This document shows, in pieces, positions 1-64,000 of a DNA stretch of 64,000 nt. Every line of letters begins with the position of its first letter. The first letter of the stretch is position 1. The stretch lies in contig DAOUJG010000015.1 in the NCBI GenBank assembly GCA_034423015.1, forward strand, positions 12,104 through 76,103, written 5' to 3'. Source of the stretch: Dehalococcoidia bacterium (GTDB lineage: Bacteria; Chloroflexota; Dehalococcoidia; Lucifugimonadales; JAGWBF01). The translations under genes and the position numbers were made by a program. The notes under the pieces are model-generated. The model did no database searches and was not told the DNA's origin. It saw nothing but the letters and a program-made list of their open reading frames with translations.

Positions 1-178
1 GGGAGGAGGCGGCCCTGCAGTCGGTTACCAGGGTCTTGACGACATACTCGACGTTGCCGGGCCCAACGTGGTCCGTGACGCCTATGACCTGGTAGCCGCG
101 CACGCTGGCCCGGCGTATTAGCTCGATGGGCGAGAGGACCCCGTCGCTGAGGAACGTATGGGTATGAAAATCAAACAT
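1..178 (-). CDS. PHP-domain metal-dependent phosphoesterase; N-terminal part only, and the gene continues past the window edge
   Basis: Hand translation of the minus strand from the ATG at 178 gives MFDFHTHTFLSDGVLSPIELIRRASVRGYQVIGVTDHVGPGN. The H-x-H start and the DH motif are typical of PHP/histidinol-phosphatase-like proteins. The fragment is too short to appear in the ORF track. Confidence 0.55.
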   Translation of the reverse strand, partial: MFDFHTHTFLSDGVLSPIELIRRASVRGYQVIGVTDHVGPGNVEYVVKTLVTDCRAASS

Positions 179-255
179 CGCGCCTCCACATAGACAACCG
201 GGCAAGGAGCGTGCGGCTCCTTGCCCGGCACATCGGTTCCACCGTCAGACCCTGT

Positions 256-1275
256 CTAGAGGTTGAACTGGGGGTCTACGTAGTCCTTCTCCTTGACGTA
301 GACCTGCAATCGGCTGCGCTGCACCTCGCAGATGACGATCCGCCGCTTGTCGTCGATCTTGACGGCCGCGGGCTCGTCGAAGCGCCACTCCCGCTCCAGG
401 CTCTTGACCCTCTTTCGGGCCCTGCCCATGTCCGGGTTGGCCACTATGCTTGCCAGCCCCCACTTGGGGAGCTGCTGGGCGTCTCCCTGGAAGGTGGTCA
501 GGTGCTCGCCGTCGGGTGCGTAGGCCTGCACCACGTCCTCTCCCCAGTCCGCGACGTAGACGTCGCCCTCATCGTCCACCGCCACACCGCTGGGGCGCCG
601 CAGGGCTCCGTCCCCGCTGCCGGGGGCCCCGAAGCTCATCAGGTAGGTGCCGTCGGGAGAGAACTTCTGCACGCGACTGTTCCGCCAGTCGGCAACATAT
701 ACGTCGCCGTTGCCGTCCAACGTTAGTCCCCAGGCCATGTTGAACTGGCCCTCCCCCGATCCTCCGCTGCCCCACTTGCCAAGGGACTTGCCGTCCTTGG
801 TAAAGGTCTGGACCCGGTTGTTTCCGCTGTCCACAACCCACAGGTTCTCGTCGACGTCGAAGGCCAAGCCCCAGGGCCGGTCTATCTCCCCGTCCCCTGA
901 GCCGTGGACGCCCCACTTGTCGACGAAGTTGCCCTCTTTGTCGAAGATGGTGATCCTGTTCAACACCTCGTCGGAGACGTAGAGGTTCTCGTCTTTGTCC
1001 AGGGCGATGGACGTAATCCCGGCGAACTCCCCATCACCTTCCCCCGGCGCGCCGATGTCCATGATGAACTGTTCGTCGCCGAGCTCGCTGCCCAGGGTGC
1101 ACTTGGTAATCCTGCTGGAGGCCATGAACTCGCTGGGGCCGTTGACGACGTACACCACGTCGTCCGCCGCCAAGGCAAGGTCCAGCGGGTACCGGAAGCC
1201 TTCGCCCCCGTTGGTCCCCCTGCCTATACAGTGGCTGTAGGTGTAGGTGCGCCCGTACACCGTTCTAGTAAGCAT
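256..1275 (-). CDS. NHL-repeat beta-propeller protein, paralogue of 39735..40757
   Basis: 339-aa ORF with repeated (Y/L)V(A/S/V)D..N.R(I/V)Q.F...G...(K/S)(W/F)G..G.G.G(E/Q)(F/L) blades, the NHL repeat signature. It lies directly downstream of a DUF1800 gene. Confidence 0.85.
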   Translation of the reverse strand: MLTRTVYGRTYTYSHCIGRGTNGGEGFRYPLDLALAADDVVYVVNGPSEFMASSRITKCTLGSELGDEQFIMDIGAPGEGDGEFAGITSIALDKDENLYVSDEVLNRITIFDKEGNFVDKWGVHGSGDGEIDRPWGLAFDVDENLWVVDSGNNRVQTFTKDGKSLGKWGSGGSGEGQFNMAWGLTLDGNGDVYVADWRNSRVQKFSPDGTYLMSFGAPGSGDGALRRPSGVAVDDEGDVYVADWGEDVVQAYAPDGEHLTTFQGDAQQLPKWGLASIVANPDMGRARKRVKSLEREWRFDEPAAVKIDDKRRIVICEVQRSRLQVYVKEKDYVDPQFNL

Positions 1276-1331
1276 CTCTCGCCTCCCGAAAGGCTATTGC
1301 GCTATGGTCCGAGCCTGGGTCGCGAATCGGG

Positions 1332-2756
1332 CTAACCGAACTGGTACTCACGGGAGGCGGCGATGAGCTGGAGCATCTGCAGCACCCGCTGGGTGGACCG
1401 GTCCGCATCCTGCTGGGAGGCCCAGCTAACGTCCCCACCGGCCCTGGCCTGGGTCAGCAGCTCCTCGTGGGTGACCTCGTTGACCTGGGTCGGACCGATG
1501 AGGTCGATGCAGGTGTCCACCAGATCCTCGGGGCTGAGGTCTCCCTGCTCCCGGACTCTATCGACGATGTCCCTCACTCCGGGCATACTGATGTCCCCGA
1601 CCCGGTCGGCGACGAAGTTGATCCGTCTCACCAGCGAACCGCTGTCGATCCACTCGGCGCCGGTGTGCCATCCCTCGACACTGGGCGGGTCCAGCAGGGA
1701 CTGGCCCATGTTGGTCGGCTCCATACCCAGCGCCATGAGGCCGGGCTTGGGAGCGCCCTTGAAGTCGCCCACCAGGTTCATGGTGCCCACCACCACCTCG
1801 GCGGGGCTCTTCACCTTGGCGAAGCGGACGGACTCGGCCTTGAAGAAGTCCGAGTTGAACAGCACCCGCAGCGTCTGCCTCATGTCGTAGCCGGAGCTCA
1901 CGAAGGCGTCGCCGATGATGTTGAGGGCCGCGGGGTCCCTGGGGGGGTTGTGCTGCCACGCCGGCACCTGCTCCTCGTCGGCCACGAAGAAGTTGTACAG
2001 ATGGCGGGCGATGAACCTGGCCGTGGCCGGCTGCCGCACGACGATGTCTATGATGTCGTCGCCGTTGAAGTTCCCCTTATGGCCGAGGAAGGTCTTCTCT
2101 CCGTCATCGTGGTCCTCGGGCTTGTATTCGAACTGCCACGGGAAGCGGCCCAGGGGCAGGCGGGGAATCTTGGCCGCGATGGTCCAGCCCGTGAAGGCCC
2201 TGGAGCACTCGAAGACGTCCTGCTCGGTGTAGTTGCCCACACCCATGGAGAACAGCTCCAGCAGCTCCCGGCCCCAGTTCTCGTTGGGCTCGTCCTTATG
2301 GTTCTCGTTGTTGTCCAGCCAGAAGATCATGGCCGGGTTCTTGGCCAGCTCGACGAGCAGGTCCCGGTAGTTGCCCATCCCGTGGGTCCGGAACATGTTT
2401 ATCTGCTCGAGCATCTGGTCACAGTTGTCCACCTTGGAGTTGCCGGTTGCGAAAAGGTGGTGCCAGAAGAGGGCCATCTTCTCCTGCAGGGGCCGTTCGG
2501 TATTGATCATCTGCCACATGTAGTTGGCCTGGCCGTTGTAGGGCACTCCGCCGGGGAGCTTCGCTCCAGGGGCGTGCCGGAACAGGAGGTCCTCGTCGTT
2601 GTCGTCGATGCCGTGCTTCTCCGGCTCCAGCAACTCCTCGACGGTTGCCTCATAGCCCCGGGCCGCTCGCTCCTCCAGCTCGGCGCGGGACGCTCCGAAT
2701 CCTGCACGCCTCATGAGGTGGGCCATTAACGCAATATCTTCACTGCCAGCCATGGT
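1332..2756 (-). CDS. DUF1800 family protein, paralogue of 38270..39676
   Basis: Motifs LMAHLMRRAGFGAS, MIFWLDN..N, NENWGRELLELFSMGVGNYTEQDV, DPPSVEGWHTG and a C-terminal (Y/F)Q are as I remember for DUF1800. The start is placed at the internal Met (MAGSEDIALMAH) rather than the ORF-track start at 2810. Confidence 0.8.
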   Translation of the reverse strand, partial: TMAGSEDIALMAHLMRRAGFGASRAELEERAARGYEATVEELLEPEKHGIDDNDEDLLFRHAPGAKLPGGVPYNGQANYMWQMINTERPLQEKMALFWHHLFATGNSKVDNCDQMLEQINMFRTHGMGNYRDLLVELAKNPAMIFWLDNNENHKDEPNENWGRELLELFSMGVGNYTEQDVFECSRAFTGWTIAAKIPRLPLGRFPWQFEYKPEDHDDGEKTFLGHKGNFNGDDIIDIVVRQPATARFIARHLYNFFVADEEQVPAWQHNPPRDPAALNIIGDAFVSSGYDMRQTLRVLFNSDFFKAESVRFAKVKSPAEVVVGTMNLVGDFKGAPKPGLMALGMEPTNMGQSLLDPPSVEGWHTGAEWIDSGSLVRRINFVADRVGDISMPGVRDIVDRVREQGDLSPEDLVDTCIDLIGPTQVNEVTHEELLTQARAGGDVSWASQQDADRSTQRVLQMLQLIAASREYQFG

Positions 2757-2939
2757 CGCTCCTTTCGGGTGGTTCTCTGAAGGGATCTGGGCACGTGCCA
2801 CTCCCGGCACGGCTACAAATCAGGCCCGGCCACTCGCGCCGGGCTGGCCTCCTAAGATCGGAGGTCGCTCACGGTGCTATTCTAGTCCAAACCCCGGCGC
2901 GGGTCAACTTTCATGCCTCCCGCCGCGCGGGATGCGCTA

Positions 2940-4586
2940 TCACCCGCCGCGGAGCGAGAAAGCGGGCTCCAGGCTGGTGATTATCTCCACCAAAGCGGGC
3001 TGCCCCGAGGCCACCACTTGCTGGGCCCGCCGGATGGCGGGGACCACGTCCTCGGGCCTCTCGACCCGCTCGTTGTACCCACCCATGGCCGCGGCCACCT
3101 CGGCGTAGTTGCCGGACAGCCGGCCGGTCCCGTACTCCCGGGCCGCGACCGGGAACCGGTCGGGACCGTAGATGCCCATACCCGAGTTGTTGTTGACGAT
3201 GGTGAGGATGGGAATGCGCTCCCTGATGGCCGTTTCGAAGTCCAGGCCCACCATGCCGAAGGCGGCGTCTCCCATCACGTTCACGGCCAGCTTGTCCGGC
3301 TCCGCCAGCTTGGCGCCCATGGCCAGGCCGAACCCGTATCCCAGCTGGGTGGACTTGCCCCAGCCGATGAAGGTGCGTGGAGCAACAGCCTCGAAGAAGG
3401 GAGACATCTGGTCCCGTGGACTACCGGAGTCGTGGGTTATGATGGTGTTCTTGCGGTCCAGCGTATGCATCAGGTCCCAGACCACCCGGTACGGGTTGAT
3501 GGGCACCTCGTCGGAGGTGAGCTTGGGCATCCACTCCTTCAACCAGCCGTCCTTGACGGCCTTTACCTCCCGGACGACCTCACCGCCCTCCCGGGGAACG
3601 CTCGACCCTCCCTGCGACCGGACCTCCTGAAGGAGCTGTCCCAACACCAGCTTGGAGTCGCCGATGACCGCGTGGTCGGCCCTGTAGTCCTTGTTGATGT
3701 CCTCGGCGTCGTTGGTCGAGTGGATGATGGTCTTGCCGCCGGGTATGCCCACGCCGAAGCTGCCGATGGTCAGGCTGCACCCGATGCCGAACACCAGGTC
3801 GCTCTCCTTCAGGAAGTGCACCACCGGGCCCGTCGTCACGGCGCCGCCGGCGCCAATGGACAGGGCATGGTCCTCGGGAAAGGCGCTCTTGCCCGAGAGG
3901 GTCGTCATCACGGGGGCCTGGAGAAGCTCGGACAACTCCCTCAGCTCGTCCCAAGCCTCGGCGTACAAGATCCCCTGGCCCGCGTGGATGACAGGGCGCC
4001 TGGCAGCCAGCAACGCCCTGGCGACCTCCGCCACGTCTGCAGGGTCCCCGGCCGTCCTCCTGGGCGCGACGGGAACGTAGTGGAAGTCGGCTTCGTCCAG
4101 CTCCGCCGACAGGATGTCGGCGGGCAGGTCCAGCATTACGGGGCTGGGCCTACCCATGCGCAGGTGGCTGAAGGCCCTGCGCATCATCTCGGGCACGCGC
4201 TCGACCAGGTTGATCTGGTCCACCCACTTGGTCACGCCCCTGTAGCTTCGCGTGGGGCTGAAGTTCGGCCGCACACCGGTCCGGGACCGGCCGGCGGCGG
4301 CGGGCAGCAGGAGTATCGGGACGGAGTCCGCGTAGGCCTGGGCCACTCCGGCAAAGGCGTTCTCGGCCCCCGCCTGGGCCTGCATGGTGAAGGCGCCTAT
4401 TCTGCGGCCGCCGGTGGTGCGGCTGAAGCCGTCGGCCATGTTGACGCCCACGCGCTCCTGGCGGAAGATGATGGGCCGGACTCCCGCCACCGCCACGGCC
4501 TCGGTGAGGGTGCTGAAGGGTATGCAGCCGATGAAATCGACTCCCTCCCGCTTCAGGATGTTGGCGATGGCGTCGGCGCCCTTCAT
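2940..4586 (-). CDS. Thiamine-pyrophosphate-dependent enzyme (acetolactate synthase large-subunit-like family)
   Basis: 548 aa. The N-terminal TPP-pyrimidine domain reads MKGADAIANILKREGVDFIGCIP...FRQERVGVNMADGFSR. The C-terminal TPP-binding motif reads GDAAFGMVGLDFETAIRERIPILTIVNNN. A GGAG RBS lies upstream. Confidence 0.85.
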   Translation of the reverse strand: MKGADAIANILKREGVDFIGCIPFSTLTEAVAVAGVRPIIFRQERVGVNMADGFSRTTGGRRIGAFTMQAQAGAENAFAGVAQAYADSVPILLLPAAAGRSRTGVRPNFSPTRSYRGVTKWVDQINLVERVPEMMRRAFSHLRMGRPSPVMLDLPADILSAELDEADFHYVPVAPRRTAGDPADVAEVARALLAARRPVIHAGQGILYAEAWDELRELSELLQAPVMTTLSGKSAFPEDHALSIGAGGAVTTGPVVHFLKESDLVFGIGCSLTIGSFGVGIPGGKTIIHSTNDAEDINKDYRADHAVIGDSKLVLGQLLQEVRSQGGSSVPREGGEVVREVKAVKDGWLKEWMPKLTSDEVPINPYRVVWDLMHTLDRKNTIITHDSGSPRDQMSPFFEAVAPRTFIGWGKSTQLGYGFGLAMGAKLAEPDKLAVNVMGDAAFGMVGLDFETAIRERIPILTIVNNNSGMGIYGPDRFPVAAREYGTGRLSGNYAEVAAAMGGYNERVERPEDVVPAIRRAQQVVASGQPALVEIITSLEPAFSLRGG

Positions 4587-4596
4587 TGGCTACTCC

Positions 4597-4884
4597 TTAT
4601 GAGCCCATTATTATAGTGGCCCTGTCCAGTCCCGCGGCCCTCGTGGAGCCCGGGTACCTGGCGGGATGTATACCCTCGCCCAGCCGCTCCTCGATGAGCT
4701 GGTCGTTGTCGTCGTAGTAGTACCCCTCAACGGACTCCAGGTAGTCGGCCCACCTGGCCGTGCTGCGCTGGATCCTCACGATGGTCGCCACCAGCGGCAT
4801 GCCGTACTCGGGAAAAACGGCGTGGGTTACGAGGTTCCAGTACGGCAGCTCGGCGCTGATAAAGGCGACCTTCTCGACCCTCAT
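4597..4884 (-). CDS. Small hypothetical protein (~95 aa) immediately upstream of the TPP enzyme gene
   Basis: An internal Met (MRVEKVAFISAELPYWN...) is preceded by a GGAGGA RBS. The gene stops 8 nt before the next gene start. The longer ORF-track version (to 5247) overlaps the HNH gene on the opposite strand and is Arg-rich, so I consider the extension spurious. Confidence 0.4.
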   Translation of the reverse strand: MRVEKVAFISAELPYWNLVTHAVFPEYGMPLVATIVRIQRSTARWADYLESVEGYYYDDNDQLIEERLGEGIHPARYPGSTRAAGLDRATIIMGS

Positions 4885-5046
4885 GCGGGTCCTCCGTCTA
4901 TTCCACCGGAAGCGGAATGGTCTTCGCCTCGGTCCCAGGCTGGCCGTCCCAGGGTGGTATGAGTATACCGGAGAGTGTGACGAGGTATCAACATAGGAAC
5001 GACGCCTATTGCTCGATACAACTACACCTGCCTGGATCCTGGCTTC

Positions 5047-5397
5047 ATGCCTCCGGGCCGGGGTAATATGTACTACCATGGAGAGGCCTGGACGGTGAAG
5101 TCGACGGGTGGCCCTACACCGGTTAGGTGCGAGCTCTGCCAGCGAGACACGGAGCGCCCCACGTCCCACCACCTGGTGCCGAAGCTCAAGGGAGGCCGCA
5201 AGGGGCCCCAGGCGCGGCTCTGCTCCACCTGCCACAGACAGGTCCACGCCATGTTCACCGAGGGGACTCTGGCCAAGCGGCTGAATACACTGGAGGCCCT
5301 GCGGAGCGACCCAAGGATGGCGGCGTACCTGTCCTGGGTGCGGAAGCGGTCCGGCGGTTCCCAGTTCAGGGTCCGCCGTTGGAAGGGACGATTCTAG
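5047..5397 (+). CDS. Small stand-alone HNH endonuclease-like protein
   Basis: The sequence CELCQRDTERPTSHHLVPKLKGGRKGPQARLCSTCHRQVH fits the C-x2-C ... HH ... C-x2-C-H HNH/zinc-finger layout. The start is uncertain (5047 or the Met at 5068). Confidence 0.65.
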   Translation: MPPGRGNMYYHGEAWTVKSTGGPTPVRCELCQRDTERPTSHHLVPKLKGGRKGPQARLCSTCHRQVHAMFTEGTLAKRLNTLEALRSDPRMAAYLSWVRKRSGGSQFRVRRWKGRF

Positions 5398-5425
5398 CCG
5401 GGCGCCAGGCCGGTCCGGGCGCCGC

Positions 5426-7108
5426 CTATCCGCCGGCCTTGCGCCGGGCGATGGCGGCCTCGGCCCTGGGGCTTATGGCCCTCTGCACCGCCACGTTCAC
5501 CAGCGCCGGCTTCCCCGAGGCGAAGGCCCGTTCCACGGCTGGGACCAGGTCCTCGGGGCGCTCGACCAGCTCTCCGTAGCCTCCCAGGCCTTCGACGACC
5601 CTGTCGTACCGGGTCTGGAGCAGGTCGGTGGCGATGGGCCGGCCGTAGAGGCCAAGCTGGATCTGCCGGTCTATGCCCCACGCCGCGTCGTTTCCCATGA
5701 CAGCGACCAAAGGCAGGTCATGCCGCACGGCGGTGTCGAACTCCATGCCGTTGAACCCGAAGGCGCCGTCGCCCGTGAACATGACCACCCGGGCATCGGG
5801 ATGGGCCAGCTTCGCGGCCATGGCCGTGGGCAGGGAGGAGCCCAGCATTCCCAGGCTGGACACGTAGAGCCATCTCCTGGGCGTTTGCGCCGCGTGGATG
5901 GCCCGGCCGAAGTGACAGAAGTCCCCGCCGTCGAACACCAGGAAATCGTCGGGGCGCAGGAGGGTCTGCATGGCGCGGTGCACGTAGGTGGCGTGCATGG
6001 GGGTCTCGGCGGCGGCCAGGGTGTCCAGCCATTCGTCCTGGGCCTCCCTCTCGGCCTGAAGCCTGTCCAGCCAGGGCAGACGGGGCCAGGAGTGTCGGGC
6101 CGCCTCGTCGGCAAGCTGCTCGACCACTCCGGCGATATCCCCCACGATCCCCACGTCGACGCCCCGGTTCCGGCCGATCTCGGCGGCGCTGGGGTCCACC
6201 TGGACCATCCGGGCGTCGGCGGCGATGGCCGGGGGCAGCCCGTAACCGATGGTGTAGTCCTGCTTCCTTCCCAGCAGCAGGACCACGTCGGCCTCCCGGA
6301 CCATGGCCGCGGCCCGGTTCAGCCCCCTCTCGAAGAAGCCGAAGCAGCTGGGATGGTCGTCGGCCACCAGTCCCCTGGCCTGGTCCTCGGTAAGGATGGG
6401 GAGGTTGGTGGTCTCCACGAACCTTCGGAGCACCTCGCCGGCGTCGGCGTCGGCGGCCGCGCCCCCCACTACGATCATGGGGCGGCTGCCCTGGCGGAGC
6501 AGGTCGACGGCCTGTCGCACCAGCTCGGGCCTGGCCTGGGAGGCGGGGCCCGGCCGGTACTCCCGGGGCTGGTACAGGCTCACCTCCTCGTCGGAGACCC
6601 GCTGCTCCTGTACGTCCATGGGGATGGTGAGGTGAACGGGGCCGCGTCGTCCGCTGAAGGCGGTCCTCATCGCCCTGGCGACGAACTCGGGGATACGCCG
6701 GGCGTCGTGGACCATCCACGAGCCCTTGGTTACGGGCGAGGCCATGTCCACCTGCTCGATCTCCTGCATGGCGCCCTGTCCCAGGTGGGCCAGGTCCGCG
6801 GACCCGGAGATGGAGACCACGGGACTGTCGGAGTGGAAGGCGTTGGCCAGTCCGGGGACGGCATTGGCGAACCCGGGGGTGGTGTAGCTGACCACGCCCG
6901 GTTGCCCGGTTATGCGCGCCCAGGCATCGGCCATATGGACGGCGGCCTGCTCGTGCCGGGTATCCACGTACCGGAAGTCCATATCGTGGAGCACGTCCAG
7001 GAGGGGCAGGATGTGGTCCCCCGCCAGCGTGAAGATGTTGTCCACGCCCTCCAGCTTGAGGGCCCTGCCGATGAGATGGCTGCCAGTAACCACTTGTGAA
7101 CCGGACAT
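5426..7108 (-). CDS. Thiamine-pyrophosphate-dependent enzyme (second paralogue, acetolactate synthase-like)
   Basis: VTGSHLIGRALKLEGVDNIFTLAGDHILP...HEQAAVHMADAWAR forms the N-terminal domain. GDGAFGFNGMEFDTAVRHDLPLVAVMGNDAAW is the TPP-binding motif. The start is placed at MSGSQ (7108), which has a GGGAGG RBS. Confidence 0.85.
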   Translation of the reverse strand: MSGSQVVTGSHLIGRALKLEGVDNIFTLAGDHILPLLDVLHDMDFRYVDTRHEQAAVHMADAWARITGQPGVVSYTTPGFANAVPGLANAFHSDSPVVSISGSADLAHLGQGAMQEIEQVDMASPVTKGSWMVHDARRIPEFVARAMRTAFSGRRGPVHLTIPMDVQEQRVSDEEVSLYQPREYRPGPASQARPELVRQAVDLLRQGSRPMIVVGGAAADADAGEVLRRFVETTNLPILTEDQARGLVADDHPSCFGFFERGLNRAAAMVREADVVLLLGRKQDYTIGYGLPPAIAADARMVQVDPSAAEIGRNRGVDVGIVGDIAGVVEQLADEAARHSWPRLPWLDRLQAEREAQDEWLDTLAAAETPMHATYVHRAMQTLLRPDDFLVFDGGDFCHFGRAIHAAQTPRRWLYVSSLGMLGSSLPTAMAAKLAHPDARVVMFTGDGAFGFNGMEFDTAVRHDLPLVAVMGNDAAWGIDRQIQLGLYGRPIATDLLQTRYDRVVEGLGGYGELVERPEDLVPAVERAFASGKPALVNVAVQRAISPRAEAAIARRKAGG

Positions 7109-7188
7109 GGAAGACCTCCCGACGATGAAGGAACGACGAAACGATGCCATTATGGGCGAGCCCTGGGCGGGCGTCAACTCGGCCCAGG

Positions 7189-8175
7189 TCAGGCCAGGAC
7201 GAAGACCAGGTAGACGCCCGCGACGTAGACGGGGACCATCACCGCGAGCCCGACGTTGCAGAGGGCCGCACGGACCCTGTCCCTGGCCATCACCTGGGCC
7301 AGGCCCAGGGCCATCAGGAGCACGGCTATCAGGCCCGCGGCAATGTGCTCCCGTCCCAGGGCCTCCACCAGGACCCCCTTCCGGTAGAAGGGGTCGGCCA
7401 GGGCGAGAATGAGGATGTTGAAGGCGCAGCTACCGTACAGGTTGCCGAAGGCCAGGTCCGACGCTCTCAGGCGGATGGCCGCGATGCTGGTGGACACCTC
7501 GGGCATGCTGGTGACCATGGCTATGGCGATGACGCCCAGGAAGCTGGTGGCGAGGCCGGTGAGCTCTGCGATCTCCTCGACGCTGAAGGCAAGCCACGGC
7601 GCGGCGACGATGACGCCCAGGGATGCCAGGCCGAACAGCGTCCACGCCCTGCGAAGGCTGGGCAGCCCGTCGGCGGCGGCCTCGGCCGGCTGACCCGTTG
7701 GGAGGGCCACGTAGACCAGGCGCATCGCCCCGAGATAGGTCCCCAGGATGAGGGCCGAAGACAGTCCTACGGACACCACGTCCAGACCGATGGGAAAGGC
7801 GATGAGGACGATGGCAAGGGCCGTGAGGGACGAGGAGGCCAGGACCAGCCACCCCTGCTCCGGCACGACTTGGTGGAAGAACCGGCGCCCGCCGAAGAGC
7901 AGGGCGACCGACGCGAGCACCAGCATGTTCACCATGTTGGAGCCCAGGATGTCCCCACCGGCAAGGTCGGGCTGGTCCCTGGTGGCCACGGTGATGTTGG
8001 TCAGGAGCTCCGGCAGGGACGTGGCCACCGACACCAGGATGGTGCCGACCCAGACCCTGCCCCAGCCCAGCCGGGCGGCGAGGACGTCCCCGTACCTTGC
8101 CAGGTACGCTCCACTGGCGATCACTAGGATGGCGCTGGCAACAAACAGGAGAAGTGCGGGCGCCAGGCCATTCAT
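7189..8175 (-). CDS. Ca2+/cation antiporter (CaCA, YrbG-like sodium/calcium exchanger membrane protein)
   Basis: 328-aa polytopic ORF with two alpha-repeat motifs, GTILVSVATSLPELLTNI..GDILGSNMVN and GVIAIAMVTSMPEVSTSI..GNLYGSCAFN. Confidence 0.85.
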   Translation of the reverse strand: MNGLAPALLLFVASAILVIASGAYLARYGDVLAARLGWGRVWVGTILVSVATSLPELLTNITVATRDQPDLAGGDILGSNMVNMLVLASVALLFGGRRFFHQVVPEQGWLVLASSSLTALAIVLIAFPIGLDVVSVGLSSALILGTYLGAMRLVYVALPTGQPAEAAADGLPSLRRAWTLFGLASLGVIVAAPWLAFSVEEIAELTGLATSFLGVIAIAMVTSMPEVSTSIAAIRLRASDLAFGNLYGSCAFNILILALADPFYRKGVLVEALGREHIAAGLIAVLLMALGLAQVMARDRVRAALCNVGLAVMVPVYVAGVYLVFVLA

Positions 8176-8263
8176 GGGGTTAGGATAAACCCTGCCCCAC
8201 GGTTTTTAAACGCTCAGCCGGGGCCCGTTATGCGGGAATCGCGAAGGGCCCATATCTCGTCGT

Positions 8264-9112
8264 CTACTGGCGGATGAGCTTGGTGAGGCGCTGCTCCGTC
8301 GGCTCGGCCACGTACAGGTCGCCGTGGGAGTCGCCGTACAGGCCGTGGGGAACGTTGAGGACGGGCCTTCCGCGGGCGATCATGGTGCCGCTGCTTCCGT
8401 CGAAGACGCTGAGCCTGGGCACCAAGTCACCCACGTAGACGGCGCCGTCCGCATCCACGTAGACGTCGGTGGGCCTGAAGAAGTCGGTCCACTGGTCGAT
8501 GAACTCGCCCTCGGGGGTAAACACCTGCACTCGGCCATGCTCCCGGTCGGTGACGTACACTCTTTCGTTGCCATCGACCCAAATCCCGTGGGGAACGCTG
8601 AACTGTCCGGGGCCCTTTCCGGGAGACCCCCAGGAGAGGATCAGGTCCCCGTTGGCCGAGAACCTGTGCACCCGGGAGTTGGCATAGCCGTCGGCCACGT
8701 ATATATCGCCGTTGGGCGCCACGGCAACGTCGGCGGGGTGGTTGAAGGGCTCCTGGAATGCCGGCTTCTCCTCGGTTCCCAGGGTCATCACCACGGTCCC
8801 GTCCAGGGTGCACTTGACGACGGTATGGGCGTCCCGGTTGCCCAGGTAGACGTGGTCGTCGTCGCTGATGTATATGCCGTGGGCGTCGATGAACATGCCG
8901 GAGCCCCACGACCCCAGGTACTTGCCGTCACGGTCGAATATGACGACGGGAGGATCCTTGCGCTGGAAGGCATAGACCCTGTCATGGGAATCCACGCCCA
9001 CGTGACTCACGCCCCCCAGGTCCATCCCATCGGGGAGCTCACCCCAGGGACGTACCACCTCGTAGACGTAGTTCCCCGTACCGGCAATCAGCTTGGTCAT
9101 ATCGGACGCCAC
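8264..9112 (-). CDS. Six-bladed beta-propeller, NHL / peptidyl-alpha-hydroxyglycine lyase-like protein
   Basis: 282 aa with repeated (V/I)Y(V/I)(A/T/G)D...(R/H)(V/I)..F...G blades (DIYVADGYANSRVHRFSANGD, RVYVTDREHGRVQVFTPEGE). The start is GTG 9112 or ATG 9100. Confidence 0.7.
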   Translation of the reverse strand: MASDMTKLIAGTGNYVYEVVRPWGELPDGMDLGGVSHVGVDSHDRVYAFQRKDPPVVIFDRDGKYLGSWGSGMFIDAHGIYISDDDHVYLGNRDAHTVVKCTLDGTVVMTLGTEEKPAFQEPFNHPADVAVAPNGDIYVADGYANSRVHRFSANGDLILSWGSPGKGPGQFSVPHGIWVDGNERVYVTDREHGRVQVFTPEGEFIDQWTDFFRPTDVYVDADGAVYVGDLVPRLSVFDGSSGTMIARGRPVLNVPHGLYGDSHGDLYVAEPTEQRLTKLIRQ

Positions 9113-9243
9113 CCCTTCCGCATGGAGATGTTACGCAACCACCTCCCCGCACCCGTGGCCTCCGGCCCGGGAGCCGGAGCGACGGTGGAGAGGGGACTCC
9201 CTACATCAGACCCGAGGTCGGGCCTCGCCGGGGAGAGGGCAAG

Positions 9244-10227
9244 CTAGTCGAACAGATGACAGGAGACGGTATGCCCCGGCGCCATCTCCTTCACCTTGGG
9301 CTCCTCCGAGATACACCGGTCGAAGGCCCAGGGACACCGGGTGTGGAAACGGCACCCGGCGGGAGGATTGGCCGGAGAGGGCACCTCTCCAGTGAGCACG
9401 ATCTCGTCCCGCTCGATGTCCGGGCGGGTGGAGAGGGCCGCGGAGATCAGCGCCTTGGTGTAGGGGTGCAGCGGGTTGGTGAACAGCTCCTCGGACTCGG
9501 CGAACTCCACTATCTGACCCAGATACATCACCGCCACCCGGTGGCTGAGGTATCGAACGGTGGCCAGGTTGTGGGCGATGAGCAGGTAGCTGACGCCGTA
9601 CTCCGCCTGCAGGTCCTTGAGCATGTTCATGATCTGAGCGCGGATGGACACGTCCAGGGCCGACACGGGCTCGTCCAGCACGATGATCCGTGGGTTCAGG
9701 GACAGGGCGCGTGCCACGGCGACACGCTGGCGCTGGCCGCCACTGAACTCGTGGGGGTAGTTGTCGATGGAGTTAGGGTCCAGCCCGACGTCGTTCAGGA
9801 GCTGGGCCACCCTGTCCCCCAACTCCGAGCTCCTGGAGGAGAGCCCCTTGTTCACCATCAGCGGCTCGCCGATGATGAAGCGGGCCCGCATCCTGGGGCT
9901 GAGGGAGCTCCAGGGGTCTTGGAACACGGCCTGCACCGCTCCTCGATAGTCGTGGAGCTGGGTGGTGGTGAACCCACCGATGTCGTTGCCCTCGAACTCG
10001 ATGCTTCCCTCGGTGGGCGTCTCCAGCAGCAGCACCATCTTGGCCGTGGTCGTCTTGCCGCAGCCGGACTCTCCCACTAGGCTGAAGGTCTCGCCGGCCC
10101 GGATGTCGAAGGTGATGCCGTCGACGGCCCGGATCATGGCCTTGATCCCGCTCCACGGCATCGAGCCCTTGACGGGGAAGTGCTTCTTGAGGTCCTTTAT
10201 GTCCAGGAGTACCGTTTGCTCACTCAT
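9244..10227 (-). CDS. Oligopeptide/dipeptide ABC transporter ATP-binding protein (OppF/DppF-like)
   Basis: Walker A GESGCGKTT, signature FSGGQRQR, Walker B IIVLDEPVSALD, and the C-terminal oligopeptide-type CRFHTRCP motif. It overlaps the upstream ATPase stop by 8 nt. Confidence 0.9.
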   Translation of the reverse strand: MSEQTVLLDIKDLKKHFPVKGSMPWSGIKAMIRAVDGITFDIRAGETFSLVGESGCGKTTTAKMVLLLETPTEGSIEFEGNDIGGFTTTQLHDYRGAVQAVFQDPWSSLSPRMRARFIIGEPLMVNKGLSSRSSELGDRVAQLLNDVGLDPNSIDNYPHEFSGGQRQRVAVARALSLNPRIIVLDEPVSALDVSIRAQIMNMLKDLQAEYGVSYLLIAHNLATVRYLSHRVAVMYLGQIVEFAESEELFTNPLHPYTKALISAALSTRPDIERDEIVLTGEVPSPANPPAGCRFHTRCPWAFDRCISEEPKVKEMAPGHTVSCHLFD

Positions 10228-11278
10228 TGTACCTCCAGCAGCTCACCGTGCGCCCGTCCTCGAGCACCGTCTGGTCGGGGTACGTCTCCCGGCACTTGTC
10301 CATCACGTAGGCGCAGCGGGCGGCGAAGGGGCAACCCTCCCCGATGGCGTAGATGGACGGAGGCTGGCCGTCGATGGACGTAAGGCGGTCGACCCGCTCG
10401 TCCACGTCGGGCACCGAGTTCACCAGGGCCTCGGTGTAGGGGTGGGCCGGGTTGGAGAAGAGGTCCCTGGTGTCGGCAAGCTCCACGATCCGCCCGGCAT
10501 ACATGACGGCCACACGGTCGCACATCCTGGCGACGATGCCAAAGTCGTGGGTGATGAACAGGATGGACAGGTTGCGGTCCTTTTGCAGGTCCTTGAGCAG
10601 GGCCAGGTAGGCCGCCTGCACCGTCACGTCCAGGGACGTGGTCGGCTCGTCGGCAATCAGCACCTGGGGGTCGCAGGACAGGCCGATGGCGCCCACAGCC
10701 CGCTGCCGCATGCCGCCGCTGAACTGGTGGGGGAAGCTGCCCAGCCGCGTCTCGGGAGCGGGAATCCGCACCGACTTCATCAGCTCGATGGCCTTCTCGA
10801 AGAGGTTCTTGCCCGCCAGCCTCTGGTGGAGGCGCAGGGGCTCGTAGAGCTGGTTGCCGACGGTGAGCACGGGGTTGAGGGCCGTCATGGGGTCCTGCAG
10901 GACCATGGATATGCTCTTGCCCCTCACCCTCCGCATCTCCGCGCTGCTCTTCTGCAGCAGGTCCTCGCCGTTGAGCAGTATCTGCCCGCCCACGATTCGG
11001 GAAGCCGGCTTGGGGTTCAGCTGCATGATGGACAGCATGGTTACGCTCTTGCCGCAGCCGGACTCGCCAACGATGCCCAGGGTCTCCCCCTCGTGCAGGT
11101 CGAAGGAGACTCCATCCACGGCCTTCCCCACGCCCCTCTGGCCGAAGAAGTAGGACTGCAGGTTCCGCACGCTCAGGACCACCTTGCCGTTGCCCTGCCC
11201 ATTGGCCGCAGTGGCGGTGGCGGTCCCGGCCTCGGCCGCGCCCCTGGTGGTCTCTTCCTTGTCTACTGTCTGTTCCAT
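10220..11278 (-). CDS. Oligopeptide/dipeptide ABC transporter ATP-binding protein (OppD/DppD-like)
   Basis: GESGCGKS, FSGGMRQR, LIADEPTTSLD and the C-terminal CPFAARC motif. The start is placed at MEQTVDKEE (11278), which has a GGAGAG RBS. Confidence 0.9.
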   Translation of the reverse strand: MEQTVDKEETTRGAAEAGTATATAANGQGNGKVVLSVRNLQSYFFGQRGVGKAVDGVSFDLHEGETLGIVGESGCGKSVTMLSIMQLNPKPASRIVGGQILLNGEDLLQKSSAEMRRVRGKSISMVLQDPMTALNPVLTVGNQLYEPLRLHQRLAGKNLFEKAIELMKSVRIPAPETRLGSFPHQFSGGMRQRAVGAIGLSCDPQVLIADEPTTSLDVTVQAAYLALLKDLQKDRNLSILFITHDFGIVARMCDRVAVMYAGRIVELADTRDLFSNPAHPYTEALVNSVPDVDERVDRLTSIDGQPPSIYAIGEGCPFAARCAYVMDKCRETYPDQTVLEDGRTVSCWRYNE

Positions 11279-11370
11279 AGCTAACTCTCCGTGTCCCAAG
11301 GGTGTGTCATTGGCAGTGTACGATGGATGCCGCGCGACCGTTTCCGGACCGCCGGTTTTCGCGTTGGCGA

Positions 11371-11379
11371 ATTATACCA
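11371..11379 (-). promoter_or_regulatory. Candidate extended -10 element (TGGTATAAT) upstream of the ATPase genes
   Basis: The reverse complement of attatacca reads TGGTATAAT. It lies about 90 nt upstream of the oppD-like start and downstream of the strong hairpin that follows the SBP gene. Confidence 0.3.
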
Positions 11380-11412
11380 CACCATTCGGTACCGGGCTAC
11401 CAGCCGGAATTG

Positions 11413-11445
11413 GGACAACCCCCCTGAGGCTCAGGGGGGTTGTCC
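11413..11445 (-). terminator. Perfect 16-bp intercistronic stem-loop between the SBP gene and the ATPase genes (no U-tract)
   Basis: GGACAACCCCCCTGAG-g-CTCAGGGGGGTTGTCC, read directly. The position is typical of attenuating or mRNA-stabilising hairpins after ABC binding-protein genes. Confidence 0.5.
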
Positions 11446-11475
11446 GGCCCAGACCGGTCTAGTCCCAAGCCCGGC

Positions 11476-13365
11476 CTAGCTACAGGGCTCCGCCGTGTTG
11501 AACATCAGGGCGACCTGGGTGCCGTTCAAGGGCGTCCAGCCGCACACGGTCTCAGGGTTGCCCGCGTATATCACGTCCCGGAAGGCGATGGGGATGTTGA
11601 CGTACTCGTCGTACATCAGCTTGGCCACCTGCTGGGCCAGGGCCTTTCGGGTTGTGGGGTCCGTGTCCGAGGCGTACTGGAGCCTAAGGTCTATGTACTT
11701 GTCGCTCCATATCCCGTCCACGGAGCCGCCTACTGCGAGCCAGAGCCCGTGGGTCCGTATCTTCTCGCCGAAGTTCCTGGCGGCGGGTATCACGTGCACG
11801 CCAGAGGGGTTCTGTACCCCCTGGTCCGACAGGAGCTGGTCGGACCGCACCAGCGATTGCACGGCAGTCCAGTCGATGGGAACCAGCTCCGCGTCGATGC
11901 CTATGGCCTTGTAGTAGGTGACGGCCGCATCCTGGGCGTCGACCATCTCCGGGGCTACGCCGAAGGAGAAGGCGTAGACGGTCATCTCCATGTTGGGGCA
12001 GTGCTCGTCGATGAGCCTCTTTGCCTCTTCGGGATCGAACCCGTAGGGCTGGAGGTCCGGCCGAAAGCCCTCGTCGTAGGGGGTGAAGAAGGGGCTGGCC
12101 GTCAGGCTGTAGGTGCCCGGCGCGTAAAGGGCCGACGCGATGGCCTGCACGTCCACGGCCAGGTTCAGGGCCTTGCGCACCTCCAGCTTGTTGGTGCAGT
12201 GGGCGGGGTCCCGGCTCTGGTAGAAGTTCAGGTACAGGGTGTCGCCCTGCTTGGGTCCAACCACGTCCAGTCCCGCGGCCCGTATCTCCTCCACGAAGGC
12301 CCCGGAGCTCACGGCCAGGTCCACCTCACCCGTCCGGACCTGGGCCACCCGGGGGGCGTCCTCCACGGTGAGGATGATCTCCATCTCGTCGAACTGGGCC
12401 TTGAAGGCGGGGCTGTAGTAGCCGTCCCACTTCTCGAAAGAGTTGGAGGTGCCGAGGCTGCGGCCCACCCAGTCCCACGGGCCGGTGCCGGGGGCCCCGG
12501 CATCCTCCCAGGCCTGGGAGTTGCCGCCGACCTCCTCCCACTTCCTCTTGGAGGACAGGTAGGAGTCGGCCGCCGCCTTGGGGGCCAGTATATCGTACAG
12601 GAAGGGCTCGTCCCGGGTGAGATTGATCCTCAGCGTGTCCGAGCTGACGATCTCCACGCTGTCCAGTATCTGTATCCACGTGCCGCAGTACAGGCAGAAG
12701 GCGCCTGCGGCCTCCTCGGTGGCCAGAAGCTCGATGGCCCCCCGGGCGTCCTCGACGGTGTAGTCGTCCCCGTCGTGGAACTTGATGCCCTCTTTGATGG
12801 TGAACTCGTAGGTCCTGCCGTCGATCTGCTCCCAGCTCTTGGAGAGGCCCCACTGGTTGGTGAACTGGTTGTCGACGGTCAACCCCATGAGATGGTCCGC
12901 ATAGTTGGCCACGTGGGCGATGCCCGACAGGGTGCCGGCCTTGTGAGGAGCGATCTCTTCACTGGCGAAGTTGTTCAAGGCGACGGTCAGCTTCCGCTTC
13001 TCCTCCATCGCGACAAAGGGCGTAGGCGTGGGCGCAGGCGTCGCCGTGGGCGGGATCGCCGCCACGGCCTGGGACACCGCATCAGATACCGCCTTGTCTA
13101 TCGCCATGGCCAGCTCTTCGCCGGTGACCCCCGACTCGGCGGTGGCCGCGGTCGCCGCCTCCACTATCGCCTGGATCTCCTCGGCGCTGGCGCCCGGCTG
13201 GGCCTGGGCGGCAACGGCCGCCGCCACCAGGGAGCTGATCTCCTCGGCGGACATGTCGGCGGATGGGGCCGGAGCAGCCGTGGGGTCCTCCCCGGCGCAC
13301 GCAGCTGCCAGGACGAACAGGAGCGCCATGGGGACCAGCAGGACCAGCAACCGTCGAGCCTTCAC
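11476..13365 (-). CDS. ABC transporter substrate-binding lipoprotein, family 5 (peptide/nickel type), copy 1
   Basis: 629 aa. The signal peptide with lipobox reads MKARRLLVLLVPMALLFVLAAAC. The fold is a long family-5 SBP with about 70-75% identity by eye to 13435..15465. GTG start with an AGGAGGG RBS. Confidence 0.9.
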   Translation of the reverse strand: MKARRLLVLLVPMALLFVLAAACAGEDPTAAPAPSADMSAEEISSLVAAAVAAQAQPGASAEEIQAIVEAATAATAESGVTGEELAMAIDKAVSDAVSQAVAAIPPTATPAPTPTPFVAMEEKRKLTVALNNFASEEIAPHKAGTLSGIAHVANYADHLMGLTVDNQFTNQWGLSKSWEQIDGRTYEFTIKEGIKFHDGDDYTVEDARGAIELLATEEAAGAFCLYCGTWIQILDSVEIVSSDTLRINLTRDEPFLYDILAPKAAADSYLSSKRKWEEVGGNSQAWEDAGAPGTGPWDWVGRSLGTSNSFEKWDGYYSPAFKAQFDEMEIILTVEDAPRVAQVRTGEVDLAVSSGAFVEEIRAAGLDVVGPKQGDTLYLNFYQSRDPAHCTNKLEVRKALNLAVDVQAIASALYAPGTYSLTASPFFTPYDEGFRPDLQPYGFDPEEAKRLIDEHCPNMEMTVYAFSFGVAPEMVDAQDAAVTYYKAIGIDAELVPIDWTAVQSLVRSDQLLSDQGVQNPSGVHVIPAARNFGEKIRTHGLWLAVGGSVDGIWSDKYIDLRLQYASDTDPTTRKALAQQVAKLMYDEYVNIPIAFRDVIYAGNPETVCGWTPLNGTQVALMFNTAEPCS

Positions 13366-13412
13366 TTAACCCTCCTCTTTACTTAGGAGCACATGCAGCA
13401 CTAGGACCGGCC

Positions 13413-13430
13413 GGCGCTGCAAGCAGCGCC
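13413..13430 (-). terminator. Palindromic hairpin between the tandem SBP genes
   Basis: GGCGCTGC-aa-GCAGCGCC (8-bp stem) lies in the 69-nt spacer. There is no U-tract, so it may be a processing or attenuation element. Confidence 0.35.
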
Positions 13431-13434
13431 TCCC

Positions 13435-15465
13435 CTAGCGACAGGGCTCCGCCGTGTTGAACATCAGGCCAACCTGGGTGCCGTTTATCGGCGTCCAGCC
13501 GCACACGGTCTCGGGATTGGATGCGTAGATGAGGTTGCGGAAAGCTATGGGGATGTTGACGTACTCGTCGTACATCAGCTTGGCCACCTGCTGGGCCAGG
13601 GCCTTCCGCGTTGTGGGGTTGGTGTCAGAGGCGTACTGGAGCCTCAGGTCCACGTACTTGTCGCTCCATATCCCGTCCACGGAGCCGCCCACATCCCTCC
13701 ACAGTCCGTGGGTGCGTATCTTCTCGCCGAAGTTCCTGGCGGCGGGTATGACATGGACGCCCGAGGGGTTCTCGATCCCCTGCTCAGACAGAAGCTTTTC
13801 GTTGCCAACCACCAGCGGCCTGACTGCAGTCCAGTCGATGGGCACCAGCTCCGCGTCGATGCCGATGTTCTTGTAGTGGGTGACCGCAGCATCCTGCGCG
13901 TCCCTCATTTCCGGGGCTACGCCGAAGGAGAAGGCGTAGACGGTCATTTTCATGTTGGGGCAATGCTCGTCTATGAGCCTCCTGGCCTCCTCGGGGTCGT
14001 ACCCGTAGGGCTGGAGGTCCGGCCGCCATCCCTCGTCGAAGGGGGTGAAGAAGGGGCTGGCCGAGAGGCTGTAGGTGCCCGGGGCATAAAGGGCCGAGGC
14101 GACCGCCTGCACGTCCACGGCCAGGTTCAGGGCCTTACGCACCTCCAGCTTGTTGGTGCAATGGGCCGGGTCTCGGCTCTGGTAGAAGTTGAGATAGAGG
14201 GAGTCCACCTGCTGGGGACCCCTGATATCCAGACCGGCGGCGCGTATCTCGTCCACGAAGACTCCGGAGCTCAAGGCCAGGTCTGCCTCTCCTGTCCGCA
14301 CCTGGGCCACCCTGGGGGCATCCTCGGCAGTCAGTATGAACCTGAGCTCGTCGAACTTGGCCTTGAAGGCGGGGCTGTAGTAGCCGTCCCACTTCTCGAA
14401 TCGAGTGAACGAACCGAGGCTACGGTCAACGAAGTCCCAAGGGCCGGTGCCAGGGGCGCCGGCGGACTCCCATCCCTGGGAGTTGCCGCCTGCCTCGTCC
14501 CACTTCCTCTTGGACGCTATGTACAAATCTGCCCCCGCCTTGGGGGCCAACTGGTCGTACAGGAATGGCTCGTCACTATTCAGGTTGATCCTCAGCTTGT
14601 CCGGGCCAACAACCTCCAGGCTGTCCAGCAGCTTGGCCCAGTTGTTGCAGTACAGGCAGGGCGACCCGACCGCCTCTTCGGTGGCCAGGAGTTCCAGCGA
14701 ACCCTTGACGTCGTCGGATGTCAGGGTATCACCATCATGGAACGTGACACCCTCCTTGATGGTGAAGTCGTAGGTGCTGCCGTCTATCTGCTCCCAGCTC
14801 TTGGAGAGACCCCACAGGTTGGTAAACTGGTTGTCCACCGTCAGACCCAACAGATGGTCGGCGTAGTTGGCCGTGAGGGCAATCGCCGATAGGTTGCCAG
14901 AGAGATGTGGGGCGATCTCCTCCGCGTCGAAGGTGTTCAATGCGACGGTTAGCGTCCGCTTCTCCTCCATCGCGACGAAGGGCGTGGGCGTGGGCGCCGG
15001 CGTCGCCGTGGGCGGGATCGCCGCCACGGCCTGGGACACCGCATCCGTTACCGCCTTGTCTATCGCCATGGCCAGCTCTTCGGAGGTGATGCCGGATTCT
15101 GCCCCCGCTACGGCGTCCGCCGTGGCCTGCTTGACCATCCTGTCGATCTCATCGGCAGAAACCCCCTCGGGGATCTCGATGCCCTGGATGGCCTCGTTCA
15201 CCAGCATGCTGACGTCGTCAGCGGACACGCCCTCGGGGATCTCGATCCCGGCGACGGCCTCGTTGACCATCCCCGCGATTTCCTCAGCCGACACCGTGTC
15301 CCCGACGGCCTGTTCGACGGCGGACCGGACGGCCGACTCTACGTCGGCCGACGTTAAGCCAGGGGGTTGCGTTGGCGCCGGAGTCGGGTCTTCGCCGCAG
15401 GCGGCTCCCAGCACAAACAGGAGCACCATGGGGACCAGCAGGACCAGCAACCGTCGAGCCTTCAT
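13435..15465 (-). CDS. ABC transporter substrate-binding lipoprotein, family 5, copy 2 with a longer N-terminal repeat extension
   Basis: 676 aa. The signal peptide with lipobox reads MKARRLLVLLVPMVLLFVLGAAC. The core is the same as copy 1. Confidence 0.9.
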   Translation of the reverse strand: MKARRLLVLLVPMVLLFVLGAACGEDPTPAPTQPPGLTSADVESAVRSAVEQAVGDTVSAEEIAGMVNEAVAGIEIPEGVSADDVSMLVNEAIQGIEIPEGVSADEIDRMVKQATADAVAGAESGITSEELAMAIDKAVTDAVSQAVAAIPPTATPAPTPTPFVAMEEKRTLTVALNTFDAEEIAPHLSGNLSAIALTANYADHLLGLTVDNQFTNLWGLSKSWEQIDGSTYDFTIKEGVTFHDGDTLTSDDVKGSLELLATEEAVGSPCLYCNNWAKLLDSLEVVGPDKLRINLNSDEPFLYDQLAPKAGADLYIASKRKWDEAGGNSQGWESAGAPGTGPWDFVDRSLGSFTRFEKWDGYYSPAFKAKFDELRFILTAEDAPRVAQVRTGEADLALSSGVFVDEIRAAGLDIRGPQQVDSLYLNFYQSRDPAHCTNKLEVRKALNLAVDVQAVASALYAPGTYSLSASPFFTPFDEGWRPDLQPYGYDPEEARRLIDEHCPNMKMTVYAFSFGVAPEMRDAQDAAVTHYKNIGIDAELVPIDWTAVRPLVVGNEKLLSEQGIENPSGVHVIPAARNFGEKIRTHGLWRDVGGSVDGIWSDKYVDLRLQYASDTNPTTRKALAQQVAKLMYDEYVNIPIAFRNLIYASNPETVCGWTPINGTQVGLMFNTAEPCR
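15124..15282 (-). repeat. About 2.4 tandem copies of a 66-nt (22-aa) in-frame repeat inside SBP copy 2
   Basis: Units at 15217..15282 and 15151..15216 encode EIAGMVNEAVAGIEIPEGVSAD and DVSMLVNEAIQGIEIPEGVSAD. A partial third copy encodes EIDRMVKQA. At DNA level the ccctcggggatctcgat core recurs. Confidence 0.8.
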
Positions 15466-15643
15466 TTAACCCTCCCCGCGCCAATAAGAACACTTGCCAT
15501 TGGCTGGAATCAAGCCAATTCCGGGTGTCAATTTCTCATGCGGCCTCTTGTTTTGTCAAGAGGCGCGCCAGTGAAATACGTGGCGCGAATTGGCCCCATT
15601 TCCCTCGGGATTTTCCGCATTCCGCCACGCCTGTCCGCAGGGG

Positions 15644-15673
15644 TTGACTTCCTCAAAAACGATACCTTATAAT
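15644..15673 (+). promoter_or_regulatory. Sigma70-like promoter for the permease genes (TTGACT - 18 nt - TATAAT)
   Basis: TTGACT at 15644-15649 and TATAAT at 15668-15673, about 110 nt upstream of the GTG start at 15786. Confidence 0.55.
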
Positions 15674-15785
15674 TCGCTAATTCTCCCAGACGGGCGAGCC
15701 GCAGCCCTCACCTCGACCCTTCTCTTTATTACTGCAGATTGCAGATGGAAGTGTGTCTACGTGGTAGGGCTGACAGGAGGCAACA

Positions 15786-16709
15786 GTGGGCAAATTCATG
15801 GCCACCCGGCTTCTCCAGGCTGTCCTTACCCTGTGGGCGGTTTCCATAGTCATCTTCCTGATCCCCAGGGTGACGGGGAACGCCGCGGACGCCCTCCTGC
15901 CCGTCGAGGCGACGGCGGAGCAGAGAGAGATACTGATCGAGGACCTAGGCCTGAACCGGCCCCTCATCGTCCAGTACGGGACCTTCATGGTGGACATGCT
16001 GAGCCTGGACTTCGGCACGTCCTTCCGCAACAAGCTCCCCGTCAGGGGAATGCTCGGCGAGCGGTTGGTCAACTCCTTCTACCTGGGCACCGCCTCCCTG
16101 GTGGTAGCCATAATCCTCGCCGTACCGCTGGGGACCATCGCGGCCCTGAACCGGGGCACCGTTCTGGACCGCTCGATAATGATGATACCCATTCTGGGGC
16201 AGTCGATGCCCTCCTTCTGGGCGGGGATCCTTCTGATTCTCCTGTTCAGCATATGGCTGGGTTGGCTGCCGGCCCAGTCCCACGACACGGGGGACTGGAA
16301 GGGCTACCTGATGCCCTCTATCAGTCTTGGATGGATCATCAGCGCGGGGGTGACGCGCCTGGTGAGGTCCAGCATGCTGGAGGTCCTGGGCTCGGAGTAC
16401 GTCAAGCTGGCCAGGGCAAAGGGGGTCAGCGAGTGGTACGTGGTGTTCAAGCACGCGCTGCGCAACGCTCTGATCCCCGTGGTCACGTTCCTGGGGCTCA
16501 CCTATGGCCTCATCCTGGGAGCGGCCATCGCCACGGAGACCGTCTTCTCGTGGCCGGGGATGGGCAGGCTGGCCTACGAGGCGGTGCTCTTCAGGGACTT
16601 CCCCCTGCTCCAGGCGACCACCCTCGTTTGGGCTGGGTTGATCATCGCCATCAACCTTATCGTAGACCTGATGTACGGGATGCTGGACCCCCGCATCCGG
16701 GTAACATAG
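15786..16709 (+). CDS. ABC transporter permease (DppB/OppB-like)
   Basis: 307 aa. The N-terminus ...LLQAVLTLWAVSIVIFLIPRV and the EAA-like region SEYVKLARAKGVSEWYVVFKHALRNALIPVVT are typical. GGAGG RBS with a GTG start. Confidence 0.9.
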   Translation: MGKFMATRLLQAVLTLWAVSIVIFLIPRVTGNAADALLPVEATAEQREILIEDLGLNRPLIVQYGTFMVDMLSLDFGTSFRNKLPVRGMLGERLVNSFYLGTASLVVAIILAVPLGTIAALNRGTVLDRSIMMIPILGQSMPSFWAGILLILLFSIWLGWLPAQSHDTGDWKGYLMPSISLGWIISAGVTRLVRSSMLEVLGSEYVKLARAKGVSEWYVVFKHALRNALIPVVTFLGLTYGLILGAAIATETVFSWPGMGRLAYEAVLFRDFPLLQATTLVWAGLIIAINLIVDLMYGMLDPRIRVT

Positions 16710-16721
16710 GCGAGGAGGGTC

Positions 16722-18131
16722 ATGCAGCTGCAAGCCGGCGCCGTAGCTAGAGCGTCCCAAGCGGGCTTACGCCAGTTCAAAGGGGTCTTCCGGGGGGCTC
16801 CCGTCATACCCGTTGCCATCGTGTTCGTGCTGGCGATCACCTCGATCTTCGGCAACGCCTTCGTAAATCTGCTGCCCACCAAGGTGGACAACTGCCCCGC
16901 CGACGCCTGCCTGAAGAACCCAGACAACTACAACCCCGAGGCCGGCAACCTGGGCGAGAAGCACTACCCACCCATCGGCATCAAGGGGGTGGTACGAGGG
17001 GCCACCGGGGAGACTCTGTTCATCGTCCCCACCGAGGGGTTCGGCGAAGACCTGAACAACGAGATCCTATCGCCCTCGTTCCTGGCCCAGTTCGAGGCCC
17101 AGGGTGTCACCCTTCCCGAGGAGACCACGGTCAACGCCGCGGCGCCGGACCTGGAGTGGCTACTGGAGGGGACCAAATACGTGGCCAAGGGAGAGAGCGC
17201 CGGGTTCAGCCTCGCGCTGGCGGACTACCCGGACGTTTGGCCGGCACTCAGCGCCGGCACCATACCGCAGGACATCCTGGACGAGTTCGAGGCGAACGGC
17301 ATCCAGGTACCTGCCGACGCCGAGCTCGTCACCGTCTTCCCCGGATTCGAGTGGACCATCGAGAATACGCCCTACAAGATCCAGGCCGCCGCCGGAGAAG
17401 TGACCGTGGAGGCCCGCCAGATCAGGGTGGCCATCGCCGAGATCCGGGGAGGCGTCCACCACATCCTGGGGACCGACCGGCTGGGACGGGATGTGATGTC
17501 CCGGCTGATAATGGGCGGGCGGAAGTCCCTCACCATCGCGGCCATATCCATTCTCATCAGCAGCGCCCTGGGCACGACCCTGGGGCTCATCGCCGGCTAC
17601 TACGGACGCTACATAGATGCCCTGCTCATGCGTCTGGTGGACCTGTCCCTGGCATTCCCCGCCATCCTTCTCGCGCTGGTGTTCGCCGTGGCCTTCGGCC
17701 CCAACGAGTGGTGGGTGGTGGTGGTCCTGGTGATGATACGTTGGGCCCACTTCGCCCGCCTGGCCCGGGGTGAGACCCTGGCGCTGAAGGAGCGGGACTT
17801 CGTGGCCCTTGCCAGGGTGGCCGGAGCGCCCGTCTGGAGGATCATCGGCATCCACATCTTCCCCAACCTGGTGAACTCCATCGTGGTGCTGGCCACCCTG
17901 CACATCGGCTCGGCCATCATCGTGGAGGCGACTCTCAGCTTCCTCGGCGCCGGGGTGCCGCCGCCCATTCCCACCTGGGGTGAGATGATCGCCGGTGACC
18001 GGCAGTTCGTGCGCACCGCCTGGTGGGTGTCGGTATCGGCAGGTGTAGCCATCGCCCTCACGGTGCTCTCCTTCAACCTCCTGGGAGACTGGCTCCGGGA
18101 CCGGCTGGACCCGGGTCTCCGTACCCTGTAG
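16722..18131 (+). CDS. ABC transporter permease (DppC/OppC-like) with an extracytoplasmic insertion of about 200 aa after TM1
   Basis: The C-terminal 230 aa are a typical DppC core (ILGTDRLGRDVMSRLIMGGRKSL ... RDFVALARVAGAPVWRIIGIHIFPN). Residues ~50-245 are an extra domain. Confidence 0.9.
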   Translation: MQLQAGAVARASQAGLRQFKGVFRGAPVIPVAIVFVLAITSIFGNAFVNLLPTKVDNCPADACLKNPDNYNPEAGNLGEKHYPPIGIKGVVRGATGETLFIVPTEGFGEDLNNEILSPSFLAQFEAQGVTLPEETTVNAAAPDLEWLLEGTKYVAKGESAGFSLALADYPDVWPALSAGTIPQDILDEFEANGIQVPADAELVTVFPGFEWTIENTPYKIQAAAGEVTVEARQIRVAIAEIRGGVHHILGTDRLGRDVMSRLIMGGRKSLTIAAISILISSALGTTLGLIAGYYGRYIDALLMRLVDLSLAFPAILLALVFAVAFGPNEWWVVVVLVMIRWAHFARLARGETLALKERDFVALARVAGAPVWRIIGIHIFPNLVNSIVVLATLHIGSAIIVEATLSFLGAGVPPPIPTWGEMIAGDRQFVRTAWWVSVSAGVAIALTVLSFNLLGDWLRDRLDPGLRTL

Positions 18132-18147
18132 ACAAGGCCCATCGACC

Positions 18148-18192
18148 ACAAGCCCTTCCCCCGGAGCCTGGGGGAAGGGCTTGTGTCGTTTT
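18148..18192 (+). terminator. Rho-independent terminator after the permease operon
   Basis: A perfect 15-bp stem, ACAAGCCCTTCCCCC-ggagcct-GGGGGAAGGGCTTGT, is followed by GTCGTTTT. Confidence 0.75.
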
Positions 18193-18266
18193 GAGCCCGC
18201 GTACATCCAACCCACCGGCCGTAGGCCTCCCAGCCCCCTTCCCACCTGTCCGCATGCGGTGAGCAC

Positions 18267-18392
18267 ATGACGCCAGACCCCGAGAGCGCATACCGGCAGT
18301 CCATCGTCATCGACGGCTACGACGCTGAGAGCATCGGCACGGTGCTGGGAGGCAACTGGCTGCGGCCGTTCCAGAGGGTCTGGGACGAGTAG
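18267..18392 (+). pseudogene. 41-codon remnant resembling a membrane (M19/renal-type) dipeptidase with its middle deleted
   Basis: Hand translation gives MTPDPESAYRQSIVIDGYDAESIGTVLGGNWLRPFQRVWDE*. SIVIDG resembles the N-terminal (V/I)IDGH motif. G(Y/F)..E.I.KILGGN(F/W)LR.F..V resembles the C-terminus of M19 dipeptidases. Confidence 0.4.
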
Positions 18393-18441
18393 AGGCCCGC
18401 CTCCGGTTCCATCCACGGCGGCGGCATGGTAGCATGGGCGA

Positions 18442-19542
18442 ATGGACCGCCCCACCGTAATCGTCTGCGTAGACGGGCTCGACCCGCGGTACCTGGAGAC
18501 GTGCGACACCCCCAACCTGCGCCGCCTCTCCCAGGACGGTTTTCTCCACGAGGGCAAGTCCATGATGCCGTCGGTCACCAACGTGAACAACGTGTCGCTG
18601 CTGACCGCCGTCTATCCTGAGGACCACGGCATCTGCACCAACTACCTTTGGGACCGAAGCAGGGGAGAAGGGTCCTACATGGAGTCCGGCGAGTACGTCC
18701 GGAGGGAGACGATCTTCCAACGGGCAGCCCGGCTGGGGAAGAGGTCGGTCCTGGCCACCTCCAAGGACAAGCTGCGCACCCTGCTGGGAAGAGGCGCCAC
18801 CGAGGCCCTGTCCTCTGAGCGCCCCCCGGCATGGGCGGTGGAGGCCGTCGGGCCTCCACCGCCCATCTACTCCCTGGAGGTCAACGGCTGGACCATCAGG
18901 GCCGCCGGCCACGCCATGTCCCACCACGAGGCGGACCTGGTCTACATCACCACCACTGACTACGCCATGCACACGTACGCCCCGGACCATCCCCGGTCCC
19001 AGGAGCACCTGTCGGTGGTGGACGGGGCCATCGGGGAGCTGGTCGCGGCCCACCCGGAGGTTACCCTGCTGCTGACGGCGGACCACGGCATGTCCGCCAA
19101 GACCCGCATGGTAGACGTGGGGGCCGCCCTGGAGAGCTACGGGATACGGTCCAACCCGGCGCCGATAATAAAGGACCGGTACGTGGTCCACCATTCCAAC
19201 CTGGGCGGCTGCATCTACGTGTACCTGGAGACCTCGCGCCGAGACGAAGCCATCCGGATACTCAACGAGACCCCCGGGGTGGATGGCGCCCTGTCCAGCG
19301 AAGAGGCCTCGGCCAGGTTCCACCTTCCCCAGGACCGGATAGGGGACGTGGTCGTGCTGGGAGATGCCGTCACCGTCTTCGGCGACCCCAACGAGGTGGA
19401 GCTTCCCGTGGGCCTCCGCTCCCACGGCTCCACCCACGAGACGGCCATCCCCATCCTCGGGTACAATGGCGACTTCTCGTGCTTCTCCTTCGACACCAAC
19501 CGGGACGTGGGGCGCTACGTCTTCGAGCGGGCCCTAGCGTAG
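18442..19542 (+). CDS. Alkaline-phosphatase-superfamily protein (nucleotide pyrophosphatase/phosphodiesterase or phosphonoacetate-hydrolase-like)
   Basis: VIVCVDGLDPRYL...MPSVTNVNNVSLLTAVYPEDHGI (metal/nucleophile region) and LLLTADHGMS (DHG motif) match the type I phosphodiesterase / PhnA-like fold. Confidence 0.7.
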   Translation: MDRPTVIVCVDGLDPRYLETCDTPNLRRLSQDGFLHEGKSMMPSVTNVNNVSLLTAVYPEDHGICTNYLWDRSRGEGSYMESGEYVRRETIFQRAARLGKRSVLATSKDKLRTLLGRGATEALSSERPPAWAVEAVGPPPPIYSLEVNGWTIRAAGHAMSHHEADLVYITTTDYAMHTYAPDHPRSQEHLSVVDGAIGELVAAHPEVTLLLTADHGMSAKTRMVDVGAALESYGIRSNPAPIIKDRYVVHHSNLGGCIYVYLETSRRDEAIRILNETPGVDGALSSEEASARFHLPQDRIGDVVVLGDAVTVFGDPNEVELPVGLRSHGSTHETAIPILGYNGDFSCFSFDTNRDVGRYVFERALA

Positions 19543-19600
19543 ACGCCCTTTCCCAATCCGGACTCACGAGACCCCAAACATCAAGCGAGGAGGCGGACCC

Positions 19601-20029
19601 ATGACCAAGGTGCTGGTTATCCAGGGCGCCGGCATGAACATGCGCGGCAAGGCCCAGGTGGAGATATTCGGACCGTCGTCGTTGGACCAGATCAACGAGC
19701 AGATCCGCGGTTACGCCAGGGACCTGGGCATCGACCTGGAGATGTTCCACTCCAACATCGAAGGGGAGGTGGCCAACGCCCTCTACGACGCCCACGACGG
19801 CGACGTGGACGCGGCCGTCATCAACCCCGCGGGCTACACGGGCACCACGGGCCCCCTGCGCACGGCCATCACCCAGGTGCGCTTCCCGGTCTTCGAGGTC
19901 CACGTCTCCAACCCCGCGGCCCGCGGCGGCGTCTCGACCATCCAGCCCGTGTGCAAGGGCTCGGTGTGGGGGTTCGGGGTCTACGGCTACTACCTGGCGC
20001 TGGAGGGCGTCAAGTCCCTGGCCGGCTAG
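19601..20029 (+). CDS. aroQ: Type II 3-dehydroquinate dehydratase-fold protein (divergent AroQ-like)
   Basis: 142 aa. HSNIEGE, INPAGYT and FEVHVSN match the AroQ scaffold, but several positions differ from the consensus as I remember it (see findings). AGGAGG RBS. Confidence 0.7.
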   Translation: MTKVLVIQGAGMNMRGKAQVEIFGPSSLDQINEQIRGYARDLGIDLEMFHSNIEGEVANALYDAHDGDVDAAVINPAGYTGTTGPLRTAITQVRFPVFEVHVSNPAARGGVSTIQPVCKGSVWGFGVYGYYLALEGVKSLAG

Positions 20030-20083
20030 GAGCAAGGTGAGGCGAGGCTCCGCCTTCCTACCGGCATAGTGCGGTGAGCCCCC

Positions 20084-21445
20084 TCAGGCCAGGGTCAGGA
20101 TGGACGTCAGCTCGGCGATGTCCTCCACGTCTTCCAGCCGGTCGATCAGGGCCACCAGCCTGTCGGCGCCTTGGGGGTCCAGCTTCCCGGTGTGGCCCCA
20201 TCCGCGCCGGAACTTGGTCATGGCCTCCTCCTCGGTGAGGGGGCTCTCCGGACTGCCCTTCAGGGCCTGGAGCTCCTCGTGGATGGCGCCGTTGCTGGTG
20301 TAGACGTCCAGGTACAGGGGTACCATGGCCTGGGGGTCGTCGTTGTCCGGGTCCTTGACCACCTCGACCCGGGATGCCAGGTCGTAGATGGCGTCGTTGG
20401 CGAGGGCCTCTGCCTCGAAGTGGCTGATCCAGACGTCGCCGTAGAGCAGGGCGACCGCGACGCAGTACTGCAGGCAGAGCCGCGCGCTCTGGGGCGTCAT
20501 CTTGCCCTTGACGGCGGGACGGCCCACCAGGCGCATGCTCAGCTCGGGCACGGTTACCTTGACCGCCTTCACGTCCGCCGGGTCCAGCCTGTGCTCGGCG
20601 CGGACTTTGAGGGCGGCTTCTACTCCTCCGTTGGCCAGGCGTCCCGTGCAGTAGGGCTTGTAGGCCAGGTGCTCGATCTCGAAGGTGCTCCCCAGGCCAT
20701 CCAGGGGCCGCTCCGCATCGTAGTCGCCGCCCTCGAACAGGCGATAATACCCGTAGAGGCCCTCCAGCAGGCCCCTGGGCCCCGTCATGCCCTCGGCGGC
20801 CAGGTTGGTGGCGACGACCGCGGAACGTGCAGCGAAGGCAGGTTGCATGGTGTTCACCAGCACCCCCTCGGAGTGGGACTGGAGGGTGCCCGAAATCTGC
20901 GAGTACATCACCCCCAGGGCGTCCAGGGTCCGCTCCCGGTCCAACCCCGCCAGTCGGGACCCGCCGTACACGGCCCCGAAGGCGCCGCAGGTGGCCGGCC
21001 GGTAGAACACCAGCCCCCGCTTGCACCCCCAGCCCACCCGGCAGGCCAGGTCCACCCCCATGGCCATGGCGGCCAGGAACTCCTTGCCGGAGACGCCGCC
21101 GGTCTGCTCGGCCACGGCCAGGGTGGCCGCCGTGATGGAGGACATGGGATGGATGCCCGCGGGGTGTATGCAGTCGAACTCCTTGCTGTGGACCAGGGTG
21201 CCGTTCATCAGGGCCGCGCTGGGAGCCGGGACCTTCTTCCCGGAGAACCAGGGGGTGCTCTCCGGCTCGCCTCCCCACTTATGGACGGTCCGGCCGACCA
21301 CCTGTGCCTCGGGGGACGTGAACGCGGCTGCACAGACGCCGAAGGTGTCCAGGAGGAACCGTTTCGTCGCGTCCACCGCCCGTTCGTTGAGGTCCTTGTA
21401 CTCCAGGTCCACGGTGCCCCTCAGCAGGCGCTCTATCAAGTCCAT
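20084..21445 (-). CDS. MmgE/PrpD family protein (2-methylcitrate dehydratase-like), copy 1
   Basis: 453 aa. The N-terminus ...ERAVDATKRFLLDTFGVCAAA and overall similarity to 57815..59182 (HPSSPTLPA / HPMSSITAA region) match the family. Confidence 0.85.
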   Translation of the reverse strand: MDLIERLLRGTVDLEYKDLNERAVDATKRFLLDTFGVCAAAFTSPEAQVVGRTVHKWGGEPESTPWFSGKKVPAPSAALMNGTLVHSKEFDCIHPAGIHPMSSITAATLAVAEQTGGVSGKEFLAAMAMGVDLACRVGWGCKRGLVFYRPATCGAFGAVYGGSRLAGLDRERTLDALGVMYSQISGTLQSHSEGVLVNTMQPAFAARSAVVATNLAAEGMTGPRGLLEGLYGYYRLFEGGDYDAERPLDGLGSTFEIEHLAYKPYCTGRLANGGVEAALKVRAEHRLDPADVKAVKVTVPELSMRLVGRPAVKGKMTPQSARLCLQYCVAVALLYGDVWISHFEAEALANDAIYDLASRVEVVKDPDNDDPQAMVPLYLDVYTSNGAIHEELQALKGSPESPLTEEEAMTKFRRGWGHTGKLDPQGADRLVALIDRLEDVEDIAELTSILTLA

Positions 21446-21585
21446 GCCTTTACCGCCATCCTTCCTAGCCTCATTGCTGGTGGGAGTGTAAGTCCGGCGG
21501 CATCGGGTGTCAACGTCGAAGCCGGGACCGGGCGGCTACCTCAGGGTGTATAATCTGCCATGACGACGTCCGGTCGGGAGCGGGG

Positions 21586-22488
21586 ATGAGGTATACGAAG
21601 CTGGGGCCACGGGAGATATCGGTAGTCGGCCTGGGCACCTGGCAGTTCGGAGAGCCCGGTTGGGGCTGGGGCACGGAGCTGGACTTCCAAGGCGCCTCCC
21701 GCATCGTGGAGAGAGCCCTGGAGCTGGGGGTCAACTTCTTCGACACCGCAGCGGTGTATGGCAATGGACGCTCCGAGGAGATCCTGTCCGAGGTGCTGGG
21801 AGAAGTGCGACACCGTGTCGTAATCTCCACCAAGGTCGCGCCGCCGCTGGAGCCGGGCCGGGTCAAGTGGTCGGCCGAACGGAGCCTTCGCCGTCTCTCC
21901 CTGGACTCCATCGAGCTCTACCAGCTCCACGCCCCGGACAGCAACGTGCCTTTGGAGCAGACCATGGGAGCGCTGCAGGAGCTGATGGACTCGGGCCGGG
22001 TGCGCCAGGTGGGCGTCAGCAACTTCGGGCCCATGCAGTGGCGAAGGGGAGAGGCGGCCCTCGGCGGCCCCCTGATCTCCAACCAGGTGGAGTACCATCT
22101 CCTGGAGCGACGCTACGGGGAGAGCGTGCTGCCCCACGCCCGGAAGGAGGGGCGGGGCGTCATCGCCTACAGCCCCCTGGCCCAGGGCCTGCTCACGGGC
22201 AGGTACGGCCGGAACAACGTGCCTCAGGACGTCAGGGCCCACTACGGCATCTTCAACCGCCGGAGCCTGCGCAGGGCGCCGGCGATAGTGGAGGCGCTTC
22301 GGGACGTGGGCAGCCACTACGACGCCACTCCCGCGCAGGTGGCCCTGGCGTGGCTACTCAAGGACCCGGAGGTGGCGGTGATCCCCGGCGCCCGCAGCGT
22401 CGAGCAGCTGGAGGCCAACGTCGCCGCCGCCGACCTGACCCTGTCGCCGGACGAGCTATACCAGCTCGACCAGGTCAGCCGCAGCTAG
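21586..22488 (+). CDS. Aldo/keto reductase
   Basis: MRYTKLGPREISVVGLGTWQFG, FFDTAAVYGNGRSEEILSE, VGVSNF and IPGARSVEQLEAN are classic AKR motifs. Confidence 0.9.
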   Translation: MRYTKLGPREISVVGLGTWQFGEPGWGWGTELDFQGASRIVERALELGVNFFDTAAVYGNGRSEEILSEVLGEVRHRVVISTKVAPPLEPGRVKWSAERSLRRLSLDSIELYQLHAPDSNVPLEQTMGALQELMDSGRVRQVGVSNFGPMQWRRGEAALGGPLISNQVEYHLLERRYGESVLPHARKEGRGVIAYSPLAQGLLTGRYGRNNVPQDVRAHYGIFNRRSLRRAPAIVEALRDVGSHYDATPAQVALAWLLKDPEVAVIPGARSVEQLEANVAAADLTLSPDELYQLDQVSRS

Positions 22489-22686
22489 AATATCGGTATC
22501 CGGATCGACACCAAGACCTCAGACGCTCTCGGGTTGCAGGACTTGGGGACAGTTGACCACTACGACAACTCATGGGGCCTGCTCTGACGTAGACAGGGTC
22601 ATTCTCAAGATATCGATGGGAACTGCGAGCCTATCCTTCACTGTCTTGCCTGACTCTCTAGGGGACCCCATTTCTCGGGACTGCCT

Positions 22687-23088
22687 CTAGCGCCCAGCCA
22701 TTCTTCTGATCCACCCAACAATGAGCCGCCAGTGGGACAGCCACGCCCAACTGTTTCGCCACGCCTTGCCGAAACGATCTAGGGCTGAACCGGCCTTGAC
22801 GTCGTTTTCCGGGTGTTGTGCCCACCGTACTTGGTTGCGTTGGACCCAATAGTGGGATTGGCAAGGCAAGCTCCAACTGCCGATTGATGGGGACAGGGAC
22901 ACAGATTCCCCATCAAACATCATACTCCAACCGTCCGGGTTCAGTGGTGTGACCACCTCATTGCCGCATCCGCAGCAGCATAGATGCGTCGCCGTCACGA
23001 ATGGTACAGACACGTAGAGCACGCCTTCCACCAGCTCATCCGGAATGTAGTGGACGAATTCGTAGTCAAGAGAGTCCATCTTATTCAT
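22687..23088 (-). CDS. DUF6527-like Cys-rich small protein, third gene of the Ubl operon
   Basis: 133 aa. YEFVHYIPDELVEGVLYVSVPFVTATHLCCCGCGNEVVTPLNPDGWSMMFDGESVSLSPSIGSWSLPCQSHYWV matches my recollection of DUF6527. Its ATG overlaps the E1 stop in an ATGA arrangement (23085-23088). Confidence 0.7.
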   Translation of the reverse strand: MNKMDSLDYEFVHYIPDELVEGVLYVSVPFVTATHLCCCGCGNEVVTPLNPDGWSMMFDGESVSLSPSIGSWSLPCQSHYWVQRNQVRWAQHPENDVKAGSALDRFGKAWRNSWAWLSHWRLIVGWIRRMAGR

Positions 23089-24263
23089 GCTTCATTCACG
23101 CTTGTCATCTCATCCACATCGACTACGTAGAAGCTCGAATGACGACTCTGGCGGTCCTGATAGAACTTCATGAGCTTCTTCCACTTGACCACGGCCATTA
23201 CTGCGTTTAAGGCATTAAGCTCGGCGATCTGGATATTCGTGGCGTATTCGTGCTCGCCTTCCTCATCTGTGTATGGGATCATGGATGCGATGTGTCCTCG
23301 CTCATCGCATGTGCTCGCTGTCACCCTCAGCGTACCCAGCAACGAGCCATCCACCTCGTACACACTCATCCCTGCATCAACAAAAGGGATACCGAACTCC
23401 ACCAGTTTTTGGATCACGAACTTCCTGTCCCGTCCCCTGTCAACGGCAACGAACGCAAAATCCATGTTTCGCAACTCCTCAGCGGTCGATTCGTCGACAT
23501 GGTCGTGGACGAATATGTTGTGTCGCATCTTGGAGTAGATACCGGCAAAGTAATCCGCCTTTCTCTGGGTCACCTTCAAGTCTTCGATGGATGATGCGCC
23601 AGGTGCCCTAAAGGCGTTGTGTTGATAGTACTGATCGCCATCGAACAGGTGAAGTTCTCTCACTGGCGTCTTGGCGACTAGGTCAAGGATATATGAGCCG
23701 GTGCCTCCCAGCCCTACGATGGCCACAGGCCCGCAAGTTAGCTTTTGGGTGACGGCTACGATCTCGGCTCGGCTCGAAGCCGTATCCATATACTTGAACA
23801 CCGAGTCGTCGTTCTGATCCTCTACGACCTTGAACACCTGGGCACTGACGCTAGGGTCGATTCTCTGAGCATGTTCGGAAAGGATGTTCGCGTAGGTAGT
23901 CATCTTCTCGTAGTAGTCTGGGTAACCATAACCATCCGTAGGCTTGTGGGAAAGACGGTGATCCGCCACGAACCCGTTGTCCAGCTGCCAGCGACGGCTT
24001 GCATTGATGACCTTCGTCAGGGGGCGTCCTTCATGGTCGCAAGGTGGGCTGCCCGCGAACAGGACGACATGACCGTCTGGCTTGGCAGTAACGTCGCCGG
24101 CTAGCGTCAGTGTTGATATCAGGACACCGAGCTCGATCTCCCGGGATTCTGTGACATAAGGCACGTGTGCCAACAGAAGGTAGCCGGCTCGGACCTCAAG
24201 CGAGTAGCCCTGGTCTTGAAGCCGCTTGAGGTCGGGGCTACGACTTATCAGTTGTTGAGACAT
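23085..24263 (-). CDS. E2-like N-terminal domain fused to a ThiF/E1-type adenylyltransferase
   Basis: 392 aa. The Rossmann motif is VAIVGLGGTGSYILDLVAKTPVRELHLFDGDQYYQHNAFR, followed by FAFVAVDRGRDRK (the E1/ThiF/MoeB adenylation fold). The N-terminal ~135 aa (…GYLLLAHVPYVT…GHVVLFAGSPPCDHEGRPL…) have a His-x9-Cys arrangement reminiscent of UBC-fold prokaryotic E2s that occur fused to E1. Confidence 0.8.
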   Translation of the reverse strand: MSQQLISRSPDLKRLQDQGYSLEVRAGYLLLAHVPYVTESREIELGVLISTLTLAGDVTAKPDGHVVLFAGSPPCDHEGRPLTKVINASRRWQLDNGFVADHRLSHKPTDGYGYPDYYEKMTTYANILSEHAQRIDPSVSAQVFKVVEDQNDDSVFKYMDTASSRAEIVAVTQKLTCGPVAIVGLGGTGSYILDLVAKTPVRELHLFDGDQYYQHNAFRAPGASSIEDLKVTQRKADYFAGIYSKMRHNIFVHDHVDESTAEELRNMDFAFVAVDRGRDRKFVIQKLVEFGIPFVDAGMSVYEVDGSLLGTLRVTASTCDERGHIASMIPYTDEEGEHEYATNIQIAELNALNAVMAVVKWKKLMKFYQDRQSRHSSFYVVDVDEMTSVNEA

Positions 24264-24510
24264 TAAAGACCGTCCCGTCGTGAACCTTCACGCTTCCACC
24301 TTCAGCGAGCCTTCCACTTGGGGGCCGTCCAGCGCCGTTGCTGTAGAGCACGTGGAAGATTATGTTGGGGTTAGACGGGACTGGGTCATAGGCGAGCCCT
24401 ACGACTTGGTCGAAGGAGATCTCCCCATCAGAGGAGAGAGTCTTCAGAGAAACCATCTTCTCCCGCCCGTTCACTATAATCTTGACCGTATCCTTGTCAG
24501 CCACCATCAT
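24238..24510 (-). CDS. Single beta-grasp ubiquitin-like protein (Multiubiquitin-domain-like)
   Basis: MMVADKDTVKIIVNGREKMVSLKTLSSDGEISFDQVVGLAYDP...GGSVKVHDGTVFNVSTTDKS follows the I-V-N-G...(I/V)(S/T).....(V/I)..LA.......G..F pattern of the Multiubiquitin family. An AAGGAG RBS lies 4 nt upstream of the ATGATG. The 3' end overlaps the E1 start by 26 nt. Confidence 0.7.
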   Translation of the reverse strand: MMVADKDTVKIIVNGREKMVSLKTLSSDGEISFDQVVGLAYDPVPSNPNIIFHVLYSNGAGRPPSGRLAEGGSVKVHDGTVFNVSTTDKS

Positions 24511-24539
24511 CAGACTCCTTTTGTGTGTCCCACAAAATA

Positions 24540-24567
24540 TTGACAGTACCAAGCCAGGTACTATATA
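24540..24567 (+). promoter_or_regulatory. Sigma70-like promoter for the HTH/ImmA genes (TTGACA - 16 nt - TATATA) with an embedded AGTACC-N6-GGTACT inverted repeat
   Basis: TTGACA at 24540-24545 and TATATA at 24562-24567. The inverted repeat at 24545-24562 occupies the spacer. Confidence 0.5.
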
Positions 24568-24571
24568 CATA

Positions 24572-24600
24572 ATGATAATGCCGACCATCCATCTTGTCAA
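24572..24600 (-). promoter_or_regulatory. Sigma70-like promoter for the Ubl operon (TTGACA - 17 nt - TATCAT)
   Basis: On the minus strand, TTGACA is the reverse complement of 24595-24600 and TATCAT is the reverse complement of 24572-24577. The two -10 boxes of the divergent promoters are only 4 nt apart. Confidence 0.5.
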
Positions 24601-24642
24601 CTCATAGCGGTACAGTGTCCCATTTCTCGTACAGGAGGCGCG

Positions 24643-25122
24643 ATGGACCCAATCAGGCTTGATCTCAACGACCTGGGGCGTCTCGTCGTGGCAGAGCGAA
24701 ACCGCAGAGGGATGAGTCTTCGAGAAGCGGCTCTTGCAACAGGAATACCCTTCAACACGCTAGCGCGCGTAGAGAAGGGTCACGTCCCCGACCTCCCAAA
24801 ATTCAAGAGGCTCGTCGAATGGTGTGGGGCTGATATCCGACAGTTCTTTGAACCCCAAGAGAAGGTGACGGCTACCACGGATGTCATCGCTGAGCACCTT
24901 CGTGCCGACCGCAACCTTCCCCCTGAAGCCGCAGAGCGGATCGTAGGAATCGTCAGCGAACTCTATCACACGCTTGCACGCCCCCAAGCAATCGCTGCCG
25001 TGCATTTGCGGGCTGCGAAAACCCTCCGTCCAGACGCAGCTCATGTCCTGGGATTGTTGCTTAACGACATGAATGAAGCACTAGTGGAGGAGCTCGTCGA
25101 TGGCCCTGCGGAGAGGATTTAA
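24643..25122 (+). CDS. XRE-family helix-turn-helix transcriptional regulator (ImmR/CapH-like)
   Basis: RRGMSLREAALATGIPFNTLARVEKG is a canonical HTH_3 motif. AGGAGG RBS. It is followed by an overlapping ImmA-type protease gene. Confidence 0.85.
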   Translation: MDPIRLDLNDLGRLVVAERNRRGMSLREAALATGIPFNTLARVEKGHVPDLPKFKRLVEWCGADIRQFFEPQEKVTATTDVIAEHLRADRNLPPEAAERIVGIVSELYHTLARPQAIAAVHLRAAKTLRPDAAHVLGLLLNDMNEALVEELVDGPAERI

Positions 25123-25678
25123 ATCCGAAGCCGAGAGAATCGCTAGGAGTGTGCGGACAGACCTAGGAATCAGTGCGTCTCAATCTGTCACTCCCGAGAT
25201 GCTCGCCGATTTGCTTGGCATTGAAGTCAGAGCAGGAGATGAACTGATACCACGCAAGAGATTTGTCGAACTAGAAAAAGTTCAGCCTGGGGCGTTCTCG
25301 GCATGTACGTTCCGGCCGTCTACTGATCGCGTCGTCGTCGTATACAATCCGCTCTCCGCCGAATCGCGCCGGCGGAGCGATCTGGCCCATGAACTTGCGC
25401 ATACTCTCCTCCAGCACGAGTTGAGCCGGATAGAGAAGCTTGGCGATGTCACCTTCCTCTCGTGTGATCCGACTCAGGAAGAAGAGGCTGCCTGGTTGTC
25501 TGGATGTCTCCTTCTACCCAGAGCATTGCTCTTGGCGGAGGTACACAGTGGATCAAGCGCGAAAGATATCGCACGAAGATGTGGGGTCAGCGAGGCCATG
25601 GCACGGTACAGACTAAATGTCACTGGAGTGCTCAGGCAAAAACAGGCGCTCGAGAAGAGGAGCCGTTTTCGAGAATAG
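25100..25678 (+). CDS. ImmA/IrrE-family zinc metallopeptidase (CapP-like)
   Basis: The HEXXH motif occurs in RRRSDLAHELAHTLLQHE, with a downstream EEEAAWLSGCLLLP segment typical of ImmA/IrrE (M78). It overlaps the HTH gene by 23 nt. Confidence 0.85.
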   Translation: MALRRGFKSEAERIARSVRTDLGISASQSVTPEMLADLLGIEVRAGDELIPRKRFVELEKVQPGAFSACTFRPSTDRVVVVYNPLSAESRRRSDLAHELAHTLLQHELSRIEKLGDVTFLSCDPTQEEEAAWLSGCLLLPRALLLAEVHSGSSAKDIARRCGVSEAMARYRLNVTGVLRQKQALEKRSRFRE

Positions 25679-25793
25679 GAGGCGTGGATGCCAAATCTTG
25701 GCGCGGCTGTTCCCTCCGATGAATCTGTCTCAATTCGACCACCGGCATCAACGCCCGCGAGTCGTCCCTCGGAAAAGGGGGATAAAGCACTGC

Positions 25794-27782
25794 CTAAAGA
25801 CCCCCGCGGCCCGTGAACAGATCATACTTGTCCCCCGCTTGCCGCACTACCTCGTCCACGTCCTCTTCCAGCAGGAACCCCTCGGCCGCCAACTCCTCGG
25901 CGGCGCGGCGCACCCTGTCCAGGTATCCGGCCTTGGAACCGTACCGCTCCTCGATGGACATCCGGGGGTCGCCTCTGTCCCGTCGCTCCGCCTCGGTGGA
26001 GGGGAAGGGTATGGTGGAGCCGAAGAGGCCCAGTATGTCCATGACCTGGTCGGAGCCGCCGATGTCGGGATGCCTCAGGTTCCAGCCGGCGTAGGTGGCC
26101 AGGGGCACAACAACGTCGGGAAGGCGGACGCCGGCGGTCTCGTTGGCGTCCTCGTCGACGGCCGAGACCAACCCCGGGTAGGCGGCCCCAACAAGCGCCG
26201 GCACCCTGGAGAGGACTCCCTTCTCCACTCCCGGACCGAAGTCCAGTCTGGACAGGTAGGGGAGATGGGCGGGAAACTCCACGCCTGGTATGGCGGTGAA
26301 GCGAGTACCCGTATCCTCCGGCCTGACCGCCGTCGCCGCGGCGATGGACGGATGACGGCTGGCCGGCGGCTCGACACCAGAGGCGACCCACCGGTCCAGG
26401 TTCACCAGGGCGGCGCGAAGCAAGGGCGTGTAGTCGACGCAGTTGAACCGCTGCTGGGCGCGGAACCCGTCCCCCGGGGTCAGGTCGGTAGGCGGGTAGA
26501 TGCCCGAGGCGTGCTGCGTCCCGGCGAAGTGGTAGACTCGCACCGTGTCCCTGGATGGAGTGTCCCGGCTCGCGTCCATATCGGTGTGTACAAGGGAGCC
26601 GTCGCCCCGCCAGTACTCGGACGAGGAGTTGGTCAGCATGACCTTGGGCATTCCACCCGAGGCCGCCAGACGTGAGAGCAGCCCGTCGGTGACGCCTGTG
26701 TCGGGGTCCGTCTGGTCCCCGTCGGTGAAGGGAAACAGGCAGCCGGCGCTGCGCTTCTCGGTGTTGGACGGCTGGCCAAACCTCTGGTTGAACTCGCCGC
26801 GCCTGCCCCCTGCGATGTGGGGGATGACGCCGTCGAACACCGTCCTCCCGGCCTCATCCCGGTTGAGTCCCAGGTATAGGAAGAGGCGTAGGAAGCGGCC
26901 GCTCTGGGAGGCCCCGAAGCCGTAGGCGTAGTCCAGCGTCCCGGCACAGGGGTTCCCCTCCCCGGCGTCGCCGTGCTTCAGGAACGACACGAAATCACGA
27001 ACGGCCACCAGCCCCAGACCCACCACGGGGGCGCCTACGGTGGTGTATACGAACTGGTAGGTCTTCCCGGGCTTGAAGCCCTCGGGGAAGTGGACGTGGG
27101 AGGCGTCGGGTACGACCGCGCCGGACTCCACGCGGGCGAAGGACCACCGGTCCCGGGGCACCGTGCGGGGCTCGGCGTCCTCGTAGTCCCGCTCCAGCAG
27201 GAGGGCGTCGGGCTCGTCCACGTCCATCGCCGGGTAGGGCCTGTGTCCCGCGTGGGCCAGCGGTTGAACGGTGGCGGGCACGTTGGGCAGGTAGCTGACC
27301 ATTATTCTGCCGGATATGGGGGCGCCCTCCCGGGTGACGGCGTCGGGCGCCCCCAGGCGCAGCAGGCCGGGAGTATCGGGGACGTCGTACTGCCAGCCGC
27401 ACCAGGCGACGGTGTAGCCGCGGCGCATGAGGAACCCGTTGCCCGGGTCCAGGTGGGCCGCGGGGTCTTCGTCCTCCCCCGCGGCGTTGAAGTACTTGAG
27501 GGCCCTGCGTTTGCCCCGGTTCAGAACGTCCAGGAGCACCCGGCCATTGCCCCGTGCCGGGTCGGCCGGGGCCAGGATGCTCACGTCGGCGGAGCAGGCA
27601 ACCATCCCATGGCGGTCCCGGGGCGCCAGGTCTAGGTCTGCGATGCCGGCGTTGGCCGGATGGGCCGGGTCGACGGCGAGCTCCAGCGTTCCATCCAGGC
27701 GTTCGTACGGCCCCACGTCGCCGAACGCCCGGCCTCCCGCGAAGGATGTCCGTGACGTGATCCGTAGCTGAGAGAGGGACAT
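25794..27782 (-). CDS. Large conserved hypothetical protein, alpha/beta-hydrolase-like (Abhydrolase_10-type as far as I recall)
   Basis: 662 aa. The N-terminus FGDVGPYERLDGTLELAVDPAHPANAGIADLDLAPRD..G.V..SADV.IL.P.DP..GNGRVLLDVLNRGKR resembles a widespread ~650-aa family annotated as alpha/beta hydrolase domain-containing. GAAAGGA RBS. Confidence 0.55.
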   Translation of the reverse strand: MSLSQLRITSRTSFAGGRAFGDVGPYERLDGTLELAVDPAHPANAGIADLDLAPRDRHGMVACSADVSILAPADPARGNGRVLLDVLNRGKRRALKYFNAAGEDEDPAAHLDPGNGFLMRRGYTVAWCGWQYDVPDTPGLLRLGAPDAVTREGAPISGRIMVSYLPNVPATVQPLAHAGHRPYPAMDVDEPDALLLERDYEDAEPRTVPRDRWSFARVESGAVVPDASHVHFPEGFKPGKTYQFVYTTVGAPVVGLGLVAVRDFVSFLKHGDAGEGNPCAGTLDYAYGFGASQSGRFLRLFLYLGLNRDEAGRTVFDGVIPHIAGGRRGEFNQRFGQPSNTEKRSAGCLFPFTDGDQTDPDTGVTDGLLSRLAASGGMPKVMLTNSSSEYWRGDGSLVHTDMDASRDTPSRDTVRVYHFAGTQHASGIYPPTDLTPGDGFRAQQRFNCVDYTPLLRAALVNLDRWVASGVEPPASRHPSIAAATAVRPEDTGTRFTAIPGVEFPAHLPYLSRLDFGPGVEKGVLSRVPALVGAAYPGLVSAVDEDANETAGVRLPDVVVPLATYAGWNLRHPDIGGSDQVMDILGLFGSTIPFPSTEAERRDRGDPRMSIEERYGSKAGYLDRVRRAAEELAAEGFLLEEDVDEVVRQAGDKYDLFTGRGGL

Positions 27783-28022
27783 AGCAGTCCTTTCGGCATG
27801 TCGCTGTCCGCATTCGTCGCGGGGACGTGCGCGTCAATTGTAACACGGCAGGGATGCACGACCGCCATCTCTCTCACGCGCCGGTGGGGGCCGGCAGTCG
27901 TCTTGACACTCCGGGGCAGCGTGATATAGTAGTCTCGCTCCTGGAGACCTCTGGGGCCGTCTGCGCCCTCGATATCGTCCAGATGCGGCGCCCTCGAATC
28001 GTAGTCGGAGAGGAGACACCAG

Positions 28023-28631
28023 ATGCCGGACGCCCTGAAGCTGGACCCCAAGAAGACCGCATTCATCGTCATAGACATGATCAACTCGACGGCCAAGGGC
28101 CAGGGGCCTCCCTACACGCTGCCGCCCGGCCGCGTGGACCTGGTCAAGAACTTCCAGAAGCTGATAGCCCAGTGCCGCGCCGGGGGGTCCCCCATCATCT
28201 ATATCACCACCTACCGGAGACCCGACGGCACCGACGCCCCCAGGACCATCGCCGACGCGGCGCCCCCGGGAGGCGGCGGCGGACAACCCTTGGGGCCCAA
28301 CGATCCGGGCCCGCAGGTGATCGACGAGCTCAAGCCCGAGCCGGAAGACTACATCGTGGCCAAGCCGCGCTTCAGCTCCTTCTACGGGACCAACGTGGGA
28401 GGGATACTGAACGACCGGGGCATCGACACCATCCTGGTGGGCGGGATATCCACGCCCCGGAGCGTGGAGGGCACCGCCAGGGAGGCCAAGAACCTGGACA
28501 TGCAGTGCGTCGTCGTGAGCGACTGCTGCGACGGTCCCGAGAAGGACGTCCACGAGTACATCCTGGAGAGGGTGCTCCCACTGCTGGTCCGGGTGCGCAC
28601 CACCGACGAGGTGATCGCCGCCCTCAGCTAG
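28023..28631 (+). CDS. Isochorismatase-family cysteine hydrolase
   Basis: KKTAFIVIDMIN (Asp), the ...AKPRFSSFYGT... region, and ILVGGISTPRSVEGTAREAKNLDMQCVVVSDCC (the catalytic Cys region) fit the family. Confidence 0.85.
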   Translation: MPDALKLDPKKTAFIVIDMINSTAKGQGPPYTLPPGRVDLVKNFQKLIAQCRAGGSPIIYITTYRRPDGTDAPRTIADAAPPGGGGGQPLGPNDPGPQVIDELKPEPEDYIVAKPRFSSFYGTNVGGILNDRGIDTILVGGISTPRSVEGTAREAKNLDMQCVVVSDCCDGPEKDVHEYILERVLPLLVRVRTTDEVIAALS

Positions 28632-28703
28632 ACAGCCGGCCCGCTCCAGTCGGGCACATCGACGGGCCCTGCCAGAAGCAGCACCGGTTGTAAGGAGGCG
28701 GAA

Positions 28704-29714
28704 GTGAGCACCGATTCCAAGCCCATAGTCTACCTGCTGGGGACCGGGGGCACCATCGCCACCCAGGGAGCCGACAGGATGGACGGCACGGAGTACGGGA
28801 CCGCGGGCATCCGGGCCCCCATCCAGGAGATGCTGGACAGGGTCCCTGAGACCGCAGACTTCGCCCAGGTCAAGGCCGAGCAGTTCATCAACGTGCCCAG
28901 CACCGGGATCGAGCTGGACCACTGGCTGGCCCTGGCCAAGCGCATCAACCAGATCTTCAGCGAGGAGCCAGAGGTGGTCGGCGTCGCGGTGACCCACGGC
29001 ACCGCCACCCTGGAGGAGACGGCCTACTTCCTGAACCTGACCGTGAAGAGCAGGAAGCCCGTCGTGGTGACGGGGGCCATGCGGCCTCCCACCGCCATGG
29101 GCACCGACGCGGACGTAAACCTGCTCAACGCCATCCAGACGGCAGCATCCCCCGAGTCCGTCGGACGGGGAGTCGTGACGGTCCTCAACAACGAGATCCA
29201 GGCCGCCCGCCACGTGACCAAGACCAACACCTACCGCGTGGAGACCTTCAAGTCGGGGGAGTTCGGGTTCCTGGGCTACGCCGACTCGGACCACCGGGTC
29301 GTCTACTACCAGTCCCCCAGCCGGAGACACACCCACGAGAGCGAGTTCAGCGTCGACGGCCTCGCCGAGCTCCCCAGGGTGGAGATCGCCTACTCCACCG
29401 CCGGGGGCGACGGCCTTCCCGTCAGGCTGTTTGCCGAGGCCGGGGTCTCGGGCATAATCTCGGCGGCGCTGGCCCCGGGCGCCTCCCACCCTGACCAGAT
29501 GGACGCCCTGGAGACGGTGGCCAAGGCGGGAATACCGGTGGTCATCGCCACCCACGTGGGGAGCGGCAGGGTGATACTGACCAAGGGCAACAGGGAGAGG
29601 GGCTACATAGCCGGCGACAACCTCAGCCCCAAGAAGGCCCGTATCCTGCTGATGCTGGCCCTGACCGTCACCCGGGACCGGGACCAGATCCAGCGGATGT
29701 TCGACACCTACTGA
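28704..29714 (+). CDS. L-asparaginase (type II-like sequence, no signal peptide)
   Basis: LLGTGGTIATQGA (Thr nucleophile motif) and VAVTHGTATLEETAYFLNL. GTG start with an AAGGAGG RBS. Confidence 0.9.
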   Translation: MSTDSKPIVYLLGTGGTIATQGADRMDGTEYGTAGIRAPIQEMLDRVPETADFAQVKAEQFINVPSTGIELDHWLALAKRINQIFSEEPEVVGVAVTHGTATLEETAYFLNLTVKSRKPVVVTGAMRPPTAMGTDADVNLLNAIQTAASPESVGRGVVTVLNNEIQAARHVTKTNTYRVETFKSGEFGFLGYADSDHRVVYYQSPSRRHTHESEFSVDGLAELPRVEIAYSTAGGDGLPVRLFAEAGVSGIISAALAPGASHPDQMDALETVAKAGIPVVIATHVGSGRVILTKGNRERGYIAGDNLSPKKARILLMLALTVTRDRDQIQRMFDTY

Positions 29715-29868
29715 GGCAGGCTCCAAGCCGGTCTCTAAGGGCGGGACTCCCGGAGAGCACCACGCCCTCTCGCATGCAGGTCTCGAAGGGTCGCCCCCAT
29801 TCCCGTGCCGCCCCTCGCTTCAGGCGTGAAGGGGCAGCCCCATCGCGGGTACCGGAAAGGAGCGTTGC

Positions 29869-31278
29869 ATGAACAGGAACGACATACCCTTTCTAACGGT
29901 GGCGGAGCTGGGGCGTCTCATCCGGGGGAGGGACGTGTCGCCCGTGGAGGCGACGGAGGCGTACCTGGACCGCATAGACGACCTGGACTTCAAGTTCAAC
30001 GCCTATCTTCAGGTGTGCCGCCGGGAGGCCCTCGAGGCTGCCAGGGAGGCGGAGCGGGAGATCGCGGCGGGCCAGTACCGGGGGCCCATGCACGGCATCC
30101 CCGTGGGGATCAAAGACCAGATCTGGACCCGGGGCATTCGCACCACGGGCGGGTCCCGGCTGCACCGGGACTTCGTCCCCGAGGAGGACGCCACGGTGGT
30201 GGCGAACCTGAAGGGGGCGGGGGCCGTCATCCTTGGGAAGACCAACATGACCGAGCTGGCGGTCAGTCCCTATACCCACCGATACAGCTTGCCCCACAAC
30301 CCGTGGGACCTGGACACGCTGGCGGGGGGCTCTAGCAGCGGGTCGGGGGCGGGCACCTGCGCCTACCTCTGCGCCACGTCCCTGGGCGAGGACACCGGAG
30401 GCTCGATAAGGCGTCCCGCGTCCTGGTGCGGCATCGTGGGCCTGAGGCCGTCGTGGGGCCGGGTGAGCAGGCACGGCGTCATGAGGGGCGTGTGGTCCAT
30501 GGACCAGGTGGGACCCATGTCCCGCACGGTGGAGGACTGCGCCATCACCCTGGGAGCCATAGCAGGATACGACCCCAGGGACCCGTACACGTGGGACGCT
30601 CCGGTGCCCGACTACACTGCCGCCCTGGACGGCGACGTCAGGCACCTGAAGGTAGGAGTGGTATCGGAGATAATGACCAGCCATTGGCTGGAGCCCGAGG
30701 TGCGGGACGTCGTGGTCAAGGCCACCGCGGTGCTGGGGGAGCTGGGCGCAGCGGTCGAGGAGGTCTCCATACCCCTGGTCGCCCACGCCAACACCATAGC
30801 CGGCACCGCCCTTTCCGCCGAGACCGCCCTGGACCAGGGGAGCATGATACGAAGCCGCCTGGGCGAGTACGGCCACGACAACACCATCATGCTCCTCACG
30901 GCCAGCCTCATACCCGCCCAGGCGTACTACAAGGCCCAGAAGCTCAGGGAGCTGCTGCGACAGCAGGTCCACGACACCCTGGAACGGTACGACGTGCTGG
31001 TGTTCCCCACCTCGGGCCGGACCGCCCCGGAGCGCCTGGAAGACGACCGGACCATCGACAGCAAGGAAGCGGCGGCCCGCATCCCCTTCATGTTCAACAA
31101 CACGGCCAACCTGGCCAGCGTGCCGGGCATATCCGTGCCCTGCGGCCTCTCTCCGGCCAACATGCCCGTGGGGCTGCAGGTCGTGGGAAAGCCCTTCGCC
31201 GAGGAGACGGTGTTCAAGGTGGCCCACGCCTACGAGCAGGCCACGGACTGGCACACCATGCGTCCCCCGAACGCGTGA
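29869..31278 (+). CDS. Amidase-signature enzyme (GatA-like amidase)
   Basis: GIPVGIKDQI (the Lys), GGSSSGSGAG and GEDTGGSIRRPASWCGIVGLRPS form the Ser-cisSer-Lys amidase signature. Confidence 0.9.
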   Translation: MNRNDIPFLTVAELGRLIRGRDVSPVEATEAYLDRIDDLDFKFNAYLQVCRREALEAAREAEREIAAGQYRGPMHGIPVGIKDQIWTRGIRTTGGSRLHRDFVPEEDATVVANLKGAGAVILGKTNMTELAVSPYTHRYSLPHNPWDLDTLAGGSSSGSGAGTCAYLCATSLGEDTGGSIRRPASWCGIVGLRPSWGRVSRHGVMRGVWSMDQVGPMSRTVEDCAITLGAIAGYDPRDPYTWDAPVPDYTAALDGDVRHLKVGVVSEIMTSHWLEPEVRDVVVKATAVLGELGAAVEEVSIPLVAHANTIAGTALSAETALDQGSMIRSRLGEYGHDNTIMLLTASLIPAQAYYKAQKLRELLRQQVHDTLERYDVLVFPTSGRTAPERLEDDRTIDSKEAAARIPFMFNNTANLASVPGISVPCGLSPANMPVGLQVVGKPFAEETVFKVAHAYEQATDWHTMRPPNA

Positions 31279-31399
31279 GGCCCGGAGGGAGCTGGTCTTT
31301 GGGCCGGCGTACAGGGCAGGGCGGCGTACACGCGGGTAGGGGCGGAAGACACCAGGGCCTCTGAAGTCTACGGGGCTGCCGGGAAGGCCGGAATCAGCC

Positions 31400-32449
31400 C
31401 TAGGGGGCGCCGCTGGAAGGGGCGTGGGGAGCCGCATCGGGCACCTGGCCGGGGCCGTTGGTGGAGACGGCCTCTCCCTCACTGTACAGGTGGCACGAGA
31501 CCCTGTGGCCCCCGCCCACGTCCCTCATCACCGGCTCTTCTACGGAGCACCTGTCCATCACCCAGGGGCACCGGGGATGGAACCGGCAGCCAGTGGGTGG
31601 GTTGATGGGTGACGGCACCTCTCCCGTAAGCACGATCTCTTCCCGCTGAACGTCGGGATGGGAGGGCAGGGCCGCGGAGAACAGCGCCTTGGTGTAGGGA
31701 TGAAGGGGCTCCTCGTAGAGGGCCTCGGTGGGCCCCTGCTCTACGATCTGCCCCAGGTACATGACGGCCGTCTGATGGGCCATGTAGCGCACGGTGGCCA
31801 GGTTGTGGGCCACCAGCAGGAAGGCTACTTCGGTCTGCTCCTGCAGGTCCACCAGCAGGTTCATCACCTGGGCCCTGATGGACACGTCCAGCGCCGAGAC
31901 GGGCTCATCCAGGATGATGAGCTTGGGGTAGGAGGCCAAAGCGCTGGCGACGGCGATCCGCTGCCTCTGGCCACCGCTGAACTCGTGGGGGTAGAGGTTG
32001 CCTTGCTCCTTCCGCAGCCCGACCTGGGCGAGGACCTCCGCCACCCGCTCGTCCCGTTCGGTCCTGGACACGTTCCTGTTCACCACCAGGGCCTCGGCAA
32101 CGATGTCCTTGACCTTCATACGGGGGCTAAGGGAGGACCACGGGTCCTGGAACACGGCCTGGACCTGGGTGCGGTAATCCTTGAGGGACTGGCCCTGGAA
32201 TTTCAGCACGTCCTCGCCGTTGAGGAGTATCTGGCCGCTGGTGGGCCGCTCCAGGCGAAGGAGCAGCTTGGCGGTGGTGGTCTTGCCGCACCCCGACTCG
32301 CCCACGAGGCCCAGGGTCTCGCCCTGGTCGATGGAGAAGCTGACGCCGTCGACCGCCTGCACGTGGCCGATGGTCTTCATCATGACCAGCCCCGTGGTGA
32401 CGGGGAAGTACTTCGTCAGGTCTTCGACGCGAAGGAGTTCCTGTGTCAC
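31400..32449 (-). CDS. Oligopeptide ABC transporter ATP-binding protein (OppF-like), locus 2
   Basis: GESGCGKTT, FSGGQRQR, LIILDEPVSALD, CRFHPRCP. Confidence 0.9.
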   Translation of the reverse strand: MTQELLRVEDLTKYFPVTTGLVMMKTIGHVQAVDGVSFSIDQGETLGLVGESGCGKTTTAKLLLRLERPTSGQILLNGEDVLKFQGQSLKDYRTQVQAVFQDPWSSLSPRMKVKDIVAEALVVNRNVSRTERDERVAEVLAQVGLRKEQGNLYPHEFSGGQRQRIAVASALASYPKLIILDEPVSALDVSIRAQVMNLLVDLQEQTEVAFLLVAHNLATVRYMAHQTAVMYLGQIVEQGPTEALYEEPLHPYTKALFSAALPSHPDVQREEIVLTGEVPSPINPPTGCRFHPRCPWVMDRCSVEEPVMRDVGGGHRVSCHLYSEGEAVSTNGPGQVPDAAPHAPSSGAP

Positions 32450-33474
32450 GCAGGCTCCCCGATCGACCTCTCCTGGACTTCGGACCCTCCGCCGTTGGTA
32501 TCGGCCAGCCAGCAGCTGGCCCTGTGGCCCGCGGACACGGGGAAACTGTCAGGATAGCCGGAGAGGCACCGGTCGTACGCGTGCATGCACCGGGGAGCGA
32601 ACCGGCAACCCACGGGCAGGTCGAACAGCGCCGGGGGCTGGCCCTCGATTGCGAAGAGGCGGTCCGTCTGCTCCATCTGGGGCACGGCGGCCATCAAGGC
32701 CTGGGTGTAGGGGTGGGTGGGGTTGTTGAACAGGTCCCTCACGTCCGCGTCCTCGACGATGCGGCCCGCGTACATGACGGCCACCCTGTCGCACATGCGG
32801 GCCACTATCCCGAAGTCGTGGGTGATGAAGATGATGCCCAGCCCGGTCTCCGCCTGTATCTCCTTGAGCAGGCGGAGGTACTGGAGCTGGATGGTCACGT
32901 CCAAGGCCGTGGTGGGCTCGTCGGCGATGATGACCTTGGGCTCGCAGGACATGGCGATGGCGCCGATGATGCGCTGCTTCATGCCCCCGCTCATCTGGTG
33001 GGGAAAGTCGTCCAGGCGGCGCTCGGGGGCGGCCACCCGGACGCTCCGCAGCGCCTCCATGGCATGCTGGACCATGGACTTGTGGGAGCCATGCCTGTGG
33101 GTGCGCAGGGCCTCCACAAGCTGGTTGCCGATGGTAAAGACCGGGTTCAACGAGGTCTGGGGATCCTGGAGGATCATGGATATCTTCCGTCCCCGGATGT
33201 CCCTCATCTCCCGGTCGGTCTTCTCCACCAGGTCCTCGCCGTCGAGGATGATCTGTCCCTCCACGATGCGCGCGGCGGGCCTGGGGATCAGCCGGAGCAG
33301 GGAGAGGGCAGTCATCGTCTTGCCGCAGCCCGACTCTCCCACGATTCCCAGGGTCTCGCCCTGGCGGAGGGAGAAGCTGACGCCGTCGACGGCCTTGACC
33401 GTGCCCCACCGGTTGAAGAAGTAGGTATGCAGGTCCTTGACGTCCAGGATGACTTCACCCTGCTGTGTCGACAC
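32446..33474 (-). CDS. Oligopeptide ABC transporter ATP-binding protein (OppD-like), locus 2
   Basis: GESGCGKT, MSGGMKQR, IIADEPTTALD, CRFAPRC. The start is placed at GTG 33474 (VSTQQGEVILDVKDL), just after the permease stop at 33480-33482. The longer ORF-track N-terminus would overlap the permease gene. Confidence 0.85.
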   Translation of the reverse strand: MSTQQGEVILDVKDLHTYFFNRWGTVKAVDGVSFSLRQGETLGIVGESGCGKTMTALSLLRLIPRPAARIVEGQIILDGEDLVEKTDREMRDIRGRKISMILQDPQTSLNPVFTIGNQLVEALRTHRHGSHKSMVQHAMEALRSVRVAAPERRLDDFPHQMSGGMKQRIIGAIAMSCEPKVIIADEPTTALDVTIQLQYLRLLKEIQAETGLGIIFITHDFGIVARMCDRVAVMYAGRIVEDADVRDLFNNPTHPYTQALMAAVPQMEQTDRLFAIEGQPPALFDLPVGCRFAPRCMHAYDRCLSGYPDSFPVSAGHRASCWLADTNGGGSEVQERSIGEPA

Positions 33475-33479
33475 GGGAG

Positions 33480-34538
33480 CTACACCTGCCTTTGTTTGGG
33501 GTCGAGCCGGTCCCGCATCCAGTCGCCCAACAGGTTCATGGCCATACAAACCAGCAGGATGGCGATGCCAGGGAACAGGGCCACCCACCACTCCGTGAAC
33601 ACCAGCTCCCGGCCGTCAGACACCATGAGCCCCCAGGCGGGAGTGGGCCGGGGGATTCCCGCGCCCAGGAACGTAAGGGTGGCCTCGAGCAGGATGACGA
33701 AGGCGACCCATAGGGTACTCAACACTATCAGGCTATTGATGAGATTAGGGAAGATGTGAACGAGCATAATGCGGAAGTGAGAAGCCCCTGCGACCCTGGC
33801 CCGGGCGATGAAGTCCTGGGTCACAATGGCCAGGGTCTCTCCCCTCACCATGCGGGCGAACCGGGCCCACATCAGCAACACCAGCACTGTGATCACGACA
33901 CTGAAGCTGGGCCCCACCGTTGCCACAAGCAGTAGCGCCACCAGTACGATGGGCAGCGACATGGAGATGTCGGACAAGCGCATCAGCAATGAGTCGGCCC
34001 ACCCGCCGAAATACCCCGAGGCTATGCCGACTATGGTCCCAACGGCCGCGCCGATTCCGATCGAGATGAGCGCCACCATTATGGATACCCGAGACCCGTA
34101 GATGACCCGGCTGAAGATGTCCCGTCCGGCTTTATCGGTACCCAGGATGTACTCCGTCGAGCCACCTGCCTTGTTGACTATCTCAATGGTGTCGCCGACA
34201 TTCACCTCGTCTCCGCCCCCAACGACTGTTGCATCGCCAATCCTCACGAACCTCTGGGCATCGGCGAGAGACATCTCGCGCGGATCGGCGGTGATGCCCT
34301 CGGAGACCCGGAAGGCATCGGTACTGGCATCCATCCAGAAGGGAGGCAGCAGACGGTCCTGAATGTCGCCGTCTTTGGGATCATGGGGGGCCACCAGGGG
34401 AGCGAAGATGGCCGGTATCACCAATACGATGAGCAACGTGCCGATTGCGAACAGTGGAAGCCGCCTGGCCTCCCTAACATAGCGCATCAACCGGGCTCTG
34501 GAATACCACGACTCTCCGGCGGTTATCGCTATCGCCAT
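33480..34538 (-). CDS. ABC transporter permease (DppC/OppC-like), locus 2
   Basis: ILGTDKAGRDIFSRVIYGSR, QDFIARARVAGASHFRIMLVHIFPN. An extracytoplasmic insert of ~70 aa follows TM1. Confidence 0.85.
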   Translation of the reverse strand: MAIAITAGESWYSRARLMRYVREARRLPLFAIGTLLIVLVIPAIFAPLVAPHDPKDGDIQDRLLPPFWMDASTDAFRVSEGITADPREMSLADAQRFVRIGDATVVGGGDEVNVGDTIEIVNKAGGSTEYILGTDKAGRDIFSRVIYGSRVSIMVALISIGIGAAVGTIVGIASGYFGGWADSLLMRLSDISMSLPIVLVALLLVATVGPSFSVVITVLVLLMWARFARMVRGETLAIVTQDFIARARVAGASHFRIMLVHIFPNLINSLIVLSTLWVAFVILLEATLTFLGAGIPRPTPAWGLMVSDGRELVFTEWWVALFPGIAILLVCMAMNLLGDWMRDRLDPKQRQV

Positions 34539-34707
34539 TTCACCGGTCCCCTAGCCGCCAAGCTCTTGCAATGGTCCTTCCGCCCAGCGGTCGCCACGGC
34601 GACTACTTTACACATCGCCAGATTGGGTGTCAAGGTAACCGAACAGGACTGAGAACACGGTCCAACGGACTCTATCACGACAACCTCGGCACGGCTTCCG
34701 CCATCCC

Positions 34708-35628
34708 TCACTGGTACCGTATTCGGGGGTCCAAGTAGGCGTACAGGACGTCTACCGTCAGGTTGGCCGCGATATATATGGCTGAGAACATGATGACCAC
34801 GGTCTGGAGGACCTGATAGTCCCTGGAGCGAACCGCATCCACCGCAAGCAGTCCTACGCCGGGCCAGGTGAACACCGTTTCTATAGCCACCGACCCGGCC
34901 ATCAAGGTGCCAAGAATGATGCCGAAGTAGGTGAGAGGTGCGATGGCGGCGTTCCGCAGGCAGTGCTTCCAGACCACCTTCCACTCTGCCACGCCTTTAA
35001 TGCGAGCCAGCTTTACGTACTCGCTGTCCAACACGTCCAGCATGGCGGACCGAATCAGCCGCATAAAGGCGGCCACCTGGAACCAGCCCATGGCGACGGC
35101 CGGCAGGATATATGTCTTCCAGCCCCCCCGGCCGGATGTTGGAAGCCACTCCAATTCCACTGCGAAAAGCCATATCAAGACTATTCCCATCCAGAAGGCA
35201 GGCACCGACTGTCCGATCAGCGCGACGATCTTCCCAACGTAGTCAAAGGGAGTATCTTTGCGTACCGATGAAATCACTCCCAACGGGATTGCCACAAACA
35301 GTCCCATGGCCAGAGCGAGGAGCGCCAACTCCGCCGTCGCGGGGAATCTGTCTGCAATCAAGCTGCCCGCAGTGTAGCCCTGCCATTTCCATGACTCGCC
35401 GAAGTCTCCCTTGAAGGCGTTGCCGATATACTTGCCGTACTGAACCACCAGGGGCTTGTCCAGACCCCACGCGGCGTTAACCCTATCGAACTCTTCCAGG
35501 GTGGCCTCAGGAGGCAGCAAGGCACTGGCAGGGTCGCCTACCACGCGGCCCACCATGAAGATGATGATGCTCACGGCGAAGATGGAGAGGATGGACTGAA
35601 AGATGCGAAGCAGTATGTATCGTTGCAT
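34708..35628 (-). CDS. ABC transporter permease (DppB/OppB-like), locus 2
   Basis: MQRYILLRIFQSILSIFAVSIIIFMVGR, SEYVKLARIKGVAEWKVVWKHCLRNAAIAPLT. Confidence 0.9.
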   Translation of the reverse strand: MQRYILLRIFQSILSIFAVSIIIFMVGRVVGDPASALLPPEATLEEFDRVNAAWGLDKPLVVQYGKYIGNAFKGDFGESWKWQGYTAGSLIADRFPATAELALLALAMGLFVAIPLGVISSVRKDTPFDYVGKIVALIGQSVPAFWMGIVLIWLFAVELEWLPTSGRGGWKTYILPAVAMGWFQVAAFMRLIRSAMLDVLDSEYVKLARIKGVAEWKVVWKHCLRNAAIAPLTYFGIILGTLMAGSVAIETVFTWPGVGLLAVDAVRSRDYQVLQTVVIMFSAIYIAANLTVDVLYAYLDPRIRYQ

Positions 35629-35637
35629 GAAACGGAC

Positions 35638-36063
35638 CTACGTATCCCGAACGCTCATTATCACGCACTCGTCCAGCTCCAGGCTCTCCCTGTTGGCCCA
35701 CCGCACCTTGCCCTGCAACGTGACCACTTGTCCGGTGTTCAACTCGGCAAGCCCTTCAACCTTATCCGGAATGAAGTAGCAGTCGGCGGCTGTACCTTCC
35801 ACGTGTTGTACCGACACCAGGGGGACGCCCTCGCTCTCGCCAGTCCGGCGAACAGCCCCCTCCACGATGACCACCACATCCCGCCATTTGGCATTGGCCT
35901 TGATGCGGTCTGCCTGGAACTCCGTGTAGATCTCTGGGATGGATGCTTCCAGTGGACCCGCGGGCACTACGTCCACCTCATCGTCCTGCCCACCGCAGGC
36001 AGCCAGGCACAAAGCAAAGCAGGACAGCATCACCAAAAACAGCTTAATAATCACTTGAGGCAC
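35638..36063 (-). CDS. Small lipoprotein with an OB-fold-like (tRNA_anti-like / PF12869-type) domain
   Basis: Lipobox LCLAAC. Then IYTEFQADRIKANAKWRDVVVIVEGAV...VSVQHV...DCYF...LAELNTGQVVTLQGKV follows the pattern (Y..N...A...Y.gk.v.v.G.V ... c.f ... l..G..v.v.G) I associate with that family. Confidence 0.55.
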   Translation of the reverse strand: MPQVIIKLFLVMLSCFALCLAACGGQDDEVDVVPAGPLEASIPEIYTEFQADRIKANAKWRDVVVIVEGAVRRTGESEGVPLVSVQHVEGTAADCYFIPDKVEGLAELNTGQVVTLQGKVRWANRESLELDECVIMSVRDT

Positions 36064-36183
36064 TCAGTATCCGTCTCCGCTAGACGAGCTTCCGGGTATA
36101 CCAGGAGGATGCCCCCAAAAGGGGGGGCATCCTCCTGTACACATTCTGCATCTGCCTGGGATAAACCCAGCGCTCGGGGGCCG

Positions 36184-37950
36184 CTAGTTTGCCGCTTTGA
36201 TGTACTCGAAGTGGTCGAAGCCAGCGTCCACGTTGCCGGGCCAGACGTATTCAGCAATCACATTCGGGTCAACCACCGCCTGGCCAGGCAGCCAGAACAA
36301 GGGCACCTCGCTGAAGTTGTCGAACTTCCAGTCGCCCAGCTGCCTCAACAGATCGCCCTGCGACTCTTTGGTATCGGCAATGAATGCCTGGTCCCAAATG
36401 GCCTGCTGCTCGACGGGGAACTCCCAAGCCGTGGCGCTGCCCGTGGGCGGCCTGGCGTTGTACCAGCGGGTCACGACCATGGGGGTGGTGAAGCTGGTGC
36501 GCCGGAAGTGGAGGGTACCATGAGTCTCCCGGGCCACATATGCTTCTCTGTGGCGGGCCACTTCGATCTCCTCGATGGTGGCGTCGATACCGATTTCCCG
36601 GAGGTAGTTGAATATGGCCTCGGTTATGGCCGTGGTCTCGGGGAAGCCGGGGAATTGCATGAGCCACAGCTTGAACTCGAAGCCTTCGCCGTACCCGGCG
36701 TCCTCCAACAGCTGCATAGCCTGGTCAGGGTCATACCCGTACTTGTCGTCGAACTCGTCCTGCCACCGCGAGCTCCAGCCAGGCAACTGCTCGTGATATG
36801 CCTGGACATACAGCGGCTCACCCACTCCCTTGAACACTTCGCGATGGATGGCATCCCGGTCGAGGGCCTTGTTGATGGCCTGTCTGACCAAGACGTTGGA
36901 TGACGGCATGTTGGCGTCGAACTCCGGAGTATCCTCGCCGTATCCGCCACCGAATATGCCGAAGGCCTGGGTCACCGGGTTGACGGTGCTCCACACCTTG
37001 TACCCCTGGGACACGGCTTCGGGATGGAGGTCCCGGGGTATTTCGGTCATGGCAACTTCACCGCCCAAGAGCATGGACAGCCGTGTCGCGTGCTCGGGAA
37101 CCAGCAGGATCTCAAACTCTTCGAACTCGGGAGTCTGGCGCCAGTGGTCTTCTACGCGCTCCCAGAGCAGCCAGACGCCCAACTGACGGTCCACCAAATG
37201 GTAGGACCCGGTGCCGGCGGGGTTGGCTTCGCTGCCCTCGATGCCTTGGGCGTCCCACTGGGCCTTGGCATGCATGAGGAAGTTGCCATACTGAGAACTG
37301 GCCGTCAGATCCAGGTCCACGTCGGGCGTTACGGGTGTCAGCTTGATCATGTGGTCGTCGATGATCTCGACGTTGTTCATGACCTCGCCTTCGGTGGCGC
37401 CGAACTTGGCCCTGAACGATGGCCCGTCGGTGGAGAGGTTCGACTCAGAGTTTCGAGCGATGACGTGGGCCACGTCGGCCGCTACGAAGTCACCCCAATC
37501 GTCCGCGTTGGGCCCGGTCTTGTGGTATGGGACACCCTCTCTCAGGGTGAACTCCCACTCCTGGGGATTGATCATGCGCCACTCGGTGGCCAGGTTGGGG
37601 ACCAGCTCAGTGGTCTCGTTGTGGACGTCGATGAGGGGCTCCATGTGGGTCCTGACCACAAGGTTGGAACCCCAGCTGCCGCCGCGCCACGGAAGGACGA
37701 TCTCGATCCAGGGCGCCTGGGTGGCGAAGCGCAGCCTCTTCGTCTCGGACGTCATCATCGGCGGCTCAGTCGCCTCGGGCATGGCCGTTGGGACCGCCGT
37801 AGCCTCGGGCATGGCCGTCGGGACCGCCGTAGCGGGCGCGACGGTCGGGGCCTCGGTGGCGTCTTCGCCACAGGCCGCCGCGACTAGCACGATTAGCAAG
37901 AATGGAGCAAAGACCCACAGCGCGGGTCTCCTAACCCAGGTATGGACCAC
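36184..37950 (-). CDS. ABC transporter substrate-binding lipoprotein, family 5, locus 2
   Basis: Family-5 SBP core. The start is placed at the GTG (VVHTWVRRPALWVFAPFLLIVLVAAAC), which has a GGAGG RBS 7 nt upstream. An N-terminal Ala/Thr/Pro-rich linker contains the duplicated segment AVPTAMPEAT. Confidence 0.85.
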   Translation of the reverse strand: MVHTWVRRPALWVFAPFLLIVLVAAACGEDATEAPTVAPATAVPTAMPEATAVPTAMPEATEPPMMTSETKRLRFATQAPWIEIVLPWRGGSWGSNLVVRTHMEPLIDVHNETTELVPNLATEWRMINPQEWEFTLREGVPYHKTGPNADDWGDFVAADVAHVIARNSESNLSTDGPSFRAKFGATEGEVMNNVEIIDDHMIKLTPVTPDVDLDLTASSQYGNFLMHAKAQWDAQGIEGSEANPAGTGSYHLVDRQLGVWLLWERVEDHWRQTPEFEEFEILLVPEHATRLSMLLGGEVAMTEIPRDLHPEAVSQGYKVWSTVNPVTQAFGIFGGGYGEDTPEFDANMPSSNVLVRQAINKALDRDAIHREVFKGVGEPLYVQAYHEQLPGWSSRWQDEFDDKYGYDPDQAMQLLEDAGYGEGFEFKLWLMQFPGFPETTAITEAIFNYLREIGIDATIEEIEVARHREAYVARETHGTLHFRRTSFTTPMVVTRWYNARPPTGSATAWEFPVEQQAIWDQAFIADTKESQGDLLRQLGDWKFDNFSEVPLFWLPGQAVVDPNVIAEYVWPGNVDAGFDHFEYIKAAN

Positions 37951-38147
37951 GGTCACACCTCCTACCTTTCTCCTTTGGGGCGGCTCGGGGGCCCGACGTG
38001 GCCGGGAACCCCTGCCGTGGGACAGGTCTGTCCGAGGGGCGTTCGTCAAGCTCCCCCGAATTTCGGGAGTCAGGCTAGCAGATTACCACAAGGCTTGTCA
38101 ATAGCGATAACCACTGCTCGCAAGAGGCCCCGTAACCGCCCAAACCC

Positions 38148-38176
38148 TTGACACAATAGACTGCGCCGCCTATACT
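38148..38176 (+). promoter_or_regulatory. Near-consensus sigma70 promoter (TTGACA - 17 nt - TATACT) for the DUF1800-NHL pair
   Basis: TTGACA at 38148-38153 and TATACT at 38171-38176, about 95 nt upstream of the ATG at 38270. Confidence 0.55.
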
Positions 38177-38269
38177 CTCCTACGTGAAAATGGCGTGTGC
38201 AACCGTAGCGACGCCGGGGTTTTTCTAGGGAACTGTCAAATCACCACTGACAGGAGGATTCTTTCATAA

Positions 38270-39676
38270 ATGCCTGACGCAAACATTCCCCTCATGGCAC
38301 ATCTGATGCGGCGCGCGGGGTTCGGAGCGACCCGCGACGAGTTGGAGCGTTACGCAGCGAAGGGGTACGAGGCGACGGTGGAGGAGCTGCTTCATCCCGA
38401 GAACGCCCCCCCCGCCCTGGATGACCTGGACCTGCTGGGCCGATACCATGCGGGTATCTACAGCCTGATGCTGCTGCCCAGCGCCCAGACCTACTATATA
38501 CATAGGATGGTCCACACCCGCCGGCCCCTGGAGGAGAAGCTGGGCCTCTTCTGGCACGGCGTGTTCGCCACCGGCTACACCAAGCTCAACCAGCCCAAGC
38601 AGATACTGAAGCAGATTGACATGTTCCGGCGCCACGGGTTGGGCAGCTTCCGGGACCTGCTGATCAATCTGGCCAAGGACCCGGCGATGATCTTCTGGCT
38701 GGACAACAAGGACAACCATCGCTACGAGCCCAACGAGAACTGGGGACGGGAGCTGCTGGAGCTGTTCTCCATGGGGGTGGGCAACTACACCGAGCAGGAC
38801 GTGTTCGAGGCGTCCCGGGCCTTCACCGGCTGGACCATGCGGAACGCGAACCTGCACACAGCCAGGGTGGCCCAGGACTCGGTGGAGCCCTACGCCCGCC
38901 TGGACTGGCAGTTCGAGTACGTAGAGGACGACCACGACGACACCGACAAGACCTTCCTGGGCCACACCGGGAACTTCAACGGCGACGACATCGTGGACAT
39001 CGTCTGCCGCCAGGAGGCCACGGCCCGGTTCCTCGCCCGGCACCTGTACAACTTCTTCGTGGCCGACGAGCCGCAGGTCCCCGCCTGGGAGACGGTGCCC
39101 CCGCGCGACCCCCAGGCGATCCAGACGCTGATGGACGAGTACTTCCGCAGCAACTACGACATCCGCAGCATCCTGCGAGTGCTGTTCAACTCGGACTTCT
39201 TCAAAGAGGCGGCCTTCCGGAAGATCAAGAGCCCCGCGGAGCTGGTGGCGGGAACCGTCCGGATGGCGGGCAGCAACCCCATCCCCCAGGTGGACGACGT
39301 GGCCCTGGCCGGCGCAACAGGAGACATGGGCCAGGAGCTGCTGGACCCGCCCAGCGTCGAGGGATGGCACACGGGCGTCGAGTGGCTCAACACGGGAAGC
39401 CTGGTCAGCCGCATCAACTTCGCGTCCAAGCAGTTCGCCGACGTGGAGAAGCCCGGAGTGCGTGCCATCATCGAGCGCATCAGGGCCGGCAACCCGTCGT
39501 CTCCCGAGGAGCTGGTGGAGCTGTGCCTGGACCACATGGGGCCCGTGGTCGTCAACGACGAGACCAGGGGGCAGATGATCGAGCAGGCCGGCGCCCCCGG
39601 CCCGCTGGACTCCACCGAGAAGATCGTCAGCCTCTTTCAGCTGATCGTCGCGGCCCGCGAGTTCCAGCTCGCCTAA
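38270..39676 (+). CDS. DUF1800 family protein, copy 2
   Basis: It carries the same motif set as 1332..2756 (LMAHLMRRAGFGAT, NENWGRELLELFSMGVGNYTEQDV, DPPSVEGWHTG), with roughly 55-60% identity by eye. Confidence 0.85.
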   Translation: MPDANIPLMAHLMRRAGFGATRDELERYAAKGYEATVEELLHPENAPPALDDLDLLGRYHAGIYSLMLLPSAQTYYIHRMVHTRRPLEEKLGLFWHGVFATGYTKLNQPKQILKQIDMFRRHGLGSFRDLLINLAKDPAMIFWLDNKDNHRYEPNENWGRELLELFSMGVGNYTEQDVFEASRAFTGWTMRNANLHTARVAQDSVEPYARLDWQFEYVEDDHDDTDKTFLGHTGNFNGDDIVDIVCRQEATARFLARHLYNFFVADEPQVPAWETVPPRDPQAIQTLMDEYFRSNYDIRSILRVLFNSDFFKEAAFRKIKSPAELVAGTVRMAGSNPIPQVDDVALAGATGDMGQELLDPPSVEGWHTGVEWLNTGSLVSRINFASKQFADVEKPGVRAIIERIRAGNPSSPEELVELCLDHMGPVVVNDETRGQMIEQAGAPGPLDSTEKIVSLFQLIVAAREFQLA

Positions 39677-39734
39677 GCCGGCTGTCGCCGCTGGCCCTGC
39701 CCAAGACTCCTATCCCGACAGGAGGGTATCCCTA

Positions 39735-40757
39735 ATGGTGGCCGTGAATACCATTCGATTCAGTCACACCGTCGGTTGCTACGCTCTGGGAGGCCCCGGG
39801 TTCCTGAACCCGGTGGGCCTGACCATCGGGCCGGACGGGGTGATATACGTCCTGAGCCGGGGGCACCTGGAGACGACCGAGAACCTCCGGCTAAAGCGCG
39901 TGACCCTTTGCAACGTCGAAGGGGACTACCTGGGAGAGTTCAGCACCGGCGGCACCGGAGACGGCGACCTGATGTGGCCCTCGTCCATCACCATGGACTC
40001 GGAGGAGCATATCTACGTCTCCGATGAGGCCCTGCAGAGGGTTTCCATATTCGACAAGAAGGGACAGTTCCTCTCCAAGTGGGGAAAGCAGGGGAGGGGC
40101 GACGGCGAGTTCGACAGGCCCGCCGGGTTGGTGGCTGACAAGGACGGCAACATACTGCTGGTGGACGGCCTCAACCACCGGGTGCAGAGATACACCAAGG
40201 ACGGCAGGTTCCTGGGCGGCTGGGGAAGCTACGGCACCGGGAACGGCGAGTTCAGCTTTCCCTGGGGAATCAACCTGGACAGCGCGGGGAACGTGTACGT
40301 GGTGGACTGGCGAAACGACCGCATTCAGAAGTTCGACGCAGACGGCAAGCACCTGGCGACCTTCGGCTCGTCGGGCTCGGGAGACGGGCAGCTCAACCGG
40401 CCCACCGGACTGGCGATCGGCGACGACGGGCACTTGTACGTGGCCGACAAGTCCAACGAGCGCCTGCAGGTGCTGGACGCCGACGGCAACTTCGTAGCCA
40501 AGTTCCGCGGGCAGGCGGGGTTCTCCAAGTGGGCGCAGGAGTGGTTCGACGTCTCCAACGAGGACCTGAAGGCCGAGTGGGACGCGGCCAACCTGGCCCC
40601 CGAGCTGGACCCGGCTCCCAACGACTTCCTGAGCTACGAGTCCGGCAGCAATATCTCCCTGTTCTGGGGACCGTCGGCTGTGCAGATCGACGCCAAGGGC
40701 AATATCCTGGTCCTGGAAACGGCCCGACACCGGATCCAGGTATACGTCAAGGACTGA
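39735..40757 (+). CDS. NHL-repeat beta-propeller protein, copy 2
   Basis: Repeats such as HIYVSDEALQRVSIFDKKGQFLSKWGKQGRGDGEF and NVYVVDWRNDRIQKFDADGKHLATFGSSGSGDGQL. GGAGGG RBS. Confidence 0.85.
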   Translation: MVAVNTIRFSHTVGCYALGGPGFLNPVGLTIGPDGVIYVLSRGHLETTENLRLKRVTLCNVEGDYLGEFSTGGTGDGDLMWPSSITMDSEEHIYVSDEALQRVSIFDKKGQFLSKWGKQGRGDGEFDRPAGLVADKDGNILLVDGLNHRVQRYTKDGRFLGGWGSYGTGNGEFSFPWGINLDSAGNVYVVDWRNDRIQKFDADGKHLATFGSSGSGDGQLNRPTGLAIGDDGHLYVADKSNERLQVLDADGNFVAKFRGQAGFSKWAQEWFDVSNEDLKAEWDAANLAPELDPAPNDFLSYESGSNISLFWGPSAVQIDAKGNILVLETARHRIQVYVKD

Positions 40758-40786
40758 CGGGCCGCCCCCGCCATTCGGAATCGTAG

Positions 40787-40817
40787 AGGGCCTCTCACGA
40801 GAGAGGCCCTTCTCTTT
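40787..40817. terminator. Hairpin terminator between convergent genes
   Basis: AGGGCCTCTC-acga-GAGAGGCCCT is followed by TCTCTTT. It lies between the NHL stop (40757) and the GlcG-like stop (40839). Confidence 0.65.
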
Positions 40818-40838
40818 GCCGGGGCGACCCGCTGCCCG

Positions 40839-41294
40839 CTACAGGCCCATCGCCCTCAACCCCACCAGGGCCATGTCGTGGTCCCCGGGCCCGTAGGGGT
40901 ATCCCGACACGCCGATGCCGCCCAGCACGGTGTTGTCAGCCGGGTTCCGGACGCAGACGCCGCCGGAGATCACGAAGAGCATCGGGTCTCCATACTCGGT
41001 CACGTTCCAGCCGTGCTCCTCGAGCCGGGCGGCGTAGTCCGTCTCGCCGGGCCTGGGCTGGCCGAACACCTTGGTGCTGGACCCGGTCATCACCGAGGTG
41101 TACGCCTTCTTGATGCAGTTGCGTCCCAGCAGGGGCCCCGCGCCGTCGGTGCTGGCGAAGGCCAGCAGGTGCCCGTTGTGGTCGACTATCGCCATGGTTA
41201 TCGCCGGGTTGCCGGCGTCCTTCTTCCATTCCCCGATCATGGCCGCGACGGCCGCCTGACACTCGTCCAAGCTCAACGCTTCCCTGGTGTACAT
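40839..41294 (-). CDS. GlcG/HbpS-like heme-binding protein (DUF336)
   Basis: 151 aa. MAIVDHNGHLLAFASTDGA...KAYTS and GG(V/I)..........GGIGVSG are characteristic. AGGAGG RBS. Confidence 0.8.
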   Translation of the reverse strand: MYTREALSLDECQAAVAAMIGEWKKDAGNPAITMAIVDHNGHLLAFASTDGAGPLLGRNCIKKAYTSVMTGSSTKVFGQPRPGETDYAARLEEHGWNVTEYGDPMLFVISGGVCVRNPADNTVLGGIGVSGYPYGPGDHDMALVGLRAMGL

Positions 41295-41388
41295 TCACTC
41301 ACCTCCTAATCTGGGCAGTCACCTCCTATCCGGGGGAGAGTGTAGCCCAATCGACGCCGATGTTGAAGCCTCCGGCGGGCCGGAAGAA

Positions 41389-42504
41389 TCAGTAGCTGGC
41401 GGCCGGAGGGCACCGGGAGAGCCAGTCGTCCCCGATGACCCGGCCCACCTGCCAGACCCAGTCCTCGTAGTGGTATCCCAGCCACCTCACGTACTGCAGC
41501 AGCTTGAGCCGGTCCGATGGAGGGAGAAGGTGGCACCACTGCTCCGAGGTTGGGATGAGGACCTGCCCGTCTGCGATAGCGTCGCCCTCCTCGGCGCCGT
41601 CGACCAGGGGGGCCAGCCAGCCGGGGATTGGGGGAAGCTCTCCGTTTTCGTGCTGGTACCGCTGGATCCAGTCGAGCTTGCTGGGGTCCACGGGCTCGGG
41701 CGTCGGCGTGTATGTCGGGGCCGGCGTCGGAGTCGGGGCCGGTGTGGGAGTGGGAGGCGGACCGACCGGCACGCCCCCGCCGGCGGCATCCAGCGCGGAG
41801 TCCAACCGGCCCTCCAGCACCTGGAGCCTGCCCTCGATCTGGCCCAGGGCCTCCAGGACCTCGTCCAAGGCCGGAGCGGGGTCTGGGGCCGCCCCCTGGG
41901 GAACCATGGGCGTGGGAGCGGGAGTGGCCACGGCGGTGGGAGCCGGGGTCGGGGTCCGCTCCCTGGTCGGAGCCGGAGTCGGACCTGCCGCCATCGAGAC
42001 TCCGGGGCCTCCTCCCATGGGATACATGGCGGGACCGCTGTCATCGCCGCCGAAGTCCGGTGGATACACCAAGGCCACCACGAGTCCGCCGGCCACCACC
42101 GCAACGACGCCGGCCACAAGGGCCATGCGACGGGACGGCCGGGGGGGCAGCAGCCGCTTGAGCAGCCGGAGGACGGCCCGGGGACCCGAGGCCAGGCTCC
42201 TCCCCAGGGAGTCCAGGGTGCCGGAGGGCAGTCTGGGGACTCGAAACCGGCGGGCCCGTCCCCTGGCCTTCCACCCCTCCGCCCTGTCATACTCGGCCCG
42301 TTTTTGGGGGTCGCACAGGACTTCGTAGGCCCTGGTGACCCGGTCCATCATTGAACCGTCCTCGGAAGCGCCCTCTTCCTCGAACATCCCCTCTCCCGAG
42401 GACTGGTACCTCACGACGAGCCTCCAGTAGGCTTCGTCGATGCTCTGGGCATCCGCGTCGGGCGCCACCTCCAGGATGCGGTACAGGTCTTCCCGTTCTT
42501 CCAT
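41389..42504 (-). CDS. Membrane-anchored J-like domain protein with Pro/Thr-rich linkers and a Trp-rich C-terminal domain
   Basis: EDLYRILEVAPDADAQSIDEAYWRLVVRY....RVTRAYEVLCDPQKRAEYD forms the J-domain helices II-IV, but no HPD motif is present. One TM segment (MALVAGVVAVVAGGLVVALVY). The start is placed at MEERED (42504), which has a GGAGGA RBS. Confidence 0.7.
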   Translation of the reverse strand: MEEREDLYRILEVAPDADAQSIDEAYWRLVVRYQSSGEGMFEEEGASEDGSMMDRVTRAYEVLCDPQKRAEYDRAEGWKARGRARRFRVPRLPSGTLDSLGRSLASGPRAVLRLLKRLLPPRPSRRMALVAGVVAVVAGGLVVALVYPPDFGGDDSGPAMYPMGGGPGVSMAAGPTPAPTRERTPTPAPTAVATPAPTPMVPQGAAPDPAPALDEVLEALGQIEGRLQVLEGRLDSALDAAGGGVPVGPPPTPTPAPTPTPAPTYTPTPEPVDPSKLDWIQRYQHENGELPPIPGWLAPLVDGAEEGDAIADGQVLIPTSEQWCHLLPPSDRLKLLQYVRWLGYHYEDWVWQVGRVIGDDWLSRCPPAASY

Positions 42505-42756
42505 GACTGGCCGGTCCTCCGAGGTTGGGGGGGAGTCCGCAACCCCTCTGCCAATGGTACTCCGCTCCCTGGGAGGCAGCCCAAGATCATCGGACACGGG
42601 GTTTGGCCAGTTTAGGCCGGAGAGCAGGATGCGTTGAGCGTCGCGGGTCCGACTGGAAGGGGGCCGGTGGAAGAGAGCTCCCGCAACACGGGACAAGTTG
42701 CCGGCGGCCCCATTCCTGCGGAGGGACGGGCTGCGGAGGGACGAACGAGGTGTCGC

Positions 42757-43416
42757 CTAGCCGGCGGTCTTCCGGGCGATCCTATCCTTGACGACGGCCT
42801 CGTAGTCAAACAGGACGGCCGACGCCACGGTGGCGACCAGGTCAGGGAGGTCCAGCTCGTCGAGCACGTGCTGCTTCAAGGAGAGCCACCGGTACTCCAG
42901 CTCCATCTGGGGCTCCACGAGACCGTCGGCCTCTATCTCTTCCCCCGCCCGGAAGTTCAGCTCACACGCCTGCAGGACCCTGGGGTCCCGGGGGTTCCAT
43001 AGGGGTATCCCATATTTGCGGGCGATGATGGGCCGGTGGGTGTAGATGGTGCACGCCTCATCCTTCAGCGCGGGGCAGGGGATGTGGTGACGGCCCGCCT
43101 TCACACTAACCGACGCGCGGACCCTGCGGCTGTGGGACTCGATGTCCTCATCCTCGTCTACTTCTACCCCGGTCAGCTCCGCCAGGTAGCCGCGGGCCTT
43201 GTCCATCATCTCCCGCCTGCCGGCGGGGTCCAGAGTCTTGACGGCCCTGGAGATGTACGCTGCCTCGATGAGGCTGATGTGGAATATCTGGCTGCAGCAG
43301 CTTCCGCACCCCTTGCGACACTGCATCCGGTCGCTGAATATCCTGCTGACGCGGTCGAACTCGGAGTCCACCTCCGCCAGCAGCTTCTCGTATTGCCGAT
43401 AGATGCTCTCCAGCAC
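42757..43416 (-). CDS. YkgJ-family cysteine-cluster (Zn/Fe-S) protein
   Basis: CRKGCGSCCSQ (C-x2-C-x2-CC) plus the later PCPAL..EACTIY motif. The start is placed at GTG 43416, which has an AGGAGGG RBS 9 nt upstream. ATG 43449 is an alternative. Confidence 0.7.
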   Translation of the reverse strand: MLESIYRQYEKLLAEVDSEFDRVSRIFSDRMQCRKGCGSCCSQIFHISLIEAAYISRAVKTLDPAGRREMMDKARGYLAELTGVEVDEDEDIESHSRRVRASVSVKAGRHHIPCPALKDEACTIYTHRPIIARKYGIPLWNPRDPRVLQACELNFRAGEEIEADGLVEPQMELEYRWLSLKQHVLDELDLPDLVATVASAVLFDYEAVVKDRIARKTAG

Positions 43417-43588
43417 CGGTCGCCACCCTCCTGGTTGGTCGTGACGCATGCTAGCACAGGGGTGGGGGCCGGTCAATTTGACACGGCGCCTCGCCACGGG
43501 TATCGTGTGGTCGCGCGCGTGCATCATATCGACCGCCGGCCGGTCAGCCTGGACCCCATCCCGGCCGGCGAGGTCATTGGAGGACGCC

Positions 43589-44275
43589 TTGATAACCGTG
43601 AACCCAAGCCCCGATACCCTGGATGAGGCCCTGGTGGAGGCCTACCGACACGTCGCCCCCACGAACCTGGGCCACGCGCTGGAGTCGGGCATGGGCCCGG
43701 AGATACGGCCCATCTGGCGTCCGGTCAAGCTGGTGGGCCCGGCCCTGACGGTCCAGACGACGCCCGACGTGACCGCCGCCATGGGCGAGGCCACGAAGGT
43801 CGCCCGACCCGGGGACGTGCTGGTGGTCAACAGGGCCGGCGACCTGCGCCACGGGTTCGTGGGTGAGTTCGCCTCCATAAGGCTCATAGAGGCCGGCATC
43901 ATCGGCCTGGTGACCGACGGGCTCGTGTCCGACGTGGTGGCCATCGAGAGGATGAAGTTCCCCGTCTTCGCCGCCGGGCTGTCCGCCACGGTGGTCCAGC
44001 CATTGGCCGCCGGAAGGGAGCCCGAGGGCGCGGTGAACGTACCCATCAGGGTAGGGGGCGTCATCGTGTCCCCGGGGGACCTGGTCATGGCCGATGACGA
44101 CGGCGTGCTCATCGCCACGCCGGAGCAGGCCCGGGAGTACCTCCTTTACTGTCAGGTGTTCGAGGAGTGGGAGACCTATGCCCGCAGCCAGCTGGCCGCC
44201 GGAAGGCTCCTGTCGGACGTCGCCAAGGAGCGCAAGGAGTTCGAGCGGCGCGCTTACGAGAAGGCCCGGACCTAG
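43589..44275 (+). CDS. RraA-family protein (RraA / 4-hydroxy-4-methyl-2-oxoglutarate aldolase-like)
   Basis: VKLVGPALTVQ...PGDVLVVN..G....GFVGEFASIRLIEAGIIGLVTDGLVSDV......FPVFA matches RraA. The start is TTG 43589 (GGAGG 5 nt upstream) or GTG 43598. Confidence 0.7.
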   Translation: MITVNPSPDTLDEALVEAYRHVAPTNLGHALESGMGPEIRPIWRPVKLVGPALTVQTTPDVTAAMGEATKVARPGDVLVVNRAGDLRHGFVGEFASIRLIEAGIIGLVTDGLVSDVVAIERMKFPVFAAGLSATVVQPLAAGREPEGAVNVPIRVGGVIVSPGDLVMADDDGVLIATPEQAREYLLYCQVFEEWETYARSQLAAGRLLSDVAKERKEFERRAYEKART

Positions 44276-44296
44276 CCTGTCCCGGAGGGGGGGACC

Positions 44297-45376
44297 TTGG
44301 CAACCATCACCACCGTCACGGGAGACCTGGACGCCTCGAAGCTGGGGGCCACCTCGGTACACGAGCACGTGCTCCACGACCTGACCTTCTACCACCACGC
44401 CCTGTTCGAATATCCCCTGGAGCCCGCCGAGGCCGCCCTGGCCGAGGCTAAGCTTACCATTGACAAGCTGGCCGTCTCCAAGAGGAACCAGTTCCTGATA
44501 AAGGACGCCCTCCGCCTGGACGAGGAGGACGTGGCGGTGTCCGAGCTCAGGGACTTCAAGGCCCAGGGCGGAGACTGCATCGTCGACGTGACGGTGCCCG
44601 GCATGGGCCGGGACGTGGAGGCGCTGAGGAGGATAGCGGAGAAGGCGGAGATCAACCTGGTGGCGGCCACCGGCTGGTACGTCTCCATCTCCCACCCCCC
44701 TTATGTCAAGGAGAAGAGCGCGGACGAGCTTGCGGCCATCATGGTGGACGAGCTGACAGAGGGCATACGGGGCACGGACATCCGCGCGGGCGTCATAAAG
44801 TGCGCCGTCGGGGGCGTCACCGGCGACCCGAGAGCCCCGCTGGCCGACTACGCCATGCACCCCGACGAGGAGAAGGTTCTCAGGGCCGGCGTGCGGGCCC
44901 AGAAGGCCACCAACACCGCCATCACCCTTCACCCGTGCATATTCCGGCGGGACTGCCACGCCTATGTGGACGTGCTGGAGGAGGAGGGGGCGGACCTGGA
45001 CAAGTTCTGGATGAGCCACATGAGCGCCACCTATCCCGAGTTGGACGTGGACTACTGCCGAAGCCTGATGGACCGGGGAGTGAGCATCTCTTTCGACAAC
45101 TTCGGCTACGAGAAGTACTCGCAGATCACCGGCGGCACCAACATACCGGACAAGGACCGGGTGAACGCCCTGGTGGAGCTTTGCCGCGCCGGCTACGACG
45201 GCAAGATCATGCTGGCCCAGGACAACGGCCAGAAGGACCGTCTCAAGACGTACGGCGGGGACGGTTACTCCCACGTCCTGCAGAACATCGTCCCCCAGCT
45301 CCGCAGACGCGGGGTGACCGAGGCCCAGGTCCGAAACATGCTGGTCGAGAACCCCAGGCGCATGCTGGCGCGATAG
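44297..45376 (+). CDS. Phosphotriesterase-related (PTER/amidohydrolase-fold) protein
   Basis: ITTVTGDLDASKLGATSVHEHV (the HxH metal motif), IKCAVG, ITLHP and the C-terminal ...NPRRMLAR fit the family. TTG start with a GGAGGGGGG RBS. Confidence 0.75.
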   Translation: MATITTVTGDLDASKLGATSVHEHVLHDLTFYHHALFEYPLEPAEAALAEAKLTIDKLAVSKRNQFLIKDALRLDEEDVAVSELRDFKAQGGDCIVDVTVPGMGRDVEALRRIAEKAEINLVAATGWYVSISHPPYVKEKSADELAAIMVDELTEGIRGTDIRAGVIKCAVGGVTGDPRAPLADYAMHPDEEKVLRAGVRAQKATNTAITLHPCIFRRDCHAYVDVLEEEGADLDKFWMSHMSATYPELDVDYCRSLMDRGVSISFDNFGYEKYSQITGGTNIPDKDRVNALVELCRAGYDGKIMLAQDNGQKDRLKTYGGDGYSHVLQNIVPQLRRRGVTEAQVRNMLVENPRRMLAR

Positions 45377-45437
45377 GCTCCCAGACTGGCAGGCGGCGCC
45401 GGGGGCCAACGGCGGTCCGGCGACGGAGAGGAGGGAC

Positions 45438-46118
45438 ATGAGGCTACTGGTCATTACCGGGGGAAGACACCCCTACGAGGAGTCCACGCCCGTCCTGGAG
45501 GGGTTCCTGAAGGCCGCGGGCCACGACGTGACTGTCACCGACGACGCCGGCATCCTTTCCGACGGTCCCGGTATGAGCGCCTACGACGCCCTGGTGTTCA
45601 ACACCCTGAGGGAGGGCGACCTCGCCTTGGACGCCGGCCGGAAGGCCGGCATGAAGGAGTACATAAGCTCGGGCAAGGGTTTCGTTTGCATCCACATATC
45701 GGGATGCGTCCCGGCCGACTGGAACGAGTACGGCGACGTGACGGGCGGCGGATGGGTCATGGGCCGGAGCTTCCATCCGCCCTACGGGAAGTTCACCGTG
45801 AACGTAGCCAACGCCGGCCATCCCGGCGCCGCGGGAATCACGGACTTCACGACCAACGACGAGCTGTACATGGACATAGACTACAGGGACGGCAACGATG
45901 TGTTCCTGTCGGCGGAGTTCGAGGGAGGGACCCTGCCCAAGAACAGGGCGGACGGGGAGCCGATGCACATGCCCGGTGGGACCTTCCCATTGGGCTGGAC
46001 CCGCCGGTACGGCGGCGGGAAGGTGTTCGTCACACTGCTGGGCCACGACGGGCTCAGCTTCAAGACCCCCGAGTTCCAGAGGATGGTGCTGAACGGGGTC
46101 GACTGGTCGACGTCCTAG
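45438..46118 (+). CDS. ThuA-domain (trehalose-utilisation-like, class-I glutamine amidotransferase-like fold) protein
   Basis: MRLLVITGG.HPYE...YDALVFNT, GKGFVCIHIS and VFVTLLGHD match ThuA-like proteins. Confidence 0.7.
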   Translation: MRLLVITGGRHPYEESTPVLEGFLKAAGHDVTVTDDAGILSDGPGMSAYDALVFNTLREGDLALDAGRKAGMKEYISSGKGFVCIHISGCVPADWNEYGDVTGGGWVMGRSFHPPYGKFTVNVANAGHPGAAGITDFTTNDELYMDIDYRDGNDVFLSAEFEGGTLPKNRADGEPMHMPGGTFPLGWTRRYGGGKVFVTLLGHDGLSFKTPEFQRMVLNGVDWSTS

Positions 46119-46208
46119 ATCGGGCCTTTCCCCGACGCGAACCCCCACAGTCCCGTTGTGATTCGGAGGCGGGAAATGGTATAATCCCCTGGTAGGGTAA
46201 GATTGCCT

Positions 46209-46295
46209 GCCGAGGTGGTGGAACTGGTAGACACGCCATCTTGAGGGGGTGGTGGGCGTAAGCCTGTGTGGGTTCGAATCCCGCCCTCGGCACCA
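46209..46295 (+). tRNA. tRNA-Leu (anticodon GAG), CCA encoded
   Basis: Folded by hand. The acceptor is GCCGAGG/CCTCGGC. The anticodon stem is CCATC/GGTGG with loop TTGAGGG. There is a long variable arm, the T-loop is TTCGAAT, and the 3' end is ACCA. Confidence 0.9.
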
Positions 46296-46343
46296 GTGGC
46301 GAGGCACCGTTGGAGCCCCTGGGCAGCGGTGGGCATCCCTAGT

Positions 46344-46420
46344 GGCGACGTAGCCAAGTGGACTAAGGCGGAGGTCTGCAAAACCTCTATTCGGCGGTTC
46401 GAATCCGCCCGTCGCCTCCA
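46344..46420 (+). tRNA. tRNA-Cys (anticodon GCA), CCA encoded
   Basis: The acceptor is GGCGACG/CGTCGCC. The anticodon stem is GAGGT/ACCTC with loop CTGCAAA. The T-arm is GGCGG-TTCGAAT-CCGCC, and the 3' end is TCCA. Confidence 0.9.
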
Positions 46421-46434
46421 TACGAGCACTAGGA

Positions 46435-46475
46435 CGCGGGAGGAAGCCAGCCGTCCCTCCCGCGTTTTTCTTTTT
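46435..46475 (+). terminator. Rho-independent terminator between tRNA-Cys and the second tRNA-Leu
   Basis: CGCGGGAGG-aagccagccgtc-CCTCCCGCG is followed by TTTTTCTTTTT. Confidence 0.75.
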
Positions 46476-46485
46476 GGCAAACGGC

Positions 46486-46571
46486 GCCGAGGTGGCGGAA
46501 CGGTAGACGCGGCGGACTTAAAATCCGCTGCCCGCAAGGGCGTGTGGGTTCGAATCCCTCCCTCGGCACCA
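46486..46571 (+). tRNA. tRNA-Leu (anticodon TAA), CCA encoded
   Basis: The acceptor is GCCGAGG/CCTCGGC. The anticodon stem is GCGGA/TCCGC with loop CTTAAAA. There is a long variable arm, the T-loop is TTCGAAT (one T:T mismatch in the T-stem), and the 3' end is ACCA. Confidence 0.85.
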
Positions 46572-46667
46572 TAGCACCGTCCGCAGCCGTCCTTGTAAGT
46601 ACGTGTCCTTGGCGCCCATACGGCCGAGCCTCCGTGACATCATCCTGATTGATGGTCGACACGTGAA

Positions 46668-46696
46668 TTGACAGGGGTACTACACTAACCTATACT
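46668..46696 (+). promoter_or_regulatory. Near-consensus sigma70 promoter (TTGACA - 17 nt - TATACT) for the DUF3883-like/PIN pair
   Basis: TTGACA at 46668-46673 and TATACT at 46691-46696, in an AT-rich spacer about 45 nt upstream of the ATG at 46741. Confidence 0.6.
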
Positions 46697-46740
46697 GCGA
46701 AAAGCACACTAATTACTAACTATGTGAGGCACCTAGCGTA

Positions 46741-47673
46741 ATGGAGCCATCGCCAGCTACATTCTGGGAGCATGTCTACGACCTGCGCAAACGTGGGTTG
46801 ATCCCCCGCGTATGGAAGACCGGGCAGCTTGGCAGGTTCCTGGAGCGCCCCGAGGGTCCATACGCTCCGGGAACGGTAAGAACGGACCCTTTCAACTACA
46901 GCATTTCGCTGGAGGGAGACAGGATCGGATTCTTCGTCATGAAAGGAGAGGCCCCCAAGGCGTGGCGGGTAGGACGGGGACAGTTCCAGCTGATCGCGGA
47001 CCCCGAGGACGACATGTCGACCCGGGAGTCCGAGCTGAGCCTGGGGATAGAGCGGGCTGAGGAGCTCAGGTCAAGGAAGAGGCCAAGAACCTACCGTCAG
47101 AAGGACGCTGCCCCGTCGGTCCTCGACCGCCCCGATCAGCCCACCGCGCTCACCGAGTCCGCGCCCAGCTTTCCCGACCCGTATCCGTCGATACCGGTGA
47201 CCCTAACCTCAACAGAACGCCAGGCCCTGGCCGGACATAGCATGGAACGGCGGGCCCTGTATATCGTGCACAAGCACCTCAGGGACAGGTATGGGGGCCG
47301 GGCCAGAATCGAGGAGGACCAGGAGGGCTCGGACCTTAGGGTATCTATAGGCGGTAAGACTGAGAGAATAGAGGTGAAGGGCACAGAATCACCCACCATA
47401 GCATGGCACCAGCTGAAAGTGTCCAGTCAGGAGTCGCACGACGTTCTGAAGAGTGGTGGTGCGTCGATGTATCGAGTTGTCGACCTCGGAGGCGCCAATC
47501 CTCGCATCTACGTCTTGACATACGGCCGGCACTTCACCCTGGAGCCCGAACCCAGATGGGCCGTGAAGCTAATCGAGCCCAAAGACGACCGATACCCCCT
47601 GAGAGGAGAGCCTTATCGGTACGACCTCCCGTACGACCCGGTAGCGGTGGACGAGTGGGAGGTCCAGGAGTGA
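46741..47673 (+). CDS. Hypothetical protein with a C-terminal DUF3883 / PD-(D/E)xK nuclease-like domain
   Basis: 310 aa. The C-terminal part, ...EEDQEGSDLRVSIGGKTERIEVKGTESPTIAWHQLKVSSQESHDVLKSGGASMYRVVDL, shows the D...(E)xK core and the IEVKGT signature I associate with DUF3883. The N-terminal 150 aa are unrecognised. Confidence 0.55.
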   Translation: MEPSPATFWEHVYDLRKRGLIPRVWKTGQLGRFLERPEGPYAPGTVRTDPFNYSISLEGDRIGFFVMKGEAPKAWRVGRGQFQLIADPEDDMSTRESELSLGIERAEELRSRKRPRTYRQKDAAPSVLDRPDQPTALTESAPSFPDPYPSIPVTLTSTERQALAGHSMERRALYIVHKHLRDRYGGRARIEEDQEGSDLRVSIGGKTERIEVKGTESPTIAWHQLKVSSQESHDVLKSGGASMYRVVDLGGANPRIYVLTYGRHFTLEPEPRWAVKLIEPKDDRYPLRGEPYRYDLPYDPVAVDEWEVQE

Positions 47674-48062
47674 TCGCGCTGGACACCCACGCCTGGGTAT
47701 GGTGGACCGTCGACCCTGATCGACTGAGCGAAAGGCAGCGTCGGGAGATCTCCAACAACGAAGGCGACCGGATAGGCGTCAGCGCCATCTCCTGCTGGGA
47801 GGTGGCCAAACTGTGCCAGTACGGACGCCTGGCATTGCCCGTTGGGCTGCCCGAGTGGTTCCACGTAGCGCTGCAGTATCCGGGCATCTCACTCTTGGAC
47901 CTGACACCCGAGATCGCCATCGAATCGACAGTCCTGCCAGGGAGCTTTCACCGGGACCCTTCCGACCAGATCATCGTCGCCACGGCCAGAGTGCACCGCT
48001 GTCCCCTTGTAACCTCCGACGACAAGATCTCCGCCTACCCCCACGTGCAGACGGTGCAGTAG
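47670..48062 (+). CDS. vapC: PIN-domain ribonuclease, type II toxin VapC family
   Basis: VIALDTHAWVWW...DPDRLS......I......IGVSAISCWEVAKL...G.L.L........W..........LDLTPEIA.....LPGSFHRDPSDQIIVATARVH.CPLVTSDDKI is the classic VapC pattern with the acidic residues in place. The GTG start overlaps the upstream stop (GTGA). Confidence 0.85.
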   Translation: MIALDTHAWVWWTVDPDRLSERQRREISNNEGDRIGVSAISCWEVAKLCQYGRLALPVGLPEWFHVALQYPGISLLDLTPEIAIESTVLPGSFHRDPSDQIIVATARVHRCPLVTSDDKISAYPHVQTVQ

Positions 48063-48083
48063 CCGCCTGTGGCGTGACCTCCG

Positions 48084-48110
48084 AACGCCCTCCCGCCCAG
48101 GAGGGCGTTT
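48084..48110. terminator. Hairpin terminator between convergent genes
   Basis: AACGCCCTCC-cgccca-GGAGGGCGTT is followed by T(C)T. It lies between the PIN stop (48062) and the SDR stop (48138). Confidence 0.6.
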
Positions 48111-48137
48111 CTACGTGACCTGGCCTGGGACCGGGTG

Positions 48138-49004
48138 TCAGGCCCCGCTGGTCCAGTCGTGCCGGGGTTTCCACCCCAGGAGCCGGGCCGCCTTCTCGGT
48201 GCTGATGACGCTGGCGTTGGCCTCCAGCCGTCCACGGACCTCGACCCGGTGGCCGAAGTTGGCCCTGATCAGGTCCATGGTAGGCTCCCGGAACCTGTTG
48301 GAGGGCTGGGCCAGCAGAAACGCCTCGTGGCCCTGGGTCTCCGCTTCCAGCGCCAGCACGTGGGCCTCCGCCACATCCCGGGGGTCGGCATACGCCCACA
48401 TCACCAGGGTCAGGGGACTCTCCGGGGTGGGCGCCGGCCACGGGAACCGGGCCTGCTGCTCGGGGAACACCACGTTGGTGAAGCGAAGGCTGACAACGGA
48501 AGTCGAGGAGCTCCGGGCGACCATCTGCCCGATGACCTCCCCGACCTGCTTGGACAGCCCGTAGGGCTCGAAGGGCATCATGGGGTGCTCCTCGTCCAGG
48601 GGCAGGTAGAGTGGAACGAAGGCGGCCCCGTCGTGGGCCCACCCCATCCCGAAGGCGCTGGAGGAGAAGACCACCCGCCGCAGCCCCTTCTCCGCCGCAG
48701 CGGTCATCACGTTGAAGGTGCTCTCGACGTTGTTCTCGAAGATCTCCGGGGGGTCGGCCCGGAGTGGCCCGGGGATGGCCCCCATGTGGACCACGGCCTC
48801 AGCGCCGTCCAGCAGGCCCTTCACCACCTCCGGGTCCAAAAGATCGCCCTGGACAACCTCCATCGAGGGGTCGTCCGAGGGCAACCTGTCCGTGGCGACG
48901 ACCTCATAGCCCCGCTCCCGGAGGAGGCGGGCCACGAGCCTTCCCAGTCGTCCAGCGGCGCCGGTGACCACTACCGGCCCGGCCGGCCGGGCAGTCGAGG
49001 CCAT
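48138..49004 (-). CDS. NAD-dependent epimerase/dehydratase (extended SDR)
   Basis: VVVTGAAGRLGRLVARLLRERGYEVVATDR (Rossmann TGxxGxxG) and a YGLSK catalytic motif. Its ATG lies 4 nt after the upstream gene's stop. Confidence 0.85.
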   Translation of the reverse strand: MASTARPAGPVVVTGAAGRLGRLVARLLRERGYEVVATDRLPSDDPSMEVVQGDLLDPEVVKGLLDGAEAVVHMGAIPGPLRADPPEIFENNVESTFNVMTAAAEKGLRRVVFSSSAFGMGWAHDGAAFVPLYLPLDEEHPMMPFEPYGLSKQVGEVIGQMVARSSSTSVVSLRFTNVVFPEQQARFPWPAPTPESPLTLVMWAYADPRDVAEAHVLALEAETQGHEAFLLAQPSNRFREPTMDLIRANFGHRVEVRGRLEANASVISTEKAARLLGWKPRHDWTSGA

Positions 49005-49008
49005 GCTC

Positions 49009-50262
49009 CTAGATGTCCACCTTGGTCTGGCTGGCCTCGGAGCCGATGCCGGGCATGTGGCCCAGGCGCTTTCTGCGTACCGGGCGCAGCCTTAGCTTCT
49101 TGCCCATGGCCAACATGCCCCGGCTCCCCTCCTCGGTGGAGAAGACGGGCATCTCTCCCGAGGGGAAGTAGCCCTTGTTGGGGAGGGTGTACGCCTCCAG
49201 CTCGTCGGTCCCCTTGCCCAGGATCTTGCCCGTTTCGTTGTAGTGGTCCAGGACCTCCTTCAGGCCGTACCTCTGGACGGGGCAGACCTTTATGCAGACG
49301 CTGCAGCCGTCGTACTGGCCCAGCATGGGCAGGCAGCGGTCGGCGATGGTCTTGTACTTGAGGGCGCCCCGCCACCAGACCTTCACCTTGGGCAGGGCCT
49401 TGCCCGGGCAGCGCCGCACGCAGACCTGGCACTTCTCGCACAGCTTGTTGATGCCGTAGTCCACTGGCTTGTCGTGGCTGAGGGGCGCGTCGGTGGAGAA
49501 GGCGCACAGGCGGATGCGGCTCCCGAACATGGGTGTCAGGAGCTGGCCGTTGGCCCCCATCTGTCCCAGCCCGGCCGCGACGGCGTAGGGCAGCGCCGGG
49601 GCCAGGCTGAGCTGGATGCCCCCCTGGCTGGCGACCACGAACTGGACCCGGTAGCCGGTGGAGCGCACCCAGTCCGCCAGCTTGACCGCCAGGCTGTAGG
49701 AGGGGATGGTCGCCTTGAAGTTGGACATGTACGACTCGATGCTAGGGGACGTCTGGACGGGCTCCCAGGGCTGCTCTATGCCCACGATGACCAGGTTCTT
49801 GAACTTGGCCCGCCGCTTGAAGTCCTTGAAGACGTACTTTCGCTCGAACTTGGTTATACCCACCACGGCGAAGCCCATCTCCTTGGCCTTGGCCTTGAGG
49901 GCGCCGGCCAGGTCCGCGGAGGGGTCCTTCTTCCTGGAGGCCGGTTTGAGATGGTACGACCAGACTGTCTTGCGCAGCTCCTCCAACTCCTCGCCGTGCA
50001 TCTCTGTGGCCACCTGCGAGTGGCTCTTGGCGGTGGTGATGTCCCTGTGCTGCCTGCCCATGTAGGCATCGTACAACTCGTAGTTGGGGGTCCTGAAGAA
50101 GGGCTGCTCGGGATAGGCGTAGGCGTGGTACCGCTCGTCCGCGGGCCGGGTGGGGTTCCCGGGGACTGTCTTGAGCTCGTCGGGCACGTTCAGCGACTCG
50201 ATGAACCGCTCCTTGTCGCCGTCGGTGATGAAGGTCGAATCGTAGGATGGCTCCTGGGTCAT
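49009..50262 (-). CDS. Double [4Fe-4S]-cluster protein of the reductive-dehalogenase / epoxyqueuosine-reductase (QueG) superfamily
   Basis: AAGLGQMGANGQLLTPMFGSRIRL (the QueG/RdhA-like AGLG..G.N..L motif), followed by CEKCQVCVRRCP and CSVCIKVCP ferredoxin motifs. No Tat signal is present. The start is placed at MTQEPS (50262), which has an AGGAGG RBS. Confidence 0.65.
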   Translation of the reverse strand: MTQEPSYDSTFITDGDKERFIESLNVPDELKTVPGNPTRPADERYHAYAYPEQPFFRTPNYELYDAYMGRQHRDITTAKSHSQVATEMHGEELEELRKTVWSYHLKPASRKKDPSADLAGALKAKAKEMGFAVVGITKFERKYVFKDFKRRAKFKNLVIVGIEQPWEPVQTSPSIESYMSNFKATIPSYSLAVKLADWVRSTGYRVQFVVASQGGIQLSLAPALPYAVAAGLGQMGANGQLLTPMFGSRIRLCAFSTDAPLSHDKPVDYGINKLCEKCQVCVRRCPGKALPKVKVWWRGALKYKTIADRCLPMLGQYDGCSVCIKVCPVQRYGLKEVLDHYNETGKILGKGTDELEAYTLPNKGYFPSGEMPVFSTEEGSRGMLAMGKKLRLRPVRRKRLGHMPGIGSEASQTKVDI

Positions 50263-50455
50263 GGCAAGCCTCCTCTGCTCGGCGTGGGGTGGGCACGCAC
50301 CAACCATACGCCAAGGCCCGTCGGGGTGTCAATCTGGGCGGCTCGCAGGCCAAGCCATGCCCATGGGCCCCGCTATGTCCCCGGGATGGGGCACAGGCCG
50401 CTGCGGGTAACGTAGTATACTGGAGCCGTAGGAGTCCGAGGGAGGCAGAAGCGAC

Positions 50456-51238
50456 ATGCGCAAGAACACGCTGAAGGAGAAGCTGGCCGCGGGCAAGGCG
50501 GTCTTCGGCGTCCAGGTGAACTATCCCACCCCGCCGATCGTGGAGATGCTGGGGTACATGGGTTTCGACTGGGTCCTGATCGACAACGAGCACGGCAGCA
50601 TAACCGTGGACAACTCGGAGCCGATGATCGCGGCATCGGAGCTGGCCGGTATCGCTCCCATAGTGAGGCCCGTGGGGAACCGGCCGGAGATCATCGCGCC
50701 CTTCCTGGACCGGGGGGCCTGGGGAGTCCAGGTCCCCCACGTCAACACGGCCGACGAGGCCAGGGCCGTAGTGGACGCGGTCAAGTACGAGCCCGTCGGC
50801 CATCGGGGCATCTACGGCATGGGGCGCCCGTCCCTGTTCGGCACCGCGGGCTCCGTCGGAGAGTACATAGAGCAGGCCAACCGGGAGACCCTGGTGTGCC
50901 TGATGATCGAAGAGGCGGTGGCCATAGAGAACCTGCCCGAGATCGTCCAGGTGGAAGGGGTCGACGTGCTGTTCATCGGGTCGGGGGACCTGTCCGTGTC
51001 CATGGGCTACCCGGGAGAGCAGGCGCACCCCGAGGTGCAGCGCATGATGGAACGGGGCGTGAAGGTGATCATGGGCTCCGGCAAGGTGGCGGGCGTCAGC
51101 GGGCCCGACGACACCATCGCCAAGTACCTGGACATGGGCGTCCAGTACTATCACAGCACCGTGGACCGGCTCCTCCACGCCTCGGCCCGCTCCTACCTGG
51201 AGGCGATGCACGGGAGGGCCGCCCAGGCCGGCCTGTAG
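50456..51238 (+). CDS. HpcH/HpaI-family aldolase (2-keto-3-deoxy-acid aldolase)
   Basis: LKEKLAAGKAVFGVQVNYPTPPIVEMLGYMGFDWVLIDNEHG, ...VRP.....I...LD.GA.G(V)..PHV.T and FIGSGDLS are typical. Confidence 0.85.
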   Translation: MRKNTLKEKLAAGKAVFGVQVNYPTPPIVEMLGYMGFDWVLIDNEHGSITVDNSEPMIAASELAGIAPIVRPVGNRPEIIAPFLDRGAWGVQVPHVNTADEARAVVDAVKYEPVGHRGIYGMGRPSLFGTAGSVGEYIEQANRETLVCLMIEEAVAIENLPEIVQVEGVDVLFIGSGDLSVSMGYPGEQAHPEVQRMMERGVKVIMGSGKVAGVSGPDDTIAKYLDMGVQYYHSTVDRLLHASARSYLEAMHGRAAQAGL

Positions 51239-51274
51239 GATGGCCCCACCCGCCGGAGTCGAGTCGGGAGCGCG

Positions 51275-52303
51275 CTATCCCGCGGCGGCGGCGGGCACCT
51301 TGCCCACCGCCTGTGCCACGGCATGGACCTGGGACATCAATCCGTCGAAGACCTCAAAGGTGAGGGCCTGGGCGCCGTCACACTTGGCCACGGCGGGATT
51401 GGGGTGCACGTCTATGATGACGCCGTGGGCGCCGGCGGCCACCGCGGCCAGGGTCATGGGCGGCACCAGGTTGGCCCTGCCGGTGCTGTGGCTGGGGTCG
51501 GCGATGACGGGCAGGTGGCTGAGGTCCTGGATGACGGGGATGGCCGACAGGTCCATGGTGAACCTGGTGCCCGACTCGAAGGTGCGGATGCCCCTCTCGC
51601 ACAGTATCACCTGGCTGTTGCCACCCGAGAGGATGTACTCCGCGGCCAGCAGCCACTCCTCGTAGGTTGAGGAGAAGCCACGCTTCAGCAGGACCGGCTT
51701 GTTGGCCTTCCCAACCGCGTCCAGGAGGTTGAAGTTCTGGGCGTTCCGGGTGCCTATCTGCAGGGCGTCGGCGTACTGGGCCACCATCCCCACGTCCTCG
51801 GGGGTCATCACCTCGGTGATGATGGGAAGCCCGGTGTCCACTCTCGCCTTGGCCAGAAGCTGGAGGCCGTGCACGCCGGTGCCCCGGAAGCTGTAGGGAG
51901 ACGACCGGGGCTTGAACGCGCCTCCCCGCAGGATGGTGGCCCCGGCCGCCTTGACAGCCCTGGCGGTGAGGATCACCTGCTCCTCGTCCTCCACGGCGCA
52001 GGGGCCGGCCATGACCGTCAGCTCGTGATTGCCCACCAGCACGTCGCCCACCCTCACGACCGTGTCCTCAGACTTGAATTCGCGGCTCGATAGCTTGTAG
52101 GGCTTGGAGATGAGCACTACTTCGAGGACGCCGTCCATCAGCTGCAACTCGTCCTTTAGTTCCACGAACGTCTGGCCCAGCACGCCGACCACGGTGCGCT
52201 CGACGCCCTCGGAGACCTGGGCCTGGAGGCCGTGCCCCTCTATCCGCTCGCGGACGCCCTCTAGCTGCTCCTTGCTGCTGTCCTTCCGCATTACTACAAT
52301 CAT
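51275..52303 (-). CDS. 3-deoxy-7-phosphoheptulonate (DAHP) synthase, type I-beta with an N-terminal ferredoxin-like regulatory domain
   Basis: MIVVMRKDSSKEQLEGVRERIEGHG (the FL/ACT-like domain), then GPCAVE, ILRGGAFKPRSSPYSFRG, QIGTRNAQNF, LKRG and DPSH motifs. Confidence 0.9.
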   Translation of the reverse strand: MIVVMRKDSSKEQLEGVRERIEGHGLQAQVSEGVERTVVGVLGQTFVELKDELQLMDGVLEVVLISKPYKLSSREFKSEDTVVRVGDVLVGNHELTVMAGPCAVEDEEQVILTARAVKAAGATILRGGAFKPRSSPYSFRGTGVHGLQLLAKARVDTGLPIITEVMTPEDVGMVAQYADALQIGTRNAQNFNLLDAVGKANKPVLLKRGFSSTYEEWLLAAEYILSGGNSQVILCERGIRTFESGTRFTMDLSAIPVIQDLSHLPVIADPSHSTGRANLVPPMTLAAVAAGAHGVIIDVHPNPAVAKCDGAQALTFEVFDGLMSQVHAVAQAVGKVPAAAAG

Positions 52304-52389
52304 GTCGAGATATCCTTTCCGGAGGGGTGGCTATCCGGGGCGGGGCCGTCGCCGCCGCCCGGCAGCCTCGTTGGAGGCCGGTGCAACCT

Positions 52390-52755
52390 TCAGGTCTGGG
52401 ACGCCTCCTCCTTGAGATGGACGGCGCCCTTCAGGTAGACGTTCACCAGGTCCATGGCCTTGTCGACGTTTACCAGCAGCAGGACCCGGATGCACATTCC
52501 GGTGCTGCCGGGCACGGCGATGTCGTGGCCGCACATGAGGGCAGTATGTTCCCATCCCATCTCCCGGACCGCCGTGGCCGGGAAGGCCGCGTCCAGGTCC
52601 TGGGTGGTGGTGAAGAATACGGCGGCCACCTGGTCTTCCACCACACGGTTGGCCGAGACCATCTTCTGGAACAGCTCCGAAGTGGCGGCGAAGATTGACT
52701 CCCTGGTGTTGGCCTCGCAGGTAGTCGCGCCGCGAATGCCCCGGCAGACTATCAT
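52390..52755 (-). CDS. aroH: Chorismate mutase, AroH class
   Basis: MIVCRGIRGATTCEANTRESI......L........N.V..D.VAAVFFTTTQDLDAAFPA matches AroH (the RGA-T motif). Its start overlaps the trpA stop (ATGA). Confidence 0.85.
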   Translation of the reverse strand: MIVCRGIRGATTCEANTRESIFAATSELFQKMVSANRVVEDQVAAVFFTTTQDLDAAFPATAVREMGWEHTALMCGHDIAVPGSTGMCIRVLLLVNVDKAMDLVNVYLKGAVHLKEEASQT

Positions 52756-53555
52756 GGGACGGGCACCCCCCTCAGCTCCAGGACGAACCTGCGGGCCTCT
52801 TCCACGAGCCGGTCCCTGGGAGACTCCTGGAGGACCCGGATGAGGGCGCTTCCCACGGCCGCCCCCTGGGCGGCGGCCCCGATGGACTCCACGTGGTCGC
52901 GCTTGGACACGCCGAAGCCGACGACCAGGGGCAGGTCCGTGTGCCGTTTCACCCTAGCCAGCAGGTCGAAGACGCCCTCGGGCAGGCTATCCCGGGCGCC
53001 GGTGACCCCCGTAAGGCTGACGCAGTAGATGAACCCGGAGGCCCCCTGGCACACCAGCCTTATCCGAGCGTCGGTGCTGGTGGGCGCCAGCAGGGGTATC
53101 AGGTGCAGGCCGTAGGGAGTACAGGCGTCGCGCAACGGGCCGGCCTCGTCGGGGGGCAGGTCAGGGACCAGGACCCCGTCGGCGCCACACTCCGACGCCC
53201 GGCGGGCGAAGGCCTCCAGGCCGTAGTGCAGGATGGGGTTGTAGTAGCCGAAGGGGACGATGGGCACCGTTTCGCCCCTCTCCCTGAGCCGCTCCACCAG
53301 GCCGAGGCATCCCTCCAGCGTTACGCCGTTGCCCAGCGCGTGGAAGCTGGCCTCCTGGATGGTGGGGCCGTCGGCCAGGGGGTCGCTGAAAGGGACTCCC
53401 AGCTCGATGATGTCCGCGCCGGCCTCGGCCAGGGCCGGGACGACCTCCAGGGTAGCCTCCATGTCCGGAAAGCCGGCGGTGACGTAGGGGACGAGGCCCG
53501 TCCTGCCCTCTTCCCGGAGGCGGGCGAATCGTTCGGCGATGCGGTCGGTAGCCAT
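52752..53555 (-). CDS. trpA: Tryptophan synthase alpha chain
   Basis: LVPYVTAGFPD, IELGVPFSDPLADGPTIQ, GFIYCVSLTGVTG and VGFGVS. The start is placed at MATDRIAERF (53555). The ORF-track extension upstream is a translated DNA repeat. Confidence 0.9.
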   Translation of the reverse strand: MATDRIAERFARLREEGRTGLVPYVTAGFPDMEATLEVVPALAEAGADIIELGVPFSDPLADGPTIQEASFHALGNGVTLEGCLGLVERLRERGETVPIVPFGYYNPILHYGLEAFARRASECGADGVLVPDLPPDEAGPLRDACTPYGLHLIPLLAPTSTDARIRLVCQGASGFIYCVSLTGVTGARDSLPEGVFDLLARVKRHTDLPLVVGFGVSKRDHVESIGAAAQGAAVGSALIRVLQESPRDRLVEEARRFVLELRGVPVP

Positions 53556-53590
53556 TTCCTGTCTCGCCCGGCTGATTCTTTCTATATTTT

Positions 53591-53644
53591 CCCAGTCGGG
53601 CCTTTTGTCCCAGTCCGGCCTCTTGTCCCGGTCGGGCCTGCCGG
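53591..53644. repeat. Three tandem imperfect copies of an 18-bp unit upstream of trpA
   Basis: The units are cccagtcgggccttttgt, cccagtccggcctcttgt and cccggtcgggcctgccgg, with a partial fourth (cccagc). On the trpA strand the unit reads ACAA(A/G)AGGCC(C/G)GAC(T/C)GGG. Confidence 0.75.
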
Positions 53645-53715
53645 CCCAGCCCAAGGCGGGTACCGGGAGGGGCCGAACCCCGGTATGGAGTATATAACAC
53701 AATGGCATCCGGTGC

Positions 53716-54435
53716 CTAGCTTGCCAGGCTGACCGATAGGGCCAGGAGGTTCTGTAAGGCGTGGGCCGCGAAGCTGCTCCAGATGGATCCGGTGCGGTGG
53801 TAGAGCCATACCAGCACCAGGCCGGTGAAGAAGATGGGCGCGATCACGGCCGGTTGGCCGTGGGCCAGGGCGAACAGGGCGGCGGTGATGACACCCGCCG
53901 GGACCACGCCACAGGCTCCCGCCAGCCCCGGGAAGACGAACCCCCGGAAGAATACCTCCTCGGTGAAGGGAATCCACAGCACCACGAGCAGGTAGGTGAC
54001 CAGCACCGCCGGCCCTCCCAGGGCGATGTCTTCGGGCAGGTCCGGGGGCTTCAGCGCCTCCCACCCGGCCAGGTCGACGACTCCCGTGTAGGCGGCGGCG
54101 AACGCCAGGCTGGCGGCCAAGGCTAGCACAGGCAGGACCCACTGGGACAGTCCCGGCCTGGCGGGGGGCCTCAGTCCCAGGGTGTCGGAGGGGGCGTTGT
54201 AGCGGGCGGGACCAAGGACCCACGCCGCCGAGAGCATGATGGCTCCGCCGATGCCCCCGACGACCACCAGGCCGACGCCCACGTCGGGCTCCCCGGCCAG
54301 GACGGAGTAGAAGACGAAGGTGACTACCACAGCCGCGAAGGCCGCGAAGACGCCGACGACAACGTCGCCCGCCTTCCACGGGACGGTGAATCGCGTATCT
54401 TCTCCGGGGCTTGTCACCGGCGTGAACGTCCCCAT
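53716..54435 (-). CDS. CPBP-family intramembrane glutamic endopeptidase (CAAX protease-like)
   Basis: PFTEEVFFRGFVFPGL (the EExxxR motif), ALFALAHG and SFAAHALQNL (the FxxxH and HxxxN motifs). The start is uncertain and is placed at MGTFTP (54435). Confidence 0.75.
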   Translation of the reverse strand: MGTFTPVTSPGEDTRFTVPWKAGDVVVGVFAAFAAVVVTFVFYSVLAGEPDVGVGLVVVGGIGGAIMLSAAWVLGPARYNAPSDTLGLRPPARPGLSQWVLPVLALAASLAFAAAYTGVVDLAGWEALKPPDLPEDIALGGPAVLVTYLLVVLWIPFTEEVFFRGFVFPGLAGACGVVPAGVITAALFALAHGQPAVIAPIFFTGLVLVWLYHRTGSIWSSFAAHALQNLLALSVSLAS

Positions 54436-54614
54436 TACTCGACGACCGGCCACGGGTCGTGGCCGGTCGTTCGGCGGCTCCTCGTAGCTGCGGCACCGAG
54501 GATGATAGCACGGGGGGGATTTGGGCGGCAACACGGAGACGGGAGCGGCACGGGGACGCAATTTGGCAGGAGTGGGGGCCCGGTGTAAACTGTACCCACC
54601 CCCGGAGGTGAGCG

Positions 54615-55937
54615 TTGGCCCTTTTCGAGCACGGCAGGCGGGTGAGGCAGGAGGCGGAGGCCCCCCTTGCCGCCCGAATGAGGCCCCGCTCCTTCGACGA
54701 GTTCATCGGCCAGGACCACGTCATCGGCAGCGACAAGGTGCTGCGCCGGGCCATCGAGGCGGACCAGACCCCCTCCTTTATCCTATGGGGGCCGCCGGGA
54801 AGCGGGAAGACAACCCTCGCGAACCTGGTCGCCACCGCCACCGACTCCCACTTCGAGCCCCTGAGCGCCGTCACTTCCGGCGTGGCGGACCTCCGGCGCA
54901 TAGTGGCCGAGTCCGGGGAGCGCAGGGCTATGTACGGCCAGCGGACCATCCTGTTCGTCGACGAGATACACCGGTTCAACAAGGCCCAGCAGGACGTGAT
55001 CCTCCCTCACGTGGAGAACGGGACCTTCACCTTCATCGGGGCCACCACGGAGAACCCATCTTTCGAGGTCATCTCGCCGCTGCTGTCCCGGTGCAGGGTG
55101 TTCACCCTGGAGCAGCTCTCCGAGGAGGTGGTGGGCGCCATCGTCCAGAGGGCGCTGGCCGACCCGGAGCGCGGACTGGGCCGGATGGCCGTGGAGCTGG
55201 GGGAGGACGCCGCCGCCATGCTGGTGAACGTGGCCAACGGGGACGCCAGGGTGGCTTTGAACGGGGTCGAGACGGCCGTCCACGCCACGGTCCCCGACGC
55301 CGACGGGGTACGCCGCGTGGACCTGAAGACCGTAGAGGACGCCCTGCAGCGGCGGTCCGTCCCGTACGACAGGGCCGGCGACCAGCACTACGACACCATC
55401 TCGGCGTTCATCAAGTCGGTGCGCGGCTCCGCGCCCGACGCCGCCCTGTACTGGCTGGGGCGGATGGTCGAGGCCGGAGAGGACCCGATGTTCATCGCCC
55501 GCCGGCTGGTGGTCCTGGCCTCGGAGGACATCGGCCTGGCCGATCCCGCGGCCCTTTCCCTGGCGGTGGCGGCCCAGCAGGCCGTGCACTTCATCGGGAT
55601 GCCCGAGGGCAGGATTCCCCTGGCGGAGGCCACGGTCTACCTGGCGATCGCCCCCAAGAGCAACTCGGCCTACGCCGCCCTGAACCGGGCGATGGAGGAC
55701 GTGCGCAAGAGCCGCAACGACCCCGTTCCCCTGCACCTTAGGAACGCCGCCACCGGTCTGATGAGCCGGATGGGGTACGGGAAGGGGTACAAGTACTCCC
55801 ACGACTACGAGGGCCACTTCACCCCCCAGGAGTACCTGCCGGCGGCCCTGCAGGGCCGCCGGTACTACGAGCCGTCCCAGGAGGGGCTGGAGGCGGAGAT
55901 GGAGCGGCGCCTCGCCGAGCGGTGGGGAGACGCTTAG
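54615..55937 (+). CDS. rarA: Replication-associated recombination protein A (AAA+ ATPase)
   Basis: RMRPRSFDEFIGQDHVIG, ILWGPPGSGKTTLA, ILFVDEIHRFNKAQQD, DGDAR-like NGDAR, and the C-terminal MgsA region YDTISAFIKSVRGS..DAALYWL. TTG start with a GGAGGTG RBS. Confidence 0.9.
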   Translation: MALFEHGRRVRQEAEAPLAARMRPRSFDEFIGQDHVIGSDKVLRRAIEADQTPSFILWGPPGSGKTTLANLVATATDSHFEPLSAVTSGVADLRRIVAESGERRAMYGQRTILFVDEIHRFNKAQQDVILPHVENGTFTFIGATTENPSFEVISPLLSRCRVFTLEQLSEEVVGAIVQRALADPERGLGRMAVELGEDAAAMLVNVANGDARVALNGVETAVHATVPDADGVRRVDLKTVEDALQRRSVPYDRAGDQHYDTISAFIKSVRGSAPDAALYWLGRMVEAGEDPMFIARRLVVLASEDIGLADPAALSLAVAAQQAVHFIGMPEGRIPLAEATVYLAIAPKSNSAYAALNRAMEDVRKSRNDPVPLHLRNAATGLMSRMGYGKGYKYSHDYEGHFTPQEYLPAALQGRRYYEPSQEGLEAEMERRLAERWGDA

Positions 55938-55948
55938 GAGGACGAGCC

Positions 55949-57661
55949 TTGCAGTCGACACCGACACGCGCCAGCCTGATCAAGGAAGAGGCCCGGGCCG
56001 GAGGGGCCATGGTGGCCACCAAGGACATAACGGCCACCCGCGCCGGCCTGGAGATGCTCCGGTCCGGCGGCAACGCCGTGGACGCGGCGGTGGCCGCCTG
56101 CCTGGCGGTGGGAGTCGTGGAGCCGGCCTCCAGCGGCATCGGGGGCGGGGGCTACCTCGTCTACCAGGTCAACGGCAAGGGAGGCGTGGTGGGCTTCCCC
56201 ATGCGGGGGCCCATGGCGGCCAGGCCCGACATGTACCGGCTGACGGGGGAGAGCGCCGTGGGGAGCTTCGGCTGGCCCGGGGTGGAAGGGGACGAGAACC
56301 TGGAGGGGTTCCGGTCCATCGCGGTGCCCGGGGCCGTGGCCGGCCTCTGCGAGGCCCACCGGCGCATGGGCCGCCTGCCCCTGGCGGAGGTGGTCGCCCC
56401 GGCGGCGCATGCGGCGCGGGCGGGGTTCACACCAAGCTGGTTCTTCCTCTACGCCCAGGGCCTGCTGGCGGGAAAGCTGTTCCGGTACGACGAGCTACGG
56501 CGGGTGTTCATGCCCGGCGGGGAGATGCCCACCGGGGACGTGGCGGACCCGCCGGTGCTCCGGCAGCCGGACCTGGCGGATGTGCTGGACGCCATCGGTC
56601 GGGAGGGGCCCGACGCCTACTACAAGGGCGACGTGGCCGGCGCCATCGTCTCAGGCATCCACGAAAACGGCGGGATCCTGTCCAGGGATGACCTGGCCTC
56701 GTACCGGCCCTTCCTCTGGGAGGGGGGACTGGAGCTGCAGTACAGGGGGCACACCGTCCGGGTGCCTCCCCACGCCTGCGCGGGCATCACCAGCGCCATG
56801 ACGCTGAAGCTGCTGGAGGGCTTCGACCTGGGCGCCATGGGGCACAACTCGGCGGAGATGCTGCAGGCCTACATCTCCAGCGCAAGGCTGGCCTACGCGG
56901 ACCGGTTCGCCTACGTGGCCGACCCGGAGTTCGCCGACGTGCCTTGGAAGGGCCTCCTGTCCGATGAGTACGCTCGGAGGCGCCGGGCGTCCATCGACGG
57001 CACGACGCCGGCGCGCTACGAGCCGGGAGACCCGTGGGCCGAAGAGGGCCGGAGCGCTGGAAAGAGGCTGGCGGCCAGCCTGCCCGCGTGGGACGGGGGC
57101 ACTACCCACCTGTGCGTGATCGACGGCGAGGGCAACGCGGTGTCCATCACCAACACGATAATGTCCGGCTTCGGCTCGGGAGTGGTGCCCAAGGGCACGG
57201 GCATCGTCATGAACAACGGCATGATGTGGTTCGACCCGGTCCCGGGGCGCATCAACTCCATCATGCCCGGGAAGTTCGCGCTGAACAACATGACGCCGGC
57301 GCTGGTGCTGGACGGCGGCGGCGTCAGGGCCGCCCTGGGCGCGTCGGGGGGCCGGCGCATCACCAACTGCGTTACCCAGCTCATCGTCAAGATGCTGGAC
57401 TTCGGAATGGGCCCCCAGGAGGCCATCGACTCGCCCCGCGTGGACTGCAGCATGCCCTTCACCAGCCTGGACCCCCGGATTCCTCAGGAGGTGATGAGAG
57501 AGCTGGAGGCCCGGGGACACAGGCTCCAGGTCATCGGGGAGAACATCGTGCAGACCGGGTTCGCCAGCTTCGCCAGCCCAGCCGCCATCCAACGCAACGA
57601 GGACGGCTCCCTCAGCGGGGGCGTGGACACCTTCCACTCGGCCTACGCCGAGGGGCTCTGA
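55949..57661 (+). CDS. ggt: Gamma-glutamyltranspeptidase
   Basis: GGNAVDAAVAA, SSGIGGGGY, and the autoprocessing site GGTTHLCVID. The start is placed at TTG 55949, which has an AGGAGG RBS 7 nt upstream. Confidence 0.9.
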   Translation: MQSTPTRASLIKEEARAGGAMVATKDITATRAGLEMLRSGGNAVDAAVAACLAVGVVEPASSGIGGGGYLVYQVNGKGGVVGFPMRGPMAARPDMYRLTGESAVGSFGWPGVEGDENLEGFRSIAVPGAVAGLCEAHRRMGRLPLAEVVAPAAHAARAGFTPSWFFLYAQGLLAGKLFRYDELRRVFMPGGEMPTGDVADPPVLRQPDLADVLDAIGREGPDAYYKGDVAGAIVSGIHENGGILSRDDLASYRPFLWEGGLELQYRGHTVRVPPHACAGITSAMTLKLLEGFDLGAMGHNSAEMLQAYISSARLAYADRFAYVADPEFADVPWKGLLSDEYARRRRASIDGTTPARYEPGDPWAEEGRSAGKRLAASLPAWDGGTTHLCVIDGEGNAVSITNTIMSGFGSGVVPKGTGIVMNNGMMWFDPVPGRINSIMPGKFALNNMTPALVLDGGGVRAALGASGGRRITNCVTQLIVKMLDFGMGPQEAIDSPRVDCSMPFTSLDPRIPQEVMRELEARGHRLQVIGENIVQTGFASFASPAAIQRNEDGSLSGGVDTFHSAYAEGL

Positions 57662-57743
57662 ACCGGAACCGGGCCCCCCGCCCCGTGATCGCGGGGATTG
57701 CCGACCTGTGCAGAGGTGGCAGGGGGCGTGGATTGTAGATTCC

Positions 57744-57771
57744 TCATTCCGCTCCGCTCCATTCGGAATGA
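57744..57771. terminator. Hairpin between convergent ggt and the second prpD-like gene; a short GC-rich repeat-type stem-loop
   Basis: TCATTCCG-ctccgctccatt-CGGAATGA. A second small hairpin, CCCCG-tgatcg-CGGGG, lies about 50 nt upstream. Confidence 0.45.
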
Positions 57772-57814
57772 CGTAGGGCCGGCTCCGGGGCATGTGGGTC
57801 AGCCACGAGCACGG

Positions 57815-59182
57815 TCAGGCGCCGGTGGTCGTGTTCGGCCGGCTCCGGGGCAGGCGGGTGAGCCTCAGGAGCTCCCCGACACCGGAGAGCCGGTCCACCT
57901 CCCACAGCATGGCCAGGAGGCGCTCCACCCGTTTGGCGGGCAGGACGCGGGCGGCCAGGGCGCGGAACTTGGCCTCCAACTGGGAGTCGGTTATGGGGTT
58001 CTGGGGGGCGCCGGTGGCGTGGGGCACCTTCTCGGTGTAGGAGCGGCCGTCCTTCAGCGTAAGGGTGACCTCGGCGGCGTCTTCGGGCATGGCCCCATCG
58101 ACCTCAGCCCGTATCCGGCTTCGGAGGGCCGCCACCTCGGAGTCGACCACCCGGGCGTCGGTGTACTGGGCGGGGAATGCCGCGCCGTCGATGAAGCCCA
58201 CGGCCATGGAGTGCTGGAAGGAGAACTTCCCCTCCAGCCCGATCTTCGGGTCCGGCCTGTCCATCAGCTCCAGCACCAGAGGCTGGACCCTGGCGTCCAC
58301 GCGCTCCACCTGGTTGGCCGGCTCCCCGACCCGGGACCGCAGGGCAATCATGGCGTCGATGAGGGGATGGGCCACCACCCCGCAGGCGTAGGGTTTCAGC
58401 CCGTTCATCCGCAGCTCCCACCGTTCTCCCAGGCCCCGGGTGACCTCCGCCAGGTCGTGCTCCCGGGACATGACGGCGGCGAAGCCCCGCCGTCCCTCGA
58501 GTATCCGGGTGGCGGAGGTGAAGCCCCGGCCCGCCAGAAGGGCCCCCAACACGCCCGCCCGGGCCGCCATGCCGGGATGGAAAGGCTTGGTCATGGACCC
58601 CATCACCTCTCGCACGCCCGCCGCCTGGGTGCCCGCGACCCCCATCCCGTGGACCATCTGCCCGGTGGAGAGGCCCATGAGCCGGCCGGCGGCGGCCACG
58701 GAGCCGAACACACCGCAGGTGCTGGTGATGTGGAAGCCGGCGTCGTAGTGGGCGGGGTGCACCGCCATCCCGATGCGGCAGCAGGCCTCCATGCCCAGCA
58801 CCGAGGCGGCCAGGAGCTCGCTGCCGGTGGACCCGTGGTGCTCCCCCGCCGCCAGGGACGCCGGAAGGGTGGGGGAGGAGGGATGGATGACCGTGGGGAA
58901 GTGGGTATCGTCGTAGTCTTCCAGGTGCCCCAGGTAGCCGTTGGCCAGGGCCGCATTCTGCAGGGAGGTGCGCATCCCCACGCCCAGGACCGAGGCGTTG
59001 GGCCTGCCGCCCTCGCGGCGAAACACGTCCAGCATGATGTTCAGGGACGGGTCCCCGGCCGCGTAGAGGGCGACGCCCAGGAAGTTGATGAGGCACCGTT
59101 TTCCCTCGTGGAGCACGGGCCCCGGTATGGCTTCCGCGGGCGTCTCCACGACGAACCGCGCCAGGTCTTCTGTGACGTTCAT
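57815..59182 (-). CDS. MmgE/PrpD family protein, copy 2
   Basis: 455 aa. FVVETPAEAIPGPVLHEGKRCLINFLGVALYAAG, DDTHFPTVIHPSSPTLPA. It is a paralogue of 20084..21445. Confidence 0.85.
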   Translation of the reverse strand: MNVTEDLARFVVETPAEAIPGPVLHEGKRCLINFLGVALYAAGDPSLNIMLDVFRREGGRPNASVLGVGMRTSLQNAALANGYLGHLEDYDDTHFPTVIHPSSPTLPASLAAGEHHGSTGSELLAASVLGMEACCRIGMAVHPAHYDAGFHITSTCGVFGSVAAAGRLMGLSTGQMVHGMGVAGTQAAGVREVMGSMTKPFHPGMAARAGVLGALLAGRGFTSATRILEGRRGFAAVMSREHDLAEVTRGLGERWELRMNGLKPYACGVVAHPLIDAMIALRSRVGEPANQVERVDARVQPLVLELMDRPDPKIGLEGKFSFQHSMAVGFIDGAAFPAQYTDARVVDSEVAALRSRIRAEVDGAMPEDAAEVTLTLKDGRSYTEKVPHATGAPQNPITDSQLEAKFRALAARVLPAKRVERLLAMLWEVDRLSGVGELLRLTRLPRSRPNTTTGA

Positions 59183-59374
59183 GGATGGCTACCTCGATTG
59201 TAAGACTGAGGAATCGCCCCGGGACCAGGTCCCGGGGTCCGTGAGGCCTCCCCCGGACTGCCTATACTACAGTGCCGTAGCGGGAATTGCTAACAGTCTT
59301 GTGAAGGCCTCGTTTATCGTCATTACCATCAAGAATAGCCCTCAGCACCCTCCTTCATCATTCCCACCATCATC

Positions 59375-59433
59375 ATTCCCGCGCACGCGGGAATCTACGT
59401 CCCCTACCTCTGGGTCCCGGCCTTCGCCGGGAC
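59375..59433. repeat. Two-hairpin GC-rich intergenic repeat element
   Basis: ATTCCCGCG-ca-CGCGGGAAT (59375-59394) and GTCCCGGC-cttc-GCCGGGAC (59414-59433). It is preceded by a tcatcattccc direct duplication. Confidence 0.5.
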
Positions 59434-59565
59434 GACGATGGGGAACACACCCTTGCCGGGGCTCGTGCCGGCGGAACACGTCATGGTATCGTGCTGACAC
59501 AAACTCATATTATTACTCGTATTTAATTGCTGATATTGTGAAATTATTCCTAAATAATATATCTA

Positions 59566-59595
59566 TTGACAATAATATTTCCATCATGCTACTTT
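59566..59595 (+). promoter_or_regulatory. Candidate sigma70 promoter inside a strongly AT-rich tract (TTGACA - 18 nt - TACTTT)
   Basis: TTGACA at 59566-59571 and TACTTT at 59590-59595, about 65 nt upstream of the SBP start at 59659. Confidence 0.4.
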
Positions 59596-59658
59596 CTACA
59601 AATACCCGTATCTCCGCACAGAACGACGGTTTACATAGATACTCTGGGGGGTGCTGTC

Positions 59659-61449
59659 ATGGCTTACGTCAGGTTGCCCAAGATTAGATGGTTGATATTG
59701 GCTTCGGTGATAGCGGTCCTGCTGGTGGGCGTCGCCTGCGGTGAGGAGGCCACCGAGGCGCCGACTACCGCTCCCGTGGCGACGACTGCGCCGCCAACGA
59801 CGGCTCCAGCCACGACGGCTCCCGCCACCACCGCCCCGGGGGTTACCCAAGTTGCCCCCACGGCAGCGCCACAGCCGACGCCCACACCGGTGACAGACCA
59901 GCCCGAACTGGGAGCCAAGCTGACTTTCGCGCTGAACAACTTCGGCAACGAGCGCATAAACCCCAACAACGCCACGAAAGAGGGCGGTATGGGCGGCTTG
60001 ATCCACATGTCCGACTTCCTGATGGGGGTCACGCCGGACAACGTGCTGTCCAACGCCTGGGGCTGGGCCGACTCCTGGGAGCAGGTGGACGGCGCCACCT
60101 GGGACATCATCATGAAGGACTACATCGTCGACCACGACGGTGTGGAAGTGGACGCCGAGGACTGCGTTTGGATCACCAACCACTGGGCTTCCGACGAGGG
60201 CAACAGCCCCGGCGGCGCCATCAGCCCCGGCTGGAGAGTGATCTTCGACCGCACCGAAGCCCTGGACAAATACCACTGCCGGATACACCTGAAGCAGAAC
60301 TACGCCTTCGTGTTCAACATCCTCCCGCCCATAGGCGGGGCGGACCTGTACGCCTGGCCCAAGCGGGGATACGTGGAGATCGCCGGCGGCGACGACGCCA
60401 AGTTCGAGGAGATCGGCGCTCCCATGACCGGGTTCGCTAAGCTCGTCGAGCGCAGGCTGGGCCAGTTCTGGCGTCTCGAACGGTTCGACGAGTACTACGC
60501 CGACGCGGAGTTCCACTTCAAGTTCCGCGAGATGGAGACGCTCCTGGCGGCCGAGGACGCGCCGCGCCTGGCCCTGGTGAAGACGGGAGCCGCGGACATA
60601 GCCAACATGTCCGGCCCGTACGTGGAGGAGATACGGGCGGCGGGCCTGATAGTGGACGGGCCCGAGAAGGTGGACATCGTCTACCAGGGCTTCTACCAGA
60701 CCTACGACCCCGGCCACTGCACCAACAAGCTGGAGGTCCGCAAGGCGATGAACCTCGCCGTGGACGCCGAAGACATCATGACCGGCCTCTGGCCCCCGGG
60801 AACGGCGGAGCGGGCCATCACCGCCTTCACCAGCCCCTATGACGAGAGCTGGAACCCGGCGTTGCAGCCCTACGGCTACGACCCCGAGGAGGCCCGGCGG
60901 CTTCTGAAAGAGGCGGGCTGCGACGGCTTCAAGTTCATCTCCTACGGCTACGCCTTTGCCCAGGGCCCGGAGATGAGGGACATGACCGACGCCATCGTCA
61001 CCTACCTGCAGGGCGTGGGCATCGACGCCGATTTCGTACCCATCGACCCGGTCCCCATAACGCAAAAGAGGCTGGAAGAGAAGTTCGGCGCCGAGGACGG
61101 CCCGCCGGTCAGCGGCTCCCACTGGCAGCTCGGGGCGCGCAACTTCGCCGACAAGATCCGCGTCCACGGGCTCTGCGCCAGCCAGGGCGGCTCGGTGTGC
61201 AACATTCCCGAGCCCGACCTGTGGCAGCAGAAGATGCTGGACTACGCGGCGATAATGGACCCGGTGGAGCGGCGGAAGGTCGCGCAAGTCATGGGCCAGG
61301 AGCTGTACGACATGTACCTGGGCATACCCATCGCCTACCGCAACGCCATCTGGGCCCTGAACCCGGACACCCTGTGCGGCGAGTGGCAGCCCATCAACGG
61401 CACGCCGGCCCACCCGATGTTCAACACCCTCACACCCTGCGACAACTAG
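59659..61449 (+). CDS. ABC transporter substrate-binding lipoprotein, family 5 (orphan, no adjacent permease or ATPase genes)
   Basis: MAYVRLPKIRWLILASVIAVLLVGVACGEE (lipobox), a TAPxTTAP-rich linker, and a family-5 core similar to the other three SBPs (…CTNKLEVRKAMNLAVD…, …YGYDPEEARRLL…). Confidence 0.85.
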   Translation: MAYVRLPKIRWLILASVIAVLLVGVACGEEATEAPTTAPVATTAPPTTAPATTAPATTAPGVTQVAPTAAPQPTPTPVTDQPELGAKLTFALNNFGNERINPNNATKEGGMGGLIHMSDFLMGVTPDNVLSNAWGWADSWEQVDGATWDIIMKDYIVDHDGVEVDAEDCVWITNHWASDEGNSPGGAISPGWRVIFDRTEALDKYHCRIHLKQNYAFVFNILPPIGGADLYAWPKRGYVEIAGGDDAKFEEIGAPMTGFAKLVERRLGQFWRLERFDEYYADAEFHFKFREMETLLAAEDAPRLALVKTGAADIANMSGPYVEEIRAAGLIVDGPEKVDIVYQGFYQTYDPGHCTNKLEVRKAMNLAVDAEDIMTGLWPPGTAERAITAFTSPYDESWNPALQPYGYDPEEARRLLKEAGCDGFKFISYGYAFAQGPEMRDMTDAIVTYLQGVGIDADFVPIDPVPITQKRLEEKFGAEDGPPVSGSHWQLGARNFADKIRVHGLCASQGGSVCNIPEPDLWQQKMLDYAAIMDPVERRKVAQVMGQELYDMYLGIPIAYRNAIWALNPDTLCGEWQPINGTPAHPMFNTLTPCDN

Positions 61450-61732
61450 GAACCGGGCCAGGCCGGACAGCCCCAGGAGGAGACCCCGTAAGAAGGGGGT
61501 CGCCACAAGAACGGCGGCCCCCTCTCCTTGTGTCCGGGGCCTCCGGGGCCGAGCCGTCCACAACCCGGGCGACTGACGGGAATGACATGCTGTGCGGGCC
61601 GGGTTGAAGAACAGCTAGACCGGGTGTAGGCTGAAATGTGGGCGACGCAGTTGAAGTTCGAGCTACCGAGCCCGCGCGAATACCCGTTGCGGGTACGCTA
61701 TTCCAGCCACCATCGTCGAGACGCTGGGAATC

Positions 61733-61987
61733 GTGAGGGGCAGCACCGTGCGCGTCCGCCATATCGGACGGGACCTCATGGCCTGGCTCCGCAACATCGT
61801 AGGCGGCGAGGTCGGCGAATACACCAAGCTCCTGGCGGATGCCCGGGAGGAGTCGCTTCAGCGCATGATCGAGAGGGCCGAGGCCATGGGCGCCGACGCC
61901 ATCGTCGGCACGAGGTTCATCACCGCGGGCGTGTCCCAGGGGTCGGCTGAGATCGTAGCTTACGGCACCGCGGTCAGGACAACCTAG
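61733..61987 (+). CDS. YbjQ/UPF0145-family protein, apparently lacking a canonical start for its first ~20 residues
   Basis: VRGSTVRVRHIGRDLMAWLRNIVGGEVGEYTKLLADAREESLQRMIERAEAMGADAIVGTRF...SAEIVAYGTAV matches YbjQ. The homologous frame continues upstream (…GYAIPATIVETLGI) to a stop at 61652, with no ATG/GTG/TTG before 61733. Confidence 0.55.
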   Translation: MRGSTVRVRHIGRDLMAWLRNIVGGEVGEYTKLLADAREESLQRMIERAEAMGADAIVGTRFITAGVSQGSAEIVAYGTAVRTT

Positions 61988-62047
61988 GCCCGCGTCGGTC
62001 CAAGGGAACACGGTGGTCCGGCCCGCTTTGGGAGGTAGGCTAACGCA

Positions 62048-63787
62048 TTGACTGCCGGCAGCGCCGACCAGTCCATTCGGTTTGAGCCCGAGGAGGCTTG
62101 TCCTCCGGCGATCGCATTGGTGGTAGGCTTTCAGGGCGCCGTGCTCGTGCTTCCGCCCACGGTGCTGAACGTAACGGTCGCCGTCCGTTCCTCCGGCCTG
62201 GACGACAGCTATCTGGCTTGGAGCGTCTTCGCCGCGCTGCTCGTCGGCGCGGCGATTACGGCGCTGCAAGCGTTTCAACTCCGGCGGTTCGGCGCGGGCC
62301 ACGTCGTGCTCACCTCGCCTGCGGCGCTGTTCATCGGGATTATGGTGGCGACGGTCTCCGCGGCCGGACCATCGACGTTCATGAGCCTGCTAATCGTCTG
62401 CTGCGTGGTCCAGGTCGCCCTTGCGTGGTGGCTGCCAACGCTGCGTCGAATCTTCACGCCGGTGGTTACGGGTACGGTGACCATGCTGATCGCCGTCAGC
62501 GTTCTGCCAATCGCGTTCGACAGCGTTCAGGACCTGCCCGTCGGCGCGCCCAAGGTAGCCGGACCCGCGGTCGCCGGAGTGACGCTGCTGGTCTCGGTGA
62601 TCGTGACGCTGCGCGCACGTGGAGGCTGGCGTCTCGCCGGGCCGTTCATCAGCATCCTGGCCGGGTACGCGGTCGCCGCCGGGTTCGGCCTGATTGACCC
62701 GGGCCGGATCGTCAGCGCCGCCTGGTTCGGTATTCCCGAGCTGCCCGGTCTGACCTTCGATCTCAGGCCCGGCAGGGAGTTCTGGGCCCTTCTGCCGTCC
62801 TTCGGGATCCTCACCCTGGTGCTCGGGATCAAGACGATCAGCGACGGCATTGCCATCCAGCAGGGGTCCTGGCGAAGGCCGCGCGCCATTGATTTCCGCC
62901 AGATCCAGGGCATGGTGAGTGTCAACGGCGTCGGCATGCTCCTCGCCGGCGTCACGAGCACACTGCCGCCGATGAGCTATTCCTCGTTCAGCCTCTCTCT
63001 GATCAACCTGACCGGCGTCGCCGCCCGTCGGGTCGGCATCGGCGTGGCGATCGTCTTGGTGGCGCTGGCCTTCTTCTCGAAGCTTGCGGCGCTGCTGCTG
63101 ACGATCCCGGGACCCGTGTTGGGCGCTTACCTGATGCTGGCCATGGGAATGCTCTTCGTCAGCGGGTGGCAGACCATACTGCGCGACGGCCTCGATCCCA
63201 GGCGTGTGCTGGTGGTCGCCCTCGCCAGCGCGTTGGGCCTGGGACTCCACGACCACCCGGTCATGCGGGACCTCCTTGGCGACGATCTGGGCGGGCTGAT
63301 AGGCAACGGGGTCACCATCGGCGCTGTGGTTGCCATCGGCATGACGCTCCTGCTCGAAGCGATCACCATGCGCCGCTCGCGCCTCGAGGTCACACTTGAC
63401 ATGGACTCGCTACCCTCAATAGACGAGTTTCTCACGCGACTCGCAACCAAACTGGGATGGAACGGATCATCCACGCTGCGGTTGCGCGCCGCCGCCGAAG
63501 AAACCCTCGCCAGCCTGCGGGCGCAGGGGGACGATGCCGATCGCTCGGAGCCTGTGCGGCTGATCATCAACGCGCGGCCTCAGGTGACGATGGTGGAGCT
63601 GGAGTTCGTTGCCACGACGCGAAAAGAGAACGTCGAAGACCAGCTTGCGTATCTGACCGACGAAGCCCACATACCGGCGGTCGACGAGCTTTCGCTCCGG
63701 CTATTGCGGCACTACTCCTCTGCCGTGCGCCACCAGAAGTTCCACGGCGTGGACATCGTGACGGTGCAGGTCGAGGGCAGAGCCTGA
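62048..63787 (+). CDS. Polytopic transporter (NCS2 / xanthine-uracil-permease-like) with a C-terminal soluble domain of about 137 aa
   Basis: 579 aa with about 12-14 hydrophobic segments. The region [39 protein letters not shown] resembles the NCS2 signature region. TTG start. Confidence 0.6.
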
Positions 63788-63842
63788 TTCAACGTTTGGG
63801 CGGCGGACATCAGCCCCATCCCCGGGAACTTCCTCCATATGT

Positions 63843-64000
63843 ATGGTCTGTTTGGGGCCTACGGGGTCTGGCGGTTTCCGTCAGTTTTCCCGCATGAACA
63901 TATCGCGGCCGACACCAATTCAAGAGAGGGCTATCCCCCATCTCATGGCGGGGCGAGACGTGGTTGGCCAGGCGCGCACGGGGTCCGGAAAGACGCTGGC
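63843..64000 (+). CDS. DEAD-box RNA helicase (N-terminal part; runs off the window)
   Basis: Hand translation gives ...[36 protein letters not shown], with the Q-motif (PTPIQ) and Walker A (A-x-TGSGKT). The start is ATG 63843 or ATG 63894. Confidence 0.7.

Follow-up and report, generated by a model that had tools for sequence, protein, structure and literature searches.

Does the 3-kb islet at positions 22,687 to 25,678 of the window (the whole 64,000-nucleotide stretch of DNA analysed here) encode a new kind of inducible protein-conjugation system, or a copy of one already described? We interpret its minus-strand trio as a canonical Type II Bub operon (BubA, BubBD, BubE), controlled by a divergent repressor/protease pair of the CapH/CapP-ImmR/ImmA-DdrO/IrrE superfamily, and place the probability of this reading at roughly 85%. 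An ORF check returned the same five reading frames that an earlier note on this DNA had reported, at the coordinates stated there, and confirmed their overlaps (bubA/bubBD 26 nt; bubBD/bubE 4 nt, ATGA; HTH/protease 23 nt), and the motifs listed there (IIVNG, GLGGTGS, DGD, NAFR, VAVDRGRDRK, His65-x9-Cys75, HELAH) were all found in the translations. The features are as follows.

22687..23088, minus strand: bubE, DUF6527 Zn-dependent Ser-His peptidase, 133 aa (Pfam DUF6527 1.5e-24)
23085..24263, minus strand: bubBD, E2-E1 fusion, 392 aa (Pfam DUF6791 1e-56, residues 10-161; ThiF 1.9e-13, residues 172-384)
23829..24263, minus strand: E2-like domain of BubBD, about residues 1-145
Within bubBD, minus strand: disordered linker, residues 145-174
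Within bubBD, minus strand: ThiF/E1 adenylation domain, about residues 175-384
24238..24263, minus strand: overlap of the bubA stop and bubBD start, 26 nt, out of frame, ATGTCTCAACAACTGATAAGTCGTAG, conserved in relatives
24238..24510, minus strand: bubA, single-beta-grasp ubiquitin-like protein (Ubl1), 89-90 aa, ending ...TTDKS (Pfam Multi_ubiq 4e-11)
24546..24561, no strand assigned: candidate operator O1, palindrome GTACC-N6-GGTAC, kept in related loci
24572..24600, minus strand: bub promoter, sigma-70-type, TTGACA, 17-nt spacer, TATCAT, 11 of 12 consensus positions
24609..24633, no strand assigned: second GTAC half-site cluster, GGTACAGTGTCC...GTACA, over the capH ribosome-binding site, with similar sites in relatives
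24643..25122, plus strand: HTH repressor gene (CapH-like), 159 aa
25100..25678, plus strand: HExxH protease gene (CapP/ImmA-like), 192 aa

Pfam searches returned the anticipated profiles gene by gene (Multi_ubiq, DUF6791 with ThiF, DUF6527/BubE, HTH_3, Peptidase_M78), all five proteins matching above curated cut-offs, and these matches bear out the core of the earlier call: a conjugation operon (Ubl, E2-E1 fusion, DUF6527) that belongs to the 6E/Bub class and is headed by a divergent HTH/M78-protease pair. Of 80 related genome loci, 79 retained the gene order BubA-BubBD-BubE. As published, Type II Bub, previously named '6E.2' or the 'DUF6527' operon (Ye, Gong, Chambers and Corbett, bioRxiv 10.1101/2024.11.21.623953; cited as Ye et al. 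2026 in PMC13373217), is an operon of BubA, a BubBD E2-E1 fusion and the Ser-His protease BubE. The four features that had been taken to set the islet apart (no JAB, E2 fused to E1, no Gly-Gly end, a DUF6527 partner) match this definition and are therefore not novel. All family-defining sequence features were found, namely Ser105 of the E2, Arg219, the crossover-loop Tyr340, the BubE C4 zinc site with Ser68/His79, and the BubA ...TDKS end. The islet is a typical copy, gained horizontally, of the described system with an adjoining repressor/protease switch, and thus a clean new example rather than a new kind of system.

The fusion protein scored 538.9 bits against NCBIfam PRK06153.1-4 (cut-off 352; E = 7e-162) and is 45% identical to one E. 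coli BubBD. Its E1 adenylation domain was borne out by the ThiF match and by an AF2 model of BubBD (pLDDT 79), whose top PDB fold matches were the Citrobacter BubCD crystal structures (E=5e-12). Among its key residues (His65, Ser105, Lys107, G184xGGxG189, Asp208/Asp210, Arg219 and Tyr340), Ser105, Arg219 and His65 were invariant in a 25-sequence alignment, with Tyr340 and Lys107 conserved at 90% or above. Ser105, Arg219 and Tyr340 would correspond to the published E. coli mutant positions S106, R219 and Y342, the mapping of Ser105 being drawn from its invariance and near-identical numbering. Tyr340 sits in a low-confidence loop of the model (335-343), as expected of a mobile crossover loop. 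The N-terminal domain, which had been read as a UBC-fold E2, was modelled in isolation at pLDDT 86.6 and its Foldseek matches were in the majority UBC-fold E2 enzymes, but these were weak and sub-significant (best E=0.086) and there was no sequence match to solved BubB. The proposed His-x9-Cys active site did not hold: Bub enzymes work through a serine and the crossover-loop tyrosine with oxyester intermediates (here Ser105 and Tyr340), and one homologue in the 25-sequence alignment has His in place of Cys75.

BubA fits the beta-grasp of the solved Type II BubA. Across 80 sequences (the window plus 79 genome loci) its C-terminal residue was Ser in every case, with TDKS in 55. Translation starts at the ATG at 24510 behind a Shine-Dalgarno AAGGAG, an arrangement (AAGGAG and ATGATG) that is kept in relatives, and gene callers likewise give 89 aa for public copies. 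We rejected a 120-aa, TTG-initiated version of this ORF: its TTG coincides with the opening triplet of the operon promoter's -35 hexamer, which makes that version an artefact. The bubBD ATG lies exactly 25 nt ahead of the bubA end in 79 of the same 80 sequences, which span many phyla; the bubA stop is TAG in 76, and one E. coli operon likewise overlaps by 26 nt.

DUF6527, which the earlier note had called a partner of unknown chemistry, is BubE (Pfam's present precomputed name for the family), a published Zn-dependent Ser-His peptidase with a C4 + S/H pattern that strips Ubl from its targets. The operon therefore carries a deconjugase. The predicted zinc ligands (Cys37/39/41/76) and dyad (Ser68/His79) agree with the published pattern; over 81 homologues C37, C39, C41, S68 and H79 were conserved at 100% and C76 at 99%. 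BubE from the window shares 47% identity with its E. coli counterpart and has a Trp-rich C-terminal tail, with five Trp among the final 33 residues.

Set beside the Type II operon of E. coli ZDHYS365, the window copy has the identical trio of genes, identically ordered, and shares the E2-E1 fusion, the lack of JAB, the catalytic Ser, Arg and Tyr of BubBD, the C4 zinc site and Ser-His dyad of BubE, and the TDKS end of BubA. It differs in its host, which is probably high-GC and Chloroflexota-like, in the short, GAF-less regulator protease, and in having one beta-grasp domain in BubA against three in the E. coli protein that was studied. Single-domain forms make up about 40% of Bub Ubls, which keeps this last difference within the family range. 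Type I Bub (6E.1; BubAB/BubCD/BubE of Citrobacter sp. RHBSTW-00271) shares the E1 fold, the BubE family and the same oxyester logic of crossover-loop Tyr and E2 Ser, but fuses the Ubl to E2 and a JAB peptidase to E1 and has a processed Ubl ending in Gly, whereas here the Ubl is free and ends in Ser, E2 is fused to E1, and JAB is absent.

Between the two transcription units, the TTGACA of the bub promoter, a strong one, recurs at the equivalent position in relatives. O1 lies directly downstream of the bub -10 and is flanked on the capH strand by TTGACA (24540-24545) and TATATA (24562-24567); comparison of the window with 10 related loci (L004-L011, L014, L023) revealed identical half-sites around a variable 6-nt spacer. 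The GTAC cluster over the capH ribosome-binding site is a probable second operator, judging from TGTAC-N8-GTACA or GGTAC-N2-3-GTACC at the corresponding position in L004, L006 and L007, of which the window copy is imperfect.

The repressor is a CapH-like XRE-family protein with an N-terminal HTH (residues 10-64; HTH_3 1.1e-6, HTH_31 2.2e-6) and a long C-terminal domain, and is 66-87% identical across 11 Bub-linked loci. The protease is a short Zn-metallopeptidase (Peptidase_M78 2e-17) with motifs H97-E98-xx-H101 and Q126-E127-x-E129, an HTH-like segment at 149-175, and in Cys122 a possible cysteine switch. This layout, in which the HTH repressor is divergent and its gene overlaps that of an HExxH Zn-peptidase, is also that of CapH/CapP in CBASS and further immune operons (Lau et al. 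2022; Calloji et al. 2026), of ImmR/ImmA (ICEBs1) and of DdrO/IrrE (Deinococcus), and a palindromic operator over the promoter is likewise shared. An HTH + M78 pair lay within 2.5 kb of the Bub genes in 33 of 80 loci, and the published frequency of such a regulator pair upstream of catalogued Bub operons is about 31%. Compared with CapH, the repressor here has a longer C-terminal domain, and CapH's conserved Trp35 has no obvious counterpart in it when the proteins are compared unaligned. The 192-aa protease lacks the C-terminal GAF domain of characterised CapP and is therefore ImmA-like in build; about 192 aa is the conserved length of its clade in 13 loci, so the short form is genuine.

We propose that a repressor dimer would bind GTACC-N6-GGTAC, the conserved palindrome, and probably the second GTAC cluster too; since these operators overlap back-to-back promoters, it would hold both transcription units low. 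A stress signal, probably DNA damage or phage infection, would activate the protease, which would cleave the repressor and de-repress the operon, as protease-driven cleavage has been demonstrated to do for CapH/CapP, ImmR/ImmA and DdrO/IrrE repressors; what would trigger a protease that has no GAF domain is inferred and uncertain. The three tightly overlapping bub genes would be co-translated. The ThiF domain of a BubBD dimer would then adenylate the BubA C-terminal carboxylate (Ser of ...TDKS) by means of GxGGxG 184-189, Asp208/210 and Arg219, after which BubA would pass as an oxyester to Tyr340 on the flexible crossover loop, as a second oxyester to Ser105 of the E2-like domain with help from His65 and Lys107, and finally to a target-protein lysine. 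BubE, through its C4 zinc site and Ser68/His79, would cleave BubA-target conjugates and so limit the pathway, its Trp-rich tail possibly positioning it at the membrane. The adenylation, oxyester and lysine-transfer chemistry has been demonstrated in the Citrobacter and E. coli homologues, and these catalytic steps are carried over here from the 45% identical E. coli protein and the more distant Citrobacter Type I system, the window itself supplying the residues.

Two other readings of the conjugation genes deserve weighing. The E1 domain drew ThiF, MoeB, MccB and PaaA among its hits by sequence and by fold, as it would if the operon served sulfur carriage or cofactor synthesis (ThiS/ThiF, MoaD/MoeB) or made a peptide antibiotic (MccB/PaaA-like), with a small protein being thiocarboxylated or a peptide modified in place of protein conjugation. 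This reading is effectively refuted: the NCBIfam matches fall far under their cut-offs (e.g., ThiF 25.6 bits against 275), BubA ends in an invariant Ser rather than Gly-Gly, an E2-like domain and a dedicated peptidase share the operon, the genes flanking the islet include none for thiamine, molybdopterin or microcin, and conjugation to proteins is known from the homologues in E. coli and Citrobacter. It is also very improbable, if a shade less so, that the 26-nt overlap enables programmed +1 frameshifting into a BubA-BubBD fusion akin to the Ubl-E2 fusion (BubAB) that does exist in Type I operons. The constant overlap length in 79 of 80 loci and E. coli and the strong nucleotide conservation would suit such a device, but the need to encode two conserved protein ends in one stretch (...F-N-V-x-x-T-D-K-S of BubA, M-S-x-x-L-I-x-R-S of BubBD) is by itself sufficient to explain that nucleotide conservation, the JAB peptidase needed to free the Ubl is absent from Type II operons, E. 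coli BubA and BubBD are active when expressed separately, and no slippery motif was identified.

For the canonical Type II Bub reading, the nature of the switch and the role of the operon are less sharply constrained. The earlier note had assumed induction by DNA damage or infection; the HTH/ImmA-type pair itself was confirmed, but that signal is less certain than supposed because characterised CapP and IrrE bind ssDNA in a groove between their peptidase and GAF domains, and with half of that groove missing ssDNA sensing cannot simply be assumed. The same conjugation machinery could instead be under an ImmR/ImmA-like switch, its protease activated by a phage protein or indirectly, with RecA or an anti-repressor as possible intermediaries, and, not sensing ssDNA directly, answering a different signal from characterised CapP. 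We regard this as a real contender, slightly short of an even chance: the protease ends just past its HTH-like linker, the PADLOC capP match (6.9e-10) covers only positions 5-149 of a 242-position profile, and ImmA is reported to respond via RecA or RapI, but the peptidase domain retains the active-site numbering of E. coli MS115-1 CapP (H97/E98/H101), has basic R90-R92 where CapP has its DNA-contacting R90, and carries a loop Cys at the site of the CapP cysteine switch, and the Corbett laboratory census classes such pairs beside Bub as CapH+CapP. The label of defence system was not upheld, since as of 2026 phage protection has been demonstrated for no Bub operon. A general DNA-damage or stress-response modification pathway, or a selfish cassette without host benefit, is a possibility to which we give appreciable, though minority, weight: the authors who defined Bub found no phage protection in E. 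coli, and this copy has metabolic genes for neighbours and no defence island around it. [quoted passage not shown] Its acquisition as a unit is supported by a GC3 of 0.55-0.66 against 0.87-0.92 in the flanks and by DNA homology to a Dehalococcoidia MAG that covers exactly 22683-25682, there in a different neighbourhood.

Bil and CBASS Cap2/Cap3, both tied to phage immunity, resemble the islet in their bacterial E1/E2-based conjugation, and Cap2, like BubBD, is an E2-E1 fusion; unlike Bub, they use catalytic cysteines and JAB deconjugases, and Cap2 conjugates a CD-NTase rather than a Ubl. The PADLOC Cap2 ('E1-E2') models matched the nucleotide-binding part of BubBD weakly, and only that part (best 5.6e-7).

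The five genes of the islet form two divergent units, three bub genes on the minus strand and, together on the plus strand, an HTH and an HExxH peptidase gene, with a 132-bp promoter region between them. Every ORF coordinate and quoted motif that an earlier note had read from window 22687-25678 was recovered here, and in Pfam each of the five ORFs has a family match that exceeds the curated threshold.

Features of the islet (positions in the window)
22687-23088, minus strand: bubE-like ORF of 133 aa, an ORF call with a Pfam DUF6527 match (1.5e-24)
23085-24263, minus strand: bubBD ORF of 392 aa, matching Pfam DUF6791 (1e-56, residues 10-161) and ThiF (1.9e-13, residues 172-384)
24238-24510, minus strand: bubA (Ubl) ORF of 89-90 aa, starting with ATG at 24510 and ending at 24238, matching Pfam Multi_ubiq (4e-11)
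Within the 132-bp divergent region, minus strand: predicted bub promoter, TTGACA-17-TATCAT, 11/12 matches
24546-24561, just downstream of the bub -10 hexamer: candidate operator, GTACC-AAGCCA-GGTAC, a perfect palindrome
24643-25122, plus strand: HTH repressor gene, 159 aa, matching Pfam HTH_3 (1.1e-6)
25100-25678, plus strand: HExxH protease gene, 192 aa, matching Pfam Peptidase_M78 (2e-17)

Neighbouring genes are joined by a 26-nt overlap (bubA/bubBD), an ATGA (bubBD/bubE) and a 23-nt overlap (HTH/protease), and the 392-aa protein also matched NCBIfam PRK06153.1-4, scoring 538.9 bits where 352 is required. The start of bubA is the ATG at 24510, preceded by AAGGAG in an arrangement kept in relatives, and gene callers on public copies likewise give 89 aa. 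A 120-aa, TTG-started bubA ORF was dropped because its TTG is the first triplet of the -35 hexamer (the best promoter-like site locally) and relatives keep the SD and ATG of the 89-90-aa form. The in-frame extension (window 24511-24600, minus strand) would code a hydrophobic, TM-like segment, WMVGIIIMYIVPGLVLSIFCG, and was rejected as coding sequence, the DNA there being the -35, the -10 and the palindrome, i.e., putative promoter/operator. On the public ENA copy of the contig (L001), a gene caller placed a 94-aa antisense ORF at 7220-7504 (window 24760-25044, minus strand) and missed the HTH and protease genes; on the Logan copy the HTH gene is called correctly. The antisense ORF is an annotation artefact, through which the regulators would go missing in the ENA record.

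The locus is a further example of the known Type II Bub system and leaves knowledge of that system's kind unchanged. Ye, Gong, Chambers and Corbett (bioRxiv 10.1101/2024.11.21.623953) renamed the '6E' or 'DUF6527' operons Bub (bacterial ubiquitination-like), the precomputed Pfam label of PF20137 is already 'BubE', and, as in Type II Bub, a free Ubl gene sits directly upstream of bubBD and overlaps it. The earlier note had named a '6E/Bub-like class' as a possible home for the islet, correctly, as the locus is an uncharacterised Type II Bub operon; because that placement was right, the four departures from characterised systems that it listed (no JAB, an E2-E1 fusion, no Gly-Gly end, a DUF6527 partner) are not departures and amount to the definition of the family. 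In Type I Bub, the Ubl is joined to the E2 (BubAB) and a JAB domain to the E1 (BubCD). In the islet, by contrast, the Ubl ORF stands alone and has a stop codon of its own, E2 and E1 share one protein, and JAB is absent, with no JAB/JAMM peptidase match in any of the five proteins. Bil and CBASS Cap2-Cap3 use catalytic cysteines in both E1 and E2 together with a JAB deconjugase, and in CBASS the substrate is a CD-NTase; the islet, in contrast, has neither JAB nor CD-NTase and gave only weak PADLOC E1-E2 matches, on the Rossmann segment. With the 2023 PADLOC database, BubA and BubE had no matches and BubBD only weak Cap2 matches; this database contains no Bub models, so that a negative defence-finder result would tell nothing.

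At the level of the individual proteins, BubA matched beta-grasp domain 3 of PDB 9CD2 (E=3.5e-6), with a TDKS end common to both; a single beta-grasp domain occurs in 40% of Bub Ubls (companion preprint 10.1101/2024.11.21.623966). All 80 Type II BubA sequences compared end in Ser, and 55 of the 80 in TDKS (window 24238-24249, minus strand, codes the last residues). Ubiquitin, Type I BubA, ThiS and MoaD end in Gly or Gly-Gly, whereas Type II BubA ends in this invariant Ser, so that what this family adenylates is a serine carboxylate. The same ending, Ser instead of Gly-Gly in 80/80, speaks against reading the islet as sulfur-carrier or microcin-type chemistry, as do the NCBIfam ThiF and MoeB scores (16-26 bits against cut-offs of 152-275), and gene context contradicts this reading as well, leaving such chemistry hardly credible.

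The bubA stop falls exactly 25 nt past the bubBD ATG, giving the 26-nt overlap, in 79 of 80 sequences (the window and 79 loci from many phyla), and an overlap of this length is also present in an E. coli operon (L084:4452-4477, from strain CP61_Sichuan). Its nucleotides (window 24238-24263, minus strand, TTCAATGTC...ACTGATAAGTCGTAGCCCCGACCT) are strongly conserved, with TAG as the stop in 76 of 80. This conservation probably comes from the need to code two conserved termini at once, and that the overlap supports recoding seems very improbable.

BubBD has more than 7,900 homologues, and we evaluated residue conservation in an alignment of 25 of them with 55-85% identity. In these 25, Ser105 and His65 are invariant, as are Arg219 (in QHNAFR) and G184, G186, G187 and G189 of the GxGGxG motif, while Lys107 and Tyr340 are each at least 90% conserved (for Tyr340 the sole exception is an alignment gap). 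[quoted passage not shown] Our Ser105 would correspond to the published S106, given its invariance and near-identical numbering, and in a pairwise comparison to BubBD of an E. coli Type II operon (45% identity) Ser105, Arg219 and Tyr340 stand opposite Ser, Arg and Tyr; the E. coli comparison operon, found by blastn of complete E. coli genomes, is a different Type II Bub and not that of ZDHYS365. The earlier note had proposed Cys75, in a His65-x9-Cys75 pattern, as the E2 nucleophile, which we rejected: Cys75 is replaced by His in one homologue (P0116), the published family chemistry uses Ser and Tyr, and none of the BubBD cysteines is invariant across the 25 homologues.

The full-length BubBD AF2 model (pLDDT 79) has a disordered linker (145-174) and a low-confidence loop (335-343) that holds Tyr340, as expected of a mobile crossover loop. 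Among PDB entries the model resembles the Citrobacter BubCD crystal structures most (E=5e-12), with ThiF, UBA5 and MccB ranking behind them. Modelled alone, residues 1-150 reached pLDDT 86.6 with the helix/four-strand sheet/loop/helix order of E2s. Top Foldseek PDB matches of this domain were mostly E2s (Ubc15, Rad6b, Ubc13, UFC1, Atg10), none of them significant (best E=0.086, TM 0.36-0.44), and solved BubB gave no match to it by profile or sequence search, so we word the prediction as an N-terminal domain compatible with a UBC fold. The partner BubE is described as a Ser-His peptidase, stimulated by Zn and holding a C4 zinc site, that strips Ubl from targets (10.1101/2024.11.21.623953). All 81 BubE sequences compared have Cys37, Cys39, Cys41, Ser68 and His79, and 99% have Cys76, with a spacing that fits the published C57/C59/C61...S92...C99..H102 pattern, and the C-terminal 33 residues (SALDRFGKAWRNSWAWLSHWRLIVGWIRRMAGR, 5 Trp) fit the hydrophobic extension described for the family. 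A PDB sequence search with BubE returned zero matches.

Turning to the regulator pair, PADLOC capP matched the protease at 6.9e-10, covering the profile only to position 149 of 242. The protease conserves H97-E98-L-A-H101 and Q126-E127-x-E129, sharing with E. coli MS115-1 CapP the active-site numbering (H97, E98, H101 and a Glu near 128), and also has a Cys where CapP carries its cysteine-switch loop: Cys122 (LSCD), a possible switch residue between HExxH and the third ligand, is found in 12 of 14 short-form proteases and is absent from two cyanobacterial ones. In characterised CapP and IrrE, a C-terminal GAF and the peptidase domain form a ssDNA-binding groove, whereas the window protease stops at residue 192, some 17 residues past an HTH-like segment (149-175), and has no GAF. 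This length is genuine, since 13 Bub-linked homologues (11 close, 2 distant) are equally long, and the lack of a GAF leads us to file the pair as CapH/CapP-like with ImmA-like architecture.

Within the divergent region, the palindrome downstream of the bub -10 lies, on the other strand, between TTGACA and TATATA, a promoter of the HTH gene picked out by eye. In the window and 10 related loci its half-sites are identical and its 6-nt spacer varies, the pattern expected of a dimeric repressor site, and it is on this pattern that we call it a candidate operator; further GTAC half-sites form a second cluster, over the ribosome-binding site of the HTH gene. Across the clade (comparison loci L004-L011, L014, L023 and L076), identity to the window is 66-87% for the regulators, 49-85% for BubBD and 44-72% for BubE, the repressor and protease (window 24643-25678, plus strand) being consistently 10-20 points more conserved than the three Bub proteins encoded beside them. 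In the repressor, a stretch of 28 residues, NTLARVEKGHVPDLPKFKRLVEWCGADI, is nearly unchanged across the clade.

Residues and their conservation, modelled folds, gene order and promoter/operator sequences are direct observations, and around them we propose how the islet may work, its trigger, targets and physiological role being what we infer. The repressor would act at the GTACC palindrome; under stress, the protease would cleave it and so de-repress the bub operon, whose three genes would be translated in coupled fashion. By analogy to homologues, the C-terminal Ser of BubA would be adenylated with the help of Arg219, BubA would pass as an oxyester from Tyr340 to Ser105 and on to lysines of putative targets, and Ser68/His79 of BubE would undo the conjugation. 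The homologues in which ATP-dependent conjugation by way of Tyr and Ser oxyesters has been demonstrated are solely those of Citrobacter and E. coli ZDHYS365.

The earlier note had placed the bub genes under a divergent HTH/protease pair of a kind that responds to DNA damage or infection; both families hold up, and with a GAF-less protease DNA damage or ssDNA is not a given as the trigger, though it may still apply. The ImmA-like architecture suggests that triggering might instead be indirect, in the manner of ImmA, rather than by direct ssDNA sensing, which we rate as quite possible, at slightly below even odds. Going further, the compact clade, with its single-domain BubA, 159-aa repressor and 192-aa GAF-less protease, could sense in a way unlike the ssDNA/GAF groove of CapP, for example through a phage or RecA-type factor, with the 26-nt overlap serving a regulatory role (stoichiometric coupling or recoding) beyond dual coding, a combination we consider unlikely. 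As to function, Bub was not yet demonstrated to be phage-protective as of June 2026, according to the laboratory that defined it, and a role in the response to stress, or none in defence whatever, is a reading to be taken seriously even as we lean somewhat away from it.

To our knowledge, Bub pathways are the only Ubl conjugation systems that use oxyester (Tyr/Ser) instead of thioester intermediates. By itself the locus opens no new question; it is a minimal example, a 3.0-kb five-gene cassette with a one-domain Ubl and sharp ends in a high-GC environmental organism, probably one of the Chloroflexota, and it brings forward three testable details of the family, namely the invariant C-terminal Ser of BubA, the invariant 26-nt overlap, and the putative GTACC-N6-GGTAC operator with its GAF-less protease. 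What we add to the preprint is small, consisting of the invariance of the BubA Ser, that of the overlap and the conserved putative operator of the GAF-less regulator clade; the searchable text of 10.1101/2024.11.21.623953 mentions neither a C-terminal serine nor a frameshift or relevant overlap.

A scan of one genome per species gave at least 570 relatives, and the best 80 loci come from Chloroflexota, Actinomycetota, Acidobacteriota, Cyanobacteria, Proteobacteria, Bacteroidota and further groups. Of these best 80 of at least 570, 79 have the genes in the order BubA-BubBD-BubE, so that the objection set out beforehand, that homologues might not be syntenic, clearly fails. In 33 of the same best 80, an HTH gene and an M78-peptidase gene are each no more than 2.5 kb away. 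Only 4 relatives were found among the 2.9 million viral contigs of IMG/VR, and the module is therefore not mainly phage-borne. The copy most similar to it, with BubBD 85% identical, comes from a Dehalococcoidia MAG (L004), where the same five genes are placed between RNase Y and chorismate synthase; DNA homology (window 22683-25682 to L004:4581-7585, 84%) ends at most 4 nt from the outermost stop codons, with unrelated flanks.

Across the module GC drops from about 65% to 54.7%, and GC3 is 0.55-0.66 in the five islet genes versus 0.87-0.92 in the genes that flank them (aldo/keto reductase, PrpD-like and hydrolase). At the islet borders there is no integrase, no adjacent tRNA and no obvious flanking repeat, and the neighbours are metabolic (aldo/keto reductase and Abhydrolase_10 genes) rather than a defence island. 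Elsewhere in the window, other low-GC patches (34-37 kb and 59-60 kb) were considered as defence genes and rejected, as they hold ABC-transporter genes or Pfam-negative ORFs: the lower-GC stretch at 33.5-38 kb consists mostly of peptide/oligopeptide ABC transporter genes (SBP_bac_5, BPD_transp_1), and the dip at 59-60 kb of ORFs 59085-59687 and 59664-60113, neither with a Pfam match. A cluster of three tRNAs (Leu-GAG, Cys-GCA, Leu-TAA; 46209-46571, plus strand) lies about 20 kb off, not beside the low-GC segments examined, and two MmgE/PrpD-family paralogues occur in the window (20084-21445 and 57815-59182, both minus strand).

In E. coli, the CP61_Sichuan locus L084 (NZ_CP053730.1, 1331609-1341782) carries a Type II Bub operon whose BubA has 251 aa, and blastn against 5,426 complete E. 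coli genomes detected this operon in 3 strains only. The annotation of L084 shows no HTH/peptidase pair; the operon sits immediately 3' of a gene for a 1,136-aa UvrD-helicase-domain protein and beside an ISVsa5 transposase.

Follow-up and report, generated by a model that had tools for sequence, protein, structure and literature searches.

The Bub system was described by Ye, Gong, Chambers and Corbett (bioRxiv 10.1101/2024.11.21.623953; PDB 9ea4-9eav), and crystal structures of its Type I enzymes (9ea4, 9ea5, 9ea8, 9eae and 9eav) became public in September 2025. A Type II Bub operon is composed of BubA, BubBD and BubE, often accompanied by CapH and CapP, and both the E1 and the E2 of Bub are without catalytic cysteines, the E1s having no Cys in the crossover loop (bioRxiv 10.1101/2024.11.21.623953). 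Type II BubBD possesses instead an invariant E2 Ser together with an invariant Lys and an invariant His, and an invariant Tyr in the crossover loop. Each of the substitutions S106A, Y342F and R219A in E. coli BubBD eliminates the BubA-BubA conjugate, and with Y370F in Citrobacter BubCD or S333A/H335A in BubB conjugation is lost both in vitro and in cells (bioRxiv 10.1101/2024.11.21.623953). From these mutants and from the structures, the authors inferred oxyester intermediates on the E2 Ser and on the crossover-loop Tyr of the E1, and in their AlphaFold 3 models of the E. coli BubBD homodimer the E2 active site of one protomer lies beside the crossover loop of the other (bioRxiv 10.1101/2024.11.21.623953). 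The identity of the nucleophile, which the original prediction had considered open for the gene analysed here, was therefore settled experimentally for the family in 2024, and the Ser-based oxyester chemistry that it had mentioned for diverged bacterial pathways is the published family mechanism (bioRxiv 10.1101/2024.11.21.623953).

The window, that is the whole stretch of 64,000 nucleotides of Dehalococcoidia DNA that was analysed, contains this gene as an open reading frame with an ATG start on the minus strand, present in the window's ORF listing (Table 1). The encoded protein matches Pfam DUF6791 over residues 10-161 (E 1e-56) and ThiF over residues 172-384 (E 1.9e-13), and it scores 538.9 bits against the NCBIfam equivalog NF004805, whose cutoff is 352. 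More than 7,900 proteins carrying both the DUF6791 and the ThiF domain were returned by a word-indexed search, and when 1.84 billion cluster representatives were scanned exhaustively with HMMER, 510 homologues were found at E <= 1e-30. Because of the domain matches, the score above the NF004805 cutoff and the more than 7,900 homologues, bubBD is a genuine and widespread gene, and a chance ORF is excluded. The fusion of an N-terminal E2-like domain to an E1, as proposed from the sequence, is borne out by the DUF6791 and ThiF matches, by NF004805 and by the published BubBD family.

Table 1. Features of the Bub locus, with positions in the window, strand and supporting evidence
Feature	Position	Strand	Evidence
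bubE, DUF6527 Ser-His protease, C4 zinc site	22687..23088	-	Pfam DUF6527 E 1.5e-24
bubBD, E2-E1 fusion, 392 aa	23085..24263	-	ORF; Pfam DUF6791 + ThiF; NCBIfam NF004805
E1 adenylation domain, residues 168-392, GLGGTGS loop, D208, R219, K235, D296	23085..23762	-	Pfam ThiF; Foldseek; hhalign
Tyr340, putative E1 crossover-loop nucleophile (Ubl~Tyr oxyester)	23244..23246	-	Conservation; alignment to Y370
Cys319, start of crossover loop, not conserved	23307..23309	-	Column P 62, A 12, G 10 (146 representatives)
Arg219, adenylation 'arginine finger'	23607..23609	-	146/146; alignment to R227
Cys177, not conserved	23733..23735	-	Column G 45, N 19, L 16, V 10 (146 representatives)
E2-like domain, residues 1-145	23829..24263	-	AF2 model, Foldseek, hhalign
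Lys107, near-invariant E2 active-site partner (S-x-K)	23943..23945	-	134/146; at Type I H335 position in extended hhalign
Ser105, putative E2 catalytic nucleophile (Ubl~Ser oxyester), LSHKP motif	23949..23951	-	Conservation; published invariant Ser
Cys75 (GSPPC)	24039..24041	-	74/75 close, 101/146 family
His65, E2 active-site partner	24069..24071	-	146/146; published Type II invariant His
bubA, single beta-grasp Ubl, 90 aa from ATG 24510, ends ...TTDKS	24238..24510	-	Pfam Multi_ubiq E 4e-11
capH-like HTH repressor, divergent from operon	24643..25122	+	Pfam HTH_3/HTH_31
capP-like ImmA/IrrE (M78) metallopeptidase	25100..25678	+	Pfam Peptidase_M78 E 2e-17; PADLOC capP E 6.9e-10

The sequence features that characterize Type II BubBD are found in the window protein. 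E2-like and ThiF/E1 domains share one chain of about 390 residues; the adenylation site is intact in its Gly-rich loop, Arg finger and Asp/Lys residues; the E2 Ser is accompanied by Lys and His (S105 in 144/146, K107 in 134/146 and H65 in 146/146 family representatives); and the crossover-loop Tyr is kept while the Cys of the loop is not conserved. We are highly confident that this is an ordinary member of the known Type II Bub ('6E.2/DUF6527') system. The protein, whose full-length AF2 model has a pLDDT of 86.8, contains exactly three cysteines, C75 in GHVVLFAGSPPCDHEGRPL, C177 in QKLTCGPVAIVG and C319 in TASTCDERGHIA; the few cysteines first noticed, one in the E2 part and two in the E1 part, are these three, with their motifs as quoted. 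Concerning its relatives in E. coli, the Type II protein WP_001271380.1, which is distinct from the mutated WP_063617865.1, is 45% identical to the window BubBD over 383 residues and carries the F-S-S-K-P motif, the P-C motif and the loop Tyr. By motif and near-identical numbering, S105 and Y340 of the window protein would correspond to S106 and Y342 of E. coli BubBD.

The genes around bubBD were compared with the published operon. A Multi_ubiq gene lies upstream and a DUF6527 gene downstream, with no JAB peptidase, as in Type II Bub operons. The upstream gene, bubA, overlaps the start of bubBD by 26 nt; BubA is found upstream of BubBD in 77 of 80 related genome loci, and all 77 BubA sequences have a C-terminal Ser. 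BubE has the Ser-His dyad and the C4 zinc site expected of this protease: in the alignment, S68, H79, C37, C39 and C41 are each present in 82/82 sequences and C76 in 81/82, and these residues align to S92, H102 and C57/C59/C61/C99 of a Type I BubE. In 77-80 of the 80 related loci the three genes follow one another as they do here, first the Ubl, then the fusion protein and then the DUF6527 protein (BubA-BubBD-BubE). By gene content, the divergent HTH gene and the M78/ImmA-type peptidase gene would constitute a CapH/CapP pair, and such a pair accompanies the operon in 13 of the 80 loci.

The GC content of the cassette is 57-58%, against 65-69% in its surroundings. The closest relative is found in a Dehalococcoidia MAG, at 85% identity, and it shares with the window only the segment 22671-25683 and nothing outside it; since this segment is shared without its flanks, the five genes (bubA, bubBD, bubE, capH and capP) travel as one cassette of 3 kb. 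No integrase or tRNA was found near the cassette in the window. The gene for E. coli WP_001271380.1, present in 3 genomes of the collection searched, sits in an integrase island at a tRNA-Leu. This is a typical Type II Bub cassette, of a system that was already known.

The E1 domain is homologous to that of the Type I enzyme. In a Foldseek search with the model of the full BubBD, the best PDB matches were Citrobacter BubCD 9eav and 9ea5, with E about 1e-13, followed by MccB, UBA5 and ThiF. A Type I operon for comparison was taken from an IncHI2 plasmid, where it was located through a BubCD fragment in the PDB alignment, and its BubCD keeps the Citrobacter numbering (E28, D104, R227, Y370). Weak matches to BubE on plasmids were considered as Type I operons and rejected, being divergent Type II operons or unannotated DNA. 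When the Type II family profile was aligned by hhalign with the BubCD of the IncHI2 plasmid (probability 97.3%, E 1.6e-11), Y340 fell on Y370 and R219 on R227.

Conservation was evaluated in a close set of 75 homologues (55-85% identity) and in a broad set of 146 family representatives (38-54% identity). In the E1 part, R219 is present in 75/75 close homologues and in all the 146 representatives, for each of G184, G186, G187, G189, D208, K235 and D296 the count is 142 or more out of 146, and Y340 is found in 74/75 and 144/146. The original prediction had seen in one of the E1 cysteines a possible nucleophile of the crossover-loop type. C319 would be the candidate, as the catalytic Cys of a UBA5/ThiF-like E1, because it stands at the start of the crossover loop and within the region (residues about 318-346) where minimal E1s have their Cys. 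Its column, however, is occupied by other residues in the family (Table 1), and even among the 75 close relatives, where Asp (34) and Pro (19) are found, Cys is rare. The conserved residue of the loop is Y340, aligned to the catalytic Y370, and Bub E1s are known to be without loop cysteines (bioRxiv 10.1101/2024.11.21.623953). We therefore regard a catalytic C319 as extremely improbable; neither C319 nor C177 is conserved, and Y340 is the probable loop nucleophile.

The identification of the N-terminal domain as an E2 is a different case. The AF2 model of the isolated domain is of high quality (pLDDT 94.4), and its elements, in order, are alpha1, a four-strand meander, a hairpin (86-105) that ends at S105 and a long helix (117-135), which in the model is the order expected for a UBC-like fold. 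The best Foldseek match was Atg10, with a non-significant E of 0.21 and a TM-score of 0.39; Ubc13, UbcH5c and HSPC150 gave the highest TM-scores (0.34-0.39), also non-significant, most matches other than E2s being at 0.28 or below. Nothing was found at E <= 0.001 in this search, and BubB was outside the top 50. When the N-terminal 134 aa served as a query against the sequences of PDB chains, no match appeared even at E <= 10, and Citrobacter BubB was missed by a search with the family profile. Type I BubB belongs to Pfam Prok-E2_E; compared by hhalign, its profile and that of the Type II N-terminal domain gave a non-significant result (probability 0.5%, E 0.12). With relaxed extension the alignment, although non-significant, is collinear over nearly all of both domains, placing S105 on S333, K107 on H335 and P-P-C75 on P-P-L, which is consistent with homology but short of proof. 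The equivalence of S105 and S333 would accordingly have its basis in this non-significant collinear alignment, in conservation and in the published work. Our independent tests are only suggestive of a UBC fold in the window BubBD, and the E2 assignment of its N-terminal domain rests mainly on the published structures and predictions.

These results bear on a reading in which the N-terminal domain has no catalytic role and serves as an adaptor, the whole protein being a ThiF/MoeB-like adenylase that acts in sulfur transfer or in the modification of peptides. The Pfam name is still DUF6791, Foldseek and hhalign gave no significant link to E2 families, and 6E E2-like proteins were predicted to be inactive by earlier bioinformatics, as cited in the literature. 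An adaptor is nevertheless difficult to reconcile with the set of Ser, His and Lys conserved in the domain, with its succession of helix, four-strand meander, hairpin and long helix, whose best TM-scores are with Atg10 and E2s, with an operon in which a Ubl and a protease specific for the Ubl always accompany it, and with the loss of conjugation in E. coli BubBD S106A (bioRxiv 10.1101/2024.11.21.623953). We consider this reading very unlikely.

Within the E2-like domain, the original prediction had pointed to the Cys of GSPPC as a candidate nucleophile. From our alignments a different residue emerges: S105, in the LSHKP motif, is present in all the 75 close homologues and in 144 of the 146 representatives, the remaining 2 having Cys. 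H65 is invariant in both sets (75/75 and 146/146), and K120 is invariant in the close homologues. C75 is kept in 74 of the 75 close relatives (99%) but only in 101 of the 146 representatives (69%), where its substitutes are H (22), Y (6), R (5), S (5) and F (4), with A, T and L also occurring. On a FastTree phylogeny of the 146 representatives its column has undergone at least 33 changes between Cys and other residues, and no compensating change was found among these sequences at nearby columns. The Ser residue preceding this Cys, which had seemed conserved, is S72, and in the family this position is occupied by E, D, G or S. Thus, among the Cys and Ser residues originally named, homologue alignment finds C75 partly kept, while C177, C319 and S72 are not conserved.

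Two properties could still recommend C75 as the E2 nucleophile, or as an obligatory thioester relay, in the clade of the window. Its presence in 74/75 homologues at 55-85% identity leaves room for a clade-specific role, and it follows H65 by 10 residues. In canonical E2s, the His and the Cys of HPN...C are likewise separated by 10 residues, which is a resemblance only. The HPN motif is absent here and the sole Cys of the domain is labile; the window protein was therefore rejected as a canonical thioester E2. The position of C75 also differs: helix alpha2 begins 42 residues after it, but only about 12 residues after the canonical E2 Cys and after S105. Moreover, besides the losses across the representatives, the C75 column falls on the Leu of PPL in Type I BubB in the non-significant hhalign alignment. 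WP_001271380.1 has the same PC motif, and if the mutated WP_063617865.1 keeps this Cys, the S106A result means that Cys cannot replace Ser. A nucleophilic C75 is therefore highly improbable in our estimate. All three of the readings considered so far, catalytic C319, adaptor domain and catalytic C75, are disfavoured by the conservation data and by the published mutants.

C75 may have a more modest function, either as a second-shell helper of the active site (oxyanion or proton relay) or as a thioester stage, peculiar to the clade, on the way from Tyr340 to Ser105; we give this a small chance. Some observations belong to this subject. The PPC loop aligns, non-significantly, with the PPL loop of Type I BubB, which stands where canonical E2s have their HPN loop; most of the substitutes for C75 in other clades (His, Tyr, Arg and Ser) can donate hydrogen bonds; and the two members with Cys at the Ser105 position may be taken as a sign of a family that can switch between oxyester and thioester chemistry.

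The most likely mechanism of the window BubBD, which we propose with strong confidence, is an oxyester route via Y340 and then S105, and as a part of this explanation we consider it very probable that C75, C177 and C319 are all non-nucleophiles in catalysis. The C-terminal ThiF-type domain, with its Gly-rich loop, D208, R219, K235 and D296, would adenylate the C-terminus of BubA. The hydroxyl of Tyr340, in the flexible crossover loop, would attack the adenylate and form a Ubl~Tyr oxyester, and the Ubl would then move to Ser105 of the E2-like domain, helped by His65 and Lys107. Since in the published models the E2 site lies beside the loop of the opposite protomer, the receiving E2 domain would probably be that of the other protomer in a homodimer, with transfer in trans within the dimer; the strictly intramolecular transfer expected at first from the fusion is to be revised in this sense. 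From the E2 Ser, the Ubl would be passed to a target amine. BubE, through Ser68 and His79, may strip the conjugates, and CapH and CapP may keep the operon silent until DNA is damaged or phage causes stress. Added to the family membership, the residue conservation, the alignment of E1 residues to the Type I enzyme and the operon context, which this analysis establishes, the published data suggest the same behaviour, in-trans geometry and regulation for the window protein.

With this locus the Bub system is extended to a high-GC Chloroflexota genome; otherwise the value of the result is mostly one of correct annotation. The conservation data have their own use, as they show the Ser, Tyr, His and Arg residues to be maintained in a diverse set of 146 representatives, whereas the tempting Cys is labile.

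Comparing the locus with known systems, the nearest is the Type II Bub system of E. coli ZDHYS365 (WP_063617865.1), whose BubBD has the same E2-E1 architecture of about 390 aa, the same E2 Ser, Lys and His, the same loop Tyr and the same adenylation Arg (S106/R219/Y342, against S105/R219/Y340 in the window). The operon, formed by BubA, BubBD and BubE without a JAB peptidase, and its association with CapH/CapP are also the same. The differences are in BubA, which has one beta-grasp domain in the window (90 aa) and three in E. coli Type II, and in the host, the window cassette belonging to a high-GC Chloroflexota genome and its BubBD being about 45% identical to the E. coli-type WP_001271380.1.

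In Type I Bub, represented by Citrobacter BubCD (JAB-E1) and BubB (Prok-E2_E), the E1 domain is homologous to that of the window, S333 lies, like S105, about 12 residues before the last helix, and BubE has identical catalytic and zinc residues. However, the fusions differ, Type I joining its E2 with the Ubl and its E1 with the JAB peptidase, while in the window E2 and E1 form one chain; the partners of the E2 Ser are His and Asp (S-x-H, D299) in the former and Lys and His (S-x-K, H65) in the latter, and the similarity of the two E2 sequences is too low to be detected (hhalign probability 0.5%).

Cap2 of Type II CBASS has the same order of E2 and E1 in the fusion as the window BubBD, and both Atg10 and Cap2 are non-canonical E2s that do not have the two C-terminal helices, as the Bub paper says of Cap2. 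Unlike the window protein, Cap2 and Atg7/Atg10/Atg3 use thioesters on catalytic cysteines of E1 and E2. An identification of the window protein as Cap2 was rejected, since the PADLOC E1-E2 models cover only residues about 140-290, with E 5.6e-07 at best, and the conserved Cys is absent. Finally, the minimal homodimeric E1-like adenylases UBA5, ThiF and MoeB have in common with the window protein the adenylation fold and the nucleotide-binding residues, and UBA5 itself is matched by the window BubBD at E 7e-4 with phmmer and at 1e-7 in a profile search; but where UBA5 has a Cys in its crossover loop (C250), the family of the window protein has a conserved Tyr.

The last residue of BubA, the Ubl of the Type II cassette, is Ser and not Gly in all related Type II loci (77/77), where the consensus reads T-D-K-S, and an E. 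coli Type II BubA likewise terminates with Ser (...RTIQS). Ser would then be the residue that is adenylated in Type II Ubls, provided that the tail does not undergo trimming. The accessible text of the two Bub preprints contains no mention of a C-terminal Ser.

In nearly all loci the final 23-26 nt of bubA run into the start of bubBD, the gene of the E2-E1 fusion. At the other end, the longest bubA ORF opens with a TTG and carries 30 additional hydrophobic residues; this extension is probably not translated, because the Pfam Multi_ubiq match begins at residue 39 of the TTG-started ORF and matches to related BubA proteins start near the ATG at 24510.

Coordinates of bubA features and of the cassette
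Feature	Window	Loci L001-L080 (related genome loci)
bubA C-terminal end / bubBD overlap	24238-24263	about 3501-3523
bubA N-terminal extension from TTG at 24600	24511-24600	
Five-gene cassette	22671-25683	

Two cluster representatives of the BubBD family from outside the window, P0186 and P0190, have Cys in place of the otherwise invariant E2 Ser (motifs LCSKP and LCNMP), and both retain C75, the Cys of GSPPC, and the crossover-loop Tyr. The E2 step of these natural Ser-to-Cys variants could proceed through a thioester.

The GC content of the five-gene cassette is 57-58%, against a background of 65-69%. The cassette is also the sole stretch common to the window and its closest relative, a Dehalococcoidia MAG (protein identity 85%), and its flanks are unrelated between the two. 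The DNA adjoining it showed no integrase, tRNA or repeats. In the plasmid collection, Type II BubBD homologues were found on 129 plasmids, with Acinetobacter the source of 45, and Type I BubCD-like genes on 127, including IncHI2 mcr-9 plasmids of Enterobacteriaceae. The annotation of these plasmid genes goes no further than "ThiF family adenylyltransferase" and "multiubiquitin domain-containing protein", and BubE is already called a "ubiquitination-like system serine protease family protein" in one recent RefSeq record from E. coli.

Concerning the E2-like domains, that of Type II is still carried in Pfam as a DUF (DUF6791), and HMM-HMM comparison gave no link between it and the Prok-E2_E domain of Type I (probability 0.5%). 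The two domains have in common a pattern that is collinear from end to end.
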